From Anaerolineae bacterium (GTDB lineage Bacteria; Chloroflexota; Anaerolineae; JAAYZQ01), in assembly GCA_023544525.1 (NCBI GenBank), contig JAMJFU010000003.1, positions 1 through 54,086 of the forward strand: DNA of 54,086 nucleotides, in the 5' to 3' direction. A program made the position numbers and the translations under genes. The notes under the pieces were generated by a model. It saw nothing but the letters and a program-made list of their open reading frames with translations. It ran no database searches and was not told where the DNA came from. The first letter of the stretch is position 1, and each line of letters begins with the position of its first letter. Below are positions 1 to 54,086 of the stretch, one piece after another.

Positions 1-1146
1 TGTGCTGCCACTGACGGTCGAGGCAATGATAGCCGTAGCCCCCAGTTCGGCCGCAATTTCGGTCGCCACCTGGCTGATGGCCTCGGTGACGTTCCGAAAG
101 CCCGACAGGAGGCTGCGATGGAGCCAGTCCTGGTAGGGCATGCTGCGCTCGGTCACCTCGGCGATGCGGGCCATCGTCTGGACGGCTTGTAGTGGATAAC
201 TCCCGACTGCCGTCTCGCCGGAGAGCATGATGGCGTCGGAGCCGTCAAGGATGGCATTCGCCACGTCCGATGCCTCGGCCCGAGTGGGCCGTGGGTTACG
301 CATCATCGAATCCAGCATCTGTGTGGCTGTGATCACCGGTTTGCTGGCGTTATTGCAGAGCTTGATGATCCTTTTCTGAAAGATCGGCACCTCCTCGGCA
401 GGTGCCTCGATGCCCAGATCCCCGCGCGCGACCATCATCCCGTCGGACACCTCCAGGATCTCTTCGATGCAATCCAGGGCCTCCGGCTTTTCGATCTTGG
501 CGATAATGGGCGTCTGCGAGTCCAGTTCCTCCAGGAAAGTGCGGAGTTGCTGCACGTCCTTGGGCGAGCGGACAAAGGACAGGGCAAAATAGTCGACGTG
601 CTGCTCGACGGCGAATCTGGCGTCAGCCCGGTCCTTCTCGGTCACGGAGGGCATCTTGATGCTTGTGTGGGGCAGGCTGATGCCCTTGCGTGATCCGAGC
701 ACCCCTCCGGTGATGACCTTCGTTTCGACCTGGCCTTCCTCCACGCTCTCGACTTTCAGCTCCAGCAGGCCGTCGTCCAGCAGGATGCGATCTCCCGGCT
801 CGACCTCGCGTAGAAGCTCGGGGTGGGGCACGGGGATCCTGCCCGGCTCGTCAGACGAGCCCGCCTCCACCATCGTAAACCTCTCGCCCCTCACCAGTTG
901 GACAGCTTGTCCAGGGAGCACGCCTACCCGTAGCTTGGGTCCCTGGAGATCGGCCAGGATGGCGATGGGCCGGCCTGTCTCTTTGGCTACCTGCCTGACT
1001 ATATCGATGCGCTCTGCCTGCTCCTCATGGGTGCCGTGGGAGAAGTTGATCCGAGCCACAGCCATTCCGGCGGCTGCAAAGGAACGGATCGTCTCCACGT
1101 CCCCCGATACGGGACCCAAGGTACAGACGATCTTGGTTCGTAACAT
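1..1146 (-). CDS. pyk: Pyruvate kinase (partial, runs off the window start)
   Basis: Manual translation from ATG 1146: MLRTKIVCTLGP...ARINFSHG...IIAKIEK...GIMVARGDLG...TATQMLDSM...PTRAEASDVANAILDGSDAIMLSGETAVG. SD AGGAGG upstream. Absent from the ORF track because it is truncated. Confidence 0.97.
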   Translation of the reverse strand, partial: MLRTKIVCTLGPVSGDVETIRSFAAAGMAVARINFSHGTHEEQAERIDIVRQVAKETGRPIAILADLQGPKLRVGVLPGQAVQLVRGERFTMVEAGSSDEPGRIPVPHPELLREVEPGDRILLDDGLLELKVESVEEGQVETKVITGGVLGSRKGISLPHTSIKMPSVTEKDRADARFAVEQHVDYFALSFVRSPKDVQQLRTFLEELDSQTPIIAKIEKPEALDCIEEILEVSDGMMVARGDLGIEAPAEEVPIFQKRIIKLCNNASKPVITATQMLDSMMRNPRPTRAEASDVANAILDGSDAIMLSGETAVGSYPLQAVQTMARIAEVTERSMPYQDWLHRSLLSGFRNVTEAISQVATEIAAELGATAIIASTVSGST

Positions 1147-1161
1147 CTGGCTTTCCTCCTG

Positions 1162-2433
1162 TCACTCCAGAAGCGGGGGTTCTATATGGATCCCTTCCAA
1201 TAGCTGCTGCTCCGCTTCACGCAGGCTAAAGATAGAAGCCACACCTGCCAGTAGGACAATGATGCCAGTAAACATGAACACGTTTGACGGTCCGACGATG
1301 TCGCCCAGAATACCGGCCATGATGAGGGCACCCATGGTCCCGATGCCGATGACGGTGACCATCGCGCTTTCGACCCGGCCACGTTGAGAGTCGGGTACTA
1401 GGGCCTGGGTCATGGCCGCCAGCGTAGTCCGCGCCGAGACGACGCATAGCCCCACCACCAACGCGCCAACAAGGACCAACCAGTAGACCGGGGCGATAGC
1501 AAAGACCAAAATGCCCAAACCGAGGATGATCATCGTGATGCTGACGATCTGTCGCGAACGTGCCCAGGTGGCGTATGCGCTGATCAGAAGGGCGCCAAAG
1601 GCCATGCCTACGCCTTCTGTGGCCTGCAGCAGGCCGAGATACTCGGCCGAGATGCCCAGCAGTTGTTTAAAATAGGCAGCAGCCAGGAGGACGGTTGCGC
1701 TCAAGCCGAGGGTGGCCATGGTTGTGATGGCCATAAGCTGGAGCAAAGGCTTGTTGCTGCCGATATAGCGAACGCCATCGGTAAAGTCTGTCCAAAATCT
1801 GCGGAACTCACCAGCTGCCACCGAGGTGCCGGCCGGCGGCGTGCCGGAGGGGATACGGGCCGCCAGCAGAAGAGCTCCGGAGACCAGGAATGTCATCGAG
1901 TCTACTACAAAGGCGGTATAGGTCGAGGTTAGGCTGATGACCAGGGTTGCCAACGAAGCCCCGGCGATCAGAGAGATCAGTTCGGTGGCCTGGATGAGGG
2001 CATTGGCGGTCAGGAGGTGCTCGGCGGGCACCATGTTGGGAATAGAGGCGTTGCGTGCCGGGACAAAGACGGCGCCGACACCCATTACGGCAAAGGCCGT
2101 CAGGTAGAGGATGTACAGGTCCCCTGAGTCTTGCACCAAAAGGGCCAGGAGGATGAGGCCCGCACGCAGTATATCGGTGACGATCATGACCGTCTTGCGG
2201 CTGAAGCGGTCGACAAAGACGCCACTGGCCAATGCGAAGAGCTGAGGCAGGGTCATGGCGGTGGCGATGACCACCACAGCCAATCCAGATCTGGCGGCCA
2301 GCTCGTTGATCAGCACCAAAGCGGCGACAACGGCGAAATTGTCCCCAACTTTGGAAATGAGCTGGCTCAAGAACAGAGCCAGGAAATCACGGTTTCTCAA
2401 GACCGTCAACATACCGGCCCTGTGGTTATTCAT
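1162..2433 (-). CDS. MFS transporter (DHA3/macrolide-efflux-like)
   Basis: 423 aa with about 12 hydrophobic segments, motif A GVFVDRFSRK, and N-terminal LRNRDFLALFLSQLIS. Confidence 0.9.
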   Translation of the reverse strand: MNNHRAGMLTVLRNRDFLALFLSQLISKVGDNFAVVAALVLINELAARSGLAVVVIATAMTLPQLFALASGVFVDRFSRKTVMIVTDILRAGLILLALLVQDSGDLYILYLTAFAVMGVGAVFVPARNASIPNMVPAEHLLTANALIQATELISLIAGASLATLVISLTSTYTAFVVDSMTFLVSGALLLAARIPSGTPPAGTSVAAGEFRRFWTDFTDGVRYIGSNKPLLQLMAITTMATLGLSATVLLAAAYFKQLLGISAEYLGLLQATEGVGMAFGALLISAYATWARSRQIVSITMIILGLGILVFAIAPVYWLVLVGALVVGLCVVSARTTLAAMTQALVPDSQRGRVESAMVTVIGIGTMGALIMAGILGDIVGPSNVFMFTGIIVLLAGVASIFSLREAEQQLLEGIHIEPPLLE

Positions 2434-2469
2434 GCCCGATCCTTAAAGGAAGAGTAGCCGATCCCGCCC

Positions 2470-2498
2470 ATTATAGCCTCAAAGGGAAGCGTTGGCAA
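2470..2498 (-). promoter_or_regulatory. Sigma70-type promoter for MFS-pyk
   Basis: TTGCCA-N17-TATAAT on the minus strand, overlapping the end of the YfhO gene. Confidence 0.65.
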
Positions 2499-4809
2499 AC
2501 GCTTCCCCGGGCTCCGACTTTCGCTTCAGAGCCATGACTGCCAGGCAAGCGAGCAGCGTCAGCCCACTGAGGATGCCTGGCAGAAGCGGTACGTGATAGC
2601 GGATCTCGACCCGTTGGCTCCCGGCTGCTACCGTGACTGCCTGCAGGAAGTAGTCGACCCGGTGGATGGGCCGCTCGGCACCGTCCACCCGCGCCCGCCA
2701 ACCAGGATAGAAGGGCTGGCTGATGACGAGCAGTGCTTCCCTGGTAGCCGAGACGTCCAGAATCAACCGGCCTGGCCTGGCCTCTACGACCTGCACGGTG
2801 CCCGGCGGAGTGGCTGCGTCCCCTGGTCCTAGACCTTCAACGGTCCTGGGCGAGATGGCCGTCGTGCGCGGGGAAAACCCTTCAGCATTGAGCATCTCCA
2901 GTGCGCGGGTGTCGCTGGCGACGACAACCTCAGAAACCAGCCAGGCACGCGGCAGCGGATCGCCGACCTGGTAGATTTTTGTGGCTCCCTCCTCATAGAC
3001 GCGCACCAGGCCAGGGCCGTCCAGGTCCTCCTGGCTGAGCACGTAGCGCACGTTGAGCAACTGCCAGCGACGCCAGCTTTCCACTTGCTCTTCGAATACC
3101 TCGAAATGATCCAGGCGCAGCGGCGTATTGCCAGTGATGTCTTCGATCTGGTACACGATGCCTGCACTGGCCCCACCCGGCAGCCAGCCCGCGCTGGAGA
3201 TGCGGTAGGTGCCGGTCTGTGCTTTGAGAAAGCGGACTATCCCCGTTTCGGGGAACGGGCCGCCCGGCAACGGCTGGGCAAGGTTGTACTGCCAGTTGAC
3301 CGTGAACAGGTTGAGCCAGATGAGGCCCAGCGCCAAGGCCATCGACACGCCCCGCCGCGCTCGCCCGGCTAGCCGGGCTGCAAACAGCAGGGCCGATCCG
3401 CCGAGAATGAACAGCACCAGCACGTGGTGCCGCAGCAGGCCCTCGAAGAGGTTGACCTCGACGCCCTGCTGCTGTCCCTGCAGATAGCCAAAGTAGAACA
3501 GGGCGGTCAGCGCGATGAATGCCAGCCACAGCCAGATCAGTGCCCGACCAAAGCGCCGGAATCCTCTACGCACCAACCGATGCACTGGTTGCACGAGCGT
3601 CAACGCGCCATAGCCAGCCAGAACACTGATGGCAAAACCAAAGAGGTAGATGATTCGCTCCTGGTCCCGCACCGCGCCAAAGCCAGGCAGGCCCAGGTAG
3701 GCCAGGCTGTACAGGAACGTGTGCCGCCCAAAGGCCAGGAGAAAGGCGGCGACCGCCACCACGGTCCAAAAGACGACCTCGCGCCGCGACCGCTTCACAA
3801 GGAGGGCAGCGACCGCCAGGACCAAGGGCAGGATGCCCACGTATTGCGGCGACCCGCCGAAATAGCCGGGGTAGAGCAGGTGAGTGACCTCGGCCAGGGG
3901 GAACCCCCAGGACACGGCCTGGTAGTCCAGTCCGGTCCGGGTAGAGTGGGCAATGAACTGCAAGGTGGGCACAAGCTGGATCGCGGTTAGCAGGACCGCC
4001 AGCACAATGGGCAGCAGGACCCAATATGCAGCCAGAGCCAGTCCGGCAGCCAATCGCCTGCTGCGGGACGGTGAGCCTGCTCCTGACCGGACGTGCTTGT
4101 CCCTGCGGGACCAGACCAAAAAGAGGCCATAGGCAAACACGGCATAGATCACATAGAGGGCCGTCTGGGGGTGCCCTGCCAGAAGGGCGCAGGCCAGTGC
4201 CAGCCCTGCCAAAACGAGCTGGGATAACGGCTGGGTGCGTTCCGCTGCCCGGTCGAGAAAGAGCAGGATGAGTGGCAGCCAAACGGCCGTCTCGAGGATG
4301 GTGATCTGTTGCACGGGGAAGGAGGTGAGATAGCCAGCATAGGTGAAAGCAATGGCCGAGACGGCACCGGCAAAGCGTGCTGCTGCGAGGGACGAGCCTA
4401 CGCGGCGCGCCCGGTGGCGGACAAAAACGTAGGTAAACAGGCTGGCCAGTGAAAAGTGAAAGATGACCTGAGCCGTCAAGAGGCCTAACCCGAAGGAGAG
4501 GCCAGACAGGGCCAGGGCCAGATCGGGCAGCAGGTTGAACGGATAGAAAAAGCCGGTTTGGATGTCGGCCAGGCCGGGCTGACCCGCGTTGATGTAGGGG
4601 TTCCACGCCGGCAGGCGCCCTGCAGCCAGTTCTCGGGCGCCGAACAGATGGAGCGGGTAGTACTGGCTTGTAAAGTCGCCGGGGGGGATCACAGCCCGGT
4701 CGGCGGGATCAAGGGCCCACAACCGCCACCAGAAAAGCAGCGGCAGGAGCATGAGGCCGGCGACGAGGAGTCCTTCTACCAGCGCGTTTCGTCGTTGTCG
4801 ATGGGACAC
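2479..4809 (-). CDS. YfhO-family multi-pass membrane protein (GT-C fold glycosyltransferase-like)
   Basis: GDFTSQYYP, GRLPAWNPYINAGQP, LLAGHPQ and a C-terminal YPGWRARVDG domain. Start set at GTG 4809 with SD AGGAG; the ORF-track start 4959 overlaps the upstream gene. Confidence 0.85.
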   Translation of the reverse strand: MSHRQRRNALVEGLLVAGLMLLPLLFWWRLWALDPADRAVIPPGDFTSQYYPLHLFGARELAAGRLPAWNPYINAGQPGLADIQTGFFYPFNLLPDLALALSGLSFGLGLLTAQVIFHFSLASLFTYVFVRHRARRVGSSLAAARFAGAVSAIAFTYAGYLTSFPVQQITILETAVWLPLILLFLDRAAERTQPLSQLVLAGLALACALLAGHPQTALYVIYAVFAYGLFLVWSRRDKHVRSGAGSPSRSRRLAAGLALAAYWVLLPIVLAVLLTAIQLVPTLQFIAHSTRTGLDYQAVSWGFPLAEVTHLLYPGYFGGSPQYVGILPLVLAVAALLVKRSRREVVFWTVVAVAAFLLAFGRHTFLYSLAYLGLPGFGAVRDQERIIYLFGFAISVLAGYGALTLVQPVHRLVRRGFRRFGRALIWLWLAFIALTALFYFGYLQGQQQGVEVNLFEGLLRHHVLVLFILGGSALLFAARLAGRARRGVSMALALGLIWLNLFTVNWQYNLAQPLPGGPFPETGIVRFLKAQTGTYRISSAGWLPGGASAGIVYQIEDITGNTPLRLDHFEVFEEQVESWRRWQLLNVRYVLSQEDLDGPGLVRVYEEGATKIYQVGDPLPRAWLVSEVVVASDTRALEMLNAEGFSPRTTAISPRTVEGLGPGDAATPPGTVQVVEARPGRLILDVSATREALLVISQPFYPGWRARVDGAERPIHRVDYFLQAVTVAAGSQRVEIRYHVPLLPGILSGLTLLACLAVMALKRKSEPGEAFANASL

Positions 4810-4862
4810 TGTCGAGCTCCTACTCGGACGGTGAGTTGTTGGCAAACAGCGCCTGGGGTCAG

Positions 4863-6293
4863 TCAGCCGCTGCGGCGGTCGCGCTTGCGGTCCTTGCGGC
4901 TGGCACGGCGTTGTGGCGTGCCCCGGTAACTCGGGGCGAGGATGGCAAATACGGTACACCGTCCTACGTCGAGCATCCGGGTACGCAGCCGCGCATCGAC
5001 GTCGTCGATGGGCTGGGACATGGTGATGACGGTGGGCAGGCGAGCGTTGTACCGATGGTTGAGGAGCTGGAAGAGCTTCTCCTGGGCCCAGGGGCTGGTG
5101 CTCTCTGTCCCGAGGTCGTCAAGGACCAACAGCGGTGCTTTGCGCACTTCTTCGAACCGTGTGTCGAATCGAACGGTGCTGTGGGGGCTGAACGTGGCCC
5201 GCAGATGATCCAGGAGATCGGGTACGACGACAAAAAGCGCTGTCTCGCCCGAAGCCGTCCAGCTATTGGCGATGGCCGCGGCGAGGTGGGTCTTGCCGCT
5301 GCCATAGTCACCAGTCAGCACCAGCCAGTCTTCCGGGTGGCGGGCGTAGTTGCGGCACAGTTCGAGTGCACGCTTCAGATTGGCCTGTTCGTCCGCCGGT
5401 AGCTCATCCTCCCTGAGCTCAAAGGTATCGAAGGTCATATCCTGCATAATGGACAGGCTGGACAGGTCCGACCGGTCCTGGGCCACCCCACTCAGGCGAA
5501 AGTCCGGGGCGAGGATGGTCAGCAGGTGGGTCAGGTCTGGGTCGACCATGCGCGAGCGAATGCGCAGGTCGATCTCTTCCAGGTCATTGTTGGAGGTGAT
5601 GACGGTTGGCAGCCGGGCGTTGTAGCGGTAGTTCAAGATCTGAAAGAGCTTTTCTGTCGCCCAGCTGGTGCTGCTCTGCGTGCCCAGATCGTCCAGGATG
5701 AGCAACGGTGCATTTCGCACCTCTTCGAATCGCTGGTCGTAGCGGACAGGACTGGACGGGCTGTAGGTCGCTCGAAGATGGTCGAGGAGATCGGGCACGA
5801 CGACAAAGAGGACCGGTTGACCGCGTTTGATGGCCCTGTTGGCGATGGCCGCCGCCAGGTGGGTCTTGCCAGAGCCATATCCGCCGAACAGGATCAGCCA
5901 GCCCTCCGGGTTGTCAGCGTAGCGGCGTGCTTCCTCGTAGACATTCCGCAGGTTCTCCGCCTTGTCCGGTGGCAGGCCATAGCCTTCGGGCACAAAGGTC
6001 TTAAAGGCCATGCGGTGCAGGTGTTTGAGATTGCCCAAAGCCCGCAGTTGCTCCAGGCGCTGTTGCTCGAGGTTGGCGAGCTGACAGCGACAGGGAAAGA
6101 CCTTGCCAAAGTTTGGATGGTCTATCGGTACGTCTTCTCGCAGATAGCCGAGCCCACCACACAGGGGGCATTCGGCTGTTGCCTGTTCACCGTTCGGCGC
6201 GAGGTGCTCCGCGTCAGTGTTCGATATAGTCGGCATAGTCTCCTTCGATGAACCGGCGCCTGTCTCTCTCAGCACCTCGTCTAGACGTCTCAT
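4863..6293 (-). CDS. DnaC/DnaI/IstB-like helicase-loader ATPase with two tandem AAA+ domains
   Basis: N-terminal CPLC...CRC Zn motif, two Walker A motifs (GGYGSGKT, GDYGSGKT) and two Walker B motifs (LILDDLG, LVLDDLG). Lies next to a DnaD-like gene. Start ATG 6293 has a GGAGG SD. Confidence 0.85.
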   Translation of the reverse strand: MRRLDEVLRETGAGSSKETMPTISNTDAEHLAPNGEQATAECPLCGGLGYLREDVPIDHPNFGKVFPCRCQLANLEQQRLEQLRALGNLKHLHRMAFKTFVPEGYGLPPDKAENLRNVYEEARRYADNPEGWLILFGGYGSGKTHLAAAIANRAIKRGQPVLFVVVPDLLDHLRATYSPSSPVRYDQRFEEVRNAPLLILDDLGTQSSTSWATEKLFQILNYRYNARLPTVITSNNDLEEIDLRIRSRMVDPDLTHLLTILAPDFRLSGVAQDRSDLSSLSIMQDMTFDTFELREDELPADEQANLKRALELCRNYARHPEDWLVLTGDYGSGKTHLAAAIANSWTASGETALFVVVPDLLDHLRATFSPHSTVRFDTRFEEVRKAPLLVLDDLGTESTSPWAQEKLFQLLNHRYNARLPTVITMSQPIDDVDARLRTRMLDVGRCTVFAILAPSYRGTPQRRASRKDRKRDRRSG

Positions 6294-6918
6294 CCTCTCT
6301 TCCCTCCGCAGCCCAGCGTTCCAGAATACGCTGGACATACCGCCAACTGCGCTTGTTGAGCTCCACAGCTTCGCGGAAGGCGTCTTCGATCCATGCGGCA
6401 GGATAGGTATCCTCCGCTTCCATTAGTTCTTCAGCCAAAAGCGGCGTAAGGGCGCCAATGTTGTGCTCGTAGAGGACAAAGATGTTGGGCCGCTGGGCCT
6501 CGAGGCGCACAGTCTCTCGTGACTCGGCCGGTGTCCACCTGCCGCTAACGATGTGATCTACCGCCTGCCGGCCCTTCTCGCTGTTGACCAGGTACCAGTC
6601 CTGGCGGTCCTGGCCCTCTCCGGCGCTGACCCGCAACAACGAACGCCGGGCGACTGCCCGCTCCAGGGCGTCGCGCAAGGCCTCCTCGGGCGGGAGGCCT
6701 GGCTCAGCCAGGCCCTCAAGCAGGCGGCGGTCGCCGGCCAGTTCACGCCCACTGACGCAGGGAACCTCGTCGCGTCTCTGGGTGAACAACCAGAAGACGT
6801 GAAGTGTCACCTTCAGTTCACCCAGATGATCGATCGTGGGCAGTAGCTCAGTAAAAAACAGGTTCGGCACTGGCGTATACGGTTGTTTGCCGGCCGGAAA
6901 CCCGGCAAAACCCTTCAT
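6214..6918 (-). CDS. DnaD-domain replication protein
   Basis: N-terminal TPVPNLFFTELLPTIDHLGELKVTL and a C-terminal DnaD/DnaB_2 domain NIFVLYEHNIG...WIEDAFREAVELNKRSWRYVQRILERW. Confidence 0.85.
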   Translation of the reverse strand: MKGFAGFPAGKQPYTPVPNLFFTELLPTIDHLGELKVTLHVFWLFTQRRDEVPCVSGRELAGDRRLLEGLAEPGLPPEEALRDALERAVARRSLLRVSAGEGQDRQDWYLVNSEKGRQAVDHIVSGRWTPAESRETVRLEAQRPNIFVLYEHNIGALTPLLAEELMEAEDTYPAAWIEDAFREAVELNKRSWRYVQRILERWAAEGREDETSRRGAERDRRRFIEGDYADYIEH

Positions 6919-6951
6919 GGTTGTCACCAGCCTTCTGTTCTCACTGGAGAG

Positions 6952-6980
6952 ATTATAGACCCCCTTGCCCTGTTCGTCAA
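6952..6980 (-). promoter_or_regulatory. Sigma70 promoter for the dnaD-loader unit
   Basis: TTGACG-N17-TATAAT, near consensus. Confidence 0.8.
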
Positions 6981-7084
6981 GAGGCTGCTTGCTGTACCCC
7001 GGCGTCGGTATCGTAGTGCGGCACGAGCAGGATGCACCCATCGTGGATCACGGCCAGCGCCACCCGGATCCGGATCTCGGCCAT
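6977..7084 (-). pseudogene. Truncated NUDIX-hydrolase-like remnant (35 aa)
   Basis: ATG overlaps the upstream stop (TGATG). MAEIRIRVALAVIHDGCILLVPHYDTDAG resembles the first strands of a NUDIX fold but stops before any Nudix box. Confidence 0.5.
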
Positions 7085-8571
7085 CACTCGACCGCGCCCA
7101 CGATCCGCACCATCCCCGGCAGCTCCGGCACTGGCTCCTCGAGGTAGGCACTGTGGTAGCCGGCACCATCCTGCCAGGCGTAGATGGGGCGCGTACCCAG
7201 CCAGGTTCCGATCTCGCCCGGTGTGACCCAGCGGGCTGAATACCACTCCTTCTCGGCCCAGGCTACGTACAGGATTGCCTCCAGGTCGTCATAATGGGGC
7301 TCCGAATCCACCAGCACAAACTCGGGGCCTGCCTCGGCCACAAACCGCTCGGCCATGTCCTGGTAGTAGGTGTTGTCGCTCTCATCCACGTCGGCCCAGT
7401 TCTGCCAGAGGGGATAGAGCGGCATGGCCAGGATCACAGCGGCCAAGACCACTGACAAGGGGCTGGCCAGCCAGCCTGGTTGCTCGTGGAGCAGATCCCG
7501 CAGCCACTTGCGCAAAGCGCTCAAGCCACAGCCCAGAAAGACTGCAAAGATCAAATAAGACGGGACGAGATAGATGCGAAACGTGACCCCGCCATAGTTC
7601 ATGCCAAAGGTATAGAGGCCCAGGGCGGCCAATGCCAGGAAAGCGGTGCTCTTGAAATCGGCTTTGAGCCGTTCCCAGGCGCCGATCCAGCCCAGAATGT
7701 AGCCCCAGCGGAAGAACTGCTTCTCCAGGAGCTCCAGGTAGATGCGCAGGCGATCGACCTGGTCACCAAGGCCGAAGCCAAAGAACTGGCCCGGAAAGCG
7801 GTTCCTCGTCATCCAATGGATCCAGCCACGCCAGGAGAATGGCCCCAGCTCGTTCAACAGCGGCTGCTGGTGGGCGCGGATAATGACGTACAGGTACTGG
7901 GCAGCGCCCAGCAGCGCCAGCCCGGCCATGGCTGCCACGTGCCTGGGCTTGAGGAGCAAGCTGTAGTCGGTGACCAGTAGCAGGTAAAGGATGGCCGGCA
8001 GCAGTGTCACCACCGTCATATGATTGCCAAAGCTCAGCGCGTACAGGCCGAGGCCAAGATACAGCATCCCGACCCTGCGGGTCTGGTGCCAGACCAGCAA
8101 CGCCAGAATCACCGCTCCAATGAGGAAAGCGTTCAGCGTGTACACTTCGGCCACCACTGCCTGGCCCCACAGCGCCCGTGAGAAGGCGAAAGACAGGCCG
8201 GCAGACGCCGCAGCGATCCAGTCATTGGCCAGGTGCATGACGATCAGATACACCATGACCGCCGCGAGCGCTGCAAAGAAGGCGGACATCAGATTGGCGC
8301 GATAGGCATAGTTCTCGCCCACGGCGCCCAGCGGGCCGTTCACCGGCAGGTAGCCAAAGAGCCGGTTCAGGACGATGTACAGTGGATAGCCAAAACGGTG
8401 TGGGATGCCCCAGATGCGGGCTACGTACTGGAAGCGGGCGATGTCACCCCAGCCCACGCCCGGCAACAGGGTCTGCACGTATACCAGCAAGGCGATCAGG
8501 CCCAGGGCAAGAGGAGCGACCAGGCTGGTCATCCAGCGGCTAAGAGTGTGGACGGCTTCGCCCCTTGTCAT
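7084..8571 (-). CDS. DUF2723-domain membrane protein (TMEM260-like GT-C glycosyltransferase)
   Basis: GD..GIPHRFGYPLY, AYRANLMSA, WGQAVVAEVYTL and GNH motifs with many TM helices. Start uncertain (8595, 8571 or 8532). Confidence 0.8.
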   Translation of the reverse strand: MTRGEAVHTLSRWMTSLVAPLALGLIALLVYVQTLLPGVGWGDIARFQYVARIWGIPHRFGYPLYIVLNRLFGYLPVNGPLGAVGENYAYRANLMSAFFAALAAVMVYLIVMHLANDWIAAASAGLSFAFSRALWGQAVVAEVYTLNAFLIGAVILALLVWHQTRRVGMLYLGLGLYALSFGNHMTVVTLLPAILYLLLVTDYSLLLKPRHVAAMAGLALLGAAQYLYVIIRAHQQPLLNELGPFSWRGWIHWMTRNRFPGQFFGFGLGDQVDRLRIYLELLEKQFFRWGYILGWIGAWERLKADFKSTAFLALAALGLYTFGMNYGGVTFRIYLVPSYLIFAVFLGCGLSALRKWLRDLLHEQPGWLASPLSVVLAAVILAMPLYPLWQNWADVDESDNTYYQDMAERFVAEAGPEFVLVDSEPHYDDLEAILYVAWAEKEWYSARWVTPGEIGTWLGTRPIYAWQDGAGYHSAYLEEPVPELPGMVRIVGAVE

Positions 8572-8616
8572 GGTATCCACCGGCGGAGGGATCACGCTGC
8601 CAGGGTCCGCCAGGCC

Positions 8617-9972
8617 CTAGACGATGTCAATCTCCCTGCGGCGGACCTCTGCCTCAAGGAACTGCGCCAGTTCCTTCTTGAAGAAGAGGGCCACGGTACC
8701 GGTTGGGCCATTGCGGTGCTTGGCGACGATGATGTCGGCGATGTTCTTCCGCTCGGTATTCTCGTTGTAAAGTTCATCCCGGTAGATAAAGATCACCACG
8801 TCCGCATCCTGCTCGAGCGCACCGGACTCGCGTAGATCGGACAGGATCGGCCGTTTGTCGGTCCTTGCCTCCACACCTCTGGACAGCTGGGACAGAGCCA
8901 ATATGGGGACGTTAAGCTCCCGCGCCAGGCCCTTCAGCGCCCTGGAGATGGACGAGATCTCCTGGACACGGTTCTCGGAGCGAAAATCGCCACGCATCAA
9001 CTGCAGGTAATCCACAACCAACAGGTCAATGCCAACCTCGGCGTGCAGGCGACGCGCCTTGGTGCGAAGCTCCAGGGCAGAGATGCCAGGCGTATCGTCG
9101 ATATAGAAGAGGCTCTCAGCCAGATCGCTGGCGGCCTTCATGAAGCGGCCCCATTCGTCCTGCGCGATCTCGCCCCGGCGCAGCCTTTGAGAGTTGATGC
9201 CGGTCTCGGCCGACATGAGCCGTTGCACAACCTGCTCGTTGGACATCTCCAGGCTGAAGAAGGCGACCCGCTGGCGGAATCGCTTACTCGCGTTGTGGGC
9301 GATGCTCAGGGCCAGGCTGGTCTTGCCCACGCTGGGGCGAGCAGCGAGGATGACCATGTCGGACCGTTGCAGGCCACCAAGGAGTTTATCCATGTCGGTA
9401 AAGCCGGTCGGGATGCCGATCATCTCGCCGCGATGCCGGGTCAGGTACTCGATCCGGTCATAGTACTCGCTGAGCACCTGCCTGATGGGCACCAGCTCTC
9501 GCGAAATCCGGCGCTCGGATACGCCAAAGAGAACCTGCTCTGCCCGATCGACGACCTCGTCGACGTCGTCCGCTTCCTGGTAGGCCAGTCCGGCGATCTC
9601 ACCCGCGGCCTCGATCAGGCGCCGGCGGGTTGCCGTCCGCTCAATGATGCGCGCATAGTGCTCGGCGTGGATCGACGTAGGCACGGCGTTGATGAGCGAT
9701 GTGATAAAGCCAGGCCCACCGACCTGGTCGAGCTGCTCGCGCCGCTCCAATTCATCACATACGGTCAGGAAATCGATGGGCTCCCGCCGCTCGTGAAGCG
9801 CAAGGGTGGCGTCATAGATCCAGCCGTTCTTCTCCCGGTAAAAGTCGCCGGGTTTGAGGATGGTCGCCACCCGGATGATGGCATCCGGATCGATCAGGAG
9901 GGCGCCCAGTACCGCCTCCTCCGCTTCCATGTTCTGCGGGGGCAGCCGCTCGATCTTGGTACTCTCAGCCAC
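8617..9972 (-). CDS. dnaB: Replicative DNA helicase DnaB
   Basis: [47 protein letters not shown] and KHRNGPTG motifs; no intein. Confidence 0.98.
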
Positions 9973-10004
9973 GGTTCAGATCACCTTCATTAGCATATTT
10001 GCAT

Positions 10005-10049
10005 AAAGCAGGCTCCCGCCGTGATGGTGCTACGGTGCAGGAGCCTTGC
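10005..10049 (-). terminator. Hairpin between DUF151 and dnaB (possible weak terminator or attenuator)
   Basis: GCAGGCTCC...GGAGCCTTGC stem with an inner stem and only a short U run on the minus strand. Confidence 0.4.
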
Positions 10050-10132
10050 GCGTAACTCCTCAGGCCGACGGTAGAGTGGGCTGCTGGCCCATCCTGGCCA
10101 GCGATCGGCTGTCTTTGCCTGGGGCGTCTATG

Positions 10133-10633
10133 TCATTCTCCCAGATCGCCGAGATCCAATCCCTCAATAAAGTCCTTATATGGTGCCAGCTGCTCCTCTT
10201 CTTCAGGCGTAATCTCGTCCAGATCGATCTCCTCGTCGGGTACCACCCCTGCTCGCTCCATGACTGTTTCGTTGACAAAGATAGGTGCTTGCACGCGCAC
10301 GGCCAGGGCGATGGCGTCGCTGGGGCGCGAGTCCAACTCGACGAGCTCTCCGTTTCGATCCATCACCACCCGGGCGTAGAACGTGTCGTCTTGGAGGTCA
10401 TTGACCAGAACGTGGGATACGCGGGCCCCCAGCTTCTCTATGCTCTGGCGCAGAAGGTCATGGGTCAAGGGCCTGGCAATCTCGATGTCCTGCAACTTGA
10501 TGGTAATGGCGTCGGCCTCGTAGGGCCCAATCCAGATGGCCAGATAGCGTTCCATGCCCTCTTCTTTGAGGACCACGACCCGGTGTTGGGACAGCAAGCT
10601 GGCCCGAACACTGTCAATAGTGACCTTGATCAT
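10133..10633 (-). CDS. Bifunctional nuclease family protein (DUF151)
   Basis: [17 protein letters not shown] and [11 protein letters not shown] motifs. Confidence 0.93.
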
Positions 10634-10699
10634 GGTTGACTCCTATCCAATAGCCACTCGGCGTCCAGGTCCGCCATTCGGACCCGATGATGTGGTCCG

Positions 10700-10727
10700 A
10701 TTATACCACAAGACACGCTGGACGCAA
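10700..10727 (-). promoter_or_regulatory. Promoter for DUF151-dnaB
   Basis: TTGCGT-N16-TATAAT with an extended -10 (TGG). Confidence 0.6.
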
Positions 10728-10903
10728 GTTAGCCACGCTCGCTCCTAAGGTGGCGCGGGCAGAGGTCGTGTCCTGCCTCCTCAGCGGTGAGCGCCGGCTG
10801 CCCATCGAGGGCATGAATCACGCCGCGCGATCTACATGGGGGACCCCTGGCCTTCCGCCGAGAGACGCAGGCAGGCCGTCTCACCTGGGGCACAGCGGGG
10901 CCA

Positions 10904-12049
10904 TCAGCGAAGCGTGGTCCTCAGCCATGCCTCGATCCACTGCTCGCGGTTCTCCTCGATAGCGTCGGGATCCACGGTCACAGGGTTCTCGGGGATCTGG
11001 GCGAACTTGACAAAGACCTCGGGCAGCTCTGCCTGGCTGTTTGCCGGGAAGACGAACATCCTGAGCGGGATGTCTTCCTGGAAAGTCACGCCCAGCATAA
11101 AGTCGATCCATTGCTCTGCCAGATCACGGTTCTCCGTGCCTCTCAGGATACCGACGAACTCGATCTGGCGAAAGCAGCTTTGGTCTGCCGTCACGACCCC
11201 GGTTGGCGCCTCCTCAAAAGGATCCTCGGCAAAGTAGACCTCCACGGGAGGGCTGCTGGCATAGCTGACGACGATCGGCCGGTCGCCGTCCGAGGCATAG
11301 GTGAAACTGCCATAGTAGGCGTCCTCCCAGCCGTCTGTCACCAGAACGTCGTTGGCCCGCAGGTCAGCCCAGTAGTCCAGGTAGGTATAGTCGCCGGATT
11401 CGCCGTAGCGTCCCACCGTGACGAGGAGAAAGGCCAGGCCGGGCGATGACGTGGCAGGGTTCTCGACCACGGTCAAGCCCGCGTAGTCAGGGCTGATCAG
11501 ATCGGGCAGGTCGCTGGGTGGGGCCAGCCCCTGCTCCTCGAACCAGGCCTTGTCGTAGTTCAGGCACACGTCGCCATAGTCCACGGGCAACATCCGGTGG
11601 CTGGGATCAAGCTCGAACTCATCCGGGATGTCAGCCAGGACGGGAGATTCATACGCCTCGAGGATGTCTCCCTGGAGAGCACGGCTCAGGAACGTGTTGT
11701 CGACGCCATAGATGACGTCGGCCAGGGGGTTATCCTTACTCAGCAGAGCCTGGTTGAGCATCAGGCCCGTGTCCCCCTGCTCGAGAAATTGGACCTGGCA
11801 ATTGCAGCTTTCCTGGAACGCCGCAATCACCTCTTCACTGGCGTCAAAGCTGCTGTGGGTCATTACCGTCAGCGTGCGCCCGGCTGCCCCGGCTGTGGGC
11901 TCTGGTAGGGGACTCTCAAGGGCCGTGGCCGGCGGCATGCTGCTGGGGGGCGAAGTGGCCGGTGCCTCAGCCGTTGGACTGGGCTGGGGCCCACAGGCAG
12001 CCAGGAACAATGCCAGCATGAACATGGTGAACACCAACAATCGTCTCAT
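10904..12049 (-). CDS. thiB: Thiamine ABC transporter substrate-binding lipoprotein
   Basis: Lipobox LAAC, THSSF, ADVIYGVDN, NPATSSPGLAFL, SYASSP and CFRQIEF motifs; downstream of a TPP riboswitch. Confidence 0.93.
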   Translation of the reverse strand: MRRLLVFTMFMLALFLAACGPQPSPTAEAPATSPPSSMPPATALESPLPEPTAGAAGRTLTVMTHSSFDASEEVIAAFQESCNCQVQFLEQGDTGLMLNQALLSKDNPLADVIYGVDNTFLSRALQGDILEAYESPVLADIPDEFELDPSHRMLPVDYGDVCLNYDKAWFEEQGLAPPSDLPDLISPDYAGLTVVENPATSSPGLAFLLVTVGRYGESGDYTYLDYWADLRANDVLVTDGWEDAYYGSFTYASDGDRPIVVSYASSPPVEVYFAEDPFEEAPTGVVTADQSCFRQIEFVGILRGTENRDLAEQWIDFMLGVTFQEDIPLRMFVFPANSQAELPEVFVKFAQIPENPVTVDPDAIEENREQWIEAWLRTTLR

Positions 12050-12079
12050 CTCAGTACCTCCTTACATGGCACACTGCGT

Positions 12080-12730
12080 TCAGTCCGTTGGCTGGGGGCC
12101 ATGAACCAGCAGCAACTGGCCTTGTCTCACCGAAACCTCCGCTTCAGGGCCCACCATCTCGTTGCTCACGCCACGGCTGAATCCGAATCTCAACATGTCG
12201 TCTTCCAGAGCCCAGGCCAAGCCCTGGGTTGTGACGCCATGGACATCTCCGCCCCAGGGGAGAAGGGAGATGAGGTCTCCGGGCCTGCCCGACACCGCCA
12301 CCGTCTCGCCATCTCGGACTACGAGGATCTCTTCTGGGCCATGAACGACGCGGACGGTCACTTCCTTGAGCTCGGGCAGCGTCAACAGCAGCAGATTTGA
12401 GAGGGTGTGATCCAGCCTGCCTCCCAGGACGCCAAAGAGGATGATGTCCCGCGCACCCTGCTCACGCGCAAAGGACAGGGCCAACTCCAGATCGGTCTGG
12501 TCCTTGGCACGGGGGTGATCGACGAACTGTGCGCCTCTTGCTTCCAGTGCCTGCCGGGCACGCTCCGACAGAGAGTCCATGTCGCCGATGACGAACTTGG
12601 GAACCAGCCCCCAACGCAGTGCTTGGCCTGCGCCTCCATCGGCACCGATGATCAGATCCCCCTCACGGACCCAGGAACGCCAACTCGAATCATCTGCCGA
12701 ATGGCCGCTGGCAACGATGATGGCCCTCAT
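12080..12730 (-). CDS. thiN: Thiamine diphosphokinase
   Basis: GADGG, IGDMDS, KDQTDLELAL, GGRLDHTL and GVSNE motifs; SD GGAGG before ATG 12730. Confidence 0.95.
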   Translation of the reverse strand: MRAIIVASGHSADDSSWRSWVREGDLIIGADGGAGQALRWGLVPKFVIGDMDSLSERARQALEARGAQFVDHPRAKDQTDLELALSFAREQGARDIILFGVLGGRLDHTLSNLLLLTLPELKEVTVRVVHGPEEILVVRDGETVAVSGRPGDLISLLPWGGDVHGVTTQGLAWALEDDMLRFGFSRGVSNEMVGPEAEVSVRQGQLLLVHGPQPTD

Positions 12731-12788
12731 GTCTCCCTCCTCTGTTCTCCCCGAGCTTGTGGCCTTTACTCCGCGGAGCAATACCCGC

Positions 12789-12822
12789 AACAAGAAGACC
12801 GCCTAGCCTTTGGCCGGCGGTC
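12789..12822 (-). terminator. Riboswitch expression-platform terminator
   Basis: GACCGCC-GGCCAAAGGCTA-GGCGGTC hairpin followed by TTCTTGTT, between the aptamer and thiN. Confidence 0.6.
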
Positions 12823-12841
12823 CGTTTGCCATTCTCTTTGG

Positions 12842-12936
12842 TCTTCCCTACGCCGGCATTACCCAGGTCAGGTTCAAAGGGTCGACAACGGCGACGGTTG
12901 CCCTCTCAGCCTGGCTCCCCCCAGGCTCCCCTAGCG
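12842..12936 (-). ncRNA. TPP riboswitch aptamer
   Basis: Minus strand reads CTAGGGGAGCC...GGCTGAGA...GACCCTTTGAACCTGACCTGGGTAATGCCGGCGTAGGGAA, upstream of thiN-thiB. Confidence 0.96.
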
Positions 12937-12958
12937 TCACTTGATTGTTAACATACAT

Positions 12959-12987
12959 AGTGTACCATTTTCCTCTGGCCGTGTCAA
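12959..12987 (-). promoter_or_regulatory. Promoter of the TPP riboswitch leader
   Basis: TTGACA-N17-TACACT with an extended -10. Confidence 0.75.
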
Positions 12988-13170
12988 ATGCTGAGACGGG
13001 CCTCAAGTTGTGACCCTGCCCTGCCCTCGACTGCAACAGCGCATTGCCCTGCAACCGTGAGCGCGGAATCGCGTATAGGAGGGCGAGTAGGAAAACGTGG
13101 AGAGCATTCCCCACTGCAATCGGCCGCCACGGCCGGTCGCAGTTGGCAAGGAATGGTGGAGGTGAGTGAA

Positions 13171-13815
13171 ATGTCGGAAGTTGAGCGAGATGTGAGCGCA
13201 GAGGCCGAGTCGCCGGGGGCCACCCAGAAGTTGGGGGCAGACAGCGGCCCGTCCGAGCCAGCAGCCAGGCGCGCAGAGACCCAGAAGCTGACTGATCCGC
13301 AGGAGCGACGCTCACGGGCGGTCGTGCCAGTGCCCCACCTGGGGCTGACGCGGGAGGAGATGACTTGGGCAGCCGCGGCCCACGCCAGCATCCTGGCCAC
13401 CCTGTTGTTAGGGATCTCTACGGGTGGCTTGGCGGCCATCTTTGGGCCGCTGATCCCGGCCCTGATCTGGTACGTATACCGGGACAAGTCCGAGTATGTC
13501 GTAGAGCAAGCCCGGCAGGCGACGATTTTCCAGGTAGCAGGCATCGTTGCCTTGCTGGCGCTGGCCACAGTCGGAACCGTGTTGGTGGCCCTTGGCTGGG
13601 CGGTCAGCGCAGTGATGCTCATCGTCCTGATCGGCTTGCTCCTGCTACCCGTCATGCTGATTGTTACGCTGTTGTGGGCGGCGGTGATAGTGGCCCTGCC
13701 GGTGGCACAGGTGGCCTATGGCTGCTTTGCGGCGGTAGAGACCTACCATGGACGTCCCTTCCGCTACCGCTGGATCGCCGACCTGATCGAGCGTTATCAA
13801 GCACAAACCGCGTAG
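13171..13815 (+). CDS. DUF4870-domain membrane protein
   Basis: WAAAAHAS, PLIPALIWYVYRDKSEYVVEQARQA and GRPFRY motifs; SD GGAGGT before ATG 13171. Confidence 0.85.
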   Translation: MSEVERDVSAEAESPGATQKLGADSGPSEPAARRAETQKLTDPQERRSRAVVPVPHLGLTREEMTWAAAAHASILATLLLGISTGGLAAIFGPLIPALIWYVYRDKSEYVVEQARQATIFQVAGIVALLALATVGTVLVALGWAVSAVMLIVLIGLLLLPVMLIVTLLWAAVIVALPVAQVAYGCFAAVETYHGRPFRYRWIADLIERYQAQTA

Positions 13816-13858
13816 AGCTGGCCGAAGAGCGCTCGGGTTAATCCCGAGCCTCCATGCG

Positions 13859-13900
13859 AAAAGCGCCCTCTGTCTCAATAGACGGAGGGCGCTTGACTTT
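13859..13900. terminator. Bidirectional terminator between DUF4870 and lgt
   Basis: AAGCGCCCTCTGTCT-CAAT-AGACGGAGGGCGCTT 15-bp stem between convergent genes. Confidence 0.8.
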
Positions 13901-13941
13901 GCCTGCACGCTCTACCGGCAGCGGCGAGTGCGGTTTGAGGG

Positions 13942-14853
13942 TCACGCCTGGGCCTGGCTGGTCTCCTCCTCAGGCGATGCTTCGTCACGGGAATCCTCTT
14001 CAGCGCCCGAGCGATCCCAGAATACGTGGCGCAGGACCAACGCCCCTGAACTCAAGACAACCATGCCGATGGCGATCCACTGGGCCGTTGCCAGCGAGCC
14101 GATGGTCCAGGCGTCGGGCCGGAAGAACTCGACAAAGAAGCGCCCCAGGGGATAGAGGATGAGGTAACCCAGGAACACATCCCCATCCCGAAGCCTGTGC
14201 GGCAAGCGGGCATGGATGTTGTACAGGAGGAGAAAGACGCCCAGCGACCACAAGGATTCGTACAGGAACGTGGGATGGAAACGGGTCTCGTAGGTCGTCC
14301 CCGGTGGCAGAGGCTGGTGCGGCAGGTTCGGGTTGATCTTGAGACCGAACCAGTCGGAGCCGGTCGGAGGCCCGTAAAGCTCCTGGTTGATAAAGTTGCC
14401 CCAGCGACCGATGAATTGGCCAAAGGCCAGGCCTGCGCCGCCCACGTCGAGCCACTGCAGGGGATTGAGATGCTGCCACCAGGCGTAGATGATGACCCCC
14501 AACGCACCACCCACAATGGCGCCATAGATGCCCAGGCCCATGAAGCCACCACTTTCCCAGATCTTGAACGCATCCAGGAAATGGTCCTTGTAGTAGGGCC
14601 AGCCACAAGCGTAGGTCGCATTGGGTGGGCAGCCGGCCGGTGTCGAGAAGACATGGTATAGCCGGGCGCCGAGGATGGCCATGATGACCGCCAGGAAGAG
14701 CGCGTTCCAGACATGGTCCGAATCCCAGCCTCGCTTGTTGGCCAGCCGGGCGGCAAAGTAGGCGCCCAGGGCCACTCCTAGCATGATGAGTACGCCGTAC
14801 CAGCGCACTTCGAAAGGTCCTATTTCAAAGATCACGGGAGGAATCGGGTTCAT
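13942..14853 (-). CDS. lgt: Prolipoprotein diacylglyceryl transferase
   Basis: RWYG, GARLYHV, GQFIGRWGNFINQELYG, HPTFLYE and RFFVEFFR motifs. Confidence 0.96.
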   Translation of the reverse strand: MNPIPPVIFEIGPFEVRWYGVLIMLGVALGAYFAARLANKRGWDSDHVWNALFLAVIMAILGARLYHVFSTPAGCPPNATYACGWPYYKDHFLDAFKIWESGGFMGLGIYGAIVGGALGVIIYAWWQHLNPLQWLDVGGAGLAFGQFIGRWGNFINQELYGPPTGSDWFGLKINPNLPHQPLPPGTTYETRFHPTFLYESLWSLGVFLLLYNIHARLPHRLRDGDVFLGYLILYPLGRFFVEFFRPDAWTIGSLATAQWIAIGMVVLSSGALVLRHVFWDRSGAEEDSRDEASPEEETSQAQA

Positions 14854-14881
14854 TCTCCACTCCATCTATGGGAATTCTGGA

Positions 14882-14909
14882 ATTATACCACAAGTGGCAA
14901 CGGGCGCAA
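14882..14909 (-). promoter_or_regulatory. lgt promoter
   Basis: TTGCGC-N16-TATAAT with an extended -10. Confidence 0.6.
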
Positions 14910-14996
14910 CCCGCGACCCGGCTGGCCCAGCCATTCTCAACTTGGGCGTCTGCCTCGCAGGCCGGGGCGCCGGGCTGCGCAGTGTGCCTGCCCAGG

Positions 14997-16445
14997 TCAC
15001 TCGCCGGAGAGCTGGCCAAGTGCGCTGCGGATGAGCTTTGCCAGATTGCGCGCCCGCTGCGGCGCATCCCCGACGTAACCCCCCGCGTCCAGGAGGGCCC
15101 GCACCTGGTCCTCACCGAGAAAGGCCCGCACCACGGGATCGGCAGCCAGAAGGGCGACCAACGGATTGGATTCGGCGCGTTGGGTCTGCTCCAGGACCGC
15201 CCAGGCAGCCAGGCTGTGCTCTCGAATCCGCTCGTGCATCTCCTGGCGGTCGGCTCCGGCCTTGACCAGCTCCATCAGCAGGCGCTCGGTGGCAGCAAAG
15301 GTACCATAGACGGCCAGATGGTGGGCGACCCTCTCGTCGTGGATAACCAGCCCCTCCAGAATCGCCTGGGCCCGGTGCAGCAGCTCGTCACTGAGTAGAA
15401 ACGCCTGGGGCAGGACCAGCCGCCGGTTGCCCGAGTCGTCCAGGGTGCGCTCCAGGAGCGAGTGGGCAGCGTTGTCCCACGCGACGCGGGGCAGCGCGGC
15501 GACCAGCCGGGCCAGGCTGTCCATGTTCTCCGCGGCTACGGGATTCCGCTTAAAGGGCATGGCCGATGAGCCTACCTGGCGGCGTGCAAAGGGCTCGCTC
15601 CATTCGCCAAAGGGCTGGGACTGCAGGACCCGCAGGTCGAACGCAAACTTGTACAGCGAAGCGGCCAGCCCGGCCAGGGCATTCAGCACCAGCCAGTCCT
15701 GTTTGCGGGGGTAGATCTGTGTGGACACGGGAAAGGCTTCGATCCCCAACCTGGACATCACCTTTGCTTCCAGATCGCGAGCCTGAGCCTCTTCCCCTCT
15801 GCTGGCCCCTTCTTGAGGCGATGGCGGACTGAGGAGTTGCGTGTACGAGGCGGACGTTCCTGTCGCCCCGCTGATGCCCTTGCCCCTGATGCTGTCGCGG
15901 ACCCGCTGTAGCTCCTCCAGGTCCGTCAGGAGATCAAAGCCATACTGGGCCAGGCGGTAGCCAACGGTCGACGGTTCAGCGGGCTGGAGGTGCGTGTAGG
16001 CCATGCAGACCTGCTCCGCCCGGGCCTCGACCAGGGCGGCCAGGCTGGCCAACAGAGCGCGTAGTTGGTCGAGAATGAGATCCAATCCCTCGCGCAGGCG
16101 CAGGGCATCGGCGTTGTCTTCGATGTCCATGCTGGTGGCGCCGAGATGGATGATGCCACCGCCCACCGGACATTGCTCAGCGAAGGCCCTGATCTCGGCC
16201 ATCAGATCGTGGCGCGTCTCGGCCTCGATCTCGTGCGCACGTTCGATGTCCACCTCGCCAGCGCGGGCGTGCAGGTCGGCGACCTGCTCGGGCGTCACCA
16301 GGCCAAACTCAGCCTGGGCCTCCGCCAGGGCCACCCAGATGCGCCGCCAGAGCAGCCGTTGGTAAGCCATGCTCCAGATGCGGCGCATTTCGTCAGAGCC
16401 GTAGCGCCAGGTCAGTGGTGACAGGTAGGTCTCGTGGCCATACAT
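14997..16445 (-). CDS. purB: Adenylosuccinate lyase
   Basis: YLSPLTWRY, RHDLMA, IHLGATS, THLQPA and GSSAMPFKRNP motifs; SD AAGGAGG before ATG 16445. Confidence 0.96.
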   Translation of the reverse strand: MYGHETYLSPLTWRYGSDEMRRIWSMAYQRLLWRRIWVALAEAQAEFGLVTPEQVADLHARAGEVDIERAHEIEAETRHDLMAEIRAFAEQCPVGGGIIHLGATSMDIEDNADALRLREGLDLILDQLRALLASLAALVEARAEQVCMAYTHLQPAEPSTVGYRLAQYGFDLLTDLEELQRVRDSIRGKGISGATGTSASYTQLLSPPSPQEGASRGEEAQARDLEAKVMSRLGIEAFPVSTQIYPRKQDWLVLNALAGLAASLYKFAFDLRVLQSQPFGEWSEPFARRQVGSSAMPFKRNPVAAENMDSLARLVAALPRVAWDNAAHSLLERTLDDSGNRRLVLPQAFLLSDELLHRAQAILEGLVIHDERVAHHLAVYGTFAATERLLMELVKAGADRQEMHERIREHSLAAWAVLEQTQRAESNPLVALLAADPVVRAFLGEDQVRALLDAGGYVGDAPQRARNLAKLIRSALGQLSGE

Positions 16446-16481
16446 GGTGCCTCCTTCTCCCGGAGCGGGACCCACGGACGC

Positions 16482-16598
16482 GCCCGAATTCGCACGTAGG
16501 CGACCCCGGCAAAGGGGTCAAACGCACCAGGACTGCGGTTGTCTCCTACGCTCATGCCTCTTGGCACGGGTCGCGTTCTGGGCCGGCAGTCCTCGGGC
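16482..16598 (-). ncRNA. Candidate structured 5' leader of purB (unassigned riboswitch-like RNA)
   Basis: Starts just after TATAAT (16615-16610) and contains nested stems GCCCGA/TCGGGC, GGACTGC/GCAGTCC, CGTGCC/GGCATG and GACCCC/GGGGTC. Confidence 0.45.
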
Positions 16599-16809
16599 TC
16601 GGCGAGCACATTATACACGATTTTGGTTTTGCAGGAAAGAAAGAGCCCCCGATCCTCGGTCTGGCGTGACGAGTGCCCTTGGGCCAAGGCGCCATGCACC
16701 GAGTCCTTGCCACAGGTGTGTCTTCTGGGAGAGCGGCGCACGATGTCCCGTGGTCGTCAGGACCAGGTCCCTGGCCCCTGGCGCAGGCCCACGCCGCTGA
16801 TCGCACTAC

Positions 16810-16838
16810 TTGACCGATCTCCTGCCTATGTGTATAAT
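16810..16838 (+). promoter_or_regulatory. Promoter of the pur operon
   Basis: TTGACC-N17-TATAAT. Confidence 0.8.
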
Positions 16839-16932
16839 CGGCCAGTCATTTCCTCACCTGGCTAGATGCGCCCTACATATCGGGACAGGGCGGTACAACT
16901 CCATAAGGTGTGTCTGTTGGCAAGGGGGAAAC

Positions 16933-19900
16933 ATGGAGTTCCGCGTAGAGGTCTTTTGGTCGACCGATCTGCCCGACGGGCGTGCAACCCATCTGCTCGC
17001 CCGGCTTGAGCGCCTCGACATCCCTCCCGTCCCCCAGGTGCGCATCAGCGATCTCTATTTCCTGCGTGGCAACCTGTCAGTCACCGTTCTTGACCGCCTG
17101 GCGGTCGAGCTGCTGGTGGACCCCATCGTCGAGGGTTACCACCTGCAGCCGATCCACGCGCCGCGGGCCGGAGACGGGGCGCTGGCGGTCGAGGTGGGCT
17201 ACCTCCCTGGCGTGACGGACGCTGTGGCCGACAACCTGCTGCGACGCGCGCGCCTGATGGGCATCGGCGGCTTGGAGGCTGCGGCCACCGGCAAGCGCTA
17301 TGCATTCGGGGATTCGCTGTCGACGGATGACCTGCACACCATCGCCCGTGAACTGCTGTGTAACGACGTCATCCAGTCGTACAGCCTGGCGCCCTTCAGG
17401 CCTGCCTTTGTGCCCCACGCCGAGCCCAGCACCCACGTAGAGACCGTGCCTCTCCAGCCCCTCGGCGACAGTGAGCTGACCCGCCTCAGCTCCGAGCGCG
17501 TCCTTTCGCTGTCTTTGGCAGAGATGCAGACCATCCGGGACGAATTCGCCCGGCTGGGCCGTGAGCCCACCGACGTCGAGCTGGAGACTCTGGCCCAGAC
17601 CTGGTCGGAGCACTGCCAGCACAAGACCTTCAAGGCCGAGATCGACTATTCCTGTCAGGGTGGCCTCTCCCGCGTGTTGCCTGCCGGCTCGCAACCCGAG
17701 CCGCCGTACGATGAGCGGATCCCCGGCCTGCTAGGAAGTTACATCCGCGCCGCTACCGAGACACTGGCCCGTCCGTGGGTGCGCTCTGCTTTCGAAGATA
17801 ATGCCGGCATCATCGACTTTGACGACGACTTTGAGGTCTCGTTCAAGGTCGAGACCCACAACCATCCCTCGGCCCTGGAGCCGTTTGGTGGGTCCAACAC
17901 TGGCGTGGGCGGCGTGATCCGTGATGTGCTGGGGGTATCGCACCGGCCCATCGCCAACACCGATGTGCTCTGCTTTGGTCCCGGTGACCTGTCGCCCGCC
18001 GAGATCCCAGATGGGACCCTGCATCCCCAGCGCATCGCCCAGGGGGTTATCGCTGGCATTGAGGATTACGGCAACAAGATGGGCATTCCCACGGTCTCGG
18101 GCGCGATCCTGTACGACCGCGACTATGCCGCCAATCCCCTGATCTACTGCGGCTGCGTGGGCCTGGCGCCCAAGGGCTCGCACCGGCGCGATCCGCAGCC
18201 GGGCGACCTGTGCGTGGCCCTTGGCGGCCGGACGGGCCGCGACGGATTGCATGGTGCCACCTTTTCCTCGGCCGAGTTGACCCACGAGACCGGCGCCACC
18301 GTCGGCAGTGTGGTCCAGATTGGCGATCCCATCGTCGAAAAGGCCGTGCTGGAAGCGGTGATGATCGCCCGTGACGAGGGCCTTTACACGGCCATCACCG
18401 ACTGTGGGGCTGGGGGCTTTTCCTCGGCGGTTGGTGAAATGGGTAGGCACGTCGGCGCGGACGTAGAGCTACAAGACGTCCGGCTGAAATACCCCGGGCT
18501 GCGCCCCTGGGAGATCTGGCTCTCAGAAGCCCAGGAGCGCATGGTGCTGGCCACGCCCCCCGGCAACCTGCCGCGGCTGCAAGCCATCTGCGATGGTCTG
18601 GACGTGGAGTGGACCGTCATCGGTCGCTTTACCGGCGACAAGCGGCTGCGGGTGCGTTATGATGGGCAACTCGTGGCCGACCTGGACATGGATTTCCTGC
18701 ACGACGGCTGGACCGCCAGCACGATGCGTGCCGTGTGGACGCCGCCCGATTATGCCGAACCCGAATTGGGGTCGCAGCCGGATCTGACGCCGCTTCTGCT
18801 CCAGATGCTTGGCCATCCGGACGTGGCCAGCAAGGAGGCGGTCATCCGCCGCTATGACCACGAGGTGCAGGGGGCGACGGTCGTCAAGCCCATGGTGGGC
18901 GCCGCCAGCGATGGCCCGTCCGACGCTGCCGTGCTCAAGCCCCTGGAGACCGGAGGTTGGCAGGGCGTAGCCCTGGGCTGCGGCATCAACCCCCACTATG
19001 GGCGTGTGGATCCCTACGCCATGGCCTGGGCGGCGATCGATGAAGCCCTGCGCAACATTGTCTGCGTCGGCGCTGACCCTGACCGCGTCGCACTCTTGGA
19101 TAATTTCTGCTGGGGCAATCCGCGCCTGCCCGACCGGCTGGGCAGGCTGGTGCGGGCGGCCCAGGGCTGCCACGACGCAGCGGTTGCATACGGGACACCC
19201 TTTATCTCGGGCAAAGACAGCCTGAACAACGAGTACAAAGATCCTCAGGGTGAAAAGCGGGCCATTCCGCCCACATTGCTCATCTCCTCGCTGGGCATCG
19301 TGCCCGACGTGCGCCAGGCAGTGACGATGGACCTGAAAGCCGTGGGCAGCCTACTCTACGTCCTCGGCGAGACGCGGGCCGAGCTGGGCGGTTCACTCTA
19401 CTACCGTCTGCACGAGTCGCTTGGCTGCAGCGTGCCAGGGCCGCAGCCCGGCGCCGTTGAGACGATGCGTGCCCTGCACCGGGCCATGCGTGCCGGGCTG
19501 GTCCGCGCTTGTCACGATTGCTCCGAGGGCGGCCTGGCGGTCGCCGCCGCCGAGATGGCCCTCGCCGGACGATTGGGACTCGACCTGAGCCTGGCCCATC
19601 TGCCCCGCTCACCCGTCGTGGACCGGGATGACGTGGCCCTCTTTGCCGAGAGCAGCGGGCGCTTCCTGGTCGAGGTGGCGCCGGAGGACGCGGCGGCCTT
19701 TGAGGAGGCGCTAGCCGGACATCGTTTGGCCTGCCTGGGATCCGTCTCAGCCGCGGGCTCCGCGGAGGGGGGAGACCTCTCACCCGGCCCGCTGTCTGCC
19801 CCGGACCCCAACCCTTTGCCCGTGACGAGTTCGCAGCCTTCACCCCGTTTCCAGGTGCGCGGCCTGCACGGTGACACCGTGATCGACTGTGCGCTGGCCG

Positions 19901-19938
19901 ACTTGCTCCGGGCCTGGCAGCCGCCGGAGGAGCTATGA
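16933..19938 (+). CDS. purL: Phosphoribosylformylglycinamidine synthase PurL with N-terminal PurS-like domains
   Basis: QTWSEHCQHK, KVETHNHPS, DCGAGG, SEAQERM, DNFCWGNP, SGKDSL and HDCSEGG motifs. About 190-aa N-terminal extension with two PurS-like repeats (LLVDPIVE, LLCNDVIQ). Start ATG 16933. Confidence 0.95.
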   Translation: MEFRVEVFWSTDLPDGRATHLLARLERLDIPPVPQVRISDLYFLRGNLSVTVLDRLAVELLVDPIVEGYHLQPIHAPRAGDGALAVEVGYLPGVTDAVADNLLRRARLMGIGGLEAAATGKRYAFGDSLSTDDLHTIARELLCNDVIQSYSLAPFRPAFVPHAEPSTHVETVPLQPLGDSELTRLSSERVLSLSLAEMQTIRDEFARLGREPTDVELETLAQTWSEHCQHKTFKAEIDYSCQGGLSRVLPAGSQPEPPYDERIPGLLGSYIRAATETLARPWVRSAFEDNAGIIDFDDDFEVSFKVETHNHPSALEPFGGSNTGVGGVIRDVLGVSHRPIANTDVLCFGPGDLSPAEIPDGTLHPQRIAQGVIAGIEDYGNKMGIPTVSGAILYDRDYAANPLIYCGCVGLAPKGSHRRDPQPGDLCVALGGRTGRDGLHGATFSSAELTHETGATVGSVVQIGDPIVEKAVLEAVMIARDEGLYTAITDCGAGGFSSAVGEMGRHVGADVELQDVRLKYPGLRPWEIWLSEAQERMVLATPPGNLPRLQAICDGLDVEWTVIGRFTGDKRLRVRYDGQLVADLDMDFLHDGWTASTMRAVWTPPDYAEPELGSQPDLTPLLLQMLGHPDVASKEAVIRRYDHEVQGATVVKPMVGAASDGPSDAAVLKPLETGGWQGVALGCGINPHYGRVDPYAMAWAAIDEALRNIVCVGADPDRVALLDNFCWGNPRLPDRLGRLVRAAQGCHDAAVAYGTPFISGKDSLNNEYKDPQGEKRAIPPTLLISSLGIVPDVRQAVTMDLKAVGSLLYVLGETRAELGGSLYYRLHESLGCSVPGPQPGAVETMRALHRAMRAGLVRACHDCSEGGLAVAAAEMALAGRLGLDLSLAHLPRSPVVDRDDVALFAESSGRFLVEVAPEDAAAFEEALAGHRLACLGSVSAAGSAEGGDLSPGPLSAPDPNPLPVTSSQPSPRFQVRGLHGDTVIDCALADLLRAWQPPEEL

Positions 19939-20711
19939 TGAAACCGCACGTGCTCATCCTGCACGCCACCGGCACCAACCGCGACCACGAAGCCGCCTGG
20001 GCAGTCGAAGCGGCCGGTGGCCAGCCCAAGATCGTCCACGTCAACGAGCTGCACGATCGGCGTGCGTACTTGCAGGAGTTCCAGATGCTGATCCTGCCCG
20101 GGGGCTTTTCCTATGGTGACGCCCTGGGCGCCGGCCGGATGTGGGCCACTGACCTCCGCTGGCTCTTTCAGGACGAGCTGGCCCGCTTTATCGAGAGTGG
20201 CAAGCCGGTGCTCGGCATCTGTAACGGCTTCCAGGCCCTGGTTAAGAGCGGCTGGCTGCCCGGGCCACCCGAGCACGGCATCCAGGCCACGCTGACGCGC
20301 AATGCCTCCAATCGCTTCGAGTGCCGCTGGGTGTGGCTGGCAGCCGATCCTGGCAGTCCTTCGGTGTTTACCCGAGGCCTGGCCACGGCCGTATACTGCC
20401 CCGTGGCCCACGGCGAGGGACGCTTCGTGCCCAGGGACAGCGCCACGCTGGAGCGTCTGCGTACCCAGCACCTGATCGCCCTGACCTACACGAGCGCCGG
20501 CGGTGCTCAGGCGGGCTATCCCGAGAACCCCAACGGCTCGGTTGCTGGGATCGCCGGCATCTGCAACGAGCGCGGCAACGTCCTCGGCCTGATGCCCCAT
20601 CCCGAGGATCACATCCTGCCTGTGCAGCATCCACGCTGGATGCGTGGCGAGGGCGGGCACCTGGGGCTGCCGCTATTTGCGCAGGGGGTACGTTATGCAG
20701 CCGGGCACTAG
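19935..20711 (+). CDS. purQ: FGAM synthase glutaminase subunit PurQ
   Basis: GTNRD, PGGFSYGD, GICNGFQ, AHGEG and MPHPE motifs; ATGA overlap with purL. Confidence 0.96.
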   Translation: MMKPHVLILHATGTNRDHEAAWAVEAAGGQPKIVHVNELHDRRAYLQEFQMLILPGGFSYGDALGAGRMWATDLRWLFQDELARFIESGKPVLGICNGFQALVKSGWLPGPPEHGIQATLTRNASNRFECRWVWLAADPGSPSVFTRGLATAVYCPVAHGEGRFVPRDSATLERLRTQHLIALTYTSAGGAQAGYPENPNGSVAGIAGICNERGNVLGLMPHPEDHILPVQHPRWMRGEGGHLGLPLFAQGVRYAAGH

Positions 20712-20749
20712 GCCGCGGAGTTGGCAAGGGCCGGAGGAAGGGATTGCTG

Positions 20750-21715
20750 ATGGATGATGCGACGTTGCGCCGGTTGATCCCCCAGGCTCTACAAGGCATC
20801 GACCTGGCCTGGCCCCATGCTCGGGCCCGCGGCAAGGTGCGGGACCTCTTTTCGCTTCCTGGCGGCCGCTATCTCATTGCCACCACCGATCGCCTGTCGG
20901 CCTTTGATCGAGTACTGACAGCAGTGCCCTTCAAGGGGCAGGTGCTCAACCAGCTCAGCGCTTTCTGGTTCGGACAGACCGTCGATATTGTGCCCAATCA
21001 CCTGCTCGAGGTACCAGATCCCAACGTCAGCCTGGTGCTCGATTGTGAGGCATTGCCGCTGGAGGTCGTCGTGCGAGGCTATATCACCGGCACGACGCAG
21101 ACGGCATTGTGGTACCGTTATGCGCTGGGCGAGCGCCACATCTACGGCTATGATTTTCCCGACGGCATGGTCAAGAACGAGCAGCTGCCGGAGCCGATCA
21201 TCACGCCCACGACCAAGGGGCGGGCTGGCGAACACGACGAGCGCATCACCTGCGATGAGGTGGTCGAGCGCGGGCTGCTGGACGCGGAGGCGTGGAACCA
21301 GGTCCAGGCGGCGGCGCTGGCAGTCTTTGGGCGCGGACAGGAGGTGGCCCGTAAAGACGGCCTCATCCTGGTCGACACCAAATACGAGTTCGGACGCGCA
21401 CCGGACGGCGAGCTGATGCTCATCGACGAGGTGCACACCCCCGACAGCAGCCGCTTCTGGCTGGCCGGTAGCTACGAAGAGAGGGTCAGCCAGGGGCAGG
21501 AGCCGGAGAATTTCGACAAGGAATTTCTGCGCTTGTGGTATGCTGAGCAGGGTTATCGTGGCAGCGGCGAGCCGCCCACAGCGACGGAAGACCTGATCGT
21601 CCAGGTTGCCCGGCGCTACATCTCGCTCTACGAGAAGCTGACCAGCCGGGCCTTTGAGCCGGCCACCGATCCAGCCGGGCCGCGCATCGCGCGTACCCTC
21701 CGGGAATACCTGTAG
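20750..21715 (+). CDS. purC: SAICAR synthetase
   Basis: GKVRD, TDRLSAFD, EVVVRGYITG, LVDTKYEFG and DEVHTPDSSRFW motifs. Confidence 0.96.
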   Translation: MDDATLRRLIPQALQGIDLAWPHARARGKVRDLFSLPGGRYLIATTDRLSAFDRVLTAVPFKGQVLNQLSAFWFGQTVDIVPNHLLEVPDPNVSLVLDCEALPLEVVVRGYITGTTQTALWYRYALGERHIYGYDFPDGMVKNEQLPEPIITPTTKGRAGEHDERITCDEVVERGLLDAEAWNQVQAAALAVFGRGQEVARKDGLILVDTKYEFGRAPDGELMLIDEVHTPDSSRFWLAGSYEERVSQGQEPENFDKEFLRLWYAEQGYRGSGEPPTATEDLIVQVARRYISLYEKLTSRAFEPATDPAGPRIARTLREYL

Positions 21716-21784
21716 GCTCATGCCCGAGATCGAGAAGCCGGGGACACTATCGCATCTATGCCGAGCAGATCGGAGGCAAGGCCA

Positions 21785-22270
21785 ATGTTAGCCATTATCA
21801 TCATGGGCTCGCCGAGCGACGAGCCACTGGGCCGCAAGGTGGCCGGCGCGCTGGAAGATCTTGGCATTCCGTGCGAGTTGCGTGTTGCCTCGGCGCACAA
21901 AGTGCCCGATGCCCTGCTAGAGATGTTGGCCGCATACGAAGCCGACGGGCGCTCGAAGGTCTATATCACCATCGCGGGACGCAGCAATGCCCTCAGTGGC
22001 CTGGTGGACGCCCAGGTAAGCGCCCCGGTCATTGCCTGCCCGCCCTACTCGGACAGGTTTGGCGGGAGCGACCTCTTTTCTTCCCTGCGGGTGCCCTCAG
22101 GGGTCGCGCCAGCCGTGGTCCTGGAGCCAGAGGCAGCAGCCCTGCTAGCGGCCAAGATGCTGGGACTGGCCCATGACGAGCTGCGACAGCGGATCCAGCG
22201 GGTACAGGCAGAGCAGCGCCAGCGCCTCTTGGAGGCTGACGCTTCGCTCCGAAAGTTGGGTGCGAAATGA
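21785..22270 (+). CDS. purE: AIR carboxylase PurE, class II-like
   Basis: MGSPSD, SAHK, AGRSNALSG, PVIACPP and SSLRVPSG motifs; SD GGAGG. Confidence 0.92.
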   Translation: MLAIIIMGSPSDEPLGRKVAGALEDLGIPCELRVASAHKVPDALLEMLAAYEADGRSKVYITIAGRSNALSGLVDAQVSAPVIACPPYSDRFGGSDLFSSLRVPSGVAPAVVLEPEAAALLAAKMLGLAHDELRQRIQRVQAEQRQRLLEADASLRKLGAK

Positions 22271-23682
22271 GAACGCCGTCTGCAGACAAGCCGGCCGAAG
22301 CGTGCGGCGTCTGTGGCATCTATGCGCCGGGCGAACAAGTAGCCCGCCTGGCCTTTTTTGCCCTGTACGCCCTGCAGCACCGGGGGCAGGAGAGTGCTGG
22401 CATCGTCACTTCGGATGGCCGGGTGGCCCACATCCACAAAGGGTTGGGGCTGGTGTCCCAGGTCTTTAACGAGGAGAACGTGCTCTATCTGCAGGGCCAC
22501 CTGGCCATCGGTCACAACCGCTACTCGACGACCGGCGGGTCGCGCCTGCGCAACGCCCAGCCTTACCTGATCGAGACGGCCCTGGGTCCGTTGGGCATTG
22601 CCCACAATGGCAACTTGACTAACGCCCCCGCGTTGCGCCGCGATCTGCTTGACAAGGGCGTGGGGCTGGTCTCGTCGTCGGACAGCGAGGTGATCACCCA
22701 GATGCTTGCCGGATCGCCAGGCGATACCTGGGAGGAGCGCATCGCCGCTCTTATGACGCAGGCACAAGGGGCCTACTCGCTGACGATCCTCACCAGGGAA
22801 GCCGTCTTTGCCGTGCGGGACCCGTTGGGCTTTCGCCCGCTGTGCCTGGGCCACCTGAACGGCAGTGGCTGGGTGGTGGCCTCGGAATCGTGCGCGCTGG
22901 CGACCATCGGCGCGACCTTTGTGCGCGATGTAGAGCCGGGAGAGATCATTCGCCTGGATGAGAACGGCGTGACCACGTGGCGAGGGGCAGAACCGGCCAA
23001 AGAACTGGCCCTGTGCATCTTTGAATACATCTATTTTGCCCGGCCCGACTCGGTACTGGAGGGACATGCCGTCGTTCACCGCGTGCGCCGCCACCTGGGC
23101 GAGCGCCTGGCCGAGGAGCAGCCAGCCGAGGGGGACATGGTCATTGCCGTGCCCGACTCGGCCACGGCCCATGCCATAGGCTACGCCTTCGGCTCGGGCA
23201 TTCCCTTTGGCGAGGGCCTGATCAAGAACCGCTATATCGGCCGCACCTTCATCCAGCCGGACGACCGGTTGCGGCGCCGAGGCGTCGCCCTCAAGTTCAA
23301 CCCTCTGCCTACGACACTTCAGGGCAAGCGCATCGTTCTGGTCGACGATTCTATCGTGCGCGGTAACACCAGCCAGCCGATCGTCGGGCTACTACGGCAG
23401 GCGGGGGCCGCAGAAGTGCACATGCGCATCTGCTCGCCGCCCATCCGCCACCCCTGTTTCATGGGTGTGGATATGGCCACCCGGCAGGAGTTGATCGCCC
23501 ACAACCTGTCCGTGGCGGCGATCGCCCAGCACATCGGCGTGGATAGCCTGGGCTACCTCTCATTGGAAGGTCTGCTGGATGTGGTCGGGCGCGGCGGCAG
23601 CGGGCACTGCCTGGCTTGTTTCTCGGGCAACTATCCCGTGGCAGCCCACTCAGGGACGGGCAAGGCGATGTTCGAGCCGTAG
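22267..23682 (+). CDS. purF: Amidophosphoribosyltransferase
   Basis: Propeptide followed by CGV, then LQHRGQESAG, GHNRYST, VDDSIVRG and Fe-S cysteines (CIFE, PCFMG, CLAC). Confidence 0.97.
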   Translation: MRTPSADKPAEACGVCGIYAPGEQVARLAFFALYALQHRGQESAGIVTSDGRVAHIHKGLGLVSQVFNEENVLYLQGHLAIGHNRYSTTGGSRLRNAQPYLIETALGPLGIAHNGNLTNAPALRRDLLDKGVGLVSSSDSEVITQMLAGSPGDTWEERIAALMTQAQGAYSLTILTREAVFAVRDPLGFRPLCLGHLNGSGWVVASESCALATIGATFVRDVEPGEIIRLDENGVTTWRGAEPAKELALCIFEYIYFARPDSVLEGHAVVHRVRRHLGERLAEEQPAEGDMVIAVPDSATAHAIGYAFGSGIPFGEGLIKNRYIGRTFIQPDDRLRRRGVALKFNPLPTTLQGKRIVLVDDSIVRGNTSQPIVGLLRQAGAAEVHMRICSPPIRHPCFMGVDMATRQELIAHNLSVAAIAQHIGVDSLGYLSLEGLLDVVGRGGSGHCLACFSGNYPVAAHSGTGKAMFEP

Positions 23683-23701
23683 GAAAACAAGGGGGAGATC
23701 G

Positions 23702-26032
23702 ATGCGAGTACTGGTCGTCGGTTCAGGAGGGCGGGAACACGCCCTGGCGTGGAAACTGGCCCGGTCACCCAGGGTGGCCAAGCTGTTCGTTGCGCCGGGG
23801 AACGGTGGCACGGGTACCGTGGCCCAGAACGTGCCGGTCCGCGCCGGCGACGTCCCAGCCCTGCTGGCCTTCGCCCAGCACGAGAGGATCGACCTGACCG
23901 TCGTCGGTCCCGAGGCGCCGCTGGTGGCAGGTTTGGTGGATGCACTTGCCGGAGCCGGTCTGCGCGCCTTTGGCCCTAGCGCTGCTGCAGCCCAGTTGGA
24001 GGGCTCGAAGGCCTTTGCCAAGCGCTTCATAGTCGAGGAGGGCATCCCCACGGGTGTGGGCGCCATCTTCAGTGATTATGGGGCTGCGCTGGCCTACCTG
24101 CGCAGCCAGTTCTCTCGTCCTGGGCACGACGGGGGCATTGTGGTCAAGGCCAGCGGCCTGGCCGCGGGCAAGGGGGTCGCTGTCTGCCCGACCTTGGCCG
24201 AGGCGGAAGAGGCGCTGCAGCGGACGATGGTCGAGCGTGTCTTTGGCCCAGCGGGCGACGAGGTTCTCATCGAGGATTGCCTGGTGGGCGAAGAGGCCTC
24301 GCTACTGGCCTTTAGCGATGGGCGGACGGTGGTGCCCATGCCATCAGCCCGGGACTATAAAAGGGCGGGAGACGGCGATCAGGGGCCCAACACTGGCGGC
24401 ATGGGCTGTTACGCTCCGTCTCCCTATGTGCCTGGGGAGATGGTGCAGGAGGTGGTCGCCCGCGTGCTGCAGCCGGCGGTGGACGGCATGCGCCGGCGGG
24501 GCATGCCCTACACCGGTGTGCTCTATGCCGGGCTCATGCTCACCGCGCACGGCCCACGGGTCCTCGAGTTCAACTGCCGTTTTGGTGACCCCGAGACTCA
24601 AGTGCTACTGCCTCTACTGGACAGCGATCTGGTGGATATCTTCCTGGCTTGCATCGAGGGTCGACTGCACGAGCTTGCAGTACGCTGGCAGACGGCGCAT
24701 ACCGTGACAGTGGTCATGGCCTCAGGGGGCTATCCAGCCGCGTACGAGAAGGGCAAAGAGATCCGCGGTGTGGAAGCGGCGGGCAGCCTGGACAACGTCG
24801 TCGTGTTCCAGGCCGGGACGAGGGTCGATGGAGATCGGCTGCTGACGGATGGCGGGCGCGTGCTGGCAGTGACAGCCACGGCACCAAACGAGGTCCGGGC
24901 TCGAGAACGAGCTTATGCTGCTATCGAGCGCATCCACTTTGAGGGCGCACACTTCCGCCGCGACATTGCGCTCCCTAATCCGGACTTGGCCCCAACTTCA
25001 CCCGCTGGCGAGACAGGCAGTGCCTACGCTGACGCGGGGGTGGACATCGAGGCTGGCAACCGTGCTGTAACGCTGATGCGCGAGGCCGTGCGCAGCACCC
25101 ACAGCCCAGCCGTCCTGACCGATATCGGCCTTTTTGGGGGGCTGTTCGCCCTCAGAGAGGCCATACAGGGCCGTGACCCGGTACTCGTGGCCTCTACCGA
25201 CGGTGTTGGCACCAAGACGATGGTTGCGACGGCCATAGGCCGCTACGATACTATAGGACAGGACCTGGTCAACCACTGCACCAACGACATCCTGGTACAG
25301 GGTGCACGGCCACTGTTTTTCCTGGACTATTTCGCATCCAGCGTGCTGGACCCGGAGCAGGTCGCAGCCGTGGTGGCTGGTTGCGCCCAGGCCTGCAAGG
25401 CCATGGGCTGCGCCCTCATCGGCGGAGAAACAGCCGAGATGCCCGGCGTCTATCAGGCCGGCGAGTTTGACTTAGCCGGGACCATGGTCGGCTGGGTAGA
25501 GCGCGAGGAGATCATTGATGGGCGCCATGTCCGCCCAGGCGACGTCTGCCTGGGGCTGCCCTCGTCGGGCCTACACACGAACGGCTTTAGCCTGGCCCGG
25601 CGCGTCCTTTCTGGAGTAGGCTGGCAGACGCGGCTGCCTGAGCTGGATCTGCCTCTGGGCGAGGTCCTGTTGGTGCCACATAGGTCTTACTTGCGAGAAG
25701 TCGAGGCGCTGTGGGCCAAGGGCCTGAGTGTCAGGGCCATGGCCCACATCACCGGTGGGGGTTTTGTGGACAACATCCCCCGCGTGTTGCCCGATGGCGT
25801 GGCGGTCCAGATCGACCGGGCAGCGTGGGAGGTGCCTGCCATCTTTCGCCTGATCCAGGCTCGGGGCGCGATCGCCGAGGTCGAGATGTACCGCGTGTTC
25901 AACATGGGCATCGGCCTGGTGCTGATCCTCGCGCCTGAGGAGACAGAGCCAGCCCTGTCCCTGTTGCCTGAGGCGCTTGTCATTGGCCATACCACGGCCT
26001 GGGATGGCCGAGAGCCCCGAGTTCAGCTCTAG
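23702..26032 (+). CDS. purD: Fused GAR synthetase / AIR synthetase (PurD-PurM)
   Basis: GSGGREHAL...EFNCRFGDPE...HFRRDIA, a short linker, then AYADAGVDI...TDGVGTK...GGETAEMP...HITGGG...FNMGIG in one uninterrupted frame. Confidence 0.95.
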   Translation: MRVLVVGSGGREHALAWKLARSPRVAKLFVAPGNGGTGTVAQNVPVRAGDVPALLAFAQHERIDLTVVGPEAPLVAGLVDALAGAGLRAFGPSAAAAQLEGSKAFAKRFIVEEGIPTGVGAIFSDYGAALAYLRSQFSRPGHDGGIVVKASGLAAGKGVAVCPTLAEAEEALQRTMVERVFGPAGDEVLIEDCLVGEEASLLAFSDGRTVVPMPSARDYKRAGDGDQGPNTGGMGCYAPSPYVPGEMVQEVVARVLQPAVDGMRRRGMPYTGVLYAGLMLTAHGPRVLEFNCRFGDPETQVLLPLLDSDLVDIFLACIEGRLHELAVRWQTAHTVTVVMASGGYPAAYEKGKEIRGVEAAGSLDNVVVFQAGTRVDGDRLLTDGGRVLAVTATAPNEVRARERAYAAIERIHFEGAHFRRDIALPNPDLAPTSPAGETGSAYADAGVDIEAGNRAVTLMREAVRSTHSPAVLTDIGLFGGLFALREAIQGRDPVLVASTDGVGTKTMVATAIGRYDTIGQDLVNHCTNDILVQGARPLFFLDYFASSVLDPEQVAAVVAGCAQACKAMGCALIGGETAEMPGVYQAGEFDLAGTMVGWVEREEIIDGRHVRPGDVCLGLPSSGLHTNGFSLARRVLSGVGWQTRLPELDLPLGEVLLVPHRSYLREVEALWAKGLSVRAMAHITGGGFVDNIPRVLPDGVAVQIDRAAWEVPAIFRLIQARGAIAEVEMYRVFNMGIGLVLILAPEETEPALSLLPEALVIGHTTAWDGREPRVQL

Positions 26033-26111
26033 CCCGTCCTGGGTCCCTTGGGCTTGCGGCTGAGCCGGCTGGCAACGGGGACGTCACAGCCGTGGTCGAT
26101 GGGGGGACAGT

Positions 26112-26717
26112 ATGCCACGTATCGCGATTCTGATCTCAGGTTTTGGCTCTAACCAGCAAGCGATCATGGACGCGGCTCAGGAAGGCCGGCTGCCTGGCGT
26201 CGAGGTCGCATTGGTCGTCTCAAACCGGCGGGAGGCATTTGGCATCAAGCGGGCTGTCAAGCACGGCGTGCCTGTCATCTACTTTCCGCTGGCACCATAC
26301 ACCAGGGCCGGGCGAGCCCGTGAGGAGTACGATGCCGACCTGGCCCGCATCATCAGGGCCTTTGACGTCGAGTGGGTGGTCATGGCGGGCTGGATGCACG
26401 TCTGGACTGCGGCCTTCCTGCAGCATTTCCCCTCCAGGGTGGTGAACCTGCATCCGGCCCTGCCGGGCACCTTTCCCGGGATGCACGGCATCGAAGCGGC
26501 ATATGAGGCCTACCAGCGCGGAGAGATCGAGCACACGGGCGTCATGGTCCACCTCGTACCCGACCCAGGGGTCGACGCTGGTCCTGTGGTGGCCCAAGAG
26601 GTGGTGCCCATCCACCCTGACGACAGCCTGGATGAACTGGAAACGCGGATCCACGCTGTGGAGCACCGCTTGCTGGTGGAGGCACTGCGCAGCCTGCTGG
26701 CGAGCGACCCGGGCTAG
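26112..26717 (+). CDS. purN: Phosphoribosylglycinamide formyltransferase
   Basis: ISGFGSN, AGWM, NLHPALP, GVMVH and DAGPVV motifs. Confidence 0.95.
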   Translation: MPRIAILISGFGSNQQAIMDAAQEGRLPGVEVALVVSNRREAFGIKRAVKHGVPVIYFPLAPYTRAGRAREEYDADLARIIRAFDVEWVVMAGWMHVWTAAFLQHFPSRVVNLHPALPGTFPGMHGIEAAYEAYQRGEIEHTGVMVHLVPDPGVDAGPVVAQEVVPIHPDDSLDELETRIHAVEHRLLVEALRSLLASDPG

Positions 26718-26817
26718 AGCCTGGTGCTGGACGCCGGCCAAGTCAGCGTTTCGCAGGCTGCGCCGCATTCGGCTGCTAGCCAACGGACCAACGGCCCACC
26801 CCTCCAGTTTCTCGGTC

Positions 26818-26846
26818 TTGTCGCTCACTACGACTTGAGGTATAAT
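26818..26846 (+). promoter_or_regulatory. Promoter for the Crp/Fnr regulator
   Basis: TTGTCG-N17-TATAAT. Confidence 0.65.
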
Positions 26847-26896
26847 CGGAATCGCCAATTGGCCGGTACGGTCCGGCGGTCACAGAGAGGAGCAAA

Positions 26897-27577
26897 GTGA
26901 GCGACGACTCATCCGATAAATACGGCTATCTGAAGATGGTGGACATCTTTCAGGACCTGACAGAGCAGGAAATCGAAGAGATCGACCGGGCAACGACCAT
27001 GACCACCGGCCGGCGTGGCAAGATCTTTTACATGCCCGAGGATACGAGCGAAGTTCTGTTCTTGCTGAAGAAGGGCCGGGTTCAGCTCTACCGGATCTCC
27101 CCGGATGGCAAAAAGCTGGTCATTGCGACGATCGGTCCCGGCTCGATCTTTGGTGAGATGGCTCTGATCGGCCAGGGCATGCACAACACCTTCGCCGAGG
27201 CTACCGAGGACTGCGAGCTGTTGGTCATGAGCCGGGAGGATGTGGAGCACCTTCTGATTACCAAGCCCAGGGTGGCTTTGCGCATCTTTGAAGCGCTCGG
27301 CACGCGCCTCAAAGAGACCGAATCTCGCGTGGAAGAACTCGCGTTCAAAGGCATTCCTGCCCGGTTGGCTTCCCTTCTCCTGCAACTGGCCGAAGAACGG
27401 GACACGCACACGATTACGGGGCTTACCCATCAGGACCTGGGGGAGCGGATTGGAACCTACCGCGAGACGACGACCCAGACCCTGAATATGTTCAAGTCAG
27501 AGGGCCTCATCGACATTGGCCGGAAACGGATCACTCTCCTCGACGTCGATGGCCTGCAAGAGATCGCAGAGACCTGA
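26897..27577 (+). CDS. Crp/Fnr family transcriptional regulator
   Basis: cNMP-binding fold (GSIFGEMAL) and [21 protein letters not shown]; GTG start with SD AGGAG. Confidence 0.92.
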
Positions 27578-27641
27578 GGCGATAGACTGCAGCGCGGCAG
27601 AGCGAGCGGTAGCTGGAGAGAGGCGGCGCCCCCGTGGATAT

Positions 27642-27671
27642 GAAAATCCCCTGACCAAGTCAGGGGATTCC
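27642..27671. terminator. Terminator hairpin between the Crp regulator and degV
   Basis: AATCCCCTGAC-CAA-GTCAGGGGATT stem between convergent genes. Confidence 0.75.
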
Positions 27672-27699
27672 TGCTGTGGGTACCATCCTGCCGGCGACG

Positions 27700-28539
27700 C
27701 TACTTGTATGCAGCGACAGCGATCACCCCAGGGCCGGTGTGAGTGCCGATGACGGGGCCCACGGGACTCACGCTCGGCTCGGCGCAACCCAACAGCCGCT
27801 GCAACTCCTGGGCGATGGCGGCCGCTTCGTCAGGCACCAGGGCCTGGGCGATGGCGGCTTTGGCATCGGCGGTCTCTCCGTCGAATCGTTCTGAGACGAT
27901 CTCTAACATGCGAGCCTTGGCCTTGCCCTTTGAACGGATCTGCTCCAGAGGTTCGATGGCGCCGTCTTGCAGGACCAAGATCGGTTTGACCTTGAGCAAA
28001 GTCCCCAGGAAGGCCTTGGCGTTGCCAATACGGCCCCCTTTGGCCAGATACTCGAGCGTGTCGACTACAAAGAGGACGAGGATCTTGGCCTTGATCTCTT
28101 CGATCCGGTCCACGACCTGCTGGCGACTTGCTCCGGCCTCGATGGCCTTCACGGCTGCCTCCACCATGAGCTGCAATCCAATCGAAGTGGAGAGGGAGTC
28201 TACTACGCTGATCTCAGCATCGGGGAGCATGTCCTTGGCGGCCATCGCCGAGTTCCACGTGCCGCTCAAACGGCTGGAGATGGTCACAGTGACGATCTCG
28301 TGTCCTGCTCTGGCCAGCTCCTCAAAGACGGCGTGGAACTCGCCGGCTGAGGGCTGGGAGGTGGTGGGCAGTTCAGGGGCTTCCTTCAAGCGGGCATAGA
28401 ACTCCTCGTACGACAGATCGACTCCTTCTTTGAAATCTCGGTCATGAAAATGGACACAGAGAGGCACCACGCGAATATCGTGCTCCCGCACAAAGTCCTC
28501 ATGCAGATAGGCAGTCGAATCGGTCACTATTTTGATCAT
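27700..28539 (-). CDS. DegV/FakB family fatty-acid-binding protein
   Basis: IVTDST, PTTSQPS, ISSRLSGT, LAKGGRIG and VIGTHTGPG motifs. Confidence 0.95.
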   Translation of the reverse strand: MIKIVTDSTAYLHEDFVREHDIRVVPLCVHFHDRDFKEGVDLSYEEFYARLKEAPELPTTSQPSAGEFHAVFEELARAGHEIVTVTISSRLSGTWNSAMAAKDMLPDAEISVVDSLSTSIGLQLMVEAAVKAIEAGASRQQVVDRIEEIKAKILVLFVVDTLEYLAKGGRIGNAKAFLGTLLKVKPILVLQDGAIEPLEQIRSKGKAKARMLEIVSERFDGETADAKAAIAQALVPDEAAAIAQELQRLLGCAEPSVSPVGPVIGTHTGPGVIAVAAYK

Positions 28540-28573
28540 ACTCTTCCTTTCTCTCTCCAGGGTTGTGTGGTGG

Positions 28574-29293
28574 TCAGTCCAGGGCCTCGAGGGCGTCTTC
28601 GAGGAACTGGACCAGCAATGAGCGAGCCTCTTCACTGAGCCGGCCGAGGTTTGCCTGATAGCGCTGGGCATGTTCGAGAAGGCGTTGGGTCAGCGAGCGA
28701 CCATTCTCATCCTCGGCCGACAGCGTCGCACCGACGCTCAGCCCGGCCAGGGTTTCAAGCCCGGAACTGCCTCCGCTGCGGAGGGCTGCCAGAGCACGGA
28801 AGGGGTTGAGCCCGGCGGCCCGGCCCTTGGCGCGCTGCATGTTGAGCAGGAGGGCGCCAACCATCTCGGTACAAAACGTCAGTGGGGCATTGGCCTCTGG
28901 CAGACGGCTCAGAAAATCGCTGAGGGCTTCGCGATAGCTCGTCTCCCGGGCGCTGCGGAGGCGGTTGAGGACCACTTCCCGTACGGTCTGCCACTCCTCG
29001 CTGACCTCGGTGGTGGCAGCAACCGGCGCCAGGACAGCGCTGGCCTCGGCAGTGGGTGCAAAGACGACCATGGAACGCCCCGGGCCCGAATGCCCCGCGG
29101 CCAGGGAATAGCTCGAGGCCGCGAATCCCTTCTTCTCCAGGACTTTGAGCATATCGTAGGCCGAAAAGCGGCTGACACCCAGCTTCTTGGCTACAGCGGA
29201 ATAGTGCACAGGGGCTTTGTGCTCTTGGTAAAGCTCCCAGAGCTTGTTGAGGAATGCCTTCTGGCGGGCGGTTAACCTGGAAGCAGATCCCAT
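28574..29293 (-). CDS. Uncharacterised winged-HTH transcriptional regulator
   Basis: LTARQKAFL...PVHYSAVAKKLGVSRFSAYDMLKVLEKKG wHTH plus a helical C-terminal domain. Confidence 0.75.
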   Translation of the reverse strand: MGSASRLTARQKAFLNKLWELYQEHKAPVHYSAVAKKLGVSRFSAYDMLKVLEKKGFAASSYSLAAGHSGPGRSMVVFAPTAEASAVLAPVAATTEVSEEWQTVREVVLNRLRSARETSYREALSDFLSRLPEANAPLTFCTEMVGALLLNMQRAKGRAAGLNPFRALAALRSGGSSGLETLAGLSVGATLSAEDENGRSLTQRLLEHAQRYQANLGRLSEEARSLLVQFLEDALEALD

Positions 29294-29329
29294 TTTCACT
29301 CCCCAAAGAAACCAAAAAATCCCAGCCTC

Positions 29330-29358
29330 ATTTTACCGCTTTTGGGCAGATCTGTCAA
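29330..29358 (-). promoter_or_regulatory. Promoter for wHTH-degV
   Basis: TTGACA-N17-TAAAAT. Confidence 0.75.
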
Positions 29359-29454
29359 CTGGTAGGTGGGCCTTCTGGGGTTGCCCATGGATCGCGGAGG
29401 GAGCGTGGCCGGGATGCTGGCTGCGTGGTCGGGAAACCGTCCCAATCCGCAGGC

Positions 29455-29880
29455 TCACTCGCGTGGTCTTGGACGGGTCGCGGGCTCCATCTCTACCACG
29501 ACGCCGCCGGTCGCCGCAGCGAGCAGGTTGTAGGCGATCCCGACCAGGATGGTCATCAGTGCCAGCAGAACGCCTGTGACCAGGGCCATGAGCAGGACGG
29601 ACAGCAATAATACGGCGACAGAAGCGGAAGTCAGGACCTGTAACGTGTCCAGCACCCCTTCGAGGCCCAGGAGCCGGACGAAATCCAACGTGGTGATCTG
29701 CCGGCCCAACACAGTGAGGGTGACTTCCTGCCAGCCCTCCAGCCATTTGCGGGCGATCCCGGCCAAGCCAACACCCAGCAGGCCACAGAGCAAGCTGGGC
29801 AGGAAGGCTGCCACCACACCCAGCAGGCAGCCCATCTGCCCCAGGGAGGAGAGGTGGAAGCGGCGGATCGCGACCTTCAC
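29455..29880 (-). CDS. Small membrane protein (DUF3566-like)
   Basis: Two TM regions and a C-terminal AYNLLAAATGGVVVEM; GTGA overlap with the upstream gene. Confidence 0.65.
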   Translation of the reverse strand: MKVAIRRFHLSSLGQMGCLLGVVAAFLPSLLCGLLGVGLAGIARKWLEGWQEVTLTVLGRQITTLDFVRLLGLEGVLDTLQVLTSASVAVLLLSVLLMALVTGVLLALMTILVGIAYNLLAAATGGVVVEMEPATRPRPRE

Positions 29881-31007
29881 CCGCGGCTCCTCTGTGCCGA
29901 AGCCAGTGCCGCAGCTACCCGGAATGGGTCACTGGCAACGACGCTCTGGGCAAAGAGCTCCATGGCACCCAAGTCCGATGTGCTGTCCAGCAGCCGGCCC
30001 CGGTCGATCAGCCGGACCATGGTTGGAAAACCTTCCCATGGCTCTGGGGTGGCGGCCAGGGGGCGCTGGTACAGGGCCAGGTTAAAACTCTGCATGCCGA
30101 ATTGCTCGATAAAGGTGCACAGGACATAGTAGATCGCCGCCTTCAGATCGTCATTCAGTTCAGGGGCGATGATGAGGGTCTCTTTTTCCTTGAGGGGAGT
30201 CAGAGAGGGCAGAATGCTAGCAGTGCCCTGATCGATGGCCAGACCCAGGGCACGATGGGTCTCGATCAGATCAGTGAAATAGTCCGTGGTGTACTGCTCG
30301 CGATAGCGGCGAGCCGCCTGGCGCAGCGCCTCAATTTTGACATAATGAGACCCCCGGGTCACGGTCATCTGGGCGTGTCCATGGAGGATCGACGCACCAC
30401 TGCGCCACAGGCAATTCCACAGAAAGAACGGGTAGCAGGCCTGCGGGTCTGCCTGGTGGGCCTTTCTTGCCCAGGCCTGCGCCGTATCGATATAGTCGGC
30501 CACCTGCTCTGCCGTGAACCGCAGCGGGTCATGATCGTCAAAGATGACGACCCCGTGCCAGCCATCGTACTTGGCTATGTTCGAGGCTGTGATAGCGTGC
30601 TGGCCTTGGACCCGGCCGAACGCATCGGCGGGTGTGGCCTCTTGCGGGTGGCAAAACGATCCGCCCTCCGTGCTGTGGATTATCTCTTCCAGATCACCGC
30701 CGCCTGGGGGTGCTTGGAGGGGACGGCGGGCGCGAAGCTCGTTAAAGAGCGAACCCTCGTGTGTGACCAGGTTGGTTATCTTGACAATGCGCTGCTCGAG
30801 GGCCGCCTCGACGGACCCAAAATGCTGTGCAATCCAGCCGTGCATCGTCTCTGGCGGGACCAGCTGGCCGCTGGTCAGGTGCACCTCAAAGATCTGCCCA
30901 AAGCGGGTGCGCTCCTGGCTGGACAAGCCCTCCAGTAGCAGGTCCAGGTCGGCGATGCCTGGCTGCTCAGCACGATGGGATCGGGCCCGGGCCGCAGAGG
31001 ATGGCAT
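29877..31007 (-). CDS. GalT/HIT-superfamily nucleotidyltransferase-like protein
   Basis: FNELRARRP, FCHP and WNCLWRSGASILHGHAQ (GAS..HxHxQ) motifs; starts 2 nt after the glgA stop. Confidence 0.75.
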   Translation of the reverse strand: MPSSAARARSHRAEQPGIADLDLLLEGLSSQERTRFGQIFEVHLTSGQLVPPETMHGWIAQHFGSVEAALEQRIVKITNLVTHEGSLFNELRARRPLQAPPGGGDLEEIIHSTEGGSFCHPQEATPADAFGRVQGQHAITASNIAKYDGWHGVVIFDDHDPLRFTAEQVADYIDTAQAWARKAHQADPQACYPFFLWNCLWRSGASILHGHAQMTVTRGSHYVKIEALRQAARRYREQYTTDYFTDLIETHRALGLAIDQGTASILPSLTPLKEKETLIIAPELNDDLKAAIYYVLCTFIEQFGMQSFNLALYQRPLAATPEPWEGFPTMVRLIDRGRLLDSTSDLGAMELFAQSVVASDPFRVAAALASAQRSRG

Positions 31008-31009
31008 GG

Positions 31010-32503
31010 TCAGGCCTGGTAGCTCTCCAAGCCGGGTCGTGTGATGCGGCTGGCGATGGCCCGCCGATAGAGATCGATATACTTGTGGGCCGAACGGTCC
31101 CACGAAAAGTCAGCGCGCATGCCACGCAGCTGGATCCGCTGCCACAGATCGCGGTGCTTGAAGGTCTCGGCAGCGCGGACGATGGCCGCAAAGAGCATCC
31201 AGCGGTCATAGTCATGGAAGACGAAGCCGGTTCCCTGGCCCGTACGAGGGTCATAGTCTTGTACCGTGTCGGCCAGGCCGCCGGTGGCTCGCACAATGGG
31301 CACACTGCCGTAGTGCATGGCGACCAGCTGGTTTGTGCCACAAGGCTCCACGCGGCTGGGCATGAGGAACATATCACTGCCCGCGTGGATCCGCTGGGCG
31401 AGCGGAGTGTTGAACGTCAAAAAGATCGCCACCTGGCGGGGATACTGCTGCACCATGCGACTGAAAAGGTCATGATAGTGTTGCTCGCCAGTACCCATGA
31501 GCACGAACTGGACACCCAGGTCGAGGATGTGATCGATTGCCTCGCCCAGGATGTCAAATCCCTTCGAGTCGGTCAGCCGGGAGATGATGCCAATAAGAGG
31601 CCTGTCGGGATCCTCAGGTAGCTTGGCCTCGCGCTGCAGGGCGACCTTATTCTCGCTCCGCTGCTCAAGGCTGTTGCTGTCATAGTGAGTTGTGAGGTGT
31701 GGGTCCGTTGCCGGATTGGTTGTGTCATAGTCGATGCCGTTCAGGATGCCGAACAGGCGGTCGCGCCGGTCCCGCAGAAGGGGGTCCAGGCGTTCGCCGT
31801 ACTCTGCGGTCAGGATCTCCCGGGCATAGGTCTCGCTTACGGTGCTGATCAGGTCGGCCCAATAGATGCCCCGGCCCATCAGGTCGACAACTTCGTTCAG
31901 GTCCGCCATCTCGGGGTGGTACTGGAAGCCCCATTCGTCGATGCCGGCGATCTCGAGAACCCGGTAGCCAAAGATGCCCTGATAGGCCAGGTTATGAATG
32001 GTATAGACGGTGACGGTCTCGGCAAAGAAGGGATCCTTGCTGTAGATGGTGTTGAGCCAGTTGGGCACGATCGCTGTGTGCCAGTCGTGACAATGGATCA
32101 CGTCTGGCCGCCAGTCGAGATGCTTGAGGGCTTCGAGGATGGCCCGGCAGAAAAAGATGAACCGGTCGGCATCGTCGGGGTACATGTAGATGCCTTCCCG
32201 GTCAAAGTACCTGGCGTTGTCTACCATATAGACCGGTATGTCATTGCCGATGGTGGCTTGCAGGATGCGGGCTGGCTCGGTCGTCCGGTGTATGGGGACA
32301 GCGAACTCTGGTACGACCTCTTCGAGTTGGAACTTTTCGCGGTCGATGCGGCCATAGCGGGGCATTGCCACACGGATGTCATGCCCTTGGGCGCGGATCG
32401 CCTTGGGTAGAGCTCCGGCCACATCGGCCAGCCCTCCAGTTTTGGCAAAGGGCACGGCCTCAGCGGCGAGCAATAGGATCCTGAGCGAGCCATTGTCCTT
32501 CAT
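31010..32503 (-). CDS. glgA: Glycogen synthase
   Basis: KTGGLADV, HCHDWH, TIHNLAYQG, GILNGID and MPSRVEPCG motifs. Confidence 0.97.
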   Translation of the reverse strand: MKDNGSLRILLLAAEAVPFAKTGGLADVAGALPKAIRAQGHDIRVAMPRYGRIDREKFQLEEVVPEFAVPIHRTTEPARILQATIGNDIPVYMVDNARYFDREGIYMYPDDADRFIFFCRAILEALKHLDWRPDVIHCHDWHTAIVPNWLNTIYSKDPFFAETVTVYTIHNLAYQGIFGYRVLEIAGIDEWGFQYHPEMADLNEVVDLMGRGIYWADLISTVSETYAREILTAEYGERLDPLLRDRRDRLFGILNGIDYDTTNPATDPHLTTHYDSNSLEQRSENKVALQREAKLPEDPDRPLIGIISRLTDSKGFDILGEAIDHILDLGVQFVLMGTGEQHYHDLFSRMVQQYPRQVAIFLTFNTPLAQRIHAGSDMFLMPSRVEPCGTNQLVAMHYGSVPIVRATGGLADTVQDYDPRTGQGTGFVFHDYDRWMLFAAIVRAAETFKHRDLWQRIQLRGMRADFSWDRSAHKYIDLYRRAIASRITRPGLESYQA

Positions 32504-32542
32504 AGATGCGCCTCGCTTTCAGAGCAGTCTAGAGCCGCCCCG

Positions 32543-32571
32543 AGTCTAGCACAACTCCTGCCATTTCGCAA
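32543..32571 (-). promoter_or_regulatory. glgA promoter
   Basis: TTGCGA-N17-TAGACT with an extended -10. Confidence 0.6.
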
Positions 32572-32626
32572 GTGCCATCGAGAAATCGAGGTAGCTGCGG
32601 CAAGGTGTGGCAGGCTGGTCGTGAGC

Positions 32627-33601
32627 TCAGCTGGTCGATGAGTGCTGCCCTTCGAGCTCTTCGCGCACGGTGCGGTACAGTTCGGCGGCCCTGAGCTCCG
32701 CCAGGCAGTAGCATGGTCCACGCAGGGCACGGGCCAGGTTTTTGGCCAGGCCTCGGTCGTAGGCCTCGTGCTCCATATTGACGACCACCGAATGGATGCC
32801 CGTCTGCCCGATCAGGTCGGCCATTCTCTGTGCTTCCTCCTGTGGTGGCGTATCGGTCAACGCTACGTTGCCGGCCCCATCGGTCAGAAGGATCAGCAGG
32901 GGCATGGCCTCTGGGTATAGGCGGAGTTCGCGGCGAAATACGCGATAGGCCATCATGAGGCCCGCCGACAACGGGGTCTTGCCACCCACAGGCAGGTGAT
33001 GCAGCGCTTGCTGAGCCAGCTCTACGCTTGAGGTGAAGGGGAGCACCAGGCGAGCCTCTTCCTTCTGGAAGACAACCAGACCGACGCGGTCGCGCTTCTG
33101 GTATGCGTCGACAAGGAGCGACATGATGGCTCCCTTGGTGGCTTCCATCCGCTGGGCACCGGCCATGCTCCAACTGGCATCCACTACGAAAAGGATGAGG
33201 TTAGAAGCCCGTCGAACGCGTACCTTCTTTTGCACGTCCTGCGGCAGGATGGTGAGCCTGCCTTGCTCTGCTTCTCGCTCCAGCTGCTGGAGGGCAGCCT
33301 GGCGGATGGTCGCGTCGAGGGCAATGTCGCTGAGCTCGCCGTCTGCTGGCCGGGCCTGGATGTACCGGCCCCGCTTGCGGCTTGTTCGGGTGCTGGACCG
33401 CTTTCCGGCGCTGCGTCGTGTCAGCCGGTCCATGGGGGTCTCGAGGCGGCGCGACTTGAACATCTCGCCGATGGGCACTACCATGTCGACCTCTTGTCCG
33501 CTGCCGAGGCCAAGGGGGTCTGTGGACTGCCCTTTAATGGGTGCGCCAGCCCCCCCGGTGTCGATTTCACCGGTTTCCGGGGGCTGGTCATCCGTCACAT
33601 C
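32627..33601 (-). CDS. chlD: Linker + VWA half of a ChlD/BchD-type chelatase subunit (reached by -1 frameshift)
   Basis: RGRYIQAR, DIALDATIRQAA, MIDAS DASWS, GGKTPL and LLTDG motifs. Lies in the -1 frame relative to the upstream AAA ORF, with no clear SD. Confidence 0.85.
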   Translation of the reverse strand, partial: DVTDDQPPETGEIDTGGAGAPIKGQSTDPLGLGSGQEVDMVVPIGEMFKSRRLETPMDRLTRRSAGKRSSTRTSRKRGRYIQARPADGELSDIALDATIRQAALQQLEREAEQGRLTILPQDVQKKVRVRRASNLILFVVDASWSMAGAQRMEATKGAIMSLLVDAYQKRDRVGLVVFQKEEARLVLPFTSSVELAQQALHHLPVGGKTPLSAGLMMAYRVFRRELRLYPEAMPLLILLTDGAGNVALTDTPPQEEAQRMADLIGQTGIHSVVVNMEHEAYDRGLAKNLARALRGPCYCLAELRAAELYRTVREELEGQHSSTS

Positions 33602-33610
33602 TTTTTTTTT
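33546..33610 (-). other. Programmed -1 frameshift signal (A9G slippery site plus downstream hairpin)
   Basis: GGA AAA AAA AAG ATG TGA in frame 0 versus TGG AAA AAA AAA GAT GTG in frame -1. GC-rich hairpin at 33587-33546. Confidence 0.8.
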
Positions 33611-34713
33611 CCAGGCGACGGTTCGACCATGGAGGCGCCCGGCGCTTTTGACTGGTCCGCCTCGCGGCGGGCTTCTTCCAGCCTGTTGGACAGCTCCTCC
33701 ATGCGATTTTCGGTCTCTTGGAACGGCATGCGTTTCAGCCGATGGGGCAGGGCTAGTTCGGCTGCAACGAGGATATCCAGTTGGGTGATTGCCCTCTCTG
33801 TTGCCCCTGTGCCGTTCTGGGCGAATCGCAGCGCTGCGTGGGCCAATGCTGTTTTCAGGATGACGATGTCTGCCCGGTGGCCGTCGACCTCGAAGCTGGT
33901 GGTGAGTTCGGCGATTGTGTACAGATCCTCTGGCTGGTAGGTGACCGAATGCAGGAGCTGGCGGGCACGGCTGATCTCGAGGCCGAGCTGCTCTTCGTAG
34001 GGCTCCCACTCGGCGCGAAAGCCCTCCGGGTCGCTCTCAAACTGGACAGTGCGTTCCAGGATGGCGACCCGGGCTTGGTGCGCTGGGATGCCCTGGATCT
34101 CGACGCACAGGGCAAACCGGTCGAGGAGCTGTGGTCGCAGCTCACCCTCTTCCGGATTCATCGTGCCTACGAGGATAAACCGAGAAGGATGGCCAAACGA
34201 GATGCCCTCACGCTCCACGACGTTGCGACCCATGGCAGCCGAGTCCAGGAGCAGATCGACGACGTGATCGTCCAGCAGGTTCACCTCGTCCACGTAGAGC
34301 AGCCCGCGGTTTGCCGCGGCCAGCACTCCTGGCTCGAATTTTTTCTGACCGGTCTTGAGCGCCGCCTCGATGTCGAGGGTGCCAACAACCCGGTCTTCGG
34401 TGGCACTCACAGGCAGATCTACGAATCGAGTGCGGCGCCGGCCGACCGGCAGGTCCTCGTCCCTGGCCAGGCGCGCGCGGCAATTGTCGCACAGCCGCTC
34501 CGGACGGCGGGGATCGCAGTTGAATGGGCAGTCGGCCACGACCTCGATCTCGGGCAGGAGAGCCGCGAGAGCGCGGGCCGCGGTAGACTTGGCAGTGCCC
34601 CGTTCACCACGGATCAGGACGCCGCCGATCTTGGGACTGATGGCGTTGAGGATCAACGCCGTTTTCATTGTGTCCTGGCCGACGATAGCCGTAAAGGGAA
34701 ATATGACGTGCAT
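33595..34713 (-). CDS. chlI: ChlI-like AAA+ chelatase ATPase (N-terminal part of frameshifted chlD)
   Basis: FPFTAIVGQ, GERGTAKST, ATEDRVVG, LYVDEVNLL, MNPEEGELRPQLLDRF and LPHR motifs. Confidence 0.92.
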   Translation of the reverse strand: MHVIFPFTAIVGQDTMKTALILNAISPKIGGVLIRGERGTAKSTAARALAALLPEIEVVADCPFNCDPRRPERLCDNCRARLARDEDLPVGRRRTRFVDLPVSATEDRVVGTLDIEAALKTGQKKFEPGVLAAANRGLLYVDEVNLLDDHVVDLLLDSAAMGRNVVEREGISFGHPSRFILVGTMNPEEGELRPQLLDRFALCVEIQGIPAHQARVAILERTVQFESDPEGFRAEWEPYEEQLGLEISRARQLLHSVTYQPEDLYTIAELTTSFEVDGHRADIVILKTALAHAALRFAQNGTGATERAITQLDILVAAELALPHRLKRMPFQETENRMEELSNRLEEARREADQSKAPGASMVEPSPGKKKM

Positions 34714-34719
34714 GAAGGT

Positions 34720-35223
34720 TTAGAATACCTTGAATCGGTCTCGCTTGGCGTTACAGACCGGGCAGCGCTCGGGCGGCCCGCCAATGTGCGTAAATCCGCA
34801 GACTGGGCAGACATAGATCTCGGAGGCATCGATATCATCACCAGCCTCAGCCGCCTCTTTTGCGTCGGCGTACATGTCGGCATGGATCTTTTCAGCCTCC
34901 ATGGCGTAGGTCATGGTCCGCTCGGCGCCTTTTTCCTCTTGGACTTCAGCCACGGAGAGATAGGCCGCGTACATTTCGTCTACTTCAAAGTTCTCGCCGG
35001 CGATGGCCGCTTCGAGATTGGCGACGGTCTTGCCAACACCGCCTAGCTCCTTGAAATGGTTGATGGCATGCACTTGCTCAGCATGAGCAATCGCCCTGAA
35101 AAGGCGGGTGATGTTCGGTTTGCCTTCCTTTTCCGCCTGGGCAGCAAATGCCAGGTACTTGATGTGTGCCTGGCTCTCGCCGGCTAGCGCGCTCTTGAGG
35201 TTCTCTGTGGTCATTGCCTTCAT
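34720..35223 (-). CDS. rbr: Rubrerythrin
   Basis: AGESQA, EQVHA, GENFE and EKIH diiron motifs; rubredoxin-like CPVC...CPVC. Confidence 0.95.
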   Translation of the reverse strand: MKAMTTENLKSALAGESQAHIKYLAFAAQAEKEGKPNITRLFRAIAHAEQVHAINHFKELGGVGKTVANLEAAIAGENFEVDEMYAAYLSVAEVQEEKGAERTMTYAMEAEKIHADMYADAKEAAEAGDDIDASEIYVCPVCGFTHIGGPPERCPVCNAKRDRFKVF

Positions 35224-35277
35224 CGGTCGTTCTCCTTCTTTGGAATATGTGCTATCCGGAGCTACACAATGGCTTGC

Positions 35278-35658
35278 CTAGCTCGGCGTCCGCGGCGTAC
35301 CCAATAGCCTGCGCACCTGTTCCAACAAGCTCAGCACGCCGAACGGTTTCAGTAGATGGCCTGCCACTGGCCCCTTCTGCATGGTCTCGCGGCTGGGAGG
35401 CTCGGCAGACAACAGCACAACAGGCACTGGCTGGCTCGCGAACTGGAGCTCGAAGGCGTCGAGCAGGTTCCATGCTGCCCCATCAGGCAGATCGAGATCG
35501 AGCAGGATGAGATCAGGCCGGCCCTCGAGCAGCTGCTGCAACCCGTGCTCCTCGCTCACTGCCTCGCGCACTTGCAGCCCGAGCGCTTCCAGGTTGGCCC
35601 GGATCAGTTTTCGCATTTGCCAATTATGCTCGATTGCCAGTACGTATCGTTCCGCCAT
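35278..35658 (-). CDS. Single-domain response regulator with an atypical acidic pocket
   Basis: PDLILLDLDLP, LSA and KPF motifs; IEHN replaces the usual EDD. Confidence 0.85.
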   Translation of the reverse strand: MAERYVLAIEHNWQMRKLIRANLEALGLQVREAVSEEHGLQQLLEGRPDLILLDLDLPDGAAWNLLDAFELQFASQPVPVVLLSAEPPSRETMQKGPVAGHLLKPFGVLSLLEQVRRLLGTPRTPS

Positions 35659-35664
35659 GCCCTC

Positions 35665-35731
35665 ATTGTATCGCGACGGCTGTTAGAGGGCCATAAACGG
35701 GCGGCAGTCGTGTGTTAGAGTCCTATTAGAG
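35665..35731 (-). promoter_or_regulatory. -10 box plus three T(G/A)TTAGAG direct repeats (putative OmpR-family boxes)
   Basis: Repeats at 35681, 35713 and 35724; TACAAT 6 nt before ATG 35658. Confidence 0.5.
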
Positions 35732-35760
35732 ATTGTGAAACCGGCCTCGAACCTGGGTCG

Positions 35761-35789
35761 ATCTTAGCACAAGCGCCAGCTAAAGTCAA
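35761..35789 (-). promoter_or_regulatory. Upstream sigma70 promoter for the receiver-rubrerythrin unit
   Basis: TTGACT-N17-TAAGAT with an extended -10. Confidence 0.6.
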
Positions 35790-35818
35790 AGACCAGTTGT
35801 CCCAGGGTCCTTGGCGGT

Positions 35819-36529
35819 TCAGGCTTGGTCTTCCTCCGGTTGGTAGAGCATATAGCCGGCTCCCGGCTGTGTCAAGAGATAGCGCGGCTCGGAGGGCTCT
35901 GGCTCCAGCTTCTGCCGCAGATACCGCATGTAGACCCGCAGATACTCGGTCTCCTCTCCATATTCCGGTCCCCACACCGCCCGGAGTAGCTCGCGATGAG
36001 ACACGACGCGGTTGGGGTTGCTGGCCAGGTAAGATAGGAGCCGGTACTCGGTCGGAGTCAGCTTGACCGCATCACCATCGACGGTGACCCGGTGTTGGGC
36101 AAAGTCGATTTCTACCGGCCCTACCTTAAAATGCTGGCGGCTGAGGATCTCCTCTGGCCACTTGGTGCGGCGCAAGACCGCCTGCACCCTCATGAGTAAT
36201 TCAGTCACGGAGAAGGGCTTGGTCAGATAGTCGTCGGCTCCGACTTCGAAGCCGTGGACGAGGTCGACCTGGGCACTGCGAGCGGTCAGCATGATCACAG
36301 GCACGACCGAGAACTCGCGGATGCGACGGCAGACGGCGTAGCCATCCATCTTGGGCAACATCAGGTCGAGGATGACCAGATCTGGAATCTCCTCCTCGAC
36401 CATTTTGACCGCCTGCTCCCCATCGTCAGCGAGCAAGACTCTGTAGCCCGATGATTCGAGGTTGGCTTTTACCAGCTTCTGGACATGGGGTTCGTCATCT
36501 ACGACGAGGATGCTGGCTTTCTTTGACAT
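35819..36529 (-). CDS. OmpR/KdpE-family response regulator
   Basis: Receiver (VDD, LDLMLP, GADDYLTKPF) plus wHTH (LTPTEY, VWG, LRQKLE). Confidence 0.95.
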   Translation of the reverse strand: MSKKASILVVDDEPHVQKLVKANLESSGYRVLLADDGEQAVKMVEEEIPDLVILDLMLPKMDGYAVCRRIREFSVVPVIMLTARSAQVDLVHGFEVGADDYLTKPFSVTELLMRVQAVLRRTKWPEEILSRQHFKVGPVEIDFAQHRVTVDGDAVKLTPTEYRLLSYLASNPNRVVSHRELLRAVWGPEYGEETEYLRVYMRYLRQKLEPEPSEPRYLLTQPGAGYMLYQPEEDQA

Positions 36530-36540
36530 CGGTGTCCTCC

Positions 36541-38151
36541 TCAGCCTGACCGGGCAGGTCGGTGTGATGTCGGGCTAGCTTGTACGAGTGGTAGACTGAA
36601 ATGGAACGTGCTGCCAACGCCCGGCTCACTATCCGCCCAAATCGCGCCCTCCTGAGCCTCCACGATGGCTTTGGATATCGACAACCCCAGGCCGCTGCCG
36701 CCCACTTTTCGGGTCGAAGCGCTGTCTACCTGGTAGAAACGGTCGAATACATGGGCTAATTGGCCGGATTCGATGCCGATGCCCTCGTCGGCAACGCTTA
36801 CGACGAGCATCTCCTCTCCGGGCACAGCAGTGATGCAAATCGAGCCACCTCCAGGCGAGTACTTGACCGCGTTCTCCACGAGGTTCCGCAGCACCTGGCG
36901 CGTGCGACGAGGATCGGCCATAACCAGGGACGCTCGAGGTGGCAGCCGGAGCTGGAACTGGTGGTCCCGGGTCATCATCTGGAACTCGGCCGCAGTCTCC
37001 TGGATCATGGGGACCAGGTCCATGGGTTCCGGCTCAACGGGCAGTTCTCCTGCCTCGATGCGCGACATGTCAAGAAGGTTGCCGATCAATTCTGATAGGC
37101 GGTCGCTCTCCTCGTCAATGATCGATAGGAACTCACGGCGAGTGGTCTCATCCCACTCCACGTCTTCGCGCAGAAGGGTGGTGGCAAAGCCCTTTATGCT
37201 GGCCAAGGGGGTGCGCAGTTCATGGCTCACCGTGGAGAGCAGCCGTGACTTGATCTCATCCAGTTCTCGCTCGCGCGTGATGTCGTGTAGTAGCAAGCCC
37301 ACGCCCTGCGAGCCCCCTTCTGTATTGTGGATGGGAAAGCTCCGGACCTGCAGCGTGCGGGATTGTGGCTCGTTCAGCATGAACTCGACGGCGGGAGTAT
37401 CTTCGACGTTGGAGGCTGCACTTTGTAGCTCACGAAGCATCCGCTCGGGTTCCTCCACGCGACCTGCGATGGCGCGTCCCAGGTCTTCCAGTGTGCGTCC
37501 AATTAGCGTGAAGGCCGGGAGGTCGAGGATGGTCTCTGCCCAGGGGTTGGCATAGGAGATCCGGCCATGGTGATCCATCAGGATCAGGCCGTCCACCAGG
37601 CTGTTCATGACGCTGTCGAGGGTGGCCCGGCGCCGCTCGGCGTCGTCGATGAGCTGGGCATTGGCGATGGCGATGCCAATCTGATTCCCGATGGCGGTCA
37701 GAAGCTCGGTATCTTCCAGTGCAAAGTCCCGAGGGTTGCGACTCTGGATGTTGAGCAGCCCGAGTACCTCCCCCCGGGCCATCAGCGGCAGGCGCACACA
37801 GGAGCGAAAGCCCTCCCGCAGGCAGGCCGTGCGCGTCCGCGCACCGTGGCTGGCCAGGTCGCCAACGACCAACATCTGCCGTGTCTGGACCGCCCTGCCA
37901 CACAGGCACTCGTGAGAGCCGATGTGCGATTCTTCCTGGACATAGGTGTCGGAGACACCCTGGTAGGTGTGCAGCACGAGTTCGCCCGTCTCTTCGTCGA
38001 GCAAAAAGATCTCCCCGGACTGCTCTCCGATGACCTGCAGGGTTGTCTCGAGCGCACCCTGGAGGATCTCGTCCAGATCCTGGGTGCAGTTCACCTGAGC
38101 GGCAATCGCCGTCAGAGCGGCTAATTCTTTACCGCGCGTTGTCTCGGACAC
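36541..38151 (-). CDS. GAF-PAS sensor histidine kinase (cytoplasmic)
   Basis: GAF, PAS, H box SHELRTPL, NAVKYS, DEGIG and GSGLGL; no TM helices. Confidence 0.93.
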   Translation of the reverse strand: MSETTRGKELAALTAIAAQVNCTQDLDEILQGALETTLQVIGEQSGEIFLLDEETGELVLHTYQGVSDTYVQEESHIGSHECLCGRAVQTRQMLVVGDLASHGARTRTACLREGFRSCVRLPLMARGEVLGLLNIQSRNPRDFALEDTELLTAIGNQIGIAIANAQLIDDAERRRATLDSVMNSLVDGLILMDHHGRISYANPWAETILDLPAFTLIGRTLEDLGRAIAGRVEEPERMLRELQSAASNVEDTPAVEFMLNEPQSRTLQVRSFPIHNTEGGSQGVGLLLHDITRERELDEIKSRLLSTVSHELRTPLASIKGFATTLLREDVEWDETTRREFLSIIDEESDRLSELIGNLLDMSRIEAGELPVEPEPMDLVPMIQETAAEFQMMTRDHQFQLRLPPRASLVMADPRRTRQVLRNLVENAVKYSPGGGSICITAVPGEEMLVVSVADEGIGIESGQLAHVFDRFYQVDSASTRKVGGSGLGLSISKAIVEAQEGAIWADSEPGVGSTFHFSLPLVQASPTSHRPARSG

Positions 38152-38191
38152 AAAATTGGCTCACTTTCTGTTTCGACCCTATTGCGGCTGA

Positions 38192-38220
38192 AGTATAGCA
38201 CGGTTGACAACAGATGGCAA
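38192..38220 (-). promoter_or_regulatory. Promoter for the kinase-regulator pair
   Basis: TTGCCA-N17-TATACT with an extended -10. Confidence 0.7.
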
Positions 38221-38319
38221 AGTGCGCTGCTGCCAGGCAGGCAACACCCTCGACGGCGAACAGATCTGGTTGCAGGTCTGGTGGGTGCCAGATGCTCTCC
38301 CTTTGGGTAGCGGCCTATC

Positions 38320-38348
38320 TTGCAGGGGCCGGGCACTGGTGGTACAAT
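38320..38348 (+). promoter_or_regulatory. mutS promoter
   Basis: TTGCAG-N17-TACAAT with an extended -10. Confidence 0.65.
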
Positions 38349-38419
38349 ACCGCCATGGTTGAACCCTGGACAGAGAACGGTGCACCCTTGGTCACCACGC
38401 GGAGGGGGGAGAGGCGAGG

Positions 38420-41038
38420 ATGACCACGCCAATGCGCCAGCAGTACCTGCGAATCAAAAAGAAATATCCGGAGACGATCGTATTCTTCCGGCTCGGCGAT
38501 TTTTACGAGACCTTTGACGACGACGCCAAAATCGTTGCCCAGGTCTGCGACATCGTCCTCACGTCCCGGCCAGTAGGCAAGGATCACCGCGTGCCGCTGG
38601 CCGGCGTCCCCTACCATTCCGTGGAAGGCTATCTGGCCAAGTTGATCGAGGCCGGTCACAAGGTGGCGATCGTCGAACAGGTGGGGGATGTGACGGGTAA
38701 GGGCCTGGTAGACCGGGAGGTCGTACGTGTTGTAACTCCGGGCACGGTCGTGGAGCCCTCACTCCTCGACGAGCGGCGGAACAACTATGTAGCCGCTTTG
38801 GTGCTGGATGCCGGCCGGGCGGGCCTGGCCTACGCCGACATCACCACGGGCGAGTTCGCCACGACCCAACTGTCCGGGGAAGAGGTCACCACTACCGTTG
38901 TCGAAGAGATCGATCGCCTCAGGCCCGCAGAGATCGTAACCCCTGATCCGCAATTTCTGCATCAGAACCTGGAGGTCGGTACCGCACGCAACGGTCCCCG
39001 GGACACAGAGTCTGCCCCGCGCGGACCCATTGTGACCGAGTACGAGCGTTGGCCTTTTGAGCTGGAGACTGCCCAACAGGCCCTGCTCGATCACTTTGAA
39101 GTGGCGCGCCTGGATGGCTTTGGCGTAGGGGGCCAGCCACTCGCGATCCGGGCTGCCGGCGGCCTGCTGCACTACCTGGCAGAGACCCAGCGGGCCAGCC
39201 TGCAGCAGCTTTCCAATTTACGCACCTACTCCACGCAGCAGTTTATGGTGCTCGACGCAGCAACGCGGCGCAACCTGGAGCTTGTGGAGAGCCTGCGCCA
39301 CGGGACCACCCAGGGGTCGCTGCTGGGTGTGCTGGATCTCACGATGACCAGCCTGGGCGCCCGGTTGTTGCGGCGCTGGCTTACCCAACCTCTGGTCGAT
39401 TTGGAGCGGCTCAACGAGCGGCTGGACGTGGTGGATCTATTCTATCACGATACGCCGGCCCGGGTCCGCCTGCGAGCCCTCCTGAAGGACGTCTCTGATC
39501 TGGAGCGACTTGGTAGCCGGGTTGTACAGCGCGTCGCCAGGCCGAGGGATCTTCTGGGTATCCGCCAGACCCTGGAGACCTGGCCCGAGATCTGTGAAGG
39601 CCTGGAGCAGATGTCGAGTACGAACGCCTTTGTCCAGGAGCTTCTCGCTCTCGATGCGTGCCAGGATGTGGTTGACCTTGTGGCCCAGGCGCTGGTCGAA
39701 GATCCACCTGCAACGCTGGCTTCGGGCGGTGTGATCCGGCCTGGTTTCTCGGCCGAGCTGGACAACGTCACGGTGGCGGCCCGCAACGCCAAGGAATGGG
39801 TTGCCAACCTGGAGAAACAGGAGCGGGAGCGGACTGGCGTCAAGAGCCTCAAGGTCGGGTATAACAAGGTCTTTGGCTACTATCTGGAGGTGACCAAAGC
39901 CAATACGGGCCGGGTGCCCGAGGAGTATATCCGCAAGCAGACGTTGGTCAACGCCGAGCGGTATATCACGCCCGAGCTAAAGGAGTACGAATCGCTCATC
40001 CTGAACGCAGAGGAGCGCATTCTGGATTTAGAGGCCCGGATCTACGATCAACTCCTGGAACAGGTAGCGGCAGCATCGAAGCGGCTGCTGGCTCTGGCGC
40101 GCGCGTTGGCCCACCTGGATGTCTATGCCTGCCTGGCCGAAGTGGCGCTCATGCACCGCTATGTGCGTCCCGAGCTCTCCGAAGAGGGCGAGTTGCATGT
40201 GGTTGCCGGCCGTCACCCGGTGGTGGAAGTCACACAGCGGGATGAGCCCTTTGTGCCCAACGAAGTGCGTTTTTCGGCGGAAGAGGCCATTCTCATCGTG
40301 ACCGGACCCAACATGGCAGGCAAATCCACCTTTCTGCGCCAGGTGGCACTGATCGTGCTGATGGCCCAGATCGGCTCCTTTGTTCCGGCTGATGAGGTGC
40401 ATATCGGCCTGGTCGACCGCATCTTTACCAGGATTGGGGCACAGGACGAGATCAGTGCCGGACAGTCGACGTTCATGGTCGAAATGGTCGAAACGGCGAA
40501 CCTTCTGAACCACGCTACCTCGCGCAGCCTGCTGGTATTGGATGAGGTGGGGCGGGGTACCAGCACCTACGATGGCATATCGATCGCCTGGGCTGTGGTC
40601 GAGCATATTCACAACCACCCGCGGCTGCGGTGCAAGACCCTGTTCGCCACGCACTATCACGAGCTCACCCAGCTGGCAGACCTTTTGCCGCGCATCCGCA
40701 ACTACAACGTTGCAGTGGCCGAAGAGAAGGACAGGGTCGTGTTCCTGCGGCGCATCGTCCCCGGTGGTGCCGACCGCAGTTATGGCATCCACGTGGCACA
40801 GCTGGCTGGATTGCCCAAGCCGGTCATCCATCGCGCCAGGGAGATCCTCAAGGTGCTGGAGGAGGAAGCCCGGGCACCTGGGTCTACGAAAAAGACCATC
40901 GAGGTACGCCAGTTGCCCCTGTTTACCACCCGTAACCCCGTTGTCGAGGAGCTGGCGCACCTGGACGTCAGCGCCATGAGCCCTCTGGAAGCGATCACCA
41001 AGCTGTACGACCTGCAGAAGAAGGCCAAGGGAGATTAG
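38420..41038 (+). CDS. mutS: DNA mismatch repair protein MutS
   Basis: TPMRQQY, GDFYE, TGPNMAGKST, STFMVEM, DEVGRGT and SYGIHVA motifs. Confidence 0.98.
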   Translation: MTTPMRQQYLRIKKKYPETIVFFRLGDFYETFDDDAKIVAQVCDIVLTSRPVGKDHRVPLAGVPYHSVEGYLAKLIEAGHKVAIVEQVGDVTGKGLVDREVVRVVTPGTVVEPSLLDERRNNYVAALVLDAGRAGLAYADITTGEFATTQLSGEEVTTTVVEEIDRLRPAEIVTPDPQFLHQNLEVGTARNGPRDTESAPRGPIVTEYERWPFELETAQQALLDHFEVARLDGFGVGGQPLAIRAAGGLLHYLAETQRASLQQLSNLRTYSTQQFMVLDAATRRNLELVESLRHGTTQGSLLGVLDLTMTSLGARLLRRWLTQPLVDLERLNERLDVVDLFYHDTPARVRLRALLKDVSDLERLGSRVVQRVARPRDLLGIRQTLETWPEICEGLEQMSSTNAFVQELLALDACQDVVDLVAQALVEDPPATLASGGVIRPGFSAELDNVTVAARNAKEWVANLEKQERERTGVKSLKVGYNKVFGYYLEVTKANTGRVPEEYIRKQTLVNAERYITPELKEYESLILNAEERILDLEARIYDQLLEQVAAASKRLLALARALAHLDVYACLAEVALMHRYVRPELSEEGELHVVAGRHPVVEVTQRDEPFVPNEVRFSAEEAILIVTGPNMAGKSTFLRQVALIVLMAQIGSFVPADEVHIGLVDRIFTRIGAQDEISAGQSTFMVEMVETANLLNHATSRSLLVLDEVGRGTSTYDGISIAWAVVEHIHNHPRLRCKTLFATHYHELTQLADLLPRIRNYNVAVAEEKDRVVFLRRIVPGGADRSYGIHVAQLAGLPKPVIHRAREILKVLEEEARAPGSTKKTIEVRQLPLFTTRNPVVEELAHLDVSAMSPLEAITKLYDLQKKAKGD

Positions 41039-41190
41039 TCGATAGGCACCTCTCCGGGGCACCGGGTGAGGTTCCTATTGTCGGCCAGGGCTCGTGGAGG
41101 ACCTGCCTTGGTGCCAGGTCCTGTTCACCTGGGCCATCCCCGATGAGGCAGAGCCCGTTTCGACCTCCTGTTCGGACTCTGTTCGGGTTT

Positions 41191-41249
41191 TTGCGTTCCC
41201 GTCCAAGTTGTGGTATTATTCACGCGAGACTATGTGAGACCTTTCACAA
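41191..41249 (+). promoter_or_regulatory. rex promoter with Rex operator(s)
   Basis: TTGCGT-N17-TATTAT. ATGTGAG-ACCT-TTCACAA (41232-41249) and a weaker TTGTGGT-ATTA-TTCACGC (41208-41225), compared with the Rex consensus TTGTGAA-N4-TTCACAA. Confidence 0.75.
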
Positions 41250-41264
41250 GGCCGCGGGAGGGGA

Positions 41265-41903
41265 ATGACGGAGATGGGGATGCTGCCAGACAAGGCTGTA
41301 CCGGACATTGTAATCGGGCGTCTGCCTATCTACTTGCGCGCCCTTGCCCACCTGGAGGCAGAGGGCCAGCGCATCATCGCCTCAAAAGACCTCGCAAAAC
41401 GACTGGGGATGAGCTCAGCACAGATACGCAAAGACCTGTCGCATTTTGGCGAGTTTGGCAAGCAGGGAATGGGCTACGACGTCACCTATTTGCGCGATCA
41501 GCTCAGAACGGTCCTGAACATAGACCGGCGATGGGACGTCGCACTGGTGGGTGCGGGTGATCTGGGCCATGCCATTGCCTACTATGGCGGTTTTGAGGGG
41601 CGGGGTTTCCACATATCTTGCGTGTTTGACAATAACCCCCAAAAGATCGGCCGCCGGTTGGGCCGTTTTGAGATCTTGGACGCGATAGAACTTCCAGCCA
41701 AGCTGAGGGAGCTGGATATCCGGATCGCCATCGTGGCTGTCCCGGCGAATGCTGCGCAGGCGGTCGTCGATGACCTGGTCACTGGCGGTGTCAAGGCGAT
41801 CCTGAATTACGCCCCCATAACAGTGACCGTGCCGGCGGGCGTGCACGTGCAATACATCGATCCCGTAGTTCATCTGCAGCGGATGTCCTACTACCTTGAA
41901 TAG
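41265..41903 (+). CDS. rex: Redox-sensing transcriptional repressor Rex
   Basis: RLPIYLR, QIRKDLSHFGEFGKQGMGY, GAGDLG and ILNYAP motifs. The start may be 41274. Confidence 0.96.
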   Translation: MTEMGMLPDKAVPDIVIGRLPIYLRALAHLEAEGQRIIASKDLAKRLGMSSAQIRKDLSHFGEFGKQGMGYDVTYLRDQLRTVLNIDRRWDVALVGAGDLGHAIAYYGGFEGRGFHISCVFDNNPQKIGRRLGRFEILDAIELPAKLRELDIRIAIVAVPANAAQAVVDDLVTGGVKAILNYAPITVTVPAGVHVQYIDPVVHLQRMSYYLE

Positions 41904-41926
41904 GCGCTCCTGAGGGGCAATCAAAC

Positions 41927-41962
41927 AAAAAAGGCGCAAGGGGTCCAACCCGTGCGCCTTTC
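41927..41962. terminator. Bidirectional terminator between rex and mreB
   Basis: AAAAAAGGCGCA..GGG...CCC.TGCGCCTTT hairpin between convergent genes. Confidence 0.8.
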
Positions 41963-41980
41963 GTCACCTCGGGCCAAGCC

Positions 41981-42985
41981 TCAGTAGGCGGGCAAGCTCC
42001 TCTTGATCACCTCATAGTCCTCCAGGGCCTTTCCAGCGCCCAAGGCGACGCAGGCGATGGGGTTATCGGCCACGTAACAAGGCACGCCTGTCTCCTTGGT
42101 CAGCAGTTGGTGAAAGTCACGCAAGAGCGAGCCGCCACCCGTCATGACGATGCCGCGGTCAATCACATCGGAGGCCAACTCGGGAGGCGTCTTTTCCAGG
42201 ACGTTCTTGACCACGCCCACGATGGAAGCCAGGGGTTCTGCGATGGCCTCGGTCACTTCCCCGGACGTAATCTGGATGGTCTTGGGCAGGCCAGATACCT
42301 GGTCCCGGCCTCTGACTTCCATGGTGAGTTCTTCTGCCAGTGGCAGGGCGCCGCCGATCTTGATCTTGACATCCTCCGCCGTCTGCTCGCCAATCATCAG
42401 GTTGTACTTTCGTTTCACGTAGCTGATTATGGCCTCGTCGATGCGGTTGCCGCCGATACGCACGGAGGCGAATTCCACGATCCCATTCATCGAGATGACA
42501 GCCGCCTCGCTGGTGCCACCGCCGATGTCGACGACGAGGTTGCCGGTAGGGGTATTGACAGGCATGCCGGCTCCGATGGCGGCGGCCAGCGGCTCAGGGA
42601 TGAGATAGGCTTCACGACCTCCGGCCTGGATTGCAGCGTCGTGCACCGCGCGGCTCTCCACGCTTGTCACCCCCACCGGCACGCTGATGGCGATGAGAGG
42701 CTTGAACAGGCGCAATCGTCCTGCCACCTTCTCGATAAAGTAGCGCAACATCGCCTCAGTCACTACATAGTCGGCGATGACACCATCGCGCAGCGGCCGG
42801 GCAACCTCGATGGTCTCCGGTGTGCGACCCAGCATGGCCCGCGCCTCGCTGCCCACAGCCACGATCTTGTTGTCGTTGATGGCAATGGCCACTACCGACG
42901 GTTCCTGCAGGATAATGCCCTTGCCGCGTACCCAGACTAGGACGTTGACGGTCCCCAGGTCTACCCCAATGTGCTTTGTCAGCAT
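41981..42985 (-). CDS. mreB: Rod shape-determining protein MreB/Mbl
   Basis: [27 protein letters not shown] and TGGGSLL motifs. Confidence 0.96.
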
Positions 42986-43059
42986 CTATTCCCCTATCCA
43001 CTTGCGAGTTTCGTTCAGCATGATGGGGACGGGCTTTCCGCGTCCCCGTGGCTATCAGC

Positions 43060-43521
43060 CTACTCCTGCGATCCGGTCATCTGCTGCCGGTCTGGCGGTC
43101 TCTCACGCGGGCGCCGCTGGCGTCTGGCTACCTTCAAGCGGATCACGGAGCGACGCAGGGCAGCCTCGGCGCGCACAAAGTCCACATCCTCCCGTTGTTT
43201 CTGCTCCATGGTCTGCTGGGCGCGCTGCCGTGCCTCCTCGGCGGCGGCGATGTCGATCTCTTCGGCGCGCTCGGCCGAGTCCGCAAGAATGATGACGTGC
43301 TCGGGACCGACCTCCATAAAACCCCCGCCGATGGCGATGAACTCGTCGGGCTGATTCTCACGGTGGATGACCAGTTCGCCGAACGTCAGAGATGTCATCA
43401 AAGGGGCGTGCTTGGGCAAGATGCCCAGTTGTCCTTCGATGCCAGGGGCCAGGACCATGTCGACGTCACCCTCAAAAACGGTGCGCTCGGCAGTCACGAT
43501 CTCGCAGCGTATCTGGGCCAT
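43060..43521 (-). CDS. atpC: ATP synthase F1 epsilon
   Basis: GQLGILPKHAPL, GGFMEV and LADSAE motifs. Confidence 0.96.
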   Translation of the reverse strand: MAQIRCEIVTAERTVFEGDVDMVLAPGIEGQLGILPKHAPLMTSLTFGELVIHRENQPDEFIAIGGGFMEVGPEHVIILADSAERAEEIDIAAAEEARQRAQQTMEQKQREDVDFVRAEAALRRSVIRLKVARRQRRPRERPPDRQQMTGSQE

Positions 43522-45021
<1,500 letters not shown>

Positions 45022-45270
45022 TCAGTCCAGATGCTCTCCAGGCACCACCAGGCAGGTGACTGTATCCCGCACGCCAGCCGCAGGGCGGATGTCCTCCATC
45101 ACAGCCCTGAGGATGGCCTCGGTCGTAGCCGCCTCGATGGACACGATCAGGTCGTACGGGCCGGTGATCATCTCGACAGAGCGGACGGCCGGGCTGATTT
45201 TCAGGCTACTGTAGATCGCCTTGGTGAGACCCGGTGCCGTTCTCAAGAGAATGTATGCCTTGGCTGTCAT
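45022..45270 (-). CDS. Stand-alone Lrp/AsnC ligand-binding (RAM) domain protein
   Basis: 82 aa with AYILL...ITGPYDLIV...IRPAAGVRDTVT; no HTH. Confidence 0.8.
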   Translation of the reverse strand: MTAKAYILLRTAPGLTKAIYSSLKISPAVRSVEMITGPYDLIVSIEAATTEAILRAVMEDIRPAAGVRDTVTCLVVPGEHLD

Positions 45271-45284
45271 TGCTCATCCGCCTT

Positions 45285-46190
45285 TCAAGCCCGCGCCCTG
45301 GACAGTGCCTCAGCACCGCCCGCAATATCCAACATTTCCGTGGTAATCGCCTCTTGGCGGGCGCGGTTATACGTCAGGGTCAGGTCGCCCAAAAGCTCAT
45401 CGGCATTCTCTGTGGCGTTGCGCATGGCCACCATCCGGGCGCTGTGTTCGCTGGCCAGGGCCTCCAATACAGCCTGGTAGACCTGTAACTCGGTGAACCG
45501 GGGCAACACCGTGCCCAGGATCGTCTGCGGATCGGGTTCGTAGATGTATTCTACGGCCGGGGTTGGCGACCTCTGCTCCCGGTATTGGGACACGGGCGCA
45601 ACGCCCAACTGCAAAGGACGGATGGGCAGGAGCTGCCAAATCGCGGGCCGCTGGATGAGTGTGTTGATGAAATCGGTATGAGCCAGGTAGACGACGTCAT
45701 AGTGGCCTGAAATAAAGGCCTCCATCACCGTCCGGGCGATGGGCGTGACGTCCAGGAGCCCGGGCTGGGGTGGCAGGTCTGAGAACTCGGCGACGATGTT
45801 CTGACGCATGCGCCACATGGCGTCACGCCCCTTTCTGCCGACCGTTATCAGCTCCACCGGATAAGGCAACTCCTGGATAAAGCGCCATGTCGCCTGAACC
45901 ATGTTGTGATTGTAGCTGCCACAGAGGCCCTTATCTGCGGCGATCAGCACCATGCCAATGAGCTCAACCTCCCTGACCTGAAGCAGGGGGTGGACCTCTT
46001 CGTCAGCACCGCGCTGGGCGGCCAGATGGCCGAGTACGTCCCAGGCTTTCTCTGCATACGGACGCGTGGCAAGCACCTGCTCCTGGGCGCGCCGCATCTT
46101 GGATGCAGCGACCATCTGCATGGCCCGCGTCACCTGCGATATGTTCTTGACGCTGCGGATTCGCCGCCGGATCTCTCGTGTGCTGGGCAA
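45285..46190 (-). CDS. atpG: ATP synthase F1 gamma
   Basis: TTG start; AMQMVAASK, DKGLCG, SEHSARMVAMRNATENA and RQEAIT motifs. Confidence 0.98.
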   Translation of the reverse strand: MPSTREIRRRIRSVKNISQVTRAMQMVAASKMRRAQEQVLATRPYAEKAWDVLGHLAAQRGADEEVHPLLQVREVELIGMVLIAADKGLCGSYNHNMVQATWRFIQELPYPVELITVGRKGRDAMWRMRQNIVAEFSDLPPQPGLLDVTPIARTVMEAFISGHYDVVYLAHTDFINTLIQRPAIWQLLPIRPLQLGVAPVSQYREQRSPTPAVEYIYEPDPQTILGTVLPRFTELQVYQAVLEALASEHSARMVAMRNATENADELLGDLTLTYNRARQEAITTEMLDIAGGAEALSRARA

Positions 46191-46205
46191 TGGGTGCTCC
46201 TTGTC

Positions 46206-46925
46206 CTACGAGTCTCGGGGTTTGGGGTCGAGGATCAGCGTCCGCTCCTCACTGGAGGGGCTGATGTCGACGCCCACAGGCTTGCCGTCCTGACCCTCGC
46301 CTGTCTTGCGCACCACCCGGACCCACCAATAGACTACGCCCGACCCATGTTCGGCCGATGGATGGAAAGGATCCAGAAACGCATGGCTCAAGAGGTATCG
46401 ACTGTCCTTGGTAAAGACATAGTCCCCATACCAGGGCTCCAGGGCCGTACTGGGCCGCCTCTCAAGGTGAAGATGATAGTATTCATCGCTGGCCAGCCGG
46501 CCCACAGATTCCCATTCGAGCAGCACGGTGCTCTTCCAGGAGACCGGCCGCTCGTTTGGAGGCTCCAGGAGGGTCGGTGGCGGGTATTTGAGCTCAGCCG
46601 CAGCCGGCGTGCGACTGGGCGCCAGAGTGGCAGTGGGCGCTACAGCCGTCTCCTCTGGACCTCCGCTGCTCTGCTGCGAGCTTGTCGCCGTCTGCGTGGC
46701 AGGCAGCGCAGTCGCTCGACCCGGTGTTGGCGTGGCGATAATGATCCACGGGGTCTGCGTCGGCTGCGCCTTGGCCAGGGTCTCCCCCGCCGGCGTTGCA
46801 GTGACGACGATAATCCAGGGCGTTTGCGTGGCTGGCGGCCGGGTTGGCTCTGGTGTCGTGCCACAGGCGGCCAGGACAGCGACGAGTACGCTGGCAAGCA
46901 GCACGAGCCCCAAGTGCCTGCTCAT
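46206..46925 (-). CDS. Uncharacterised lipoprotein with a Pro/Thr-rich linker and a beta-sandwich-like C-terminal domain
   Basis: Signal peptide with lipobox LAAC, two TQTPWII repeats, and PPPTLLEP...LEWE...YWWVRVV. ATG is 1 nt after the atpA stop. Confidence 0.8.
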   Translation of the reverse strand: MSRHLGLVLLASVLVAVLAACGTTPEPTRPPATQTPWIIVVTATPAGETLAKAQPTQTPWIIIATPTPGRATALPATQTATSSQQSSGGPEETAVAPTATLAPSRTPAAAELKYPPPTLLEPPNERPVSWKSTVLLEWESVGRLASDEYYHLHLERRPSTALEPWYGDYVFTKDSRYLLSHAFLDPFHPSAEHGSGVVYWWVRVVRKTGEGQDGKPVGVDISPSSEERTLILDPKPRDS

Positions 46926-46926
46926 T

Positions 46927-48453
<1,527 letters not shown>

Positions 48454-48535
48454 TCGTGCCTCCTACGGGCAAACCCTGGAAGGCGGAACCCGGAAGGGTA
48501 CGCCTGGGGTCTTGGTCCCTCTGTTCTGGGCGATC

Positions 48536-49057
48536 TCAGGTTTCCAGGTAGTCTCGCATGGCAGACAGTTTCCCGGCCACACTCCCATCGATGACCTGGT
48601 CGCCCACGCGCAGATAGATCCCGCCAATGAGGGAACGATCCACTTCAAACTGGAAGTCCAGGTCTGGGCCGAAGCGACGCTCCAGCTTGGCCCGCAAGGC
48701 TTCTTTTTCCTCTTCCGCCAGCGGTACAGCACTGACCACTCGAGCTGCCCTGCGCTCTGGCCTACGGCGGACCAGGTTTTCGAACTCGGCCAGGATGGCG
48801 CCCAGCTGGCCCAGTTGGCCAGCTTCCAGCAGGGTGCCCAGAAACTTGCGCACGTCGGAGTCCAGGCCCCCGGGCACCGCCTGAGCAAGGCGCTGGAGCC
48901 TGTCCCGCGCCGAGACCCTGAGGTCCTGCATGGCCGTGCGCAGGGCAGGGTCCTTCTTGAGCACAGTATCGACGCGGCCAAGCTGCCGCGTCCAGTGCTC
49001 GAAGGCGAGCTCATAGATCGCAACCGCGTATTCTTTGGGTTGGGCCTGTACGCTCAC
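48536..49057 (-). CDS. atpH: ATP synthase delta
   Basis: YAVAIY, VSAVPL and VDRSLIGG...GDQVIDGSV motifs; GTGA overlap with atpF. Confidence 0.93.
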   Translation of the reverse strand: MSVQAQPKEYAVAIYELAFEHWTRQLGRVDTVLKKDPALRTAMQDLRVSARDRLQRLAQAVPGGLDSDVRKFLGTLLEAGQLGQLGAILAEFENLVRRRPERRAARVVSAVPLAEEEKEALRAKLERRFGPDLDFQFEVDRSLIGGIYLRVGDQVIDGSVAGKLSAMRDYLET

Positions 49058-49548
49058 TTCAGTTCCTCTGTCTCCTGCAGAAACTCCGCGATGAGTTGGC
49101 GCTGTCTCTGCTCGTCCAGCGTTGCGCCGACCAGCCTTTCAGAGATCGTTAAGGAGAGATCGGCTACCTCTTGGCGCAGCTCGGTCATGGCCAGGTCGCG
49201 CTCACGCGAGATCTCTTCCCGGGCTTTTTGGATCAACGCCTGGGACTCTTCGCGCGCCCTGTCCAGGATCTCCTGCCGGGCTTTTTCGCTCACCTGCGTG
49301 GCCTGAGCGATGATCTCTTGTCCCTCGCGGCGAGCTTCGGCGACGCGGCGTTCGAACTCCTGCTCCATCTCGGCTGCTCGCCTCGAAGCACTCTCGGCGT
49401 CCTCGAGCCCCTTCTTGATGCGGGCGGAGCGTTCGTCCAGCATGCGCAGGATTGGCTTGTAGGCCACAAAGTAGAGAAGTACAGCCAGCAGCGTGAAATT
49501 CACGATCTGGGAGAGTAGGTAGCCCGGATTTATGCCCAGTGCTTCCAA
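49054..49548 (-). CDS. atpF: ATP synthase F0 b
   Basis: QIVNF TM segment, then KPILRMLDER and a coiled coil; TTG start with SD GGAGG. Confidence 0.95.
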   Translation of the reverse strand: MEALGINPGYLLSQIVNFTLLAVLLYFVAYKPILRMLDERSARIKKGLEDAESASRRAAEMEQEFERRVAEARREGQEIIAQATQVSEKARQEILDRAREESQALIQKAREEISRERDLAMTELRQEVADLSLTISERLVGATLDEQRQRQLIAEFLQETEELK

Positions 49549-49650
49549 TCCTCAACCTCCTCCGATTTCAGATTCCAGATCCTCGATTCGGGACCCCCGG
49601 TCCTGGCGGACGCAGGCGCCCCAATCAGCACAGCACGCATCTGAAATCGT

Positions 49651-49878
49651 CTAGACGAACTTGATGATGAGGGCCGTGACCAGGGCATAGATGCCGATGG
49701 CCTCCGTGAAGGCCAGACTCAGGATGAGTGGCACAAAGATCTGGTCGGCTGCTTCTGGGTTGCGGCCCAAGGCCTCCATGGCCTTGGAGCCAATCATACC
49801 CAAGCCGAACGCCGGGGCGATGGCACCGATTGCGATGGCGAGAGCCGCGGCTACCTGGCGGGCGGTTTCAGGATCCAT
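49651..49878 (-). CDS. atpE: ATP synthase F0 c (H+-type)
   Basis: GRNP loop and FTEAIGIY; lacks the Q...ES/T Na+ signature. Confidence 0.96.
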   Translation of the reverse strand: MDPETARQVAAALAIAIGAIAPAFGLGMIGSKAMEALGRNPEAADQIFVPLILSLAFTEAIGIYALVTALIIKFV

Positions 49879-49922
49879 GAGTAATCCTCCTTAGATTTGG
49901 TCTAGATTTGAATGTTTGCGTG

Positions 49923-50942
49923 CTAGTGTCCTTCACCGTGTCCGCTCACGGCGACGACAAAGAACGCGACGCTCAGCATCATAAAGACGAGTGCCTGCAC
50001 CAGGCCAACAAAGAGCTCCAGCCCGAAGAAGGGCAGGCTGACAATGTACGGGATAAGGAAAGCCATCACGCCGAGCAGCACTTCGCCGGCAAAGATATTG
50101 CCAAACAACCGGAAGGAGAAGGAAACGATCTTGCCGAACTCGCTGATCGTTTCCACGATGCCGATAAAGATGTCGATGACGCCCAGGAAGAAAGCGCCGA
50201 TCCTGCCAGCGCAGCCCAGGCCAGGTTGGCGGAAGGCTTTTGCCACCCCTCCCACCGCGATGAATTTGCTGAGGTATCCCAGGCCAAGGGACGAGAGCCC
50301 GAAATACTGGGTCAACAACACAGAGACGATGGCCAGGGCCAGGGTAAAGTTCATGTCCGTCGTCGAAGCGCGGAGCATGGGCGCCAGAATGTACTGCTCG
50401 GCTTCTGCCTCCCCTGCGTGTTCCCCCTCGACCGCTGTTTGCTCGCCTTTGACCAGGATACCGAAGCTATGCGAATTGTTCAGCCAGTTGACGTCGTAGC
50501 CTTCATGGCCGGCTTCGACGTGATGCAACACGCCCCAGCCGCCCATCAGGGGGGTGAGTCCCAGCCAGCTGGCCGTGATGACAAAAAGAAAGATGCTCAT
50601 GACGATGGGGAAGAAGCGGGGGGTCCACTTGGGGCCAGCTGCGCCCTCCACCATGTTGTAGAAGCCTTCGATGACCATCTCCAGTGCGGCTTGCCACCGG
50701 CCCGGAACCATGCTCATCTTGCGCGTGATCAGCCAGCAGCCGACGATAAGCAGTATCATGGTCAGCCACGCTGCCAGCAATGTGTTGGTAATGGTGAAGC
50801 CAAACAGGTCAAGGACTGGTTCGGCAGGAATCGAGATTTCCGGAAGGATGACGCCTGGGATCTTGAAAACAGCTTGGAAGATAATGGCTACGACCACAAT
50901 GGCTACCGGGACCAGGACTTTGGGCGATAGAAGCTTTGACAC
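49923..50942 (-). CDS. atpB: ATP synthase F0 a
   Basis: ITNT, PGRWQ, SFSFRLFGNIFAGE and LELFVGLVQA motifs. Confidence 0.95.
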   Translation of the reverse strand: MSKLLSPKVLVPVAIVVVAIIFQAVFKIPGVILPEISIPAEPVLDLFGFTITNTLLAAWLTMILLIVGCWLITRKMSMVPGRWQAALEMVIEGFYNMVEGAAGPKWTPRFFPIVMSIFLFVITASWLGLTPLMGGWGVLHHVEAGHEGYDVNWLNNSHSFGILVKGEQTAVEGEHAGEAEAEQYILAPMLRASTTDMNFTLALAIVSVLLTQYFGLSSLGLGYLSKFIAVGGVAKAFRQPGLGCAGRIGAFFLGVIDIFIGIVETISEFGKIVSFSFRLFGNIFAGEVLLGVMAFLIPYIVSLPFFGLELFVGLVQALVFMMLSVAFFVVAVSGHGEGH

Positions 50943-51202
50943 TACTTTGGTTCCTCCTCGCCGTTTGCTTCTGCTGGTTGTTCTGATTCCTCGCCGGCAG
51001 CCGGTTGAAAGCTCCGTATGGCGATACGAGCGACCCCAACCGTGGCAGCCAGAACGCCCAGCACGGCACCGATCAAGGTAAATAGCGGCAGAGTGCCTAG
51101 TTTTCGATCGAGCCAGATGCCAACCAGGAGAGGGATCACAAGCGAGAAGAACATTGTCCAGCCCAGGTTGAGCGCCAGGCTCAATGCTTCTCGCTTATCC
51201 AC
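50942..51202 (-). CDS. AtpZ/AtpI-family protein
   Basis: GIWLDRKLGTLP and two TM segments; GTG 51202 with SD AGGAGG; first gene of the atp operon. Confidence 0.85.
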   Translation of the reverse strand: MDKREALSLALNLGWTMFFSLVIPLLVGIWLDRKLGTLPLFTLIGAVLGVLAATVGVARIAIRSFQPAAGEESEQPAEANGEEEPK

Positions 51203-51331
51203 CCAACCTCCTGGATGACGTCGGGCTGAGAAAGGAAAACGTGCAGCCCGCGGCACGAGTAATTCCGTACGATAGCGGTGCGCGACAAGTCAAAAGCACA
51301 CGCGTGGGCCCTTTGGCCGGCTCGATTGAAG

Positions 51332-51360
51332 ATTCTAGCATAAGCTGGCTCAAATTGCAA
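51332..51360 (-). promoter_or_regulatory. atp operon promoter
   Basis: TTGCAA-N17-TAGAAT with an extended -10. Confidence 0.65.
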
Positions 51361-51519
51361 AAAGAGGCCAGCACAAGTGCCACCGATCGGTGGGGTCCCA
51401 ATCGCCGGATCCCCTGGCCTCTGCATGCCCGGCCAGCCCCGGCAGGCAGCGGCGCCCGGAGGAGATGCTCCGAACGGAAGGGAGCGCCCTCGAGGTCAGA
51501 CCACCGGCGCGAGGTGAAG

Positions 51520-51557
51520 AAAAAGAGCCCGGGTACCGAACCTGGCCCGGGCTCTTG
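51520..51557 (-). terminator. Intrinsic terminator after the M42 peptidase
   Basis: AAGAGCCCGGG...CCCGGGCTCTT stem followed by TTTCTT on the minus strand. Confidence 0.85.
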
Positions 51558-51587
51558 TAGCAAAGAGGCGGAAGATGGCTGCTCAGC

Positions 51588-52658
51588 CTATGGCGTGAGG
51601 CCTGCCACAGTCCCGGCATCCAGTTTCTTGACCAAGGCAACCACGAGCTTCAGCGCCTGGTCATAATCCTCGCGGAGCAGGATGGCGTTGTGGCTATGGA
51701 TGTGCCGTGTCGGCACGCCGATCACGACCGTGGGCACGCCCTCGTTGTGCAGGTGGATCTGCGCACCGTCGGTGGCGCCGCCAGGCATGGCCGAGAACTG
51801 CAGGTCCATCTCCAATTCCTCGGCTGTGGCGATGACCAGGTCACGCAGTTTGAGGTTTGGGATCATGCGGGCATCGTAGACCAGCATGGTTGGACCGCCG
51901 CCAAGCTTGATGGCGGACTCCTCGGGCTTGATGCCGGGCACATCGCCGGCGATGTCGACCTCCAGGACGATGCCCACGTCCGGATTGATGGCAAAGGCCG
52001 AGGTCTTGGCCCCACGGGTGCCGACCTCTTCCTGCACGGTCCCCACGGCATATACGACGTTGGGGTGGCCCTCGCTGGCCAGTGCGCGGACCGCTTCCAC
52101 CGCCAGTGCGCAACCGACGCGGTTGTCAAACGCCTTGGAGAGGTAGCAGCCCGGTTTGCTCATGACCTCAAAGTTGCTTACCGGGATGATCGGGTCGCCG
52201 GGCCGGATGCCCATCTCACGGGCTTCCTCCTCTGAGGAAGCCCCGACGTCGATGTACATATCCTTTTTCTCGACGATCTTTTTTCGCTCTTCATCCGCCA
52301 GGAGGTGTGGCGGCTTGGCCCCAAGCACACCGACGACGTCCCCGTTCGAGGTTTTGATGACGACGCGGTGGCCCAAGAGGACCTGATCCCACCAACCGCC
52401 GAGCTGGACGAATTTCACGAAACCTTCCTTGGTCACCAGCCGCACCATGAAGCCGATCTCGTCCATGTGGCCAGCAAGCATAACACGGGGGCCTTGGTCA
52501 TCGCCCACGTGTTTGCCAATAAAGCTGCCCATCTTGTCCTGCTGAATCTCGGCTATGGCCTCCAGGTGGCGGCGCATGATGCCCCGCACCTCGCTCTCAT
52601 AGCCTGGAACCCCACTTGCTTCCGTGATCTCTTTCAGGAACTCTTCTCTTTTGTCCAT
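51588..52658 (-). CDS. M42 family metallopeptidase (TET-like)
   Basis: AGHMDEIG, KAFDNR, VQEEVG, GATD and RHIHS motifs. Confidence 0.95.
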   Translation of the reverse strand: MDKREEFLKEITEASGVPGYESEVRGIMRRHLEAIAEIQQDKMGSFIGKHVGDDQGPRVMLAGHMDEIGFMVRLVTKEGFVKFVQLGGWWDQVLLGHRVVIKTSNGDVVGVLGAKPPHLLADEERKKIVEKKDMYIDVGASSEEEAREMGIRPGDPIIPVSNFEVMSKPGCYLSKAFDNRVGCALAVEAVRALASEGHPNVVYAVGTVQEEVGTRGAKTSAFAINPDVGIVLEVDIAGDVPGIKPEESAIKLGGGPTMLVYDARMIPNLKLRDLVIATAEELEMDLQFSAMPGGATDGAQIHLHNEGVPTVVIGVPTRHIHSHNAILLREDYDQALKLVVALVKKLDAGTVAGLTP

Positions 52659-52722
52659 CCTAGTTGCTCCCGATGAGTGTTAGCCAGGTGATTGACCTGG
52701 ACGGTGCTCGATGCCGAACCGG

Positions 52723-52905
52723 TTACCCTTCTCCAGCTTCTTTGCTCTCGTCGAGGCTGTAGTCGGCTGTGTCGGCTGGCTCCTCTCGGACTGCATATTG
52801 GGCGATGACGCCTAACTTGACCAGGACCACGATCAGCCCTGCTACTGCAGCCAACAGGCCCAGGCCAGCCACAACGAGGACGATCGGTATACAGACCGCC
52901 TCCAT
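52723..52905 (-). CDS. Small single-TM hypothetical protein
   Basis: 60 aa with a hydrophobic helix and an acidic tail; starts 2 nt after the upstream stop. Confidence 0.6.
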   Translation of the reverse strand: MEAVCIPIVLVVAGLGLLAAVAGLIVVLVKLGVIAQYAVREEPADTADYSLDESKEAGEG

Positions 52906-52907
52906 GT

Positions 52908-53810
52908 TCAGTCTCCACCCAGGAGGCCGCCGACGTCGATCTTCATTCCGCCGCCAGAGCTCCCCCCCTGCGTCTTGGGCAAGAACTGGGCCACCTTCTG
53001 TGCCAGTTTCGACATGGGCATGGTCTGCAGCCAGACCTTGCCAGGGCCCCGCACGCTGGCCAGGAATAGGCCCTCGCCACCGAGCAGTATGTTGCGGAAT
53101 CCTTTGAGCATGGTCACGTCAAAGTCGACCGTTGCCTCCATGGCGGCCAGGTGGCCGGTATCGACCTTGAGCTGCTGTCCCGGCTCCAGGTCGTACTCGA
53201 CGATCTCGCCATCGACTTCGATAAAGGCCAGGCCGGGACCGGTGACGCGCTGCATGATAAAGCCTTCGCCCCCAAAAAAGCCCGTGCCCAGCCTCTTGCG
53301 GAAGTGCAGGTCCATGTCCACGCTTTTTTCGGCGCACATGAAGGCGTCCTTCTGGACGATGATGCTTTCGCCGGGCTTGAGATCAAAGGGGATGATCTTG
53401 CCGGGGAACTCGGAGGCAAAGGCCACCGTCCCGCGGCCGCGGTCTATGTAAAAGTCGGTGATGAAGAGCGATTCGCCGGACAGGGCCCGTTTGACGGCGC
53501 GGCCCAGCCCTCCGCCGGAGTGGGTCTTCATCTCCACGTTACCGCTCATCCAGGACATACCACCAGACTCGGAGTAGATGACCTCGCCGGGCTCCAGCTC
53601 GATGGTGACCACCGGCAACGTCGTCCCGTCGATCCGGTAGCTGATGCGGCCGCGGCCTCCGGCAAACTCCTGCGCCGCATGATCGACTTCTGTATCCAAG
53701 GGCTTCAGACCGGATTCCCCCGCAGATTCCATTACCTGGAACGGGGATCCACAGCTTGTGCAAAACCTGGCCGAAGCTTCATTCTCGGCACCGCATTCAG
53801 GGCACTTCAT
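52908..53810 (-). CDS. TIGR00266/AIM24 family protein with an N-terminal zinc ribbon
   Basis: CPECG...FCTSCG, SESGGMSWM, GFFGGEGF and GPGKVWLQT motifs; SD GGAGG. Confidence 0.92.
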   Translation of the reverse strand: MKCPECGAENEASARFCTSCGSPFQVMESAGESGLKPLDTEVDHAAQEFAGGRGRISYRIDGTTLPVVTIELEPGEVIYSESGGMSWMSGNVEMKTHSGGGLGRAVKRALSGESLFITDFYIDRGRGTVAFASEFPGKIIPFDLKPGESIIVQKDAFMCAEKSVDMDLHFRKRLGTGFFGGEGFIMQRVTGPGLAFIEVDGEIVEYDLEPGQQLKVDTGHLAAMEATVDFDVTMLKGFRNILLGGEGLFLASVRGPGKVWLQTMPMSKLAQKVAQFLPKTQGGSSGGGMKIDVGGLLGGD

Positions 53811-53848
53811 AGTCGATTCCTCCCTCTCTATGCTGGCTAGCGACACCC

Positions 53849-53877
53849 ATTATACCACCCCTCCTCCCTGAGGGCAA
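53849..53877 (-). promoter_or_regulatory. Promoter for the TIGR00266 unit
   Basis: TTGCCC-N17-TATAAT with an extended -10. Confidence 0.7.
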
Positions 53878-53984
53878 AGGCGATCCTGGCGGAGGGATTC
53901 CAGCCAGCTCAGAGAAAAGGGATAGCCGCTGCACCAGGAAATCCTCTCCTGCCCAGCCATCGCCGGGGAACGGCAGGCACCTTC

Positions 53985-54013
53985 TTGCCTTTTGCCTGGG
54001 CCTGCGGTATAAT
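53985..54013 (+). promoter_or_regulatory. Divergent promoter for the gene at the window edge
   Basis: TTGCCT-N17-TATAAT. Confidence 0.7.
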
Positions 54014-54059
54014 CACGCACGTTGGGAGAGAGGAGTCCACTCCCCTAGAACGGAGTCCC

Positions 54060-54086
54060 ATGAATCGAACCTACGTCGCCCTGGAT
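54060..54086 (+). CDS. Partial CDS, probably a DEDDh exonuclease-domain protein (DinG/DnaQ-like)
   Basis: MNRTYVALD after SD GGAG resembles the ExoI motif YVALDLET; only 9 codons are visible. Confidence 0.45.

Follow-up and report, generated by a model that had tools for sequence, protein, structure and literature searches.

Genes that encode two chelatase subunits through a frameshift are already on record. Frameshifted chlD genes ('fs-chlD', from the 'magnesium chelatase' cluster of fs-genes) were described by Antonov et al. (2013, NAR; PMC3711429), and Kuznetsov, Milenkin and Antonov (2022; PMC9227772) reported fs-chlD in Brevefilum fermentans, Anaerolinea thermophila, Ornatilinea, Longilinea and Levilinea. 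The second paper presents these Chloroflexi as lacking chlH/cobN, the chlorophyll pathway and the B12 pathway, and calls the function of the gene unknown (PMC9227772). When chelatase fs-genes were assayed in E. coli reporters, 63%, 40% and 10% shifted product was obtained for 11, 9 and 7 A's, respectively (PMC3711429). The dnaX genes provide parallels for the slip itself: in Thermus thermophilus, polymerase slippage on 9 A's gives tau and gamma, and in E. coli the ribosome makes a -1 frameshift on A_AAA_AAG (PMC3711429). The first-pass annotation of the locus described here had stated that frameshifted chlD genes yield two chelatase subunits and that A9 runs permit transcriptional slippage, and both statements agree with these sources. 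The recoding device is already published (2013-2022), including in cobN-less Anaerolineae, and our gene is another member: as a recoding event, it adds one to a family described since 2013. Antonov's 2020 article in Mol Biol Evol reportedly deals with fs-chlD genes as well. What our comparison may add to the description of fs-chlD is small, namely an A-run that is kept in any phase and in unbroken homologues, and a hairpin that is not conserved.

The window (the whole stretch of DNA analysed, 54,086 nucleotides from an Anaerolineae bacterium) carries the chlD-like locus entirely on the minus strand, with the following features.

34720..35223, minus strand: rubrerythrin gene (Pfam Rubrerythrin and a rubredoxin-like domain)
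33595..34713, minus strand: frame-0 ORF for the short product, a ChlI-type AAA+ ATPase with 372 aa (stop TGA at 33597-33595)
33601..33610, minus strand: predicted slippage site, A9 (33610-33602) followed by G (33601), read in frame 0 as GGA AAA AAA AAG
32627..33600, minus strand: 324 further codons read in the -1 frame, for an acidic Pro-rich linker followed by a VWA/MIDAS domain
33546..33587, minus strand: GC-rich hairpin (predicted fold) with a 9-bp outer stem, a 5-nt bulge, a 6-bp inner stem and a 7-nt loop
31010..32503, minus strand: glycogen/starch synthase gene (GlgA-type; Pfam Glyco_transf_5 and Glycos_transf_1), downstream

The frame-0 ORF ends with CCT GGA AAA AAA AAG ATG TGA, its stop lying two codons past the A9 run. 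The -1 frame contains no stop from 34009 to 32627; its continuation begins with GAT at 33601-33599, ends with the stop at 32629-32627 and, when read from the run, gives KKKDVTDDQPP... Joining residues 1-371 of the first ORF to these 324 codons produces a fused protein of about 695 aa, and the two non-productive frames of the window shut after 2 and 4 codons. The hairpin begins 13 nt past the G of AAG, and the rubrerythrin stop precedes the chlD-like ATG by 6 nt. Each statement that the first-pass annotation had drawn from the letters (the ORF, the A9 run, the -1 frame, the products of 372 and 695 aa, the position of the hairpin and the 6-nt gap to rubrerythrin) matches the sequence.

We consider it probable (roughly 85%) that this is an fs-chlD gene of the TIGR02442 type, in which one gene gives two products through a one-base slip on A9. 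Standard reading would yield the 372-aa ChlI-like AAA+ ATPase, terminated two codons beyond the run, and a slip of one base on A9 would lead into the -1 frame and yield the protein of ~695 aa, in which the same ATPase would be followed by the acidic, Pro-rich linker and then by the VWA/MIDAS domain. By analogy with the published reporter tests of other members, both products are presumably made, and we infer that they assemble in the manner of ChlI and ChlD.

The two halves of the gene have clear relatives. In the short ORF, Pfam recognises Mg_chelatase, AAA_lid_2 and AAA_5, NCBIfam gives 487.5 bits for positions 1-341 of TIGR02442 and 406 bits for TIGR02030 (BchI-ChlI), and the closest solved structure is ChlI (6l8d_A, E 1.1e-100), with BchI (1g8p_A) matching at 4.3e-87. 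The -1 part matches Pfam VWA_2 and VWA, positions 380-640 of TIGR02442 (271.4 bits) and the integrin-I (VWA) domain of BchD (2x31_A, E 2.6e-18). The TIGR02442 cut-off of 779.45 bits applies to the whole protein, and the window's halves were scored separately (487.5 and 271.4 bits); eight unbroken relatives score 786-811 bits, above the cut-off. Motifs of catalytic importance are kept on both sides of the junction: Walker A (G..GTAKST) and Walker B (DE) are identical in 36/36 homologues, and of the MIDAS residues DxSxS is found in 36/36 and the T and D in 35/36. Protein identity in the VWA half is 59-86% among relatives. A conserved Cys4 motif was also seen within the ATPase part.

Compared with the described systems, the window gene resembles fs-chlD in its ChlI-like AAA+ ORF, its VWA part in the -1 frame and its poly-A at the junction, and nothing essential is different. 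With Thermus dnaX it shares an A9 run at the boundary of an AAA+ domain, a short and a long product (predicted for the window gene) with a common ATPase, and off-frames that soon close; it differs in that the long product lies in frame 0 in Thermus, whereas in the window gene and most of its relatives the short one does. The stimulator of E. coli dnaX is a downstream stem-loop. In the window, A_AAA_AAG likewise stands in frame ahead of a hairpin, but the spacer is 13 nt, and homologues conserve neither the hairpin nor the heptamer in frame. As regards ChlI/ChlD (BchI/BchD) and CobS/CobT, the sequence match to ChlI, BchI and the BchD VWA domain is strong; a difference is that the D-type protein of the window has an AAA+ module identical to that of the I-type protein, with intact Walker motifs.

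Conservation was followed in a set of 36 homologues (the window and 35 loci) and in a wider sample of 78 loci (from 80), at least 7 of the 80 being the same contigs as loci of the first set; the relatives are kin, so that the counts are not independent events. Of the 36 homologues, 27 have a split gene whose VWA part lies in the -1 frame, 8 have an unbroken one, and one (L056) is irregular. The -1 split thus recurs in 26/35 of the relatives' loci, always into -1, and in 64/78 of the wider sample, which together with the kept catalytic motifs upholds the earlier proposal of I-like and D-like products from a single gene via a -1 shift at the A-run. A run of A7-A10 stands at the junction in 36/36 homologues (A9 in 29, A10 in 4, A7 in 3); in the wider sample, 70/78 loci have a run, 58 of those 70 have A9, 64 of them are split into -1, and A9 is found in 53 of these 64. 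This exceeds chance: A/T runs of 9 or more number only two in the genome (4.53 Mb, 63.1% GC), and the run occupies the same junction site in 36/36 homologues. The other A/T run of this length lies outside any long ORF and is terminator-like.

The phase of the run varies, with 12, 23 and 29 split genes in phases 0, 1 and 2, so that all three occur, and A_AAA_AAG stands in frame in only 26/65 split genes. Both facts show the homopolymer to be the target of selection, rather than Lys codons or a heptamer of the dnaX type, and on comparison of these sequences the conserved signal is the run itself and not heptamer plus hairpin. The -1 frame of L037 and L043 becomes open just 16 nt ahead of the frame-0 stop, which confines the shift to the run. 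Unbroken homologues also have an A9, A10 or A7 run (8/8 in the set of 36, 5/13 in the wider sample). Because the run is retained in these genes and their -1 frame shuts within 4-12 codons, they could yield the short product via the same slip.

An error of sequencing or assembly at the homopolymer, the true gene being a plain chlD with A10, or a recent pseudogene, would account for the split in a trivial way. Homopolymers are error-prone, the Logan contigs that cover the run are of low depth and the relative L056 appears broken at several places. Nevertheless, the same split is found at the same run in 26/35 independently assembled relatives and in 64/78 loci of the wider sample, the VWA half keeps its MIDAS (35-36/36) and its 59-86% protein identity, and the unbroken relatives mostly have A9 and not A10, so that the two forms are not merely one A apart. 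In addition, one contig from another study spans the run gap-free and reaches at least 31 nt past it on each side, and three further contigs cover the run and end 16-19 nt past it. The A9 call rests on the assembly, the one bridging contig and conservation, and not on depth; on these grounds the A9 split is very unlikely to be an assembly error, and error and pseudogene taken together come last among the explanations weighed here. It is also very improbable that the locus consists of two separate genes, the VWA protein starting at GTG 33598 or by termination-reinitiation with no fusion made. The -1 frame does have this GTG 3 nt past the run, overlapping the frame-0 stop, but in the alignment the codon is GTG in only 3/18 same-family sequences (GTA, CTG, GCA etc. 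in the others), no Shine-Dalgarno-like sequence is found ahead of GTG 33598, and unbroken full-length homologues exist in 8/41 genomes. To join with ChlI, ChlD requires its N-terminal AAA+ part, which again argues for a fusion. Phase variation in DNA, in which a replication slip in the run would toggle the long product within the population, is equally hard to credit. A/T homopolymers do slip during replication also (PMC3711429), and relatives include split and unbroken forms and run lengths of A7-A10. Against this, A9 with a -1 split is almost fixed across genera, not mixed, the unbroken forms are also mostly A9, the low-depth Logan contigs over the run have no indel, and the protein is of a cytoplasmic housekeeping type, not a surface one.

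If the slip on A9 is the correct reading, it could be made by RNA polymerase, inserting one A so that the mRNA has A10, as happens in Thermus dnaX, or by the ribosome through tandem slippage, and both routes lead to an identical protein sequence. We lean slightly towards the polymerase. The RNA:DNA hybrid is ~9 nt long and a ribosomal heptamer requires only 7, and an exact 9 is kept in 29/36 and 58/70 although 7 would suffice for the ribosome. In keeping with transcriptional slippage, the run of ~9 A's is conserved as nucleotides in any frame, with off-frames that soon close. An in-frame A_AAA_AAA is present in every phase of an A9 run, so that ribosomal slippage as such is compatible with the sequence. 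The strongest of the rivals is a -1 frameshift made by the ribosome alone, as in E. coli dnaX, with a tandem slip on A_AAA_AAG that depends on the hairpin, yet we regard it as rather unlikely. In its favour, A_AAA_AAG stands in frame in the window and the hairpin there is strong: it lies within a minimum-free-energy fold of -43 kcal/mol (106 nt; z = -3.98, with 0/200 shuffles folding as well), and its z is -3.95 against synonymous-codon resampling and -3.35 against dinucleotide shuffles. It is far more stable than its codons require, which would fit a stimulator in the window's lineage, and the junctions of L034, L053, L055 and L041 are likewise extra-stable (z -2.90, -3.03, -1.76 and -1.64, respectively). 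A review moreover describes chelatase frameshifting on A_AAA_AAR with stems of weakly conserved sequence (PMC5009743).

However, the hairpin is not conserved in the family. RNAalifold on 18 same-family junctions gave 0 consensus pairs, no covariation was found for the window's pair set (54.5% paired; shuffle mean 54.4%), and on average the 36 homologues have no extra stability (mean synonymous-codon z -0.13, p 0.56). Ribosomal stimulators usually lie 5-9 nt from the slip site, and the spacer in the window is 13 nt. Much of the pairing potential comes from Pro-rich followed by Gly-rich coding (CCN...GGN). The window has the heptamer of E. coli dnaX, but a conserved stimulator at short spacing is missing. 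The hairpin is strong in the window gene and not conserved in the family, its role being uncertain, and the first-pass view of hairpin and in-frame A_AAA_AAG as the signal does not hold across homologues (0 RNAalifold pairs, mean z -0.13, heptamer in 26/65). Polymerase slippage keeps our slight preference, and an A9 run kept in any phase, in split and unbroken genes and without a conserved hairpin makes fs-chlD a clean class in which to test polymerase against ribosome.

The partners expected of a chelatase motor are missing from the genome as searched. A search of the own genome for the large subunit CobN/ChlH (PF02514) gave 0 matches; as the assembly is incomplete (91.6% complete, 515 contigs), this falls short of proof of absence. 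The earlier remark on missing cobN/chlH agrees with this search; its description as unusual does not hold, the same absence having been reported for Anaerolineae-type Chloroflexi (PMC9227772). CobN/ChlH was not found in 39/41 genomes searched; PF02514 matches at E <= 0.001 occur in the other 2/41, and only that in G025 is above the cut-off. The own-genome search likewise found no CbiX, CbiD or CbiC, and a HemB fragment is present. With neither the large subunit nor the corrin genes found in these searches, the gene set as found would not make up a functional three-subunit Mg-chelatase or aerobic cobaltochelatase. A chelatase-type motor that is near universal in the class without a large chelatase subunit must serve another client. 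The available part of a preprint on how cobaltochelatase motors assemble (10.64898/2026.10.09.757910) does not mention frameshifting or orphan motors.

We looked for such a client among the neighbouring genes. Rubrerythrin is the immediate upstream gene, on the same strand, in 16/18 same-family loci against 0/16 loci of other families, and in only 5/78 loci of the wider sample. The GlgA-type gene is downstream in 10 same-family loci and divergent upstream in L059. No recurrent partner emerged from the Pfam domains of 72 ORFs neighbouring 17 distant loci, nor from the 265 neighbour ORFs of the 78 loci, which fell into 192 clusters, the biggest present in 8 loci. The idea put forward in the first-pass annotation, metal-centre repair linked to rubrerythrin, finds no backing in this context, the adjacency being confined to the same family (16/18, 0/16, 5/78). 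It seems improbable to us that the motor is a stand-alone AAA+/VWA remodeller, with an I:D ratio fixed by polymerase slippage, that is cotranscribed with rubrerythrin and loads or repairs a metal centre with a link to peroxide stress. Weak hints of a remodeller are the rubrerythrin gene itself (16/18), an AhpC/TSA gene upstream in L053, a Usp gene upstream in L066 and the Cys4 motif of the ATPase.

The locus reads as a single TIGR02442-type chlD gene that is broken at the junction between its ChlI-like AAA+ ATPase half (I) and its VWA/MIDAS half (D), because both halves match TIGR02442, the ChlI/BchD structures and the expected Pfam domains. The elements concerned are:

34713 (ATG) to 33597-33595 (TGA), minus strand: frame-0 ORF of 372 aa, from ORF reading
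33610-33602 (nine A's) and 33601 (G), minus strand: candidate slippage site, from the sequence
33587-33546, minus strand: hairpin, from a minimum-free-energy fold
35223..34720, minus strand: rubrerythrin, ending 6 nt before the chlD-like start codon

The frame-0 ORF, which ends CCT GGA AAA AAA AAG ATG TGA, encodes a product matching Pfam Mg_chelatase, AAA_lid_2 and AAA_5, the solved ChlI structure 6l8d_A (E 1.1e-100) and positions 1-341 of NCBIfam TIGR02442 ('putative cobaltochelatase', 641 positions; 487.5 bits). The -1 frame stays open over 34009-32627 on the minus strand and reads KKKDVTDDQPP... from the run, 324 codons up to its stop; this part matches Pfam VWA_2 and VWA, the BchD integrin-I domain 2x31_A (E 2.6e-18) and TIGR02442 positions 380-640 (271.4 bits). 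Slipping back by one base on the run would thus yield a product of 371 + 324 = 695 aa. The first-pass annotation had every coordinate and number right here (ORFs, A9G, -1 frame, hairpin and rubrerythrin spacing).

The split was then followed across 41 genomes, made up of the one holding the window and those of 40 relatives in its family or class; 38 of the 41 matched TIGR02442 at E <= 1e-30. An unbroken gene above the TIGR02442 cut-off was found in 8/41, and most other matches fell in two pieces. Thirty-five loci were fetched and both halves placed by tblastn, giving 36 homologues with the window: the VWA part lay in the -1 frame in 27, the gene was unbroken in 8 and irregular in one, and an A-run stood at the junction in all 36 (A9 in 29, A10 in 4, A7 in 3). 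Two loci (L037 and L043) pin the shift to the run, since their -1 frame opens just 16 nt ahead of the frame-0 stop. Both halves are under constraint: 36/36 homologues retain Walker A and B, and 35-36/36 the MIDAS residues (DxSxS, T, D). A wider sample from a species-representative genome collection comprised the best 80 of 584 confirmed relatives, nearly all titled Anaerolineae or other Chloroflexota, at least 7 of them the same contigs as loci fetched earlier. Among these best 80, 78 loci had both halves: 64/78 were split at -1 with a run (A9 53, A10 7, A8 1, A7 3), 1/78 was split at +1 with A9, 5/78 were unbroken with the run and 8/78 unbroken without it. As the homologues are all kin, these counts show conservation, not independent events. 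The earlier proposal of one gene for two subunits holds as an interpretation, with the two products predicted by analogy with reporter results published for other members.

Several homologues depart from this pattern. The +1 case (L117, alone among the best 80 of 584) follows an A9C run and may be a rare variant that depends on the loss of one A, or stem from misassembly. The irregular locus (L056, G019:C44) has its VWA part in pieces over three frames, stops early in frame 0 and probably reflects gene decay or poor assembly (genome 76% complete). One relative carries a second, diverged paralogue (L046, G009:C4:294000-307000; identity 56% for one half and 36% for the other) that is likewise split at -1 after an A9C run, so the device is older than the duplication. 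The eight unbroken homologues lacking the run at the I/D junction (L076-L078, L080, L081, L084-L086) look like a clade that lost it; in five of them (L076, L077, L080, L084, L086) a CGAAAC-type heptamer, repeated in tandem three or four times, stands there instead. Also observed was a C-x3-C-x8-C-x2-C motif within the AAA+ module (window 34440-34560, minus strand; residues 61-78 of the AAA+ protein P0001), kept in 35-36/36 homologues and possibly serving to bind zinc or in redox chemistry.

Other explanations of the split fare poorly against these data. An assembly error or pseudogene is scarcely credible, and is ruled out by the conservation of the -1 split, the run and both halves' motifs across homologues; in addition, one contig from another study bridges the run without a gap. 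Independent initiation of a VWA protein at GTG 33598 is very improbable, as the codon at that position is GTG in just 3/18 same-family sequences (read from the alignment) and unbroken genes exist. DNA-level phase variation of the run is similarly improbable, given that A9 and the -1 split are near fixation across genera. The 4.53-Mb genome (63.1% GC) holds only two A/T runs of at least nine, the chlD-like one included. The other, an A9 outside the window and outside any long ORF (G000:C33:35398-35406), has a GC-rich inverted repeat immediately after it, so that the opposite strand reads hairpin then T9; it looks like an intrinsic terminator.

The first-pass annotation had proposed an in-frame A_AAA_AAG heptamer plus hairpin as the signal, a view that is wrong or at least unproven. 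Judged from sequence comparison, the signal kept in evolution is the A-run and not a dnaX-type heptamer with hairpin. Among the best 80 of 584, the run starts at codon position 1, 2 or 3 in 12, 23 and 29 of the 64 genes split at -1, so that the residues encoded near the run differ while nine A's persist; A_AAA_AAG is in frame in 26/65 split genes (the 64 plus the +1 case) and A_AAA_AAA alone in 34/65. The hairpin is not conserved. In the window it begins 13 nt past the G of A9G, within a fold of -43 kcal/mol for 106 nt (z = -3.98, equalled by 0/200 shuffles). Much of the potential for pairing here stems from Pro codons (CCN) clustered ahead of Gly codons (GGN). RNAalifold returned no consensus pairs over 18 same-family junctions, and the 15 pairs of the window's hairpin were 54.5% paired across the alignment vs 54.4% in shuffles. 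Synonymous-codon resampling gave z scores of -3.95 for the window, -2.90 for L034 and -3.03 for L053, with means of -0.13 over 36 homologues (p 0.56) and -0.32 over 28 split genes (p 0.22). The run is also present in unbroken homologues (8/8 in the 36-homologue set; 5/13 among the best 80 of 584), and their -1 frame closes in 4-12 codons; by a slip they could therefore yield a putative short product, as in dnaX.

The long product could arise in two ways: the polymerase would add one A, giving an A10 mRNA, or the ribosome would slip -1 on the run. Both routes predict the identical protein ...PGKKKDVTDD..., so mass spectrometry cannot separate them. A ribosome needs just seven A's, stimulators usually lie 5-9 nt away, and the RNA:DNA hybrid is about nine long. 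We favour polymerase slippage at about 55:45, because nine A's are kept regardless of phase, no stimulator is conserved, the 13-nt spacer is long and the off-frames close quickly (in the window, frame 0 in 2 codons after the run and +1 in 4). Ribosomal slippage, only slightly less probable, has in its favour that A_AAA_AAA is present in every phase of A9 and that the window's hairpin is too strong for a codon accident (synonymous z -3.95); against it stand the lack of a conserved stimulator and a spacer longer than usual. With 11, 9 and 7 A's, published E. coli reporters of frameshifted chelatase genes made the shifted product at 63%, 40% and 10%, and the same paper cites polymerase slippage on 9 A's for Thermus dnaX (PMC3711429).

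Frameshifted chlD genes had, as the first-pass annotation stated, already been described, and the window gene is another instance. Antonov et al. 2013 list a -1 cluster of 23 'magnesium chelatase' genes that carry poly-A runs, the Chloroflexi genus Herpetosiphon included (PMC3711429), and Atkins et al. 2016 mention stems downstream that lack strong sequence conservation (PMC5009743). In the work of Kuznetsov, Milenkin and Antonov 2022, such genes, of a function that the authors call unknown, occur where chlH/cobN and the pathways to chlorophyll and B12 are all missing; Brevefilum fermentans and several Anaerolineaceae are among the organisms named (PMC9227772). Titles and abstract openings yielded nothing further on transcriptional slippage in magnesium chelatase genes or on frameshifted chelatase genes of Anaerolineae. 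The locus offers a clean test case for two questions: which machine does the slipping, and what role an orphan chelatase-type motor plays.

The absence of cobN/chlH, noted at first from the neighbourhood, is borne out genome-wide, a point already made in PMC9227772: CobN/ChlH (PF02514) had no match in the window's genome (91.6% complete), and matched 2/41 genomes, above cut-off in one only. CbiX, CbiD and CbiC were likewise not found in this 91.6% complete genome, and its HemB (ALAD) gene is partial or truncated, the sole match (G000:C90:7986-8261) spanning positions 2-93 of the 317 in the profile, inside an open frame of 183 aa. Many relatives carry a separate ChlI-like gene (~310-365 bits, profile positions 1 to ~330), in agreement with the 'fs-chlD plus chlI' genotype described for Anaerolineaceae (PMC9227772); the window's genome has, after the chlD-like gene, a next-best match of just 42 bits. 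Examples from profile matches are:

G002:C147: separate ChlI-like gene of a relative
G016:C70: separate ChlI-like gene of a relative
G035:C1:1160591-1161592: separate ChlI-like gene of a relative

A client linked to rubrerythrin, such as metal-centre repair, had also been suggested; this is wrong or at least unproven, as the linkage is family-restricted. The next gene upstream, on the same strand, encodes rubrerythrin in 16/18 same-family loci; rubrerythrin occurs in 0/16 loci of other families and in 5/78 loci among the best 80 of 584, these five all from the closest relatives, and is absent beside the L046 paralogue. The neighbourhoods are so varied that context gives no client: 265 neighbour ORFs fell into 192 clusters, the largest found in 8 loci only, and Pfam revealed no recurrent partner among 72 neighbours. 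Stress- or oxygen-related neighbours are anecdotes: directly upstream on the same strand, an AhpC/TSA peroxiredoxin in L053 (5193-5939) and a universal stress protein (Usp) in L066 (5797-6216), both distant lineages, and, near L046, a hemerythrin, accompanied there by a DUF364/DUF4213 'putative heavy-metal chelation' protein and a 4Fe-4S ferredoxin. Just upstream of rubrerythrin in the window (35278-38151, minus strand) lie a GAF-PAS histidine kinase, an OmpR-type response regulator and a single-domain receiver, a block kept in same-family loci.
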